From Macrostomum lignano (Eukaryota), in assembly GCA_002269645.1 (NCBI GenBank), contig NIVC01003906.1, positions 6,331 through 70,330 of the forward strand: a stretch of DNA of 64,000 bases, given 5' to 3'. The notes under the pieces are model-generated. The model was not told the DNA's origin, made no database searches, and was given only the letters and a program-made list of their open reading frames with translations. The translations under genes were made by a program, and so were the position numbers. Of this stretch, positions 1 through 64,000 are shown one piece after another (position 1 is the first letter of the stretch; every line of letters begins with the position of its first letter).

Positions 1-1073
1 TGGCCCCTGCGCACACTAGAGATCATGCGCCAGACTACAGTAATCTTTGCATTTGCACTACTACGAGTAGTACGCATATATATGGTTTGGATTGCTAAAA
101 ATAAAACACAGTTATAACAGAGAATGCCTGCATAAGGACAGAACCGCTTCCCTGCTGTTGCTGGAGTGCTGTCCGAGTTATCGACATTGGCGAAAGTTAG
201 AATTTTTAGCTTCAGGAAAAAGCAAGAAAAGGGAGTCGATGCTCTGATTGCGACTCAGCCCTTCCACCGGGCTCTGCCGCATCCCAACCGTCTCACGATC
301 ATGACCGGATGTGCAAAAACGTGCATCATAAAGAAAGTACTAGCGCGTATTCTGAAGATTCTCAGATTTTATCTACTTACTAATCGATTCAAAGCAGCTT
401 ATTTTTGCTGACAAGTGTTTTATGCGTACGTTTTATTTATTGTAGAAATTCTTATAAGAACTCACACGTTGAGAATAGGCCTGTGACAGTCGAATTTGGA
501 GACTATAGATCAGTGAGAGTAGACTAATGAGATTAGACCAGTGAGACTAGAGAAGTGAGACTAAATCAGTGAGCTTAGATCTGTAAGAGTCGACCCAAAA
601 GACTATATGGATCAGTGAGAATGGACCACTGATAGAATACATGCGAAAGTTGACCTGCGACAGAAGACGAGTCGTCCAGCACTTTAACAACTCTCTAACA
701 GATACGCTTAAAGATTTCTCTTATTTTTTTACAAAAGAAACACGCAGACGGTAAAGTCCGTATACGCACCGACATCAAATGTAGCCAGCTCCCTGAGCAA
801 TGTTGCCCCTCATTTCTACTTGCAAGCGCAATCGGAATACAAGTTCCTTATCAAATCTAGTACGTTGGGCCTGCGACACTGTGAACAGAGTGTTAAGGTG
901 CCACGTGCGGGCAAAGCTTAGTGATAATGAAGAGCACGTTGTAAAAGGCGGTTTTCGGAGCTCTTGATCTGATAAGACTTAGTCAAATAAATAGAGAGAA
1001 TTATGCTTGAATTGAGTTCTCAATACTGCAGGGTGTACAGTAGAAGCAGATTAGAGAAAGGCAGGGGGCAGTC

Positions 1074-3700
1074 ATGAACGATCCAACAGTCAGCTACGAC
1101 AATAATCTGGATCAGGAGTCAATCAGCATGTGAGTGCGTTTCTGTCATTTGCTATATTCTAACTGACTAATAATGCTAACTGATTAAATTTCTAGAAAAA
1201 ATTCTTTACATGGAAGTCCTGTTCTATAAATTGGCCTTCAAAAAATTGACCAAAAACTGAAAATCACTTTCTTGCCAATTAGTTCTTCCAATAAATCGGC
1301 TTTAATAAAAACTAAACTTCCTAAAAACAGGCTTTCATAAAAAGGACTTTTGAAAATCGGCCCTAAAAATGGCCCTTCATAAAACGGCCTTCATAAAAAC
1401 CGGCCTTCATAAAACGGCCTTCATGAAACGGCCTTCATGAAACGGCCTTCATAAAAACCGGCCTTCATAAAAACTGGCCTTCATAAAAACCGGCTTTCAT
1501 AAAAACCGGCTTTCATAAAAACCGGCCTTCATAAAAACCGGCCTTCATAAAAACCGGCGTTCATAAAAACCGACCTTCAATAAATCGATATTTTTTTCAG
1601 CCGCGAGGTCTCCTACGTGGGCATCAACTCGAACTCCACCGCGTTCAACCAATCCGGCTCCCGACGTCGACAGCAGGGATGCCGTCGTCGCCGGCGCTGC
1701 CGACGCTGGTTGGTCGAGATCGGCGACGCTGCTCGCCTGCACGCACCAGCCGCGGCAGCCGGTCTTCTCGGCATCGGGCCTCAAGTCGCCTGCCTTGTCG
1801 CCTGCGGCCGATTGTCGTCGATTGAACTGTCCGCCGCCAGCGTCTCGCTGCCGCTGCTTGTCGGGCTCTGCTTGGCGCCGGCGCTAACTGCCGGCGCTGT
1901 GTCTGGCGCCAGCGCTGGCGCCGTCGCTCTTCTCCTGGCCGGCTGTCTGCTGGCGAACTCGCGCCCGCTGCTGCTGGCGCTGGGCCTGGCGCCCGACCTG
2001 GCGCAGATGTCAGCCGACCTGCTGCTGGCGCTCCTGCCTGGCGCCGTTTTCGCCTGCGGCTTTGCTTGGCTCAGTCGAGCGCGCCGTCTATCTGGCGCCG
2101 GCTGCCCATCGGCGCCGTTGCTATGCTCGTTGCTAGGCAACGCAGCTTGCATTGGCGCGTTGGTATACGGCTCGGCCGGGCGGGGCCTGCGATACCTGGG
2201 CGTCGGGGCCTGCTACTCGGCTGCCCAGGCAGTCGCTTTGATGTCGTTGCTGGCGACAGCCGCGGTGGAGTCGGCGGCTGCCGCACTTGGCGGTCGAATC
2301 GGCGCCGGACCGACTTGGATTTGTCGCGGCAGCGGCGGCGGACGTCGACAGAGGCGCGTCTGGCTGGGCTTGGCCGCAGGCATTCTGGAAGGCGTCGCAT
2401 TCGACGCTGCGCCAACGCTGGTTGCCGTGGCGACGGACTCGACTGGGGGTCTGGCGGCTGCTCAAGGAGTCGCTTGGCAGGTGGGATGGAGTGACAGATG
2501 GAGTGACGGATAGAGTGACGGATGGAGCTTTGGATGGAGTGAGAGATGAAGTGACGGGTGGAGTGACAGATGGAGTGACGGATAGAGTGACGGATGGAGC
2601 TTTGGATGGAGTGAGAGATGGAGTGACGGGTGGAGTGACAGATGGAGTGACAGATGAACCTATGGATAGAGTGATGAATCGTGTAATAGATGGAGCTCTG
2701 GATGGAGTGACGGATGAAGCTTTGGATGGAGTGACGGATGGAGTGACGGATGGAGTGACGGATGGAGTGACGGATGGAGTGACGGATGGAGTGACAGATG
2801 GAGTGAAAGATTGAGCTATGGATAGAGTGACAGATGGAGTGACGGATGGAGCTTTGGATGGAGTGACGGATGGAGCTTTGGATGGAGTGACAGATGGAGT
2901 GACGGAAGGAGCTTTGGATGGAGTGACAGATGGAGTGACGAGCTATGGATGGAGTGATGATTTGAATGCCGGATTGTGTTGCGAAGTTTTTTAGACGGAG
3001 AGACAGGAGTGGGCAGAAAGCCATATTTACCGTGACAAAAATGTGAGTGAGGAATTGACAGATGAAATGAAGGATGGAGTTGTCCAGAAGGGACAATAGA
3101 CAGCTTGAATTTTATTTACTTTAAATGTAACTAAAATGGCAAACAAATGCTAATCATGACACTACTAATAGTAGTCTTTTATAAAATCACTTTTCTCAGT
3201 TGGTCGCCCTAATCCGAGCTGTCGGTCCGCTCGCTTCCTCGACGTCGGTCGGCCTCCGCGTCGCCGGTCAGTTGGATCGGCGCGACGCGCCATCCGCTCG
3301 GCGCAGCCTTAGCGCCGGGCTCTGCCTCGCCTTTGCTATTGGCGCCGCTGTTGGCGCCACGCCTCTGGCGCTATTCCGCTGGCCGCTGGCGCTCTGGCTC
3401 TGCCCCTGCTGGCCGGAGTTAGCGGCCAGGCTACTCGGAATTGCGGCGCCGTTGCCGCTCGCCGAGTCGCTCGCCCTGCCTTGCGCCGCCTCCCTGGCCG
3501 CCGTTGGCCATCCGTCGGTCGCTGCCGGCATCGCCGCGCTCGCCCTGGCCGGCGGCGCCCTGCCGCTGGGATTTCTGCTCGCAATGATCCCCGCTGCCCG
3601 GCTGCAGCTGGGCCCTGCCGGCTGCTGGCTCGGCCTCCTGGCCGGCTCCATTCTCGCCGTCGCGCTGCTCGGCTCGTCGCTTCTTCGACTGGCCTGGTGA
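1074..3700 (+). CDS. Divergent MATE/SLC47-family multidrug and toxin extrusion transporter, 3 exons: 1074-1129, 1601-2480, 3200-3700. The frame stays open past the TGA to TAG at 4061-4063.
   Basis: ATG 1074; donor AT|GTGAGT 1130 (phase 2) joins acceptor TTTTTTCAG| 1600; donor CAG|GTGGGA 2481 joins TTTTCTCAG| 3199 (phase 0). Repeated hydrophobic helices; MATE-like segments 'CGRLSSIELSAASV', 'STSVGLRVAGQL', 'LGPAGCWLGLLAG...LLRLAW'. Confidence 0.72.
1370..1578. repeat. Degenerate 17-19 bp minisatellite (CATAAAA(A)C(C)GGCCTT) in MATE intron 1
   Basis: About 11 visible tandem copies. Confidence 0.9.
2492..2960. repeat. 12-bp minisatellite (GATGGAGTGACG) in MATE intron 2
   Basis: Tandem copies start immediately after the 2481 donor. 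Confidence 0.95.
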
Positions 3701-4199
3701 CTCGGCGGCAGCAGCCTTCCGGACGAAAGTCTGGACGAGGCGGCGGCGCTGCTCGGCCAGTGGCGCGGCGGGCCGCAGGCATCGCTTCGCCGAGGCAGCG
3801 GCGTCATCCGGGTGGACCTGCTGGCGCCGAGATCCGCCACGGCTACGGCGAGGCCGACCCCGCTGCGGCCCTGCCTGATGGTGCCGTCGGAGTCGGGACA
3901 ATTGTCGGCATCTTCGACAATGTCGTCCCGCTGTCGACAAGTCACCGCCTGCCTGCTGCTGCTGATGACTGCGGCGGCTGCGGCTGCTCTGCGACTGCAC
4001 CAGGCCGACTTTTTGCCGCCGGTGGCCAACTTCAGCCTTCCGCTGCCCGGTGATGGTTGCTAGGCGACCATACTAGTCGCCATGGTAGCTAGTGTAAAGT
4101 ATAAATTTTGATTTCTTTTCGATCGATAAGTAAAATCAAATTTAAATTTGCGCCGAAGAGGGTCTGTCTTAGTGTCTGTCTTAGTGTCTTAGTGTCTTA

Positions 4200-4200
4200 G

Positions 4201-4245
<45 letters not shown>

Positions 4246-4620
4246 CACTCACTCACACGCTCACACAGGGTGTACAGTCGCCTTGACATCTTATCGTCAG
4301 ACATGTGCCATTCGGGGGTCTGATTCCCGATCCCACTGGAACAATTTGTGTCCTTGAGCAAGACAATTAACTCTACATTGCTTCAGTTCACCCAGCTGTA
4401 AAATGGGTGCCAGCATTAGCTGGGGTAATTGAGGGTGTGTGTGGCGACCCCCCAGTCCTTGGACTGAACAGCCTTCAGATGCGCCGCGCAATAGCTGCGT
4501 CTGAGCTGTCGGTTGCACATCTGGCTTAATTGGTGTTGGTGTAATCAATTATTATTGCTACGGAATCGAACCACGGGTCGTGGAGCTAAAGTCAGACGTG
4601 TTGACCGCTGAGCAGCCCAG
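4200..4620 (-). mobile_element. tRNA-derived CORE-type SINE with (GACA)n tail
   Basis: Minus strand: A-box-like TGCTCAGCGGTC and B-box GGTTCGATTCC (4562-4572). CCCATTTTACAGCTGGGTGAACTGAAGCAATGTAGAGTTAATTGTCTTGCTCAAGGACAC (~4347-4407) resembles the MIR/CORE domain as I recall it. Microsatellite tail 4200-4245. Confidence 0.75.
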
Positions 4621-4974
4621 TGTTTAAGAGTACTCTTCGGTGTCTAAAACTATAAGCGCGAATTTAAATGCGATTCAATTTACCGAACGATTTCACTATG
4701 GTAACAAAGGACCTTCTGTTGAAAGTCCCACGCACAGTTCCAGCTGATATTACAGCATAAAATTTGATAGGTAGTCGAGCCGGCTGTATTCTCATGCAGC
4801 TCAGGAAATGGCTCTGAACTATATTTAAAAAGAACATTTTTTATTGGAGGCAGAGGGGGGTTTGTGTGCACCCAGGCGCACTTTAAGCGACATTGTCACA
4901 CAACCGGCGAGAGGCATTGCTGCCCATTCCGCCCGACTCCCCTGAGCAGGCACACAAGCGCGCGGATACGTACG

Positions 4975-5200
4975 CAGTCATACGCACAGGCACACACTCA
5001 CACAGGAGTGTAGAGCGGCCCTAACTTTATTTATCGTTAGGCATGTACACTTCACTGTGCCTTGGGGGTTGGGCCTCAAGGGCGATAATTGCACGAGCAG
5101 AGCCAAGCCGAGATTCCAATTTAGCCCCAAATTAATGTGACTGCACTTGGAATCGAGCCTGGGCCGCTGGCACATCAGAGCCCCGTGGTTGAGCACTGTA
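4975..5200 (-). mobile_element. Degenerate tRNA-derived SINE, second family (related to the 43365-43610 copy)
   Basis: B-box-like GGCTCGATTCC (5149-5159); central block shared with 43440-43510 (GCATGTACACT...GGGGG-TTGG-CCTCA...GCACGA). Confidence 0.55.
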
Positions 5201-5924
5201 TTAAATTAGATTATTATGATTATAATACAATTATAATAAATTATATTGCATTTAATTTGAGACTGAATATCCTGCACAGCGGAATTTTATGTACTTCTTT
5301 GTTTAAACAAAATCAAATTCCTAATCTGTAATTTAATGTAAATCCGGTAGTTTTTTACGCATTTTTCTGCGCTATTAGCTACTAAAAAAAAAAAGTAGCA
5401 TAATAAGCGACATCTTTAGATTTTTTCGTTATTATAGTGAAAGCTTAGTCACTCGTGAGAAAGTAATTGCGCGTGTATATTTTTAATTTAATAAAAAATC
5501 AGACAATAAAGCATTGCAAACTCTATCTGAGCAACTGAAAAACAATTGCAAAACAAAATTGCGCACACGACATCAAAATATTCATTATACGCTACTTGAT
5601 ACTACGTAGCCAGTAGTGTAGACAGTTCACGGCAAGCTGAAACGAAAAAATATCAAAACTGGCTCGGTGAGAGAGAGAGAGGGCCCGTATGATTTGATCG
5701 ATTTTTTTAAACAAAAGACGCATTGCTTGCGGTGCAAGGCGGCGAGGCAAGAAGAAAAGCAACAGAAGAAAAAATGTGTTGTGAGCAAACAAAAGTACTA
5801 ATAGTATGGTACGCTACTATAGAACATAAAATCCAAATTTAAAACGACAGATCTCTTCACAAAGAAGTTTCGTATCATCTCGAAGTCTATAAGTAATTCT
5901 GCTTCCAGGTTTTCATTTTGTGGT

Positions 5925-8902
5925 TCACTTCTCAGCGGACTCCTGAAATTATAACAAAATATTTACAGTCAGTCATCATTAGATTGAGCACTTCTACTTA
6001 AAAAATGTTCCATGAATGTAGAATTGAAAATTCAGTTTTTTTATGAGTGCTCTCTGAGAGTCAGTGGTCCTAGTACGATTCCGCAAGTTAAAAAAGTTCT
6101 GCTTTAGTTGACAAGTATTATTGTACAAGTAATACAATACTACATGCAAACTATAGTATATAATAAAATGTTCTAGTATGTATTAGTGCACCTTTACTAT
6201 AATATCAATACTCCTGCACTATAGTATTAGTACACATGTACTTTAGTATCAGTGCACCTGTACTATACTATCAGTACAACTGCACTATAGTATTATTGGA
6301 CCTAGACATCCCACTACAGTATTAGTACACCTGCAGTAAAATATTACTACATCTGTATTAAGCTACCCCTCCATTCCCCCTCCCTTACCGATTCTCCCTT
6401 TTCCTCGGCCGCCTGCTCGGGCACTTCTTCCACCTGAAATTAGACGATTAATTAATCAATTTATCCATTCACTTACGGGTGTACTTTTATTTAGCTATTG
6501 TGGCATAACATTTAATACCTTCTCAAGCTCTTGTTTCTCCTCAGCTTCATCCTCCGCGTCACCGATGCCCGTCCCAGCCTCTTCTTCTTCATCAACCTGC
6601 CCGTTTCTGAGCGCCGCCTCGCGCTCCTCTTTGCGTCGGTCGCGCAGTTTCTTCTCGTTTTCGATTGCGGCGAAAAAGTCCGCCTCCGCCTTCGCAACCA
6701 AATCCTCATGCTCCTCGTCTCTGTGCTCCTCCTCTTCCTCCTGGTGTTGGGATGAAGATATTAGTGGATTAAGAGAGAAAGTTCATCTGACCCAATGATC
6801 ATGTCACTATGTGGATCAGCTGACCCACTGGTCCTGAATCTATCCCACTCTATGGGTCAGCTGACCCACTAGTCCCGAATCTATCCCATTCTATGGGTCA
6901 GCTGACCCACTGATCCTGGATCTATCCCACTCTATGAGTCAGCTGACCCACTGATCCTGGATCTATCCCACTCTATGGGTCAGCTGACCCACTGATCCTG
7001 GATCTATCCCACTCTATGGGTCAGCTGACCCACTGATCCTGGATCTATCCCACTCTATGGGTCAGCTGACCCACTGATCATGAATCTATCCCACTCTATG
7101 AGTCAGCTGACCCACTGATCCTGGATCTATATCACTCTATGGGTCAGCTGACCCACTGATCCCGAATCTATCCCACTCTATGGGTCAGCTGACCCACTGA
7201 TCCTGGATCTATCCCACTCTATGGGTCAGCTGACCCACTGATCATGAATCTATCCCACTCTATGAGTCAGCTGACCCACTGATCCTGGATCTATATCACT
7301 CTATGGGTCAGCTGACCCACTGATCCCGAATCTATCCCACTCTATGGGTCAGCTGACCCACTGATCCTGGATCTATCCCACTCTATGGGTCAGCTGACCC
7401 ACTGATCCCGAATCTATCCCACTCTATGGGTCAGCTGACCCACTGATCCTGGATCTATCCCACTCTATGGGTCAGCTGACCAGATTTGCATTCTTCTAAT
7501 ATCAGTGAAACTGTATAAAATCTTCCGAATTTCTCACTCTAGTCTGGCAGCTCATGTGATCGAAATAAATTATTTAAAGGAAGCTAAAATTGCTTCTTTC
7601 GTGTTCTGATCCAGTAAACAGGTGAATTTGATGAATAGAAGGTTTTTCCGTGAAAATTTGTGTACAAAAATGCGGAAACTTTGATCTACAACAAACGGCA
7701 GCCCAAGTCTTATGCTCCTAGAAGCAGAAGATTACCGGCGGAGCGGGCGTTTTGGCACTTCGAGTGCTCAATGGTGTCTCATTGCCACTGACGCTCTGCT
7801 AGATGAAGTTGGTTTGACCATTTTATAATTCGATTTTTTTAACTTGTTAGTCTGTTATTAAACAATCCAAAATAAGTTACAAAACATGTAAACTGTACGT
7901 GTGTCGTGGCTAAGAATTTGTTCAATGCTAAGGGGATTAAGCATTCGAAATTATGTCTAACATTTCAATATAGATTTTGCATAAACATATACGAGATTTC
8001 AGCTGACTCCCTTGAATTTCTTGCAAAGGGGTCAGTTGACCCTCCTGATTTTCACGAGTGAGGGGTCAAATGGCGGGGTCAATTTTCACGGGAGGTCAAC
8101 TGACTCCCTGATTTTTTTCTTCGTGAAAGGGGGCCAACTGACTCCCTGATTCTATCAAAGAAGGATTCAACTGACTCCCAGATCTTATTTTCTCGAGAAG
8201 GAGGTCAACTGACTCCCTGATTTTCTTGGGGGGTCAACTGACTCCCTGATTTTCTTGGGGGGGGGGTCAACTCACTCACTGGTTTTTTGCGGGGAGGTCA
8301 ACTAACCCATTGTTTCCCGCCAACACAGGGGTCAATTGACCATACTGAATTGCTCGCGGGGTGGTCAGCTGACGTATCAATCTCCCCAAAAAACTCACCG
8401 CTCCACCTTTCTTCTCCTTCAGCTTCATCTCGCGATGCCGCGACTCCAGAATCTTCTCTCGTCGAGTTTCCCGTTCGAAAATCGCGTTCACCAGATTTCG
8501 CTCGTTCCGGTTTTGCGCGTAGAAGCCTTCGGACAGCTCCACGATGGTGGCGACTCCCGACTGGCTGCCGCAGGCCATGAGCCGGCCGTGCTCCTGCAGG
8601 CGGAGGCACTGCAGCGGCTCGTCGCAAACCTGCACAGTCAGTGTCGGGTCGTTCTGCTTGAACAGCAGGTCCCACACGTCCAGGGTGCCATCAGTTTTCG
8701 ATGTGAAGAACACCCCGGGTCGGGCGGTGGACCAGCAACCGTCCGTGAGGCCGCACTGGTGATACTTGGTCCACATGATGGCGTTCTCTTTGATGTCCTC
8801 CGACCAGATGCGGGCTGTCCAGTCGCCAACTGACATGAAAACCTGCGGATGGGGGGGGGGCGGGGTTGTCTATCTCAAGCACTCGATGTCTGTGGGCAAA
8901 AT

Positions 8903-8934
<32 letters not shown>

Positions 8935-8937
8935 CTA

Positions 8938-9002
<65 letters not shown>

Positions 9003-9021
9003 GGCAGACAGACAGACAGGC

Positions 9022-9084
<63 letters not shown>

Positions 9085-9086
9085 TG

Positions 9087-9124
<38 letters not shown>

Positions 9125-10262
9125 ATAAGCTCACCTTAGGAAACTGCGGGTTCCTCTGCAGGGCGTACACCGGCCCAATGTGTCCGGGATACACAGCGAC
9201 AATTTTATCGGCGTCAGTTTTGCCTTTCCTGTTGCAAGCGAAAATCGCGCCCTGCTCCGAGCCGGCCATGAACTTAGTGGGAATTGTCGGCTCGTATTCG
9301 AGCGAGTAAGCGCCGTGAGCGCAGGCCAGGTCCTGCTTCTTTGTCGGATCCAGGCACAGCCGTTCGATCGGTTCGGACAGCTTTCGAGTGTCCCACCAGA
9401 GCACTTGACCGTCCGTGGACACTGAGAAGCACTCTGTACCGGTTTTGCTCTGGTTCCAAATCACTTTCCATACCGGATCGCGATGTCCGTTGGCCACCTC
9501 TGTTGACTCAACAGGTTGCGAACCTTTCCTTGAGTCCCAGTAGGCAATTTGACCGTTGTAGCAACCTCCAACCAGGACGTGCGAGTCCTTGGGATTGTAC
9601 TCCAGGCAAACAAGTGGCGACACCGGCTTAAGAGCGAGCTCCGGCTTGTTGGGATTGATGACGTCCCAGAGGTAGGACTCGGTGGACGTGTCCTTCGGCG
9701 CCCGCTGGAAATCCGTGTTGCAGTAGGCGATGGCCAACTTTGTTGGCCCATCCGGGTACCAGCTGATGTGCGCCACGCCGCGGTCTTTGCAAGGATCTCT
9801 GAACACGTTGATGGTCTTGGCGGAGGGCGGCTCTTCCGTTGCTTGAATCTCAATATCGCTGAAGTAGTCCTGGTAGATGTCTATAGCGTTGTTCTGCCTG
9901 ATGCAGTGCTCCATCTGGTTGCCGAGGTTCTGCACCGTACTGACGTACATTTCGTCTTTTTCGACCTTCTTACGAAACCGGATCACCTGTTCTACCTCCT
10001 GCGGATTGACGTCCTTCGGCCAGCCGCCCTCGGCGTGATTGACGCCATGGGAGTCAGTCTCAAATCGCTCGGTGTTCACATCGTGCTCGCTCATCTCCTG
10101 GACTACTTGGATGGCCCTGTCGACGGGGTCGCGCTCGAGGAACTCCTTCAGCGCTTCCGGGTTGGGCGCGATGTCTACCAGCAGCTCCGAGGGTCGGTCG
10201 CTGAAGATGCATTGGCGACCGAAATCGGCGCGCTTTTTCGTGTATACGTACTGGATCTCCAT
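5925..10262 (-). CDS. DNAI2: Axonemal outer-arm dynein intermediate chain 2 (WD40), 5 coding exons: 10262-9135, 8842-8399, 6740-6519, 6433-6389, 5942-5925; 618 aa
   Basis: N-terminus [23 protein letters not shown]...[14 protein letters not shown]...[11 protein letters not shown] matches the DNAI2 family as recalled; WD40 repeats; all introns GT-AG and phase 0; TGA at 5925-5927. Confidence 0.95.
6810..7481. repeat. 41-bp minisatellite (~16 copies), each unit carrying the 16-bp palindrome TGGGTCAGCTGACCCA, in DNAI2 intron
   Basis: Unit GATCCTGGATCTATCCCACTCTATGGGTCAGCTGACCCACT; period measured 6911 to 6952. Confidence 0.95.
8020..8375. repeat. Degenerate repeats GGTCAACTGACTCCC related to the 41-bp array core
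   Basis: About 8 irregularly spaced copies of GGGTCA(A/G)(C/T)TGAC. Confidence 0.7.
8905..9122. repeat. (GACA)n microsatellite filling a DNAI2 intron
   Basis: Direct observation. Confidence 0.98.
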
Positions 10263-10268
10263 GGCAAC
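10255..10268. promoter_or_regulatory. Candidate RFX X-box ATCTCCATGGCAAC centred on the DNAI2 start codon
   Basis: Fits the X-box consensus RTHNYYWTRRNRAC at all 14 positions in a ciliary gene, but overlaps a Kozak GCCATGG context. Confidence 0.35.
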
Positions 10269-11729
10269 CACCGGGTAGCGCGGTTCTTCGCTGAAATCGG
10301 CAAAGGACCAATATATTGTAATGTAATTCACGAAATAAATATATTTCATGAATATCTTATAGCAAATATTTATTTGAACTATATCACTTAATAGCTATTT
10401 TATAATTATCACAGTGATTATTATAAGTATTTTAGAGATAGTTCATCTACAGACACTGAAGATCTCTTCTTGTATCAAAACTGAAGAACCATCAGGCATA
10501 TGTGCATGTAACCAGTTCTCTTCAAAAGTTTGAGGTTGTGTGCTAAAAAAGAATCTCACAAAGAAGAAGTTATCGTTCCTGTAAAATGTATTGTAGTATC
10601 TACCAATTTCATTTAAAAATAAAATCGACATTCATTAGTTCAAATCATATATATTATTACATAAAAATCTTAAAGCAACAGAACAGAATGTCCACACTCC
10701 TTAATTCAATTATATTTTTTATATGATGATATTAGAGATTGGAGATTAATATTTAGTGAATAAGTTTCAGAAATAACTTTATATATTTCTGCTTCGGAGA
10801 AGATACACATATCGGAGAAAATGCAAAACGTAATACAGATAGTATTATAGTATTGATAATCATCACAATAAAATTTTCAGCTATTTTGAATCCTTAATTA
10901 TTTCCTTGATATCTATCCATTGCTATGGCTGTGCTACCTGCCAAGAAAAAGCTTAAAACTAAAAAAGTCATATATGAATATATAAAATAGTACGAGTATA
11001 TAGTTCCCGTCCCGTTATTTTGCTACTTTAGTTGAATATAGAACCCATTCAAGAATTCCATCTTATAAAATCGAAGTCATTTTTGTACTCAGAAATCGAT
11101 CGCATCCGGTCGCAATGCAACTAACAACCAAATAAAATATTTTGTTTAATAAAGAAAACAAAAAGAAAACTAACGAAAGTCGCAATTTATGCTTTTACTT
11201 TTTTTGCAGCATTGTAACTCGCCGACTGTTTTTTGGCTTTGTTTTACTCGTAATATACTAAAGCCCGTTGAATATGTTTCAAACTACGAAGTCATACACA
11301 GCTCAGCTCAGCGCAAGTAAGTCGTTCAAAATTTTAAAAGTTTCAGCTTTCATCCAATAAAAAGTTTTCTTTCATCCATCTTTTCACTGCAAAGCCACTT
11401 TGAAATTTTTTTTCCATGCTTTGAAATATCAAATAGTATTTTTTACTAATAAACGAATACTCAAATGACGTTTATGCTTAAAGAGCGTATTAAATCGATA
11501 TTAATATTATTATTATTATTATTAAATCGAATTACATTCAATGGGGTAGTCACTTTCAGAATCTTGTGGGATATCGGTTTTGAGACCATGAAATCACTTG
11601 TAAAGGATAAATACTCAGAAAATACTCGATTTATGAAACACAGCTTGGACACAATTCTGATCGAATTGACGACTCTCTGTATTTGCAGAAAATAAATTTA
11701 AGTTGAATTTAAATTGAATGAAGCGCGCA

Positions 11730-14420
11730 GAAATTTTAAATCAGCAGGTAGAAGTTTTGCAGGTGTGTTCAGTGTAATAAAAAGAAGACCAATGCAAATG
11801 CCGCAAGCGGACGCGCGTGCTTGCGCAAAGGCGACAGGATTAATTTGCTACAAGGGTATTGGGGAAAGCGCGGCGCGCCACCGCAAGACGCGAAAGCAAC
11901 TTGCGATGCATCTGAATTGCGATTTGGATCTGGCTGCAGGCCGCCGCCCGCCAGCTACATTGGGGCAATATGAGATTTGCTGGAATCCCAGACGACCCAT
12001 TTGAACTGCGTGTTTCGGGGTGGCGGCCGGTTGCTTTTTTTGCAACGGCTGGCAGTGGCGGCGCGCGCAAAAAGAGCCTGAAGGAGCGAACGGTAGAGCT
12101 GGGAGCGGAAACGGCCCTCGGGGGAGGGGAGGGGGGTGGTAGGGGGAATTGCGGGTTGGCATGCGAAGCCTTGGAATCAGAGTTCCTCAGACAGCTTCCT
12201 TTCCTAATTTCCCCGAGCCTCGCTCGCAGCGCGCGCCGCACCATCTTATTCCTTAGCTGCTGCTGCTGCATGGGCTGTAGGGCTCTTGCCGCCGCTGCCG
12301 CCGCCGCCGCCGCTGCCGCCACCCGGCCAGCCCCACCCCCTGCCCCTACACTTTCAGCGCGCTGCGTGTCCCCGGGTCCCATTCCGCGCATCCCCCCCCT
12401 GGCCGGCTGTCCGTCTCTCCCACCCCTTCCACCCCCTAAACCAAGCCAAGCCTTCAAATTGTTTGGCCGTGCGGCGCTGCCGCGGCGACTCGCGGCTGTG
12501 CCGGCCGGCCGGCCGCATCTATTTGACGAGCAACGCGCGGAGCCCGGCGGCCCCCCGCGCGGGTAGGTGAAGTGAAGAGGAAACTGCGAAGGCTAGAGAA
12601 AAAAATAAGCTATAGGCCTATATGACTAGGCTAGCCCAGCTAGGTATATAGCCAGAGCTGGGCATCTCAATGACGCGCGGGCGGCCAGTAAAAAGGGGGT
12701 GGATGAAGTGAGCGAGAGCGCCCCGCAGAGGTGACGACAACGTAGAGAATGGAGTGGACAGGCCCCTGGCCAAAGAGAGAAGAGAGACAGACGCAGCGGC
12801 TTTAGTAGCCATTTGCCAAACCCGGATCCACAGCTTAGCTGGGATCGTTTCTCTCCTCTGCACCCGACCTTCCTCCTCCCTCCGGAGGCGGGCGGACGGG
12901 CGGGCGCTCGCGCGTCGTCGTCAGGCCGGCGCTCAGGGCTGATCGCGCGCCTCGCCCCGGGCCCGCATCCGTATGCGGCAGCGGGAACAGAATATTAACT
13001 AACTAGCTAATAGCTGCTGCGGGCCTCCAGTCTGTCTACGTGAAGCTTTGGCTCACAGTGAGAGCAGAGAGGCCAGGCCAGGCATTGGGGTTGGGCGGGG
13101 CAGAGTTCGCCGATTAGGGATTTAGGAGCAACGCCGCTGCTGCCGGCTTGGCTGCTGCCCCGCTCTGCTGGCAGCACTGGCAGAGGCTGAGAGCGGGATG
13201 GACTTACAGAGAAAAAACAGAGAAAAATGAGACAGCTACCCGAGCGCCGAGCGTCCCTTGCTCAATCACCCGGACCTCCCAGATTTAAAGCGCGAAGGCC
13301 ATACAACTTGTCAGATAGTTTTAACAATCAATCTCAGAAACTTGGGGAGGCGTCCATCTGACCATATTGACTTCCTGTGGATGGCTCCACAATTGGAGTT
13401 AAGCAATAATCTTTTTAGTCATGGAGGGCAGCGTCATGGGGGGCAGCGAGTGAAAGGGGCGCTCGGCCCCGACAGGATGTGGAAGGACTGGGAAGGAGGC
13501 GACGGGCAAGGCGGGCCCAGTAGTCGCAATTTTTGTTGTTGTTGGAGATGTGGCGCGCACATCTGGCATCCAGGAGTTTCGCTCCATGCGGCATCCCCCT
13601 TCTGCCGCCCCCTCCCTCCCCAGGAGCTCCAAGCTGGGCAAACAAGTAGGGACCCGCCGCCGGGCCCCCAATCCATCCCTCTCCAATCCCTCAATCTCGA
13701 AGCATATTCGCTCGCTCGATTGCGCAATCAGCGCTTGGTTGCGGCGGGCGGGCGGGCGGGCGGCCCCCCGTCAGAGCTGAGCCGTGCAGACCGAATCGAA
13801 GCTGCTGGAGACCCATTGCGCAGATTGGCTTGGCTTGGCTCCTTTCTCTCTTCAGGGCTATTATCGGCGGGCAAAGCGGGGGCGCGGGAACGACAGTCGG
13901 AGCGGAACAAAGCCCCCCTGCCCCCCGGTTTTTCTCTCTTAGGCAGGGGCAGCTCGCGGCCCGCAACCCGCCCCCCTGTCGCCAGCTGTGGGATTTTCAG
14001 AGAGGAGGAAATGGGAATCGCGGGGAGGAGCGAAGCCGAGCCCAGAGCCAGGAGGAAGAGAGACGCCGGGGACCCGGGGGCGCGCGGCGGTAACCCAATC
14101 TTCCTCCTCTCGCTTCTCCTCCCCCGCCCTCTGTTTCTTCCTCATTTCCCAAAGCCCCTTTTCATCGCTCGCCTCGCGCGATCCCGGCAGTTGGCAGCCA
14201 GCCTGGGCCTGTCTCTCCTCTCCTCCCCTTCCCCCTTCATCCGCGCGCTCCATTTCCCGCGGGCCATTTCGCGCGCTGGCCCCGCCATGGAAGAAGCGAT
14301 GGACCTTACTAAACTGCTCCCCTTTGCCTGCTCCGGGTGCTCCCGCTCCTCTGCTTCATGGCAATCCCTGGCAATGACCGGCACTGCCAATGAGAACAAA
14401 GACTGAGGAAATAGCGGCGG
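11730..14420. promoter_or_regulatory. GC/CpG-rich non-coding island with no credible ORF
   Basis: High GC, GCC/GGC runs, sharp AT-rich borders; ORFs are compositionally biased with no recognisable domains. Confidence 0.4.
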
Positions 14421-14924
14421 TGTTGCTTTTTGCCTTTGCTTTTTTCGTTTTCGCTCTTTGATTTTGGAATTTCTTTTTCTTCACTTTTTGTTTATTCTTC
14501 TGTGGATATTAAACACGGTATTGTGAGGGAGTTCATCTCAGTTTATAAAAATAAAAATTCTCACGAACTCTACCGAAAAATCATATTTTTGACCAGATGT
14601 TTGCTGTCTGCTGGGGTCTCCCCTATTGTGTTGCTTGCGTTTGCGGAAATGGCACCGCTTCTTATGCATTTATAAATGCATAAAGCGCATATTGACATTT
14701 GTAACAAAGCTACCGGCGCACAATTGAATTTGAACCCCCAAGTAAAACAAACTTCTTAGTTTGCCCGATGATCCTCTTCTTTTGGTGCGAAATCAAAACA
14801 GAAAGTTCTGACGACCTGTCAGGTACTCAGTTCACTTGATGATGAACTAAGAACTTACTCAATTTCGAGTTTTGAGTGAATGCAATGCACATATAAATCA
14901 GTCAAGTGCAAATATTGTTGAATC

Positions 14925-15570
14925 AAGTGCAGACATGAGTGAATGCAGAAATGAGTGAATGCAGAGATGAGTGAATGCAGAGATGAGTGAATGCAGAGAT
15001 GAGTGAATGCAGAGATGAGTAAATGCAGAGATGAGTGAATGCAGATATGAGTGAATGCAGAGATGAGTGAATGCAGAGATGAGTGAATGCAGAGATGAGT
15101 GAATGCAGAGATGAGTGAATGCAGAGATGAGTGAATGCAGAGATTAGTGAATTCAATGCAGGGATAATTGAATTCAAAGATGAGTGAATCCAAAGTAGAG
15201 ATTAGTGAATTCCAAGCATAGATGAGTGAATCCAATGCAAAGATGAGTGAATCTCAAGCAGAGATGAGTGAATCCAATGCAAAGATGAGTGAATCTCAAG
15301 CAGAGATGAGTGAATCCAATGCAGGGATGAGTGAATCTCAAGAAGAGATGAGTGAATCCAATGCAGGGATGAGTGAATCCCATGCATAGATGCGTGAATC
15401 CCATGCAAAGATGAGTGAATCCCATGCAGATATGAGTGAATCCCATGCAGATATGAGTGAATCCCATGCAAAGATGAGTGAATCCAATGCAAAGATGAGT
15501 GAATCCCATGAAAATATGAGTGAATCCCAGGCAAAGATGAGTGAATCCCATGCAAAGATGAGTGAACGCA
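14925..15570. repeat. Compound minisatellite: 16-bp (GATGAGTGAATGCAGA) switching to 21-bp (GATGAGTGAATCCCATGCAAA)
   Basis: Shared GATGAGTGAAT core; period changes near 15165. Confidence 0.95.
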
Positions 15571-16225
15571 GAATTAAGTGAATAAAAAAGAAGTTTATTA
15601 CACTTGTCTTAGGTGATAATATTCATGAATTTATCCTGAAATGCTGGATTCATTTTTTATTTTGTACAGAAAGAGATGCCATAATGAATAAGAGTAAAAT
15701 AATGCATTGTTTTGCTTAAAACTGATTAAAACATTGAAGCAATTCACAGGCAGTCACGCGTGAATTGTGATTAGAATAGCATGTTTTGACCGGGATATGC
15801 CAAATAAAAAGCAGCAATTGAATTTGACTGCAATTGTTATCAGACAGAATGCTAATGTACACGAATTTTGAGAAGTTCAAAATTTACAACTGACAGACAC
15901 AGATTAAAGCGATAGGGATAGTTTGAGAACAAAGGATTTCACATAAATGCTACAAGTGACGAGAAACTATGCTACAAACAGAGATTTAGAAACTGTTTAA
16001 ATTATTTACATAAATATCGATATTTGTTAATAAGTAGCAACACTTGGAACGAAATTTGACAACAACAATTTAATTGAAGCTTGAATGTCAAAGATATTGT
16101 ACTAATAGAGACTTAAGAGATTAAAGATTTGCCATTTACAAGAAATCGATTGCTATTGAATCCTTTCTAATCTGTGTACAACATAGCAATTTGCCGTAGG
16201 TTCGGTCATCAGGTACAAAAAGCAG

Positions 16226-19160
16226 TCAATTGCTAGCATTACTGTTTGCTTGCAGCAAGGTACGGCATCGGTTCTGCAGTTTGTTAATCCTCTCAAATAC
16301 TTTAACAGCTGGGCCCAGTTTCAGGCCGAGACCGGCGAGCACGTCCATTCGCTTCATCAGCATCAGAGAGGCGCCGTCTATCTCTTGATCGACAAATGCC
16401 TGAGCAGCCAGAGGGAAGCCTTCGGATAGGAGCCAGGATTTCACTTGGGCGATGGTCCACTTGCTGGCGTCGAATGGATTCGGGTCGTCTAGAAATACAG
16501 GCGACTTCCTGCTGGAGTTGGGAGAGACAAATCAAGCGAATGAAATTAGCTTTTTACCATAGAAGTTTGAATTAGAAAACTAGATTCAATGGTCTATCTA
16601 GTTGGAAGCTTTTACCATAGACACTAGCTAGTTAAGGTGGTTTTACCAGGCATTGGCTAGCTGGGATGGAGTTTTACCATAAACACTAGCTGACTAACGT
16701 CTAGCTGGGGTGGGATTTTACCATAAACACTAGCTGACTAACGCCTAGCTGGGGTGGAGTTTTACCATAAACACTAGCTGACTAACGTCTAGCTGGGGTG
16801 GGATTTTACCATAAACACTAGCTGACTAAAGTCTAGCTGGGGTGGGATTTTACCATAAACACTAGCTGACTAACGTCTAGCTGGGGTGGGATTTTACCAT
16901 AAACACTAGCTGACAAACGTCTAGCTGGGGTGGGATTTTACCATAGACACTGGCTGATTAACGTCTAGCTGGGGTGGGGTTTTACCATAGACCACTGGCT
17001 AGTTAAGATGATTTTACCATAGACTGGCTAGTTGGGTGGAATTTTACCATAGACACTAACTGACTAACGTCTAGCTGGGGTGGGGTTTTACCATAGACAC
17101 TGGCTGACAAATCAGAGTCTGCAATATAGACTGTTGCATAAATTTATATTTAGGTCCACGGTTTCTACCATGCGCGTTACTCACCTATTCATTGATCCGT
17201 CATCCTCGATCTTCTGACAGGCTGAGCAAATCCACTTGGCCTCGCTAGCCGGCTTCTCCGGTATCTTCGGCCGGTGGCAGCTGACGTGGTAGCCCTTGTC
17301 GCAGGCGTCACAGATAAGCATCAGCTCCGCGTCGCCTGGATCGAGGCAGACGCAGCAGGTCTTGCACTCGGAGCACTGCCAAGGCGACTGGCGGGCTCGA
17401 GAGGCCAGCTCAACTGAGTAGAGCATGCAGCTAGGATGGGCCCGGTGGCTGCAGTCGCGGCAGGTTAGCAACTGCTCAGGGACGCCCATTCGATTAGCTC
17501 GGCCAGAGGACAAGCAAAAATCGCAGAGTTCATCGTCAGACTGCTGCTGATTAAGCTCTTGCTCAATGTCCTGCTCAGAGTCTTCATGATGTTGCTGCTG
17601 CTGCTGCTGCTGCTGGGAACGCTCTTCCAGCGAAGCAGCAGATGCTTTGGATTGTTTTCGAGTTTTCTCTTTGTTGTGCTTTGACTTGGTCGTAGCCGGC
17701 GATTCACTTGGTTGACTTTGGCGTCGCTCCTTCTGCTCGGTTGGATTTGGCGATCCGGCGGTCGCCGGCTTCTCAGCGACTACGGCGGAAGCGGCGGCTA
17801 CTGCTGGGGATGCTGAGTCCCTGGCAACGCCTTTGACTCGCGAGATGACCACGGTTGGAATTGGTGGTAGGGCCTGCTGCGGTTGCTTAGTGACAGACGA
17901 AGGCTGCGATGTCGGAGAGTGCTCAGCAGACTGAGCCGCTGGCGTTGCCGTAGTGTCTGCCACAGAGACAGACGTGATGCAGTAAGCAGGTGGCGCAGTT
18001 TCACTATTAGAGGAGCAATTACTTGAGCTGGAACTGGCGGTGGAGGCTGGCTGCCGCTGCTGCTGCTGAGGCAAGCAATGGCCAACTGACAAGTCCAGCG
18101 GTTCGCTCAGGTCCGACTGAGCTGGCTCGCTCGGTCTCGGCCGCTTAGCCTGGGGCGGGTGAAGCTGCTGCGACTGCTGCTGCTTGTTGCTGTTGCTGCT
18201 GCTCTCCTTGCGCTTTTTGAGCGCCTCCTTATCGCGACGCTTCGATCCGTCCGGGTCGAGAGTGTACCGGCCGGTGGAGACGCGGCACAGTCCGCCAGTG
18301 GACGCCTCGCGTTCGAGCGCCATCTCCAGAGTTTCGCCCTGCAGAGGCTCCGCGCCTGGCGCCGAATCCTCTTCTTCAGACGTCGCCGACGGCAGGCAGC
18401 GCAGACGATCGGCCACGTCCTGAACGGTGAAGCCGGAGGCGAGCGCGTCGGGCTGATCGCTGGCCAGGCTGCCGACTGCGGCCAACAGGCGACGACTGGT
18501 GGCGCTGCTGTTCAACACGCTGCTGATGAGGGAGCCGCGGCGCCATTTTGAAGCATTCCGGTAGGACACGGAGCCTTTGTACTCGACCTTCAGCACCGAG
18601 CCGTCGTCAACTAGACGCTCGAGCAGCTGTACAATGGCCTCCCGTTGGAGACCGTGATGCCGCGTCACCATCGAACAGATCCGATCAATATCTGGCCGGG
18701 CCTTCCGCTCGCGCAGTTTGTCAATGATGGTCAGGATCATTGTGCGGATCGGCTCATCGCCGAGAGCAGCCGCTGCAGCCGCGGCGGCTGCTGCTGCTGC
18801 GGCGGCTTTTTCCGCGGAACGCTGCTGCTGCTGCTGCTGCTGCTGCGACGGTGGCGGAGAAGACATCGTTGTGGACGTGACAATGGCGGCTGCGTGTTCG
18901 GGCAGCTGCTGAGCGGCGGCCGGATTATCCGGACGCTGTTGAACTAGCCGATCAACCGAGTGTCCGATGGAGGACTTGACCGGTGCCGGTGCATGACAGA
19001 TGTTGTTGTTCTCGCCTAGGCTGGCACTGGTATTATTATTAATGGCAGCCTTTGCACCGCCGTGGTGATGATGGAGCTGATGGTGATAGCTAGCCACCAC
19101 CTGCTGCGACGACAGGAAGCCAGGCGGGATGGCCGTCTGCACTGGCAGAGCGCGGGCCAT
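16226..19160 (-). CDS. SAMD1-like: SAMD1-like chromatin reader: winged helix 1 + winged helix 2 (H15-like) + double PHD finger + C-terminal SAM; exons 19160-17185 and 16511 (or 16508, NAGNAG)-16226
   Basis: WH 'MILTIIDKLRERKARPDIDRICSMVTRHHG...VLKVEYKGSVSYRNA' resembles SAMD1 WH; DPF 'CDFC...CRDC..RAHPSC...WQCSECKTCCVC...ICDACDKGYH..C...KWICSAC'; SAM 'WTIAQVKSW...GFP...AFVDQEIDGASLMLMKRMDVLAGLGLKLGPAVKVF'; phase-2 intron AG|GTGAGT ... CTCCAG|. Confidence 0.9.
16610..17105. repeat. 44-bp minisatellite in the SAMD1-like intron
   Basis: Unit TTTTACCATAAACACTAGCTGACTAACGTCTAGCTGGGGTGGGA; period 16681 to 16725. Confidence 0.93.
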
Positions 19161-20083
19161 TTGTTCTTTCCGTCTTTTTGAGAACTTTCTTTTAGGAAGC
19201 AAATTGGCTGGTATACACAACCAGACAGGCAAAAGGGAAGCAAGCTTCTTGGCGGGAGATATTTGCAACGCGCAACGCAGTCTGGGTACCGCTGCTGAGG
19301 AGAGCGACAACTTAAAAGCGCGACTGAGTGGGGGGGTGGAGGAGAGAGAGGAAGGCAGGGCCTCCGGGAAGCAAACAGGGCTTTGTGAGAGAGGAGGAAA
19401 AAAAGAGAAAAAAGCCCGACGGAATTGAGGGGGCAGACAGGGCCTTTTTTCTAGTTAAGGCAGGCAGGCAAGGCTTTATTCCGCGGATCGCGGGCGGGCG
19501 CGCTAAACTCGGGCCGGGCCGTCCGTCTTCTCTTCTTTCTGCTTGGTGGCGGGCCGCGTCGGTGCCTCCCTGCGCATAAATAGGGGCCCACCGCCACCCC
19601 CCACAGCCCCAAGCCTAAGAGAATGAGGGGTCGGAACTGGAAGCGAAGAACTGGGGGGGGGGCGGGTGACGCGCTCACTCGGTCCAAGATCGCCCCCGCC
19701 GCTCTCCAGTCCGGCCGCCAACCCCGCCTCCCCAAACCAAAGCGGCCTCAGCCAGTGAAACGAGAGGAGAGCCCGCCGCCGCGCCGGGCCGCTCTCCAGA
19801 GCCTGTTTCGCGGGCCTTTGCCACCTTCCCACTCACCCCCCACACGCAGCAGACTAAGGCCAAGGCCCGGTCCGCTTTTGCCCGGGGGCGGCGGAGGAGT
19901 GGGGCAGGGGTTGGGCCGCGGGTTTATGGCCCTGGGGCGCGCTGGGCCGTGCCGCTGACGCGGTCTTGGCTTCTATGCTTCGCTTCGCCTCCTCTCCTAG
20001 TTCTCCCGCGCTCCTGGGGCCGTGGGGCCGCCCCGCCGCCTGCAGCCCTTCAAGGCCAAAGCCGAAAAAAACTGGAAGAGAGC

Positions 20084-23000
20084 CCATAGTGCAGAAGGAC
20101 GGGTGTACGACGGAAATTTCCGTCGTACATTGAGGTTGGTTGTCGTACATGTCGTACATCGTTCATTTTTGCAAGGGCTCTTTGTCGTACATGTCGTACC
20201 GTCGTTGGCCACACTGTCACTGTCGTACATCTCTGACTAGAAAGCTATATGCATAGGCATTTAAAAATACAATTTCGTTTTCATAATTAAATTAAATTTA
20301 TTCAAAGTTCTTTTTACGAGGCACAAATAAAATATAATCTTGGCATACTTAATAATAATTTTTTATTATGTGGCACCAAATTTCACATTTTTATATTCAA
20401 GGCCACACAAATGTGCATCCGTTGTTTTAATCTTAACCTTGTTTATTTCTTTTTTGAAATGCGTATCGTTGTATCGTGTTACTGGGAATTGAATTGTGAA
20501 TGTGAATTAATTCATAATCATCTGATCTTGTAATTCTCGTCCTCCGGTCAGTCTCGTCTCTCGTGATCGTGATGTGATCTAAGATAAGATCTGATCTGAC
20601 TAATGTCTTTTGTCTTATCCCTTATAACTTTTACTTTTCTATAATCTATGGCTATGCACTCTGCACTGCACTAGCACTATATACTATACTACAAGCTACA
20701 ACTAAAAGTAACTTTTAAGTTTTCTTAATTTGTTGCAAAACTTAAACTAGCAATTTGTAATTTTTCAACTTTGACAAGTAAATTTATTAGTAGTTAGTAC
20801 GAGTAACAAGTTGAGTAATTAATTAAGTTGAGACTGTTGAGTTGAGTTGCATGTTGCATTGTTGCAGTTGACTCATTGACTTTGACTGTTGACAAATGAC
20901 AAGGTCAACTGTCAAGTGACACTTGTGACAGTTTGTTGTTTGAGACTTTGAGTTAGTGAAAGTGACTAGTGACTGACTGACTGGTCTGTCTGACTGACTG
21001 ACTCGTGTCTCGTGTCTGTGTCTGTCTGGACATCTGGTGATTCTTTCAAGTTTATTTTTTAAACATTTTATCACTTTTACCTTCATAAATTAGTTCTAGA
21101 ACTTCTAGTGTTCTGTTCTAATTCTAGTTCTTAACTTAACTTCTTGTTCTTAATCTTAGTTGCAAGTTTTTATTTTAAAAGTTCAAGTTGTCAGTTGTGT
21201 AATTTCACAATTTCAGTAATTGAGTTGACATTAGACAAGTTTATAAAATTATCTTATCACTTTCTTTTAATAATTAGTAATTAATTAATTAAATGCATTT
21301 TTTATTTGTCAAATTTGACTTTACTTGACAAGTTGAAGTTGACAGTTGAGTACTTGAGTATTGAGTAAAGACATAGTAATTAAGTTGACAGCTATGGCTT
21401 ATTGCTTGGCTTGAAACCAACAAATATTTCTTACGAAATAACAAGTAGAAGTAGCTAATAGCCATCTAGCCAAGAGACACCAAGTTTTGCTTCGTTTCAT
21501 GAAAGAAAAGAAGTGAATATATATAAATTAGGGCCTACTGCAAGTCTGCAACTAATTTGAGACAAAACTTCAGGTGCTTGGCAGCAACTTTAGCAAATAC
21601 AACTTCCAAGTTGACTTGACATTGACAAGTGTATAAATTTATCTTATTACCTTTACTTTTAGTCTTTTAGTAATTCTAAATTCATAGCAAATTTTGCTAT
21701 TGTATTGTATTGTAAGTTGACTAGATTGAGTAATTGAGTTGTATAAAATTATGCAATTGATTATATTTGGTAGAGTTGAGTAGAACATTTGGTAGAGCTA
21801 GATTGTAGAATGGTACAGTATAGTATATGAAATTATTTTATAAAAAAAACAAAATATATTGAAATGTGCATTAATTATATCCTATTACTAAATGTCTAAT
21901 CTTTATTTCCTAAATTTCTATAAGTATAATTATAATTATTTATTTAATTTTTGTAAACAAAACCATATTTTTATTCAACTGATAACTAGTTTGGTTTATG
22001 CTTACTTATTGATTAGATTTGGTCATAACTAATAATACTAAATTAAATGCTGATTGCCAAAAAAATTAACTTGTCTTTCAGCTAAATTCAGCTATTCAGC
22101 ATTTGCTTTTTGATTTATTGTGCCAAAATTAATCTCTATAATGTCTCGTAGCAGTAGCACATCAAGTTCTGGCTCTGAAGAAAATCAGTCTGAGACAGAG
22201 ACACCACTAGCTGCAGCTTTGCAAGCTAGTATCCAGGACCAGGCTGACCAGGCAGAGCCAGAGGCAGTAGTAGAGAAGGCGAAGGCTGCTGAGTGTGCTT
22301 GGGCCCATATGCCAATCATGCAACAGGCACAGCGGCAACGCCAACAGCAACAGGCTAATGTGCAAGTACAAGCAAAATCAAAGCGTCCACTGAGTTTGTC
22401 TCATGCAGCGTCTTCATCTGCACAAACTGAAGAGCCACCAACTAAGAAGCCTCGCGGAACTGTGTGTGACCCACATTACTGTGTGGATTGCCTTCAGCGA
22501 GGGCTTCCACTGTCCAACTGCCGCATTTATCGAAACAATGGTAGTAGCAGAAAAACTCATCGGAGTCGCTGGCACAAAGAAGACCCAGCCAATAAGATTT
22601 TAACATATTGCAGACCTGACCATGCTGATGTTCGCGACCTAATTGCTGCCAGGCCTGCCAATGAGAATGAGAAGCAGGTAAAAAAACGCATCACAAAGGC
22701 CATGGTCAGCCATGAGGTGCTGGAGGTTGAAAGTGCCAGTGATGAAGAGTCACCTGAACGTCCTGAAGTTCCAATGACCACTGAGCCTGAGGCAGAGCAG
22801 CAGCAGTCTGAGGGACCAAAGACAAATCTGGTAGTAAACATTGAAGTACTGGAATCATCCGCCGTTGACCAAAGATCCAGCTCATTTGTTAGGCAGCTTG
22901 CTGATGCTTCACCTATCCTTCCCAGTCCTGCTGAGGCTGCATCTACAGCATCATCAAGCACGTCAGGTCGGGATCTTTTGGCAATTGTCACTGGGCTGGA

Positions 23001-26000
23001 AATTAAAATGGCGGAGGCAGCCCGACAACTTGCCCTACTTCCGATTATACTAAATGTTGTTCGGGACTTGGCGCTGTCACAGGCTACCTCCAGCTCAAAC
23101 TCTCGGGGACAAAACTTACCAAAAGTGCCGCCAATTGTGGCTAGCAACATGGCCGAGCTCCTGGAGAACGAGATGCTCGCCACAGCACCTTGCGGTGAGG
23201 ACACAATTTTATACTGTGTCCCGTGCTACAACGTTTTAATGGAAGGCACGGCCTTCTCGCCAAAGTTGACTGTTGCGGAGAGGCACAGCACTTTGTAAGT
23301 CCATTGTATGTACTTTTATCTAACAGGCAATAAGACAATCCAGTTGGCCTTTTCCATTTATTTATTATAAACTTTCATTTCTCTAACTTCTTATAGAAAC
23401 CCCAAGTCGATGGGCACGCTTGCACGAGGGCAGCTCATTACAAAGCTGGAAATGACTGAGATCCTTGCGTGTGGCGAGGCATTCTCCCGGCTTCGTTATA
23501 GGATAGTGAAACATCTCTCTGGTATCGAGGCTGTCGGCCATGTGAAAGCTATGAAGAAGTATGCGGACCGCAAGATTGAAGAGAAGCGCGTCTCAGGAAC
23601 TGTTCGGCGCCTTTTGCGTTGCTCTGTTGCCAATATCGAATCAGCGTCAGCTAGTAAGCACTATGAGACGTTCGTGAGCATGCTTTATCGGTCGGACGCT
23701 GAAGTTGGCCAGCGGGGCCACGGCCGGTATGTACCATATTATGTGGTTTGTATCTGTATGCCATTAGCTAAGCTATGGTTATTTTGTACGCTATTTGTTA
23801 ATTTACCACCCACTATGCATCCAACTAGGGAGTTTAACAAGGAGTTGTGGTCGTTGTTTGAGGTCACCGCTGACAAGTATACGGCTGAGTTCCTGCAGAC
23901 CCCACTGCCGTCCACCGGATGTCCTCCCTGCTACGCCATTGCTTGCGACAAAAGCACACCAGGTCGCATCACTAACCAAGCTGTTATGGTGTTGGCCAGG
24001 TAAGTAGGGAGGAAGAAGGAAAAGTAATGTACATTAGGAGTATCCGCCACTTAAATATTACTTTTACTACCTCCTTAAAACGGATAACCCCTAACAGGTG
24101 CGAGACTGGTGACGCCGTTGCTATCCCAGGTGGCGCCCCGGCCGTTTATTCCAAAGAGATGGACGGCAGCGGCCCCGTTCTGGTGCAGCGGCTTTTTCAA
24201 GGTCTGGCGAACTTTGATTTGCCCATTGATCGTCTTGTGGGCGTCATTGCCGACGGGCAATATCAAACTGCGCCTTTTAAAACGGCAATATTTGAGAAGC
24301 TGAAGGAGGCCGGAGCCGACTATGAGATCCCAATTAACTGGGACCCGGCCCACTTTATAAACCTGGCCGTGACTAACGTGCGCGATAGTGACGACGGAGA
24401 GGCGTTGCAGGATTTTATTGACAGGGCAAACCTGTTTCCGCATCTTTTTGGCCACGGGCGTGGCCGTTCGGCTTTGGAAGTAAGTATGCAACCTGAATGT
24501 CTAACTGAATAGTTTACCGAGGGTTTTAGATATACGTTTGCTATAAAACTACTCCAAATTCTTTGTTTGTAAAAAAACAGATTGCTTCCGAGGACCATGC
24601 CGGAGCAATTTCATCATTTGCCTCGCAGCGCTTTACCAGTTCAGCCATGAACCAATGGCAGACCATCTTTCGCTGCTACGGCGATCTGCATGCCGCATTT
24701 CGAGCCGAGAAACCACGAGTCAGAGATAACGACCCACAGCCGTACATAATGTTCGGATTTGATTTTGTGTGCGACTTGTTGGGCTACCTGGATCTCTTTG
24801 CGCCAATCAAGTAAGTTGATTTATATGCCTTGTGGGTAGTAAAATTACTATGGGATCAACTTTTTGATTACCTACTTACTCCAAACACATAACACTTGCA
24901 CAGAGCTCTTATGGAGATTGCGCAGAATCTTCAGCTGCCCCACTGGAAAGTGTCTACCTTATGGCCATTGGTAGCTGAGTTCCTCCATGTCCATGCAGAG
25001 CAGTTTCGTAGTGAGGACTACCCCACGCTGCATGAGCACATCGACAATCTGCACGTTGGTGGCACATTTGATGGCGTGACTCTGCTGGACGGCTGGCTCA
25101 AAGTAAAAAAGCCGGTTGCTGGCTCTGCCTCTGACCAGGATCAGTGGCGCGCTCGAGACATGGAGGTAAGCTTGTGCAATCATTATATTATGTACTCTGC
25201 CAAAGTTACCATATTCTCCTTTGTGCTTCATTATTCAGCTCCATCCTTCTTCCTCCTTCCTCAGGACATTGCACGTGATACACAGAAGCTTGCCGGGGCA
25301 CTTCACCGCAGCTTCGTTGCTCGCATTCAACGCTGCTGCGACCCGAGCACCTCTGATTGTGCCTCCTTCGATGCAGCTGCCATCATCCGTGCCATTGCAT
25401 GCAGGGACCCTGAAGTTGCAGCAGAAGAGTTTGCAGACCAGTGCGCTCCCGCCTTTAAGCGGCTTGTGACCGAGGCAGTCAAGCATAAGCACCTGGCTCA
25501 TCTGAAAGTTCCCATGGCCCGAAGGTGAGCTCCTTCACAATCAAAACTATAAATGCACTGGTACTATAACTAGTGTGAGGCTGGAAATCACATATTTCAA
25601 GACCACTTTGCTACAGAAAAATGTAACGAAATCGAATTGTATTTAATTTTATTTTTTGTCCACTAAACTTAGGTATGCTGCGAACTTTGTGGACACTATA
25701 CGCCACGTCATTTTCACGGGTGAAGGCCGCAGTAGCTGGCTGGTGCCTTCCATCAACGGGCCACTGACGGATTTAAAAGTAGCAGCACCCACTTTGGCAC
25801 GTCAGTTATTGCTGCATCTATCGGGTTCGACAGCAGGTGGTGAATTTTCATCTGTTGTGGTGGACGAAGCAGCAGTTTATGCGTCTTTCTATGCCGACCC
25901 AGACGTTTTCCAGCGAGCCGGCCCTGCAACATGTGCACTACTTGATTTTGCACTACACCGAGGTGGCACTGGTGAGTTGCAAATTCCAGTTGCTATCTAC

Positions 26001-26652
26001 AAATTAACTAATGTCACCTTGGGCAAGTCAGTCAGATTTGATCAGAATTTCATCTACATATTTTTCCGCCTTTTTCTTCCAGAAGCGATTGTCGAGAGCT
26101 TCTACTCGACTATGCGGTCGCAACAGCAACAGGGAGGCCAAACCAACGACACCCTTCAGCTTCGCGCTAAGTTAGCTTGGTTGCTACCACCCATGGGCGG
26201 CGATGCATGCGAAGAATTTCTCGACGACTCTGCGAAACTTTTTTTTAAAGGCGACAAAAGCCGTGGGATTCGTCCACATTGGAGTCCGTTTTTTGCTGCC
26301 AAAACTAAGGACGCCATCGGCAAGGTGCTGCAGAGGCGCGCAGCAGCTGTTTCCCGTGTGCCATTCATCGGCCGTCGGAAGCAGAAGCCCAAAGACGGCG
26401 ACAATAATGCCAATTGATAAATTCATTTAATTGAATCATTCATAATTAATATTACTTCAATTACTTGTAAACTTGTTATTACCACTTACAACTTATTATT
26501 ACTCTTTGTCTGGGTCGGGAGTATGTGGGTTTCTGCATTGTAGTTTGTCGTACAAAAAAAAATTACTTAGTTCACTTGTGTCGTACTGTCGTACAGCAGG
26601 CTAAAACTGAAATTTGCCTTCCGTCGTACACAGAAATCCTTCTGCACCATGG
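20084..26652 (+). mobile_element. Complete autonomous hAT-like DNA transposon, 6569 bp
   Basis: TIRs CCATAGTGCAGAAGGA (20084-20099) and TCCTTCTGCACCATGG (26637-26652), 15/16 match; 8-bp TSD AAGAGAGC at 20076-20083 and 26653-26660; subterminal GTCGTAC motif clusters at both ends. Confidence 0.93.
22141..26417 (+). CDS. hAT-like DDE transposase, 9 exons, 1140 aa: 22141-23294, 23397-23726, 23829-23999, 24098-24479, 24581-24810, 24904-25165, 25265-25524, 25673-25971, 26083-26417
   Basis: All 8 introns GT-AG and phase-compatible (total 3423 nt). TTF-like Zn finger 'LYCVPC...KHLSGIEAVGHVKA'; putative catalytic D (CDKST), D (ADGQY), E (GGTEAIVESFYS); 'WDPAHFINLAV'; 'SQRF'. Confidence 0.88.
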
Positions 26653-28137
26653 AAGAGAGCGCGCTCAGCGTCACCGCCAGCCAGAGCCAGACAGAATGCT
26701 CCGGAAGAGAGTTCTCTTTCAAATCCCGCCCCAATGCGAAATAAGTCAAACAGGGATGGCAGCCTTGGAAGACAAAATAGACTTCTGATGATTGCCAAAA
26801 AATTAATTAGCTCCCCAGATTTCCTACTGATAAAAGTGGCACAGACCGACGAGTCATTGACAGGTTGAAATCCCCGGGATTTTTCCGGGGATCGAATTCT
26901 CTTAAACTGGACTCTCCACAAGACGCCGCTTACTCTACAGTTCTCGCGGCACCACCCCTGCAACCGAAAGAGGGACCTCCGTCGATGCTCGATGCAGCCG
27001 GTCAGTCATCCACCCGAAACCCCTCTGTCTCTCTCACTCACTGCGCCAGACACTCGTTCGCCCTAATGAATTCTCCACTGCGCCGGCTCCTATCCTCGTG
27101 CGTCAGCCCCCGCCTTGCCCGCGTTGCCTGTCTCTCGGTTGCCCTTGCCTGCCCGCCTCTCCCACCTCTTCTTTGCTCTTTCTCTTCAGTGTCGCGGCTG
27201 CTGCGGCCGCTGGCCTCGCCTGCCTAGACGCGCGCTCAACCCGGTTCTTCCTTCCTCTTCCTCTCTCTTTCTCTTTCTCTCAGCCGGCAGGCGGCCCAGC
27301 CATCGAGGGGGGGGGGAAGTTGAGCTGAGTAGCCCGAGAGCCTATATAGGTATAAGGTGGATAGGCGGGCCGTCCCCCGCCCCACCTTTTCCTCTCTTTT
27401 TTCTTGCCAGCCATGAGCCTCAAATCCGCCGATGCGAGTCGCCGGCCAGGCCGCCCCCCCCCCTGGGGTCTATTCATCTTTTCCCCTATATATCTATCTA
27501 TATTGCTCATCCCTTATACCTGTATAGATTCCTCATTTTTTTCCACATCCTGCCAGCAGGAGCAGAATCTGAGCTGAGCCTATAGCTATAGCTAGTCCCT
27601 AGTCCGCGCCACTTCCCTGTTTCCTCACCCCTCTATCCTTCCCCTTCCCCTCGTCGATTCTTGATCCCCATTTTCCCAACCGCGAGCGCGCGGGTGCGAA
27701 CGGAGCGCTCACGGGGATCAAGAGGCGAGGCGAGCAATCGTTCCTATAGAAAAGTTGCAAATCTCCCATCCTAGTCCTCTACCTGCCGCCTTCCACCCAC
27801 CTAATCATTCGAACACTCTGCATCCTGTTCTGCTTCTGCTCCGTTTATAAGGAATTGGGAAAGTAAATAAGGCTTCATTGCAGCAATGGCTATTTGGTTA
27901 TGCGTGTCTCTACTCCATATGCGTTATGGAGATCTCTCACTTAGATCTCTGAGATGAGACTAGCTTAGCTAATCGAAAGAGGATTCCATTTCGTCAAACA
28001 TGTGGCATGAAGACCCGGAAACTGACTGACTGGCTGTCTGCTTTTCTTTTATGTCTGTTTGTCCTGACAGACAGTCAATTGCAGCTCATCTGTGGCTGGG
28101 TGTCGCTTCTCAATTTTCAAGGTCAGACATCAAAATT

Positions 28138-28300
28138 GGGCGCCACTTTGAAGACTGAGCGTCATTTTGATGCTTTCGGGTCATTTTGAAGAATAAGCGC
28201 CACTTTGATGCTGGAGCGAGCGCCATTTTGAAGAATGAGCGCCACTTCGATGATGGCGAACGTGCATAATGTCACTTGGATGATTGAGCGCCAAAATCGA
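28138..28300. repeat. Degenerate ~21-bp GCGCCA-core repeats related to the 45652 array
   Basis: Begins GGCGCCACTTTGAAGAC, identical to the start of the 45652 array. Confidence 0.7.
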
Positions 28301-29114
28301 CACAGTGGCGCAACTTTACTATACTGATTGGGCGCCCAGATTGGAGCCTAAAGTGGGGTGCCCGATAGACCAAAGGCAAACCCCCTCGGGCCATCACGGC
28401 CCCAACACATGGCATCCAAAGTTCCCAACCTAACTAACTAAGCTGCTCCGCCTTAATTTCGGGTTTGTTGAATGGCAGCGGGGGCGGTCAGGAGAGAGGA
28501 GTGGCGGAGAAGAGGAGGGGAGGGGAAAGAGCGAGAGAGCGAGGGCGCGCGCAAGTGGCGCTTAGATTGCGCTGCTGGGCCTAGGGGAGTTGAGGGGAAG
28601 AGACTGCTTCTTCATGATGGCTGCTATGGGAAATGGCCACATGCGTGTGGGGCCCCCAGTTGGGCCGGGTCTGCCTCCCTTCTTCTTCCGTTCCTCGCAG
28701 TTTTAGGGGGTTAAGTAAGTCCCATCATACTCAACTCCGTTTAGTCCTGGCCTTGGGCGCAGCTGCATATGAGCGCTCCTTCTTCAGTGCTTTTCCGGCC
28801 CAGTGACTGCCGCTGCGAGGGGTGAGATGGGGGGTGGGGGTTGGGTTCGGACTGCAGGGTTGGGGAGGAAGAGGAGGCGCTGTGGTGGGAGAATTAGCGC
28901 GCGCCCGCGCCCGCAGAAAGACTCCCGAGTTGTGACGGGAGCAGGTTGGGTCTGGGTGATTGAGAGAGACTGGCTCGCTCACTGCTGTGTTGACTCTTGG
29001 CTGTCATCTTAGACGCGCGCACCTCCTGCTCGTCAGACTGGACAGACTCTGGCTCATTCATTTTTCTCATTTCATTCTCCATGCCGTTGCTTAGTTAGCA
29101 TTCGAGGGGCCGGA

Positions 29115-29485
29115 ATGAGTGTTTAGGAGAGATGGAATGAGTTGTTTAGGAGAGATGGAATAAGTGTTTGGGAGAGATGGAATGAGTGTTTGGGAGAGCT
29201 GGAATGAGTGTTTAGGAGAGGTGGAATGAGTGTTTGAGTGAGCTGGAATGAGTGTTTGGGAGAGCTGGAATGAGTGTTTAGGAGAGGTGGAATGAGTGTT
29301 TGAGTGAGCTGGAATGAGTGTTTAGGAGAGTTGGAATGAGTGTTTGAGTGAGCTGGAATGAGTGTTTAGGAGAGTTGGAATGAGTGTTTGGGTGAGCTGG
29401 AATGAGTGTTAGGAGAGTTGGAATGAGTGTTTGGGTGAGCTGGAATGAGTGTTTAGGAGAGTTGGAATGAGTGTTTGAGTGAGCT
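29115..29485. repeat. 22-bp minisatellite (GGAATGAGTGTTTAGGAGAGTT), ~17 copies
   Basis: Direct observation. Confidence 0.95.
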
Positions 29486-30244
29486 GTAGTAAATTTTCTC
29501 AGTTGGAAAAAGTCAAGAAATTCTTATCTAAAAATGTTTACGAGACTCGTATATTGTTCAAACTGATTGAAAAACTTGCAAAAACCCGGACGCTCAAAAA
29601 TTGACTTGTTGAATTTGAGCTCATTTTATTACGAGTATTGCATTGCGGATTAGCACTCGGACATTGTGCGTCTCGCAACTGCCACCTTCGACCATCTCCC
29701 CTCAAAACCCCTGGAGGGTCCTGTCAGTCTGAACACCCCCCGCGCGGCCACTTGAAAGCGTGAAGAGGAGGATCTGGTCAAAGCGCGCGATGTAACACAA
29801 CGATGGTGATGACTCAACGAGAGAGAAAGAGAGAGAGAAAGCGAGCGAATTTCCCGCTGGCGAGGGCGGCCACTCGTCACCTGCATCGGGTTTGGCTTGT
29901 CTCGCGCGGTCCTGACATGCCAAGACCAGCTGGGCAGTCGTGCTGGGGGGGGGCTTGCCCTTAAACCTCTATCTAAGCCTGAGGCTTATCCACTCAGTTT
30001 ATTTTGCTTTCATTCATACTTATTATATACAGACAGTATGGGCGCAAAATGGGTGCCCAAGTTGGCTGTTGAAGTGAACTGAAAGCGAAAGGTATCATTA
30101 ACTGGCTCCGGTTGCGTTTAAAACAGATCGATCGCTTTCTTTCGGACAGGGTACATCGTATTATTCAGGCAGGTTTGCTAACTCGGCGCCTTCCATAAAT
30201 AACATTTGGCAACCGTGCACTAATCAGTAGCGCTCTCGATAATA

Positions 30245-30857
30245 ACCTTAGGCGCCATTGATAACTCGTAGCAATATTCGGTGCCATTAATAATATTCGG
30301 CGCCATTGATAATAACGTTCGGCGCATTTATAACAACATTCGGCGCCATTGATAATAAAATTCGGTGCCATTCATAATAACATTCGGCGCGATTAGATAT
30401 TCGGCGCCATAAATAGTATTCAGCGCCATTGATAATAACATTCGGCGCCATTGATAATAACTTGAGGCGCCATTGATAACAACCAGAGGCGCCATTGATA
30501 ACAACCAGAGGCGCCATTGATAACAACCTGAGGCGCCATTGATAACAATCTGAGGCGCCATTGATAATAACCTGAGGCGCCATTGATAACAACCTGAGGC
30601 GCCATTGATAACAACCTGAGGCGCCATTGATAACAACCTGAGGCGCCATTGATAACAACCTGAGGCGCCATTGATAACAACCTGAGGCGCCATTGATAAC
30701 AACCTGAGGCGCCATTGATAACAACCTGAGGCGCCATTGATAACAACCTGAGGCGCCATTGATAACAACCTGAGGCGCCATTGATAACAACCTGAGGCGC
30801 CATTGATAATAACCTGAGGCGCCATTGATAACAACTTGAGGCGCCATTGATAACAAC
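30245..30857. repeat. 22-bp minisatellite (AACCTGAGGCGCCATTGATAAC), ~28 copies including a degenerate left end
   Basis: Period 30601 to 30623. Confidence 0.96.
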
Positions 30858-31141
30858 CACTCAGTACTCTGCAGCTATCATACTGGTAACTTGAGCTCTG
30901 ATCTTAAGCGAGCTTATCTCACTAGCAAATCAAACGATTTTTGAAAAGTTTCTTCTAGCTAGACTACTCGTAGGAATGCCATTTTTCCCCATTCACCCGT
31001 TTGGGACTTGGCCCCCGGAATCCGCCCCATTTAGTTCTCAAACCCCGGGTTTTTCCCGTCGCTGGGTTTTGACCACCGGAATTCATTCCCACTGGGTCTT
31101 GACCACTGGAATCTGCCTCTGAAAAGTCTGACATGACAGGA

Positions 31142-31545
<404 letters not shown>

Positions 31546-32173
31546 GGACAAAGCTTCAATTGGCTTCGATGGGGGCGCATAGCAAAGGAGAATGAGCTGG
31601 AGGAGAAGAAAGACGAGGGGAAAAAGAGCGAACGAAGGGTTGAAGTTGAGACTGGAAGCGGGCAGGCTCAGAGATTAGCCTCAAGTATTTGGGGTTGATT
31701 TCGGGTGTCCCAGGGGTGCCGTCCGTTATCCCCAAGCCGGACCACACCGCCTTTTGCCCCCGCCCTGGGTCCATCAGCGCAACTAAGCAACCATGCACCT
31801 ACCTAACCTTCCCACCCAATTCCGCTCCCCGATTTCTTCCCCAGTTCCCCAATCTCTTTCTCCGCTATCTGCCTTTCCTTCTTGTCATAACGTGTGTCGG
31901 ACACGTTACAGCAGTCGCGCGCTTTCAGTCCAGTCTCCGAGTCGAGCGCGAGTTCCGTCATCATCATCTCTTTCAAATCCCTTCCTCGTTTTCTGTCCTG
32001 TCATTTATGTTTTGATTGCGCCCCAAGTCTTTATTTTTTAATGTCCCCATCTCCTCCCCTCTCAAGTTCACAGAAATTAGAAAGCCGAAAGCAGAAAGAA
32101 GAAGAAAGCGGCGGCCTCACAAAGCAGTAACAGGCGCTGCAGCAGCAGCAGCGGAGGTGACGCGAAGCGCAAT

Positions 32174-32244
<71 letters not shown>

Positions 32245-35200
32245 GGTCGCGCTTCACAACCCGACTAGCCCAGCCATAGAGAAGGGTTGAGGATGCGTGT
32301 GGGCCCCGCAAGGCTGGGTGGGAATCGGGAAAAGGCGGCTAGGGTTTGGGGTGGCGGATTTAGCCTCTCGGATTCCCGCACCGGTGGCTGCGGCAGCAGA
32401 CGGGAGGTGACGGGGGAAGGGGGGGGGGGTTGGAGCTGCGCGGCGCGGGCCAAGCAAGCAGGCAGGCAGGCAGGCAGGCAGGCGGGCAGGCCGTCAGAAT
32501 TAATGGGCCGATCGAGCAGTTGCGGACGCGGCGGCGGCGGACCCAAGCGAGAGAAAAAAAAGCGAGAGGGACAAGTCGGGGCCGTTGGGGGCGGGGACTG
32601 GGATAGGCAGGGCAGGCTGACTGCCTGGCTGGCGGCCGAGGCGAAGGGCCGGGCAGCGGGGCGGGAATTTGGCGCGCCATCGAGATTAGAGCGAAAGACG
32701 GCTTGAGGCTTAGGGGAGGGCAGATTGGGATTCTGGGCCTGGCAGGAGAGCGCAGCGTCTGCACCCCCCCCCCTGTGCGCCTTATCCACCGACCCGACGG
32801 GCCACCCACTCCAGATCCCCTTCAACTGCCCCCGGCCCTGAGGGCTCCCACACAAAGCAGCCTCTCCTCCCGAGTCCCGCCCCACCCAGAAAGATTTTGA
32901 CGCGACCGCGCATAATTTGCGACTGGCTGACTTTGCGACTGGCAGAGAAAGAGAGAAATGACTTCTCGAAGCGGCGTTGGAGAACTGAGCGCCAAATTGT
33001 CGGTCAAGTCTCATTGGTGGTGATGGAACCCCGTTTCAATTTGACAAGCTCATGGCCTTTTCTCGCCTTAGCAAATCATTTATTGGTAAATTTCGAACGA
33101 TTCTCCAGCGAGACGATCTGTGGTGACGTGTTCAAGTTTAATAGGCTGGCAACGCGCTTCGAGTGTTTTTTTTTGGGTGTATTAATTTAACTTCTGCTTA
33201 CACACGGTGGCCTCCGAGTCCCAGAGCAGTGAGGAGGCCTGGAGACGGTGGGGTAGGGGGAAGATCAGATCAGGCCCAGCGGGGGATGAGGGAGGATGGG
33301 ATTGAGAGCGGATCTCCAAGGCCAGTGGGTCGAGTGTCTGCCTGTGTGGCGGGAGGGTTGGCGGCAGCAGCTGCTGCATGCGGGCTTCCGAGCGGGCGCG
33401 GCCGACTCTGCGGGGAGCAGCTGCGAAGCCCCGGCCACCGGCCCGACCTCTCGCAGTCGCTGAAGCAGCAAAGCATGGCAAAACCGGCAGTGACTGACTG
33501 ACTGGCTGTAGGGGAAGGGGGCTGGCTAGATGGATTGGCGGCTCGAGTCCGTTGGCCACTCGCTGCGCAGAAACGAGCGCTCGCGACTGGCGCGCACACA
33601 CCACAAGCAATGGTTTGCTTTAGCTCTAGCTAATCCGCAGCCCGGCCGCGCTTCTGGCTCAATTCATTCATTCAACCTGTGATGTGGCGAGTGGCGAGCG
33701 AGCTAGCATGAGTGTGTGTGTGCGTGTGTGTGAGCGAGCGCCTGTGTCTGGCAGGCAGCCCTGCTAAGCCCCACGGCAGACGCAGAAGAAAGAAAGAAGG
33801 AAATAAACGGAAGGCAAGGCGGGACGCCGGAGAACAAGAAACGGCCGGAGCCGCGAGCTCTGGAGAGAGAGAGAGAGGATGACGCAGTCCCTCAGTCTGT
33901 CCTGCAGCTCCCTGCCCCAGCCTCCGCCTCATCACTAATTTATGGCAGCGGGTCTCAACGCGCTCAGCGACTCGAACAGAGAGAGAGAGAGATCTAGAGG
34001 GGGAGAGAGAGGGCGGAAACTCAATCAATCCCGCCTCTGCCGCCGCTACTGAAGTCAGCGCGCAATCTTCTGACTTCCTCGCTCTCTTTTTCCCCTTTCA
34101 TTGTTCCCAAATCTTTGCATGTCTGTTGGTTACTCTGTTTCTGGCAGAGAGAGAGAGAAATGTGTAAAAGCGATCGGATTTAGCAAAATGCCTAGTGTGA
34201 ATCGCTCTCACTTGCAATATAGGAGAGGATTGAACGGCCAGAATTTACTCAGAGTAAGGCAAGCCCCAGGTTAAAGAGGAAAGGAGACACGCAAGCAGCT
34301 GCGCTTTGGTTTCGGCCTGCCCAATCTGCTCTCCTTAGTAGCTAAGCTATCCCTTCCTCTTCCGCACCAAGTAGCGCGCGCGCGTGGCCGCGGCCGGTCG
34401 CATCCCAGCGAGTCTCTGCAGCCTCCTTCCTCATCTAAAACATGCCCCCAATCTGCGCTCCCCCCGAGCGCTTTGTAAATCCCCTCTGCGTCTCAGCTCT
34501 GAGGAGAGAAGGCTTGAGGACGAACCCGTTGTTGGGCCAGGAGAAGTCTTCCTCTTCGTTCCCTATATTTTTTATCCCGCGGCAGCGGCAACGGCAGCGG
34601 CGGCGGCTGCGGCCACGGCGGGGTCGGCATGCGGGCCAGAGTCTCTTCTTCTCCATCATCTCGCCAGGGGGCGGGTGGATGGATGGGCCCCGCTTGCATA
34701 TAGCCAGGGGTGACGGTTGCGGCGAAAGTAGGGACGGGGAGAAAAGAGAAGAGCACAAGAGAGAAGGCATGGAGCGAGAGAGCCAGAGGGAGGAGGCAGG
34801 CAGGCAGGCAGCGAGGCAATTTTCAAGGAAGTGGAAGCGCGCCGAAAGACAGACAGGCCGCGAAAGGGGGGCGGGCGGGCGGCAGGGGAAACGCGACAGG
34901 ACAGCAGCGGCAGCGGCAGCAGCAGTCGGTGAGAGGGGCAGGCGGGCAAGCAAGCAAAAGTAAAGAGAGCGCCAGTGCCGTGAGGCATGCAGCACAGCGG
35001 GAGGCAGGATATAGGAGCAATTGACCCGCGCAGACGCAATAGGGACTGGGGGGCTGCGAGAGCGCATCGCATGCGGCCGAGAGGAGGCCGACCACTTCTT
35101 CTGCAAGGCCAAGTGGATTCTTTAGGGCGCGCGAGCGGGCGGGAGAGCGAGAGAGGAAGAGGAGAGGAGAGTGGCAGGAGACAGTCGCCCCCCCCCCGCT

Positions 35201-35389
35201 TCGGTGTGTGAGCACTCCGCTCTATGCCTATGCCTACTGTCTGCGTGTGCCGTGTGCTCTGCCGTTTGATGACGTCGTTCAAAAATTGCAGAAACCCATT
35301 ATTATTGAAATTTTTACTTTGATTTTTGTAAACCAGCGAATGTCTGTGCTATCAGTTACTTTCCTTTTTTAGTAGTATAGACCAGTTCA

Positions 35390-36095
35390 TTGATAGATTG
35401 ATAACCTCACCAGTTCATTGATAGATTGATAACCTCACCAGTTCATTGATAGATTGATAACCTCACCAGTTCATTGATAGATTGATAACCTCACCAGTTC
35501 ATTGATAAATTGATAACCTCACCAGTTCATTGATAGATTGATAACCTCACCAGTTCATTGATAGATTGATAACCTCACCAGTTCATTGATAGATTGATAA
35601 CCTAACCGGTTCATTAATAGGTTGATAACCTAATCAGTTCATTGATAGATTGATAACCTCACCAGTTCATTGATAGATTGATAACCTCACCAGTTCATTG
35701 ATAGATTTATAACCTAAACAGTTCATTGATAGATTGATAACCTAAACAGTTCATTGATAGATTGATAACCTAAACAGTTCATTGATAGATTGATAACCTC
35801 ATCAGTTCATTGATAGATTGATAACCTAAACAGTTCATTGATAGATTGATAACCTAAACAGTTCATTGATAGATTGATAACCTCACCAGTTCATTGATAG
35901 ATTGATAACCTCACCAGTTCATTGATAGATTGATAACCTAAACAGTTCATTGATAGATTGATAACCTAAACAGTTCATTGATAGATTGATAACCTAAACA
36001 GTTCATTGATAGATTGATAACCTAAACAGTTCATTGATAGATTGATAACCTAAACAGTTCATTGATAGATTGATAACCTCATCAGTTCATTGATT
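35390..36095. repeat. 28-bp minisatellite (CCAGTTCATTGATAGATTGATAACCTCA), ~25 copies
   Basis: Period 35401 to 35429. Confidence 0.96.
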
Positions 36096-36313
36096 AACTG
36101 GCACAAGTGTTCGCTGCCAAGCTAAAAAACAGGTAAAAACGAGACTAAAAACGATTTCACAGCAAAATTTCGAATTATATTCGAAGATAACAATAAAAAA
36201 ACATTAAACACATAATTTTGTATAATAATACTACTACTACTGACGGGGGGCGCAGGCGCCGCGAATAGGCCGCGAGGCCCCTATCGCAACCCCAAGGTAA
36301 AAGAGCACAAGGA

Positions 36314-41399
<5,086 letters not shown>

Positions 41400-41877
41400 T
41401 TAGCCAGCAGCCAACTACTTAGCAGCCACCTGCCCCGCAAAAAAGCAGCAGGGGGGATCCGTCCCCCACCAGCAGACCAAGACGAGGAAGCTAGCCGCTT
41501 CCACGCCAGGCCAGAACGAAAAGGAGGGGGAAGAGCCTCCTCGAAAAACGAAAAGCTGGCGGATGTCACAGAGTCCCTCGGTTTAAGTTGCCGTTTGCCC
41601 CCCTTGTATAATAATAAGGATACACAGTTTTAAATAATAGGAACGAGTTTCGAGAAATATTCATATTTAATTTAGCCATAAAATTCTGCAAAACAAATGA
41701 AGTTAAGATACAAGACCATGGCATGGCACATAGCAAAAATGGAACAACAATAATGTAAGTTACAATAATAAATGTATATATAATTCTAAAACATGATAAA
41801 TACAGAAAATGGCGCTTAGTACAAAGTGACATTCTGGGTGTTACTTTTGTTACTGAAGAAAGTGCATTATCTACCGC

Positions 41878-42372
41878 CACTGCCAGCTCACACCTGAGCC
41901 CTCTGTGGCGCCACTGCCAGCCCACACCTGTGCTTTCCTGTGGCGCCACTGCCAGCTCACACCTGAGCCCTCTGTGGCGCCACTGCCAGCCCACACCTGA
42001 GCTTTCCTGTGGCGCCACTGCCAGCTCACACCTGAGCCCTCTGTGGCGCCACTGCCAGCCCACACCTGAGCTTTCCTGTGGCGCCACTGCCAGCTCACAC
42101 CTGAGCCCTCTGTAGCGCCACTGCCAGCCCACACCTGTGCCCTCTGTGGCGCCACTGCCAGCCCACACCTGAGCCCTCTGTGGCGCCACTGCCAGCCCAC
42201 ACCTGAGCCCTCTGTGGCGCCACTGCCAGCCCACACCTGAGCCCTCTGTAGCGCCACTGCCAGCCCACACCTGTGCCCTCTGTGGCGCCACTGCCAGCCC
42301 ACACCTGAGCCCTCTGTGGCGCCACTGCCAGCCCACACCTGAGCCCTCTGTGGCGCCACTGCCAGCCCACCT
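41878..42372. repeat. 34-bp minisatellite (GTGGCGCCACTGCCAGCCCACACCTGAGCCCTCT), ~14 copies
   Basis: Direct observation; 34-aa periodicity in the overlapping spurious ORFs. Confidence 0.96.
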
Positions 42373-42911
42373 GCCTCTAAGCTAAAATCTGAGAGCATTA
42401 GCTTGCAGATAAGATCAAATCTAATTAACGCACAGCCGCGCACCTGATACAAGCCACCTGTCCCAGGCTCCAACTGGGAATTATGGTACCACCCCAACAC
42501 TCCTAACCCTTAACACTTTTTATTACTTAAGCCAGACGGAACCAGCAGCACAGATTTAATTTCACACACAACCGCTGCGTCCCACAAGGAAACCGCGGAA
42601 ACCAAAAACCTGGAGATTTAAACTATTCCGGAAACCCCTATTTTTGAGACAGGAGCAGGCCTAGTGGCTGATATGGTGTGGCTGTTTCATAATACCTAAA
42701 CATCGCTTAAAAGCCTCAAACATCCAGTTTCATAACACCCAGGTAAGATGCAAAGAAGAGATTTGGTCAATTGCAAAGAAAGCATTGCAGACGGGACACA
42801 TTGAACTGTTTATTGCTGGTTCAGTCTTACAATGCTTTTACAACTGAAGAAGCAAAGGACGCCAGTTTGCGTTTGACCCCTGCTTCGACTGTTTTTCCTC
42901 ATACGCTCGTA

Positions 42912-43115
42912 TCACAAGAACGGATTGTGATTCGACAGCTGCGGAGGTGCCGGCTGCGGCGACGCAATGAACGGATTGTTGGAAGCTAAAATTGTTGCGC
43001 AAAATCAAAGCACGCTATATATACTACTGGCGATTTGATAGTAGTCTGTTAATATTAGTAGGATATATATACATGTACGCAAAAATATTTGGATTGATTA
43101 GTTGGTTAGTTAGTC

Positions 43116-43169
<54 letters not shown>

Positions 43170-44207
43170 CTAGTTAGTTAGCTAGTTAGTTAGTTAGTTA
43201 GTTAGTTAGCTAGTTAGCTAGTTAGTTAGTTAGTTAGTTAGCTAGTTAGTTATTTAGTTAGTTAGTTAGTTAGTTAGTTAGCTAGTTAGTTAGTTAGATA
43301 GTTAGTTAGCTAGTTAGTTAGTTAGTTAGTTAGTTAGATAGTTAGTTAGCTAGTTAGATAGCTAGCTAGCAGTCATGCCGATTCCACTGACTCTGGCCTG
43401 AGCACGCACAGAAGGTTGGCCGCTTTCTCATCGTCGTCAGCATGTACACTCTGTAGGCCGTGTAGGGGGCTTGGCCCTCATAGGCTGAGATGGCACGACA
43501 AGCTACCAGGCCCATGCTCAGTAAGAGTCGCAAATGAATGAGCCCGCTCGCGGAATCGAACCAGGGGACCAAAGCTCCAGAGCTCCAATGCTTGAAATTC
43601 GTGCAGGTGAAAAACGATGGGCCGGGGGAGGGGGGCTTGGCGAAATGTTTGACAGCGGCGGCGGGGCTCGAGGGGAAATGATGAACTGGAATGGAGGGAT
43701 GATAGAATGAAAAAACAGCGCGGGACCGAATCGAGCCCTTGTTGGATTGGGGGAGCAAAATCCTGACAGGCTCGACCCGTGTGGCCAAGGGAAAAGTAGA
43801 TAGGGACTGGGGACGCGCGCGGGATATTTCCCTCTGCCACCTCCCCGCCGCCCAAAACTTGCACAGCGAGTTGAGCCGGTCTGGTCATTGATAAAATTGA
43901 TCTCCCCGGGATAGCGGTCGAGGGAGAAGAGTCGGGGGATCGATGCTGGCTAACTTTTTTAGTCCGAATCTGGTTTGGTAGGCTCGGCATCAGAGCAGAA
44001 TTTCTCAGTCAGCCAGTTTGACCATTAAAAAGTCTGGACCGCTGTACAACGATCCTGTATCCGTGCGGTTCCGTGTGGTCTGCGCGCTCAGGCGTCAGCG
44101 GAATGAGCATGACTGCTTGCCTCCTAGCTGACTGCTGGTGTACTGACGCCTTGATTGCGTGCGTCAGTGCTCACAGCACCGAAACTAACTTACTAACTGA
44201 CTAACTG

Positions 44208-44258
<51 letters not shown>

Positions 44259-44259
44259 G

Positions 44260-44302
<43 letters not shown>

Positions 44303-44303
44303 G

Positions 44304-44352
<49 letters not shown>

Positions 44353-44363
44353 TTAACTCACTG

Positions 44364-44404
<41 letters not shown>

Positions 44405-44786
44405 TTAACTCACTGACTAACTAACTAACTTAAATAACTAACTGACTATTTAACTAACTAACTAACTAACTAACTGACTAACTAACTAACTAACTAACTG
44501 ACTAACTAACTAACTAACTGACTAACTAACTGACTAACTAACTTACTAACTGACTAACTAACTAACTTAAATAACTAACTGACTATTTAACTAACTAACT
44601 AACTAACTAACTAACTGACGAACTAACTGACTAACTAACTTACTAACTGACTAACTAACTAACTTAAATAACTAACTGACTATTTAACTAACTAACTAAC
44701 TAAGTAACTAACTGACTAACTAACTAACTAACTAACTGACTAACTAACTAACTAACTGACTAACTAACTAACTAACTAACTAACTG

Positions 44787-44837
<51 letters not shown>

Positions 44838-44838
44838 G

Positions 44839-44877
<39 letters not shown>

Positions 44878-44928
44878 TAACTAACTAACTGACTAACTAA
44901 CTAACTAACTAACTTAACTAACTAACTG

Positions 44929-44979
<51 letters not shown>

Positions 44980-44993
44980 TAACTAACTAACTG

Positions 44994-45030
<37 letters not shown>

Positions 45031-48000
45031 ACTAACTAACTAACTAACTAACTAACTTACTTAACTAACTTAACTAACTAACTGACTAACTAACTAATTA
45101 ACTAACAAACAAACAAACAAACAAACAAACAAACAAACAAATTAATTAACGAACTAACCAACTGACTAACTAAATAACTAAAACAAACGAAGATAAATAC
45201 TTCATAGACTCAAGCACTAATCTGAGTTGCAAGCAACCAGCAAATCTCACCAATTAAACTAGTTGAAGGCGCATTAACAGCAAGTCCTGTCGATGCTGCA
45301 CTGTGTGGTTCACTGGTTACCAATGGAGGCAGGGCAACTGTGGTAGCCCAAGGGTCGCCGAATCCCAGGCCCGCTGAGAAATATAAATAGATAATGTTTC
45401 GTATGACAAGTGCATTCTACATATCGGAAACAAAAAAGACCGTACACCAATGAAAAGTCTATCAACCTTAAACATACTACTTACATGTCCCAATTTGCGC
45501 ACCGAACGGACTCGAGTTCCACGGCTCGAATGAGTCTGCAATTTGAAGACAGAATGGACTAGTGGACACTTTAAATCTTTTAAGGCTATGATTCAAGCAT
45601 AATCACTGTGCTTGATGAACAAAATTGGCTCTCTAGACTTTGAAAAAACTGGCGCCACTTTGAAGACACTAGCGCCATTTTTGAAGACACTAGCGCCATT
45701 TTTAAAGATATTAGCGCCATTTTTAAAGACACTAGCGCCATTTACGAAGACACTAGCGCCATTTTTGAAGACACTAGTGCCATTTTTAAAGACACAAGCG
45801 CCGTTTTTGAAAACACTAGCGCCAATTTTAAGACACTAGCGCCATTTTTGAAGACACTAGCGCCATTTTTAAAGACATTAGCGCCATTTTTGAAGACACT
45901 AGCGCCATTTTTAAGACATTAGCGCCATTTTTGAATACATTAGCACCATTTTTGTAAACACTAGCGCCATTTTTTAAGACATTAGCACCATTTTTAAAGA
46001 CACTAGCGCCATTTTTGAAGACACTAGCGCCATTTTTTTAGACATTAGCGCCATTTTTGAAGACACTAGCGCCATTTTTGAAGACACTAGCGCCATTTTT
46101 AAGACATTAGCGCCATTTTTAAAGACATTAGCGCCATTTTTGAAGACACTAGCGCCATTTTTGAAGACACTAGCGCCATTTTTCAGACATTAGCGCCATT
46201 TTTCAAGACATTAGCGCCATTTTTAAAGACATTAGCGCCATTTTTGAAGACATTAGCACCATTTTTGAAGACACTAGCGCCATTTTTGAAGACACTAGCG
46301 CCATTTTTAAAGACATTAGCACAATTTTTAAGAAACTAGCGCCATTTTTGAAGACACTAGCGCCAGTTTTGAAGACACTAGCGCCATTTTTTGAAGACAC
46401 TATCGCCATTTCTAAGAAACTAGCGCCATTTTTAAAGACACTAGCGCCATTTTTGAAGACATTAGCGCCATTTTTGAAAACACTAGCCACTGAAAATGCC
46501 TAGCAACTCACCAGCGCACAAATCTGGAGGCTCTGGTGGCAATTCAGCGGTGTCGCAGTCAGGTCTGGAAGTGGCACCAACATTAGAGGCTGAGCCGATG
46601 CCCTCGAAGGCTGATGCTGACCAAGGATCTGGCGCGTTGGCTGGCGCGGCCGAGAGCGACACGTCGATTTGGCTCAGGTAGTCCACCTGGTTAATTGACA
46701 TTTTAATAAGCGAGACATGCTACTTATTAGTAATATTAATTTAACGAAGTTTTTAGTAAATAACACAAAAAACATGTTTACACACATTGAAATGTGTTAG
46801 AAAAGTCTACAAGTAACTTAAACGCGCCCTAGACGCTAAAAGTTGCGCTTCATTAGCCCTACAATAAGCGAGCAAAACTAGTGAGAAAAAATGGCAACCA
46901 TATAATAAAACCATAAGCTTACATCTTGCTGCTGCTGTTTTGTGTTGGAATTTTCGCCTCTTTCGCGTCTCTGAAATAATTTACCAAAGAAATTTATTCT
47001 ATATTAAGCCAAATTAAAGTCACTCTGATTAAACAAATTCACACAGGTGACAATTAATTGAAAACAGCAAATCATTAATAAAATATTGACAATATGAATT
47101 ATAATACCCTGAAATAGACAAGACATGCGTACAAGTGATACAGAAATTCAGATTATTATATCCAATACAAAATTTGTTGTTTGGAATAACATCTACAACT
47201 TGCATGCAAGTGGCAGGAGTCTTATCAATAAATTATCCGAATTTTTCTTAAAGCAAGCATTACCGCATCAGTGCAGCAACCAACTGTGAAAGATGCTTTA
47301 TGCAGGATTACAATTGCGAAATCCGGAAACAGTCTTCAATACTGCTGGAGTAAGTTAGGAGATAGCAAGTGGGTGGAGAGGCAGGAAGTGAGGTGGCTGA
47401 GGGGATGGGTGGGGAGGGGCAGGGAGTGAGATGGCTGCGGGGATGGGTAGGGAGGGGCAGGGAGTGAGGTGGCTGCGGGGATGGGTGTGGAGGGGTAGGA
47501 GTGAGGTGGCTGCGGGGATGGGTGGGGAGGGGCATGGAGTGAGGTGGCTGCAAGGATGGGTGGGGAGGGGCAGGGAGTAAGGTGGCTGCGGGGAAGTGGT
47601 GTGGAGAGGCAGGGAGTGAGGTGGCTTCAGGGTTAGGTGGATCTGTAGCGTACAGTGAATAAAATCCAGTGAAACGGACAAAACTGACACGATACAGACA
47701 ATAAAATCTTCAATAAAACCTAATTGAAGATGCAAAGCGGTTACTGTATTTTGAATATTTTAAAATCTGAAACTTTTTAAATGTCTACAGATGTTAAAAT
47801 TTGAAAAATGTCAGAACAAAGCAGAGTGATTAGTGCACTGTACACAAGGCAGAGGACTTACTACTCCTGTAGAATTGAGCGGCGGCGGCATGCGAAGTGG
47901 CGCTAAAGTCTAGAAGAAATAAATTCAAATTTTTACTGTGCAAAAATATTCTATCGCGCAAATATTAAATAATAGTACTATCAGTAGAGAGGCCATAAAA

Positions 48001-49816
48001 CAATAAAACCATTGGAATACAAAAACTGTAAAAAATATAATCATAGACAATAGACAAGTTACAATAACTTCGCACCTCTTCTTCCAGTCTGCTTGCCTCA
48101 AGTACGCTCTGTAGTCGAAGCTCCTCGCGTTGTTGCTCTTCCTGGCGTAAATTGTACTCTTCGCGCGATACTTGCAAAGCTATTTCTAATTCTAAGTCGG
48201 CATCGATTGCGTCATCTGGAGCGGCAGGCAGAGGCTGCTTTGATTCCGCCTGCGGTGGCTGCTGCGACTGTCGCGGCGGTGAGTACGGAATATCTCGACT
48301 GTCGCCTCGCATTCTATTTTTAGCTTTGATAGCGCTGGCCCGTTCGGATTTTAATCGGTCGGGATCTTCTAAGAGGGCTATTAGCTTTGTAGCTTTGTCG
48401 CGAATGCTCTGAGCCGGATCTCTAGAAAGGACGGACGAATGAAGAAAAGTTGAGTAGGTGGTTTGGCTGATGTAAAATTGACGTCTTATGGCTAGGCCGG
48501 TGTAGGATAGAGGGTTGCGGACTGGGGCAAGGGAAGGAGTGAGGTGGCTGCAAGATTGAGGGGTTGCAGACTGGGGCAGGGAAGGAGTGAGGTGGCTGCA
48601 GGATTGAGGGGTTGCGGACTGGCCCAAGGGAAGGAGTGAGGTGGCTGCAGGATTGAGGGGTTGCAGACTGGGGCAGGGAAGGAGTGAGGTGGCTGCAGGA
48701 TTGAGGGATTGCGGACTGGGGCAAGGGAAGGAGTGAGGTGGCTGCAGGATTGAGGGGTTGCAGACTGGGGCAGGGAAGGAGTGAGTGGCTGCAGGATTGA
48801 GGGGTTGCGGACTGGGGCAAGGGAAGGAGTGAGATGGCTGCAGGATTGAAGGGTTGCAGACTGGGGCAGGGAAGGAGTGAGTGGCTGCAGGATTGAGGGG
48901 TTGCGGACTGGGGCAAGGGAAGGAGTGAGGTGGCTGCAGGATTGAGGGGTTGCAGACTGGGGCAGGGAAGGAGTGAGGTGGCTGCAGGATTGAGGGGTTG
49001 CGGACTGGGGCAAGGGAAGGAGTGAGGTGGCTGCAGGATTGAGGGGTTGTGGATTGGGCCAAGGGAAGGAGTGAGGTGGCTGCAGGATTGAGGGGTTGCA
49101 GACTGGGGCAGGGAAGGAATGAGGTGGCTGCAGGATTGAGGGCTTGTGGACTGGCCCAAGGGAAGGAGTGAGGTGGCTGCAGGATGGGGATGCGGACTGG
49201 GGTAAGGGAGTGAGGTGTTGGTAAGATTGAGGGGTTGCGGACTGGGGTAAGGGAAGGAGTGAGGTGGCTGCAGGAGGGGTTGAGGACTGGGGTAAGGGAG
49301 TGAGGTGGCTGCAGAATTGGGGGGTTGCGGACTGTGGCAGGGAAGTTGTGAGGTGTCTGCAGGATTGAGGGGTTGCGGCCTGGGGCAGGGAATGGGGTGG
49401 CTGCAGATTGAACCCAATGCAAGAAAATGTATTACATGGCGAATAGAGAAGAATTTGCAATATTATTATAATTACCTCTCTTCAGAAGGGTACTCAAAGC
49501 TTGTCAGCAGCCGAAGTGTAGAGACATTCTCTCGGCACTGCCAGGCAACCTTCTCGCTGCCAGTCTTCACTAGATACTCCATCAGTACAAGGCCTTTGCA
49601 GATATGACGCCAATGCTTGGCTTTGTCTGCTAGGCGCTTCCACAGCATGGACATGATCTCAGAAAATGCTTGACTATTATAAGTCATATCTGATATTTCT
49701 GACATAAGAGCACCAGAGGGACCCCAAGGGTCATTTGAGGTGGCTTTGCGCACCTTCACCTGGGCATCAGAGTAGTTATGCACAACATTCTTTAGGTTGC
49801 GTCGCAGGGTAGTCAT
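42912..49816 (-). CDS. EPN: Epsin (ENTH, UIM, DPW x2, NPF x2), 6 coding exons: 49816-49476, 48421-48076, 46970-46923, 46686-46512, 45373-45251, 42985-42912; 368 aa
   Basis: ENTH 'LRRNLKNVVHNYSDAQVKVRKATSNDPWGPS...WRHICKGLVLMEYLVKTGSE'; UIM 'DLELEIALQVSREE'; DPW in exons 4 and 5; ends 'NNPF...HNPFL*'; phases 2,0,0,1,1 all compatible. Confidence 0.92.
43095..43368. repeat. (TTAG)n microsatellite
   Basis: Direct observation. Confidence 0.97.
43365..43610 (-). mobile_element. tRNA-derived SINE with (CTAA)n tail on the minus strand
   Basis: B-box GGTTCGATTCC at 43552-43562; central block shared with the 4975-5200 copy; 3' end ...GTCAGTGGAATCGGCATGACTGCT followed by the microsatellite. Confidence 0.65.
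44183..45180. repeat. (CTAA)n microsatellite, ~1 kb, inverted relative to the 43095 array
   Basis: Direct observation. Confidence 0.97.
45652..46488. repeat. 21-bp minisatellite (AGACACTAGCGCCATTTTTGA), ~40 copies, in epsin intron
   Basis: Direct observation. Confidence 0.97.
47365..47640. repeat. G-rich ~39-bp minisatellite sharing GGAGTGAGGTGGCTGC with the 48500 array
   Basis: Direct observation. Confidence 0.88.
48500..49410. repeat. G-rich 48/49-bp minisatellite filling the epsin intron between coding exons 1 and 2
   Basis: Unit GGAAGGAGTGAGGTGGCTGCAGGATTGAGGGGTTGCAGACTGGGGCAG. Confidence 0.95.
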
Positions 49817-52800
49817 AGCATTTATTTTACTATGTCCACTAATCACTATACTAAAAACGTGAAGACTGCAATGAAGTTAGTATGAAATATATTGATTCAC
49901 TTTGGTTTCATTATCTTCATAAAAGTTTAAATATTAGAGATTATTTATGCAGGACTTTAATATCTTTAAAAAAATTACTGCTTAAAACATTGCTACTGTT
50001 GAAATTAAAGGATATTTCTATGAATAGAGGATATCTAACAAGTTTATAGATATTATAGTTTAAAACATGTAGGTATATGTATATCTAGAGAGCAAAAAAA
50101 ACTATTTATATAACAAAGCTATATAAAATTTGATAATACAAGTGTTCAAAAAATTGACTATATGTTTTATTCTAATAATAACTTTTTCATTAAAATATTC
50201 TAGATTAAAAAAAGATTAGTTGGCTATACTGTTGTTAATAAAGAATAATATTGAACCATTATTTAAACAGTTTATTTATAGCCCTCTAAACTCATCCCTA
50301 GTTAGGTCTAATGATTGATAGTACATTATTTTCTTAGCCTTATTTCTAATTTAAATAACTTATCTAAACTAACCAAAATATAAAGTAAAAAGGACATTGC
50401 ATTGCTAAGTAAGAAAAAGATAAACCTAACAAATTAAAGTATTTTTTAGATAAGTAAAAGTACTAATACAATTAGTAGTAGCATAGGTGAGAGGCAAAAG
50501 AGGCTATAGCCCCTAAATGACTATTGTTCAAAGCTTTCCAAGGGATGACTATTATATCTTCTAGTATTAGCATTTTTATGAAATTTTAGCATAATGTTGT
50601 TCTAATTCTAAAAATTTGCTAGGGGGTGACCACCTAATAAATATCCCCCTTCCTAATTAAAGGTACTGCACTATCATTAAATATGTAAATTCCCATTTAA
50701 AAATACTGATCAAATAATTAAGTTTAATTAGATACCTAAGTATGCCAATGCTTTAGTGTCTATAGCAAAATAAAAGAGAACTATTTAATAAAACTTGACC
50801 CTTGCTTATAATAGGATTTAGAATATTTAAGGCTCAAATAATGGGCTTATTCCAGATAAGATGGACATATTTGGAAAAAAGAAAAAAGTCAATATTTTTG
50901 CTTACCATTGCCTTATCAGCCAATTTTTTGCCAAATGTTTTAAGTGTGTAATATATACAATCTAAGAATATATTAATGGTAAAATGTTGGATTAGTATAT
51001 TATCAATTGGCAAAAAGTCATTTTTGGAAAAATTTGGACATTTTTCTAAGCAAAAGACATCAATAACTTTGTGTACCTTTTAAAAACAAATAGAAAGCTT
51101 TGGGAGGTTGAAACAAACTATAGATAAAATTATAGTACTTGCATAATCAGATAAAAACATTAGCGACCATATAATCTATTATATTTTAATATATTGATAC
51201 CTCAAAGTTACTGAATTGACAGAAAAAAATGTGTTACAACCATAAGGCTGCCTTTTCTTTTGTATCTTTGTTGCCTTTATGAGTTTATATATTCTAATAA
51301 AAGAATATGATTTCTGAAGATGTTCTTAATCAAATTTAAAAAAATGTATTGCAAAATATCAAAAATGAAAAAATGTTATAAGACTTTTATCTTTTAGTTT
51401 CTGTGTCAAAAATCCTGTTGTTATGACCATAAGTGCCATTCAAGGTTTAATAGCATCTATACTAATGATGATATCTATATGAAACAATATAAATATATTC
51501 TTAACAAAATAATCCTTTATTCGAAATATTGGTTTAGTATATTCTATTATTAGATTTGATTTTATAAGTAAAAATAGCCTGTCATGTTACAACCATAATT
51601 ATATGGAATGGCCCAATGTAGCTTGCTTGGAAAATAGTAAATAAATAAAAGTAATAATCAACATAAAGAAAAGAACTATATTAAGGTTTCCATTGCCTAA
51701 CTATTTTGTCCACAATGTTTATAATAGATAAAATGCATTAGCATTTGGCATGATTAGATATCTAATAAAATTCAATTAAATATTAATTTCAAATAAGTAT
51801 TAAAACTTAATTATTCTAAATATTAAGGGTAATTAAAAATAGGCATAACAGCATTAGCAAAACACTATAAACAATACATAGTCATATGATAATCTATAGT
51901 CTATAGAATACCTTACTATTCATAGACATTATTTTAATAAATTGAATAGCTTTATAGAATTTTTATCTATTAGTATTGCCTATAGTTTTTCCAAGACAAC
52001 ACCAATAAGAATAATCAATATATTTATTTGCAATTGCATATTTCATTATACTTGCCTGTGATATCTGACACCCCATGGGGCAGTAAAACTCCCTAGTAAA
52101 ATTTACCCTCCATCTGTCAGCCAAAAAGGCTACACAGTCCCCTAAACCCCTACCAGACCAGTCCCTAAAATACATGGACTGAATACACGAACACCTCTGG
52201 ATACACAATCACCCCAGGTAAGACTTTGGCACCCCCAAAATGAAAACCTGGATATAACGGTGATATTTTCAGGAAACACCTAGATAGTCTAAGCTAATAC
52301 AATTAATACATTATGCCTATGGGCTATGGCTCTCCTTGTACTTTTCAAGCCTCCGCCAGTATTATAAGCGTATAAAAGTTCAAAGTAATAGGCAATAGAA
52401 TATAGTTAGGTTATGGCAAAATAGTAAAAAAGTTTTGGTTGGGATAAATGCAACTGTGAAAAAAAACAATTGAATAAAAATTCTGATGACAAAAAAAATA
52501 AGAATGTTCGATCAGTTAAACTTCTGAAAATTTTAGTCACGCGGGACTCAGCTGAGTAAAGCGAATGCATTACTGCGTGAATGAAATATGAACTATATTT
52601 AGCATTAAAACAGCCTTTTCCTTCAAGCTTCGCTTAGCTTTGTCGATAGTTTTTATTTTTCTTTAATTTTATGAGAATGAAATTGTTATATCGTTTGATT
52701 TCTAACCAACCAACGACGACTCTAAAAGTTTTAATTTGCAATAGTTTGAATAATTTTTTAACTGTAACTTATTCAAACAATTAAAACTTGTTCATCATAA

Positions 52801-52834
52801 ATCTTGATAAAATCTTCCATCCTGTCTAGCGAGA

Positions 52835-53817
52835 ATGGAATCACAAACAGGTACACGTACGTCTTTTTATCCAGAAATCGAATCTATATTACTTGATTAT
52901 TTAACCATTTGGAAGCCAAAGGGCTGCACTGCAGGCCATACCAAAACGGCCCAAAAGCCCAGAGATTCAAAAATATCTATAGCATCAAAAACCATATCCC
53001 CAGTCACTAACGCAACTGCCCAGAATGGCCACTGTATGACCCAGTATGCAGGCCATGATTAATTTAAAGAAGTGGGCACCAAGTGGTTAAGGTCTAATGA
53101 TTTCTTACAAAACTTAAGCAAGAAGTGCCTATTCCTTCAGAGTCGTAATCACCATTTTATACCGGGCCGGGTTGGGGGTCGAATTGGCCGATTGGGTCAC
53201 ATACGTCATTGGAGGGGTTACACATAGGGCTTGTGAGACAAAATTGGTTGCGCAGTGTAATTTTTGCTTAGTGGGAATTGTGGAATCCCTGGAATGCAAA
53301 TGATTTACAGATCAAGTAGCCCTGTGTATTTCAACAGTCGTCTAAAAATTGAAACTTCTCTTTTTCAGAACAACCGGAGGAGCAAAAGGAAGCCCGCGTG
53401 CTGACAGAAACAAGCCTACTCAATCTTGGCAAAGCTGTGAAGCAAGGTGACATGAAGTTGTACATGCTGCTCAATATTCCCACTGTAGAGATCGTCCGTC
53501 AGAAGGTTCGAAACGAGGAATTGAAGATGCCAGAGTACGGTGAGTAATGCGAGATAATAAAAACACAGATTCCAGATTAAACTACATTTTGTAGCCAATA
53601 CTTATTAAAACAATAATTGTTGTGAAACTACACAGGAGCCGCTCAAAAGCTTCTACTCTATTGGAAGAAGATGCGCAAGGGCGCAAAAGAGAATGACATC
53701 ATCCGGGACCTGGACAATGCTCTGCGGGAGTCCGGCCAGGAAGAAATTGCCGACATTGTCAGCGATAGAAACAGAATCGATCAGGAGATCGTACCTGAGC
53801 TGTTCGTATCTGCTTGA
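52835..53817 (+). CDS. Small stand-alone death-domain-like protein, 122 aa; exons 52835-52850, 53369-53539, 53636-53817
   Basis: Two phase-1 GT-AG introns join to give MESQTEQPEEQKEARVLTETSLLNLGKAVKQGDMKLYMLLNIP...AQKLLLYWKK...IIRDLDNALRESGQEEIADIV...ELFVSA*, a DD-like 'L..W........L..AL...G...A..V' pattern. Not found intact by the ORF track. Confidence 0.72.
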
Positions 53818-54415
53818 GCTCCCTTTCAGTCTTCGATTTTGTGCCAGAAAACGACAATTCACCATTTTTATGATCAACTAAACTAACAAAGTTGTTTTTG
53901 CCAAGCGGACGACATGATGTGCGGCCTGCTTTAATTCGATTTTGGCTCAATTCAGACATAAAAAATTCATTCAGCCAAAAATCGAAATTCGATCCCAACA
54001 GCCACCAGAGGCGCAGCTTTAGTACTAAGCTAACTAGTATTTGCAAATCGAATCTTTATGAGGCTTGTAAAGTTATATTCGAGCAGCCAACAACGTTTTT
54101 TATAACTGAATTCCATTCCGGATTCGTACTTTTTGCTGGCGTGATATTATTACTAGTATTAATTTCTAAGGTGCTACCGCCAACCCACTTTATTGGTTTC
54201 TATTGTAGTAGAGCCTTGCGGAAGATCTTTATGCCAGTATGACGCTGAAACAATCTACACACTTGTCCAAAATATATTGAATAATTTATTGCTCGTTCAT
54301 TCTTTCAAAGAAATTTTTTTTATAAAATTGGTAGTTCTTCGTTCCGTGTTTGTGGATGCCACAGTGTCATATAATAGCTCGTAGTTCCTCATGAAGTATA
54401 TTAATTCCGGAAATT

Positions 54416-62422
<8,007 letters not shown>

Positions 62423-62784
62423 CTGAAAATAAGCGTGTACAAAATCGGTAAAGTACTCGCGGGCCGGTTGCAATAAAACATGTGCCAGAAAAGTGATTCG
62501 AAATCATCAATTACCAATCGGATTGACAGCAGTATCGTCAAAGTTTGATGCTTTTCGTCCTGAAGTGTTTTGCAATTAAAATATTTAGCACCTCTGTTAG
62601 CTACGTATAAAGTTATTCTAAGCTAGCATTTGAAACGATGTAATCTAAGGATTGAGACACTTCATCAAGTTTCACTTCAAGACATCAGGCTGTCTATAAC
62701 TAGTTTCAGGCCCTCAGGGTTGTCGCAACGGATGGAAGGATAGTTTCGCTTTAGAAATTTTGAACAAAAATTCAAGTCTTATTG

Positions 62785-63145
62785 AGCTTCAGGCTCTCTA
62801 AAACGTTTCAGGCTCTTCAGCCTCTCTACAGTAAACTTCAGGAACCTAAAGAAAACTTCAGGCTCTCAGCGGCAAGCTTCAGGCTTTCTACATTAAACTT
62901 CAGGATTTCCACAGCAAACTTCAGGCTCTCTACAGTAATATTCAGGGTCTCTATAGTAGGCTTCAGGCTCTCTACAGTAATATTCAGGGTCTCTATAGTA
63001 GGCTTCAGGCTCTCGACAGTAATATTCAGGGTCTCTATAGTAGGCTTCAGGCTCTCGACAGTAATATTCAGGGTCTCTATAGTAGGCTTCAGGCTCTCGA
63101 CAGTAATATTCAGGGTCTCTATAGTAGGCTTCGGCTCTCTACAAA
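62785..63145. repeat. 42-bp (dimeric 21-bp) minisatellite TTCAGGCTCTCTACAGTAATATTCAGGGTCTCTATAGTAGGC
   Basis: Direct observation. Confidence 0.9.
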
Positions 63146-63754
63146 AAGCTTGAAATCGTCCACAATAAGCTTCAGGCCTCTTACATTAATCTACAGGAAT
63201 CCTTCCGAGTCAGCCTCCAGCATTCAGTTGCTGCTCAATATTCTACGGATTATTCCTAAAGCTTCAGCTGGACTGTGTTTTGAGTTCCCTCAAAACTCTC
63301 CCCTCCATCCAGTAGAGTTTTGTCTGTTTGTCTGTCTGTTTCCTTCTCTCTTTTTTCGCATTAATGCGAGCAAAGCAACGCTGCATCCAGAATTTAATGC
63401 AATTTTCCTCTGCCTAGGAGAATTCGTAACAAAATTTTGTCAAATCCAAAAATCCCACCTATGATCCCGAAGCAGCGTTTCTCTCTGGGTTGGGAAGTTT
63501 TGCAACTCTCGCTTAGCCGGGGAGGGGAGCATCTGTCTATCGCATTCCTTCCCCTTTCGCTTGCGAGTGTGTAATTGTAGATTCGGACAGGAAATTGGCC
63601 CGGTTGCCATGCGAAGCAGGTTGGGTGAATTTTTGGATTTTCTCTCGTCTGCTGTTGTGCTCGTATGCGCTTTAAATTTTTGTCGTTCCAAAAAGTTAAA
63701 CGAAGTGGGGGAAAATGTACTGGCGCACGTTTAAACAGCAAAGAAAAACAACCG

Positions 63755-64000
63755 AGAGCCATAAAACCCTCACTCTCTTATCTGTTATCTTAGAATTGAG
63801 AGCCATAAACCCTCACTCTCTTATCTCTTATCTTAGAAATTGAGAGCCATAAACCCTCACTCTCTATCTCTTATCTTAGAATTGAGGGCCATAAACCCTC
63901 ACTCTCTTATCTCTTATCTTAGACCTGAGAGCCATAAACCCTCACTCTCTTATCTCTTATCTTAGATCTGAGAGCCATAAACCCTCACTCTATTATCTCT
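63755..64000. repeat. ~43-bp minisatellite (GAGAGCCATAAACCCTCACTCTCTTATCTCTTATCTTAG...), runs off the window
   Basis: About 5-6 copies visible. Confidence 0.9.

Follow-up and report, generated by a model that had tools for sequence, protein, structure and literature searches.

The gene described here is probably a macrostomid-flatworm member of the SAMD1/SAMD13/Lint-O family that keeps the full, probably ancestral, order of two winged helices (WH1 and WH2), a double PHD finger (DPF) and a SAM domain. Its product would be a multivalent, non-catalytic chromatin adaptor, with a mechanism read from homology. The gene is real and carries the domains that the original prediction had assigned to it. 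In itself it is unremarkable among flatworms: the family of non-enzymatic adaptors to which it belongs is old and widespread in animals. In invertebrates this family corresponds to vertebrate SAMD1 and to the fly L(3)mbt partner Lint-O, and databases mostly misname its members "KAT6B-like". All positions refer to the window, the whole 64,000-nucleotide stretch of DNA that was analysed.

Direct reading of the sequence gives a 753-aa protein encoded on the minus strand by two exons (19160..17185, joined to 16511..16226; Table 1). The exon 1 reading frame starts at the ATG at 19160 and runs to 17185, where its 3' end meets the donor (AAT AG/GTGAGT). The acceptor (...tctctcccaactccag/C) sets the start of exon 2 at 16511, and the frame closes with a TGA at 16228-16226. 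The intron borders are canonical (AG/GTGAGT ... CAG/), the spliced coding sequence of 2262 nt is in frame, and tblastn recovered both exons at 100% identity. At the sequence level, the 17185/16511 junction is therefore exactly as predicted. TRF placed the intron repeat at 16657-16989 (period 44, 7.6 copies, 94% matches). Upstream of the predicted ATG the reading frame stays open up to 19310. WH1 begins at aa 135, as against about aa 7-10 in most relatives; the protein has a predicted 134-aa N-terminal extension and long low-complexity insertions.

Table 1. Features of the gene, with positions in the window
Feature	Position	Strand	Residues	Remarks
Coding exon 1	17185..19160	-	aa 1-658 and two bases of codon 659	low-complexity N-terminus, WH1, WH2, disordered linker, double PHD finger
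WH1, SAMD1-type winged helix with RKARPD	18543..18758	-	aa 135-206	Pfam PF21524
WH2, second winged helix	18249..18512	-	aa ~217-304	disordered acidic loop, aa 258-276
Disordered S/Q/A/P-rich linker	17541..18248	-	aa 305-540	assigned by composition
Double PHD finger	17211..17531	-	aa 544-650	PHD1 546-599, PHD2 602-648
Intron, 673 nt, GT...AG	16512..17184	-		mostly a 44-nt tandem repeat
Coding exon 2	16226..16511	-	aa 659-753 and stop TGA	SAM domain
SAM domain, SAMD1 type	16268..16462	-	aa 676-740	matches 6luk, E = 3.6e-16

The first winged helix is of the SAMD1 type, as had been proposed. Pfam SAMD1_WH (PF21524) matches aa 141-202 at 95.5 bits, well over its cut-off of 24.5 (E = 2.1e-27), and the match includes RKARPD. 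Against the PDB, WH1 matched the SAMD1 WH-DNA complex 6lui at E = 1.7e-18 and the KAT6A WH1 at 2.4e-12, and the WH1 model superposes on 6lui in Foldseek with a TM score of 0.91 and an rmsd of 0.7 Å. Identity to vertebrate SAMD1/SAMD13 is 54-58%; against SAMD1 the WH1 scores a median of 78.6 bits and against KAT6 47 bits, so that SAMD1 is the nearer of the two. When the set of residues that contact CpG DNA in SAMD1 was compared (R43, R45, K46, R48, R56, Y87, K88, S92, R94), eight of the nine proved identical (R150, R152, K153, R155, Y194, K195, S199 and R201); the ninth, R56, is replaced by S163.

The second region had been called an H15-like winged helix, and here the fold and the H15 character fared differently. 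AF2 predicts a winged helix of topology H-(S)-H-H-S-S (pLDDT 85.7 over aa 130-345), with a 19-aa acidic insertion in the window protein. Taken alone, the window WH2 matched no Pfam family, Linker_histone (PF00538) included, although PF00538 matches 15 of 32 family members (best E = 7.3e-6). Aligned as a family, WH2 matches the KAT6 WH2 with an hhalign probability of 94.4% (E = 8.8e-8), and its profile finds the H15 domain of HP1BP3 (2.1e-4), the KAT6B WH2 in 8e4v (4.3e-3) and H1.0 (0.03) in the PDB. Foldseek with the WH2-only model returned generic winged-helix matches at E > 0.2 and no H1/H5 match, so the H15 similarity was taken from the sequence profiles. The predicted WH2 is thus homologous to KAT6 WH2/H15 at the profile level only. 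The linker that follows cannot be aligned to relatives. Most family members have a KRGRP/KRKRxKKTHGPDFE motif at this place, which is absent here.

Two Pfam PHD matches (aa 544-599 and 602-648) and all 16 zinc ligands establish the predicted double PHD finger. In phmmer searches of the PDB it matched KAT6A (5b78, 1.5e-26), KAT6B (2e-23), DPF3 (3.4e-23), DPF2 (1e-22) and PHF10 (3e-21). D618 is the counterpart of MORF D289, an acidic residue in contact with H3 A1/R2. We compared the residues of the MORF K14-acyl channel (S217, F218, L235, S242, S243, G244, W264, C266, I267) and found only four of nine identical (F548, L565, W594, C596); D547, H572, R573, A574 and S597 differ. We take the CDFC motif and Arg573 to resemble the K14ac pocket of DPF3 (DPF3b D263/F264/R289). 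With so few channel residues shared with MORF, acyl-lysine reading by this domain is doubtful, and the proposal that the protein is a reader of H3 acylation stays uncertain. In Drosophila Lint-O, repression survived mutation of eight PHD cysteines (PMC9535798), which leaves a histone-reading role of the DPF unproven even in the fly.

At the C-terminus, the SAM domain is SAMD1-like, as predicted. It matches the SAMD1 SAM (6luk) at 3.6e-16, as against 2.5e-8 for the next family, PHC3, and 8e-8 for L3MBTL3; in Pfam it stays below the cut-off (19 bits), SAM_1 and SAM_2 both falling just short. The SAMD1 interface positions are occupied by L710 (L495 in SAMD1), L724 (L509) and V728 (L513), so that the self-association position is a leucine and the two L3MBTL3-binding positions are leucine and valine.

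WH1, DPF and SAM occur together, in collinear order, in at least 109 cluster representatives from Cnidaria to Ambulacraria: in a coral, in flatworms both free-living and parasitic, in molluscs and arthropods, in single annelid, brachiopod and nemertean species, and in echinoderms and hemichordates. These homologues were found with the four domains concatenated as query; the full 753-aa query gave two matches, being swamped by low-complexity words. All named proteins with WH and SAM only are SAMD1 or SAMD13 of vertebrates, and a double PHD finger is missing from all 21 WH-SAM representatives. In sand-fly members, the family HMMs detected neither WH1 nor WH2. Since the named WH-SAM-only proteins are all from vertebrates and the sand-fly form lacks the winged helices, the complete and probably ancestral architecture is the one seen in the window protein.

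A neighbour-joining tree of WH1 rooted on KAT6, built by a distance method only from a short domain, nests vertebrate SAMD1/SAMD13 inside the family and sets KAT6 apart. Two molluscs, two hemichordates and the vertebrates together form a 13-taxon clade at bootstrap 100, and the tree joins the window sequence to Macrostomum lignano, the source of the closest relative found for the gene, at 88. Remnants of WH2 are seen in vertebrates as well: the family WH2 HMM finds shark SAMD13 (9e-14) and, in further vertebrate SAMD1 proteins, partial remnants. Of 32 family WH2 segments, 8 match Pfam SAMD1_SHD. In the DPF neighbour-joining tree the deep nodes are unresolved (52% for KAT6 plus other DPF proteins), and the family is not placed with KAT6 in preference to other DPF proteins; we therefore draw no claim on the origin of the DPF from it.

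These distributions bear on whether the gene is a flatworm-specific hybrid, in which the N-terminal reader of KAT6 was fused to a SAMD1 SAM by exon shuffling or replacement of MYST. The WH1-WH2-DPF order is otherwise known from KAT6, the DPF has its best PDB match in KAT6A, and WH2 aligns to that of KAT6. Yet the same architecture is found from a coral to hemichordates and in parasitic flatworms, WH1 is SAMD1-like rather than KAT6-like, and the WH1 tree separates KAT6. Its presence in a coral, molluscs, arthropods, echinoderms and others makes the architecture far older than flatworms, and we hold a lineage-specific hybrid, as the original prediction had allowed, to be very improbable. By its taxonomic spread, this is the arrangement that the family normally shows outside vertebrates, which lowers the novelty of the gene. 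The other option offered, an ancestral link between SAMD1 and a KAT6-like cassette, is probably borne out by the at least 109 representatives and the nested vertebrates of the WH1 tree.

Family membership also bears on the integrity of the gene model. Two relatives back the exon join. The M. lignano protein P0001 has the same DPF-SAM fusion, and here too an intron lies between DPF and SAM. Orthologous genes in laboratory M. lignano are Mlig008857/Mlig000786. At a related locus (L002), DPF and SAM are ~150 nt apart without an intron; a short intron was considered there and rejected, the interval being contiguous coding sequence with a 1-nt frameshift, which falls within the SAM. Were the SAM exon part of another transcript, or the gene a decaying, non-functional paralogue, one might expect features such as two coding exons where the M. 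lignano gene has five, low-complexity insertions, the 134-aa N-terminal extension, the frameshift of the related locus and the missing KRGRP/THGPDFE motif. The exact protein is, moreover, absent from the protein collection, an exact look-up of the exon-1 product giving no match. Set against this are four domains intact without stops, with 16 of 16 zinc ligands and 8 of 9 DNA contacts in place, a canonical donor and acceptor in frame, and the family rule that SAM follows DPF, seen in at least 109 representatives and, with an intron at this place, in M. lignano. An artefact or decaying copy is accordingly unlikely.

The protein had been predicted to lack an acetyltransferase, and no MYST-like sequence was found in the 64 kb. 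Among themselves, MYST domains share 62-74% identity, the yardstick for the tblastn search; the best match in the window had E = 0.11, and a MYST exon elsewhere in it was rejected as a candidate. In the protein, Pfam found no MYST match, and the C-terminus consists of SAM followed by the stop. The MYST motif is absent from all 109 family representatives and present in all eight true KAT6 representatives. Relatives do bear the database names "histone acetyltransferase KAT6B-like" or "MYST3", as would suit a KAT6 gene with its MYST exons beyond the window or used in an alternative isoform. But with the SAM exon closing on a stop, no MYST similarity in 64 kb and the motif confined to the true KAT6 proteins, we give this reading almost no weight. 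The KAT6-type names are automatic transfers from shared N-terminal domains. In RefSeq, relatives are called "KAT6B-like", "Atherin" and, in beetles, "L(3)mbt interactor in ovarian somatic cells" (Lint-O).

Four sets of known proteins frame the comparison. KAT6A/KAT6B/Enok (MOZ/MORF) share the collinear WH1-WH2(H15-like)-DPF cassette, with WH1 from the same Pfam family, WH2 homologous at the profile level and a DPF about 49% identical; unlike them, the window protein ends in SAM, and both MYST and the Ser/Met-rich C-terminal regions are absent from it. The description as a complete KAT6 reader module holds for the order and types of the domains but claims too much kinship with KAT6: WH1 is nearer to SAMD1, the DPF is not KAT6-specific in the tree, and WH2 is H15-like through profiles only. 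The d4/BAF45 proteins (DPF1-3) and PHF10 have an almost equally similar double PHD finger (DPF3, E = 3.4e-23) but lack WH1 and SAM, and no Pfam match at E<=1 to the Requiem N-terminal domain, the C2H2 finger or the SAY domain was found in the window protein.

Vertebrate SAMD1 (Atherin)/SAMD13 share the SAMD1-type WH1, a C-terminal SAM with conserved ML and EH interface leucines, and a WH2 remnant (Pfam SAMD1_SHD) that is near-complete in shark SAMD13. They differ from the window protein in having no double PHD finger and, in SAMD1, a degenerate WH2; the linker is S/Q-rich here as against the Pro/Ala-rich IDR of mammalian SAMD1, which is required for polymerisation (PMC11969672). SAMD1 has been described as vertebrate-specific (PMC8115922); its WH binds unmethylated CpG and its SAM binds L3MBTL3, and it represses (PMC8115922, PMC11969672).

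The fourth, a characterised relative that tells against a one-off hybrid, is Drosophila Lint-O (CG2662), which binds L(3)mbt by SAM-SAM contact and co-represses germline and piRNA genes (PMC9535798). As in the window protein, two PHD fingers precede its C-terminal SAM; unlike that protein, Lint-O was described as PHD-PHD-SAM, with SAMD13 as BLAST match and no winged helix mentioned (PMC9535798). The beetle orthologues named Lint-O have the full WH1-WH2-DPF-SAM and match the window protein at E~1e-52. Membership of Lint-O in the family rests on the RefSeq names of these orthologues and the matching architecture. A search with an alignment of insect members gave no Drosophila match and returned mostly Lepidoptera. 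One protein considered as a fly member (P0148) was rejected, being closest to Orthoptera and Blattodea.

By analogy with these proteins, WH1 would bind CpG the way SAMD1 does, the end of helix 1 (R152, K153) entering the major groove there and the beta-hairpin (Y194, K195) the minor groove next to it. The H15-like WH2 may contribute non-specific contacts with DNA or nucleosomes, like the WH2 of MORF, which binds the nucleosome dyad (PMC9908889), and the DPF may bind the H3 N-terminal tail. The SAM would self-associate head to tail and bind the L(3)mbt SAM through its end-helix surface, tethering and stabilising L(3)mbt, probably with LSD1/CoREST-type partners, at CpG-rich promoters. The predicted outcome is silencing of target genes such as germline genes.

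A member of the same family could instead work without L(3)mbt and read active promoters with an activating or neutral effect, for example by competing with KAT6 or scaffolding Sfmbt/Ph. Recovery of CG2662 together with Sfmbt is also on record (PMC9451159), SAMD1 is located at active H3K4me3 CpG islands (PMC8115922), and the SAM EH residue L513 is a valine in the window protein. However, SAMD1 and Lint-O, both characterised, repress with L3MBTL3 or L(3)mbt, and the SAM is far nearer to that of SAMD1 than to any other, so we think an activating or neutral role improbable and favour the repressive adaptor.

More tentatively, the family may derive from an ancestral eumetazoan WH1-WH2-DPF-SAM protein, an ancient paralogue of KAT6 by way of the WH1-WH2-DPF cassette common to both, and the flatworm gene would still show that form. 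It is possible, though we lean against holding it firmly, that vertebrate SAMD1/SAMD13, with the DPF and most of WH2 lost, and dipteran Lint-O, with both winged helices lost, are reciprocal reductions of it. If this is true, early animals had a MYST-ended writer and a SAM-ended, L(3)mbt-recruiting repressive adaptor that addressed the same CpG/H3-tail sites with opposite outputs. In the literature searched, the unification of SAMD1 and Lint-O seems unstated.

For annotation, the locus becomes a SAMD1/Lint-O-family adaptor, neither a histone acetyltransferase nor a one-off hybrid, and dozens of RefSeq and UniProt "KAT6B-like"/"MYST3" entries without a MYST domain are misnamed. Nor is SAMD1 itself specific to vertebrates, being the shape, without a DPF, that an old animal family takes there. 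With the fly L(3)mbt co-repressor Lint-O in the same family, the hypothesis arises that a CpG-binding WH1 brings L(3)mbt complexes to DNA in non-dipteran invertebrates. Macrostomum is amenable to RNAi and transgenesis, and the four-domain protein is therefore open to study there, including any part it may play in keeping germline or stem-cell genes silent.

The minus-strand gene is borne out as a two-exon gene, as the original prediction had it, and its junction at 17185/16511 was the sole canonical in-frame option that we noticed. Splicing of its only intron (16512–17184, 673 nt) gives a CDS of 2262 nt, predicted from the sequence to encode 753 aa. Independent evidence that the SAM belongs with the PHD exon comes from L002, an ENA contig (ERZ25070786 ctg119913l, 11166–11805), where the DNA for DPF (double PHD finger) and SAM forms one uninterrupted stretch but for a 1-nt frameshift within the SAM; this frameshift reflects an assembly error or a pseudogene. 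The predicted N-terminus is uncertain: the SAMD1-type winged helix (WH1) starts at aa 135, behind a His/Gln/Ala-rich stretch, and in most relatives at about aa 7–10. The intron consists mostly of a 44-nt tandem repeat (16657–16989; 7.6 copies, 94% matches) adjoined by degenerate 30–32-nt copies (16972–17057). The 3′ end of the gene is closely followed by dense 16-, 21- and 84-nt tandem repeats (14928–15566; consensus TGCAGAGATGAGTGAA...), which produce spurious long ORFs in several frames.

Coordinates of annotated features in the window
Feature	Position	Strand	Details
Exon 1	19160 (ATG) to 17185	minus	reading frame closing ...AAT AG / GTGAGT
Exon 2	16511 to TGA at 16228–16226	minus	polypyrimidine tract and CAG acceptor, frame carried on
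WD40 beta-propeller gene	8276–10349	minus	weak WD40 Pfam matches
Five successive long ORFs	22120–26417	plus	392, 197, 161, 210, 253 aa
Non-LTR retrotransposon	36314–41249	minus	apparently intact; 1003-aa ORF with RVT_1 (E=1.5e-30) and RNase H (E=1e-12)
Cys-loop (nicotinic-type) ligand-gated ion channel exons	58389–58877 and 61991–62473	minus	Neur_chan_LBD and Neur_chan_memb matches

Pfam, PDB matches and an AlphaFold model together confirm the proposed domain set of WH1, a second winged helix (WH2), DPF and SAM. Pfam placed SAMD1_WH at aa 141–202 (E=2.1e-27) and also returned two PHD fingers and SAM matches below threshold. Against PDB sequences, WH1 matched the SAMD1 WH–DNA complex 6lui (E=1.7e-18) ahead of KAT6A WH1 (2.4e-12), the SAM matched SAMD1 SAM (3.6e-16) far ahead of PHC3 and L3MBTL3 (about 1e-8), and the DPF matched, best first, KAT6A (1.5e-26), KAT6B, DPF3, DPF2 and PHF10. 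The model of aa 130–345 (50 homologues; pLDDT 85.7) contains two winged helices, the first of which superposes on 6lui with a TM of 0.91 and an rmsd of 0.7 Å. No MYST-like sequence was found anywhere in the 64-kb window, in agreement with the proposed absence of an acetyltransferase.

The H15-like character claimed for WH2 emerges from family profiles, but not from the window sequence alone, which matched no Pfam family; a structure search with a WH2-only model returned generic winged helices and nothing more specific. The family WH2 alignment matches KAT6 WH2 regions (hhalign, 94% probability, E=8.8e-8), its profile finds HP1BP3 H15 (2.1e-4), the KAT6B WH2 structure 8e4v (4.3e-3) and H1.0 (0.03) in the PDB, its HMM locates KAT6 WH2 at the expected place, and Pfam Linker_histone is matched by 15 of 32 members. 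Judged at family level, these comparisons offer good support for a KAT6/H15 affinity.

The nearest proteins are two from M. lignano that are nearly identical to each other, P0001 and P0003, with 68% identity to the window protein over the domains and the identical four-domain set. The M. lignano gene (NIVC01003246.1, 8001–17560) is divided among five coding exons, and its neighbours, Fumble and HlyIII, differ from those in the window, which makes the window gene a paralogue or another macrostomid's copy; either way, the locus is an ordinary orthologue or paralogue. Intron content varies sharply among these close relatives, from five coding exons through two in the window to no intron between WH1 and SAM in L002.

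We surveyed the family by querying with the domains alone and by searching exhaustively with HMMER, counting 50%-identity cluster heads, many of them nameless. The order WH1, DPF, SAM is common, occurring in at least 109 representatives; named carriers include a coral (Montipora), trematodes, a cestode, many molluscs, Owenia, Lingula, Tubulanus, a scorpion, a copepod, many insects, echinoderms and hemichordates. WH1 and SAM without DPF occur in 21, every named one a vertebrate SAMD1 or SAMD13, and a MYST motif in 8, all true KAT6 proteins. Among invertebrates this architecture is the norm for the family, a result that the original prediction had said would lower its novelty. Of the two kinds of link between SAMD1 and KAT6 proposed there, a lineage-specific one does not survive this spread from coral to hemichordates, and an ancestral one is probable.

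Family members bear automatically assigned database names that do not agree with one another ("histone acetyltransferase KAT6B-like", "MYST3", "Atherin", "PHD finger protein 10", "KMT2D-like"); beetle members are called "L(3)mbt interactor in ovarian somatic cells". Dozens of RefSeq/UniProt entries (P0005–P0026, P0083, P0094 and others) are titled 'histone acetyltransferase KAT6B-like', 'MYST3' or 'MYST4', with a MYST domain in none, and others are named KMT2C/D, PHF10, DPF2 or polyhomeotic-like.

By sequence score, the window WH1 and SAM are about equally close to vertebrate SAMD1 and to other family members (median bits 78.6 versus 70.7 for WH1, 70.5 versus 70.9 for SAM), with WH1 much farther from KAT6 (47). 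In a distance-based neighbour-joining tree of this short domain, rooted on KAT6, vertebrate SAMD1/SAMD13 fall inside the family beside hemichordates, and the window pairs with M. lignano. Vertebrate SAMD1 proteins other than shark SAMD13 retain the C-terminal half of WH2 by the family HMM, in agreement with Pfam's "SAMD1 small helical domain", which matches 8 of 32 family WH2 segments. In the shark protein (P0196, Stegostoma tigrinum 'SAMD13 isoform X2', 479 aa), WH1 and SAM are accompanied by an almost complete WH2 (family HMM E=9e-14), so human SAMD13, of which PMC9535798 mentions just a SAM and the lack of a PHD domain, may be a reduced form. Neither WH1 nor WH2 was found in the phlebotomine sand-fly members P0067, P0160, P0253 and P0255, which begin at the basic motif described below; this absence fits the published PHD-PHD-SAM description of Drosophila Lint-O (CG2662, an L(3)mbt interactor; PMC9535798), by which we compared it. 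P0253 carries a tandem pair of SAM domains.

Read most simply, these proteins go back to a single ancestral WH1-WH2-DPF-SAM protein, with the DPF lost in vertebrates and the winged helices in at least some Diptera. The WH1-WH2-DPF cassette common to KAT6 and the family points to an older common origin; the DPF tree, also distance-based on a short domain, does not group the family DPF with either KAT6 or the d4/PHF10 type in preference to the other. Membership of the window protein in the SAMD1/SAMD13/Lint-O family is very probable.

Between WH2 and DPF, most members in the family alignment conserve a basic motif, KRGRP(P/A)S-KRKRIKKTHGPDFE, whose RGRP core is AT-hook-like. The insect version reads FRVG(G/V)RRKRAKKVFDPSD...KKRGRP, and Macrostomum copies, including the window's, lack the motif and have AKRPRPSEP instead.

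Elsewhere in the window, the retrotransposon's 1003-aa ORF is preceded by an ORF of 190 aa (39559–40131) and one of 372 aa (40131–41249) that lacks a Pfam match and might be an ORF1. An intron adjacent to the ion channel exons holds microsatellite-like CTGTCTGT runs. Its sequence motifs suggest that the WD40 gene encodes an axonemal dynein intermediate chain. The five plus-strand ORFs, of which the four scanned (392, 197, 210 and 253 aa) had no Pfam match, may be exons of a single gene or parts of an unclassified mobile element.

Public databases contain the family's proteins; one of them, along with the vertebrate derivatives, has been characterised. SAMD1 has been described as specific to vertebrates (PMC8115922), the paper on Lint-O refers to SAMD13 alone, with no word of a winged helix (PMC9535798), and in the literature searched, papers mentioning Lint-O do not treat SAMD1 or draw the link. 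Uniting SAMD1 with Lint-O is of modest interest.

To read unmethylated CpG, the SAMD1 WH puts R45/K46 into the major groove and Y87/K88 into the minor groove and adds backbone contacts (PMC8115922), and 8 of its 9 DNA-contact residues are identical in the window WH1. MORF WH2 binds the nucleosome dyad in cooperation with WH1 (PMC9908889). Since the window DPF keeps every zinc ligand and the Asp capping H3 A1/R2, with 4 of 9 MORF K14-acyl channel residues identical, we expect H3-tail binding from the sequence and make no claim of acyl-lysine selectivity. SAMD1 SAM uses L495 for self-association and L509/L513 for the L3MBTL3 SAM (PMC11969672), positions occupied in the window by L710, L724 and V728; the Lint-O SAM is required for L(3)mbt binding and for vasa and aub repression (PMC9535798). 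By analogy, the window protein would be a non-catalytic, multivalent adaptor, and it may anchor repressors of the L(3)mbt type at promoters rich in CpG, a mechanism that we favour slightly on its own; taken jointly, family membership and an adaptor role of this kind are likely.
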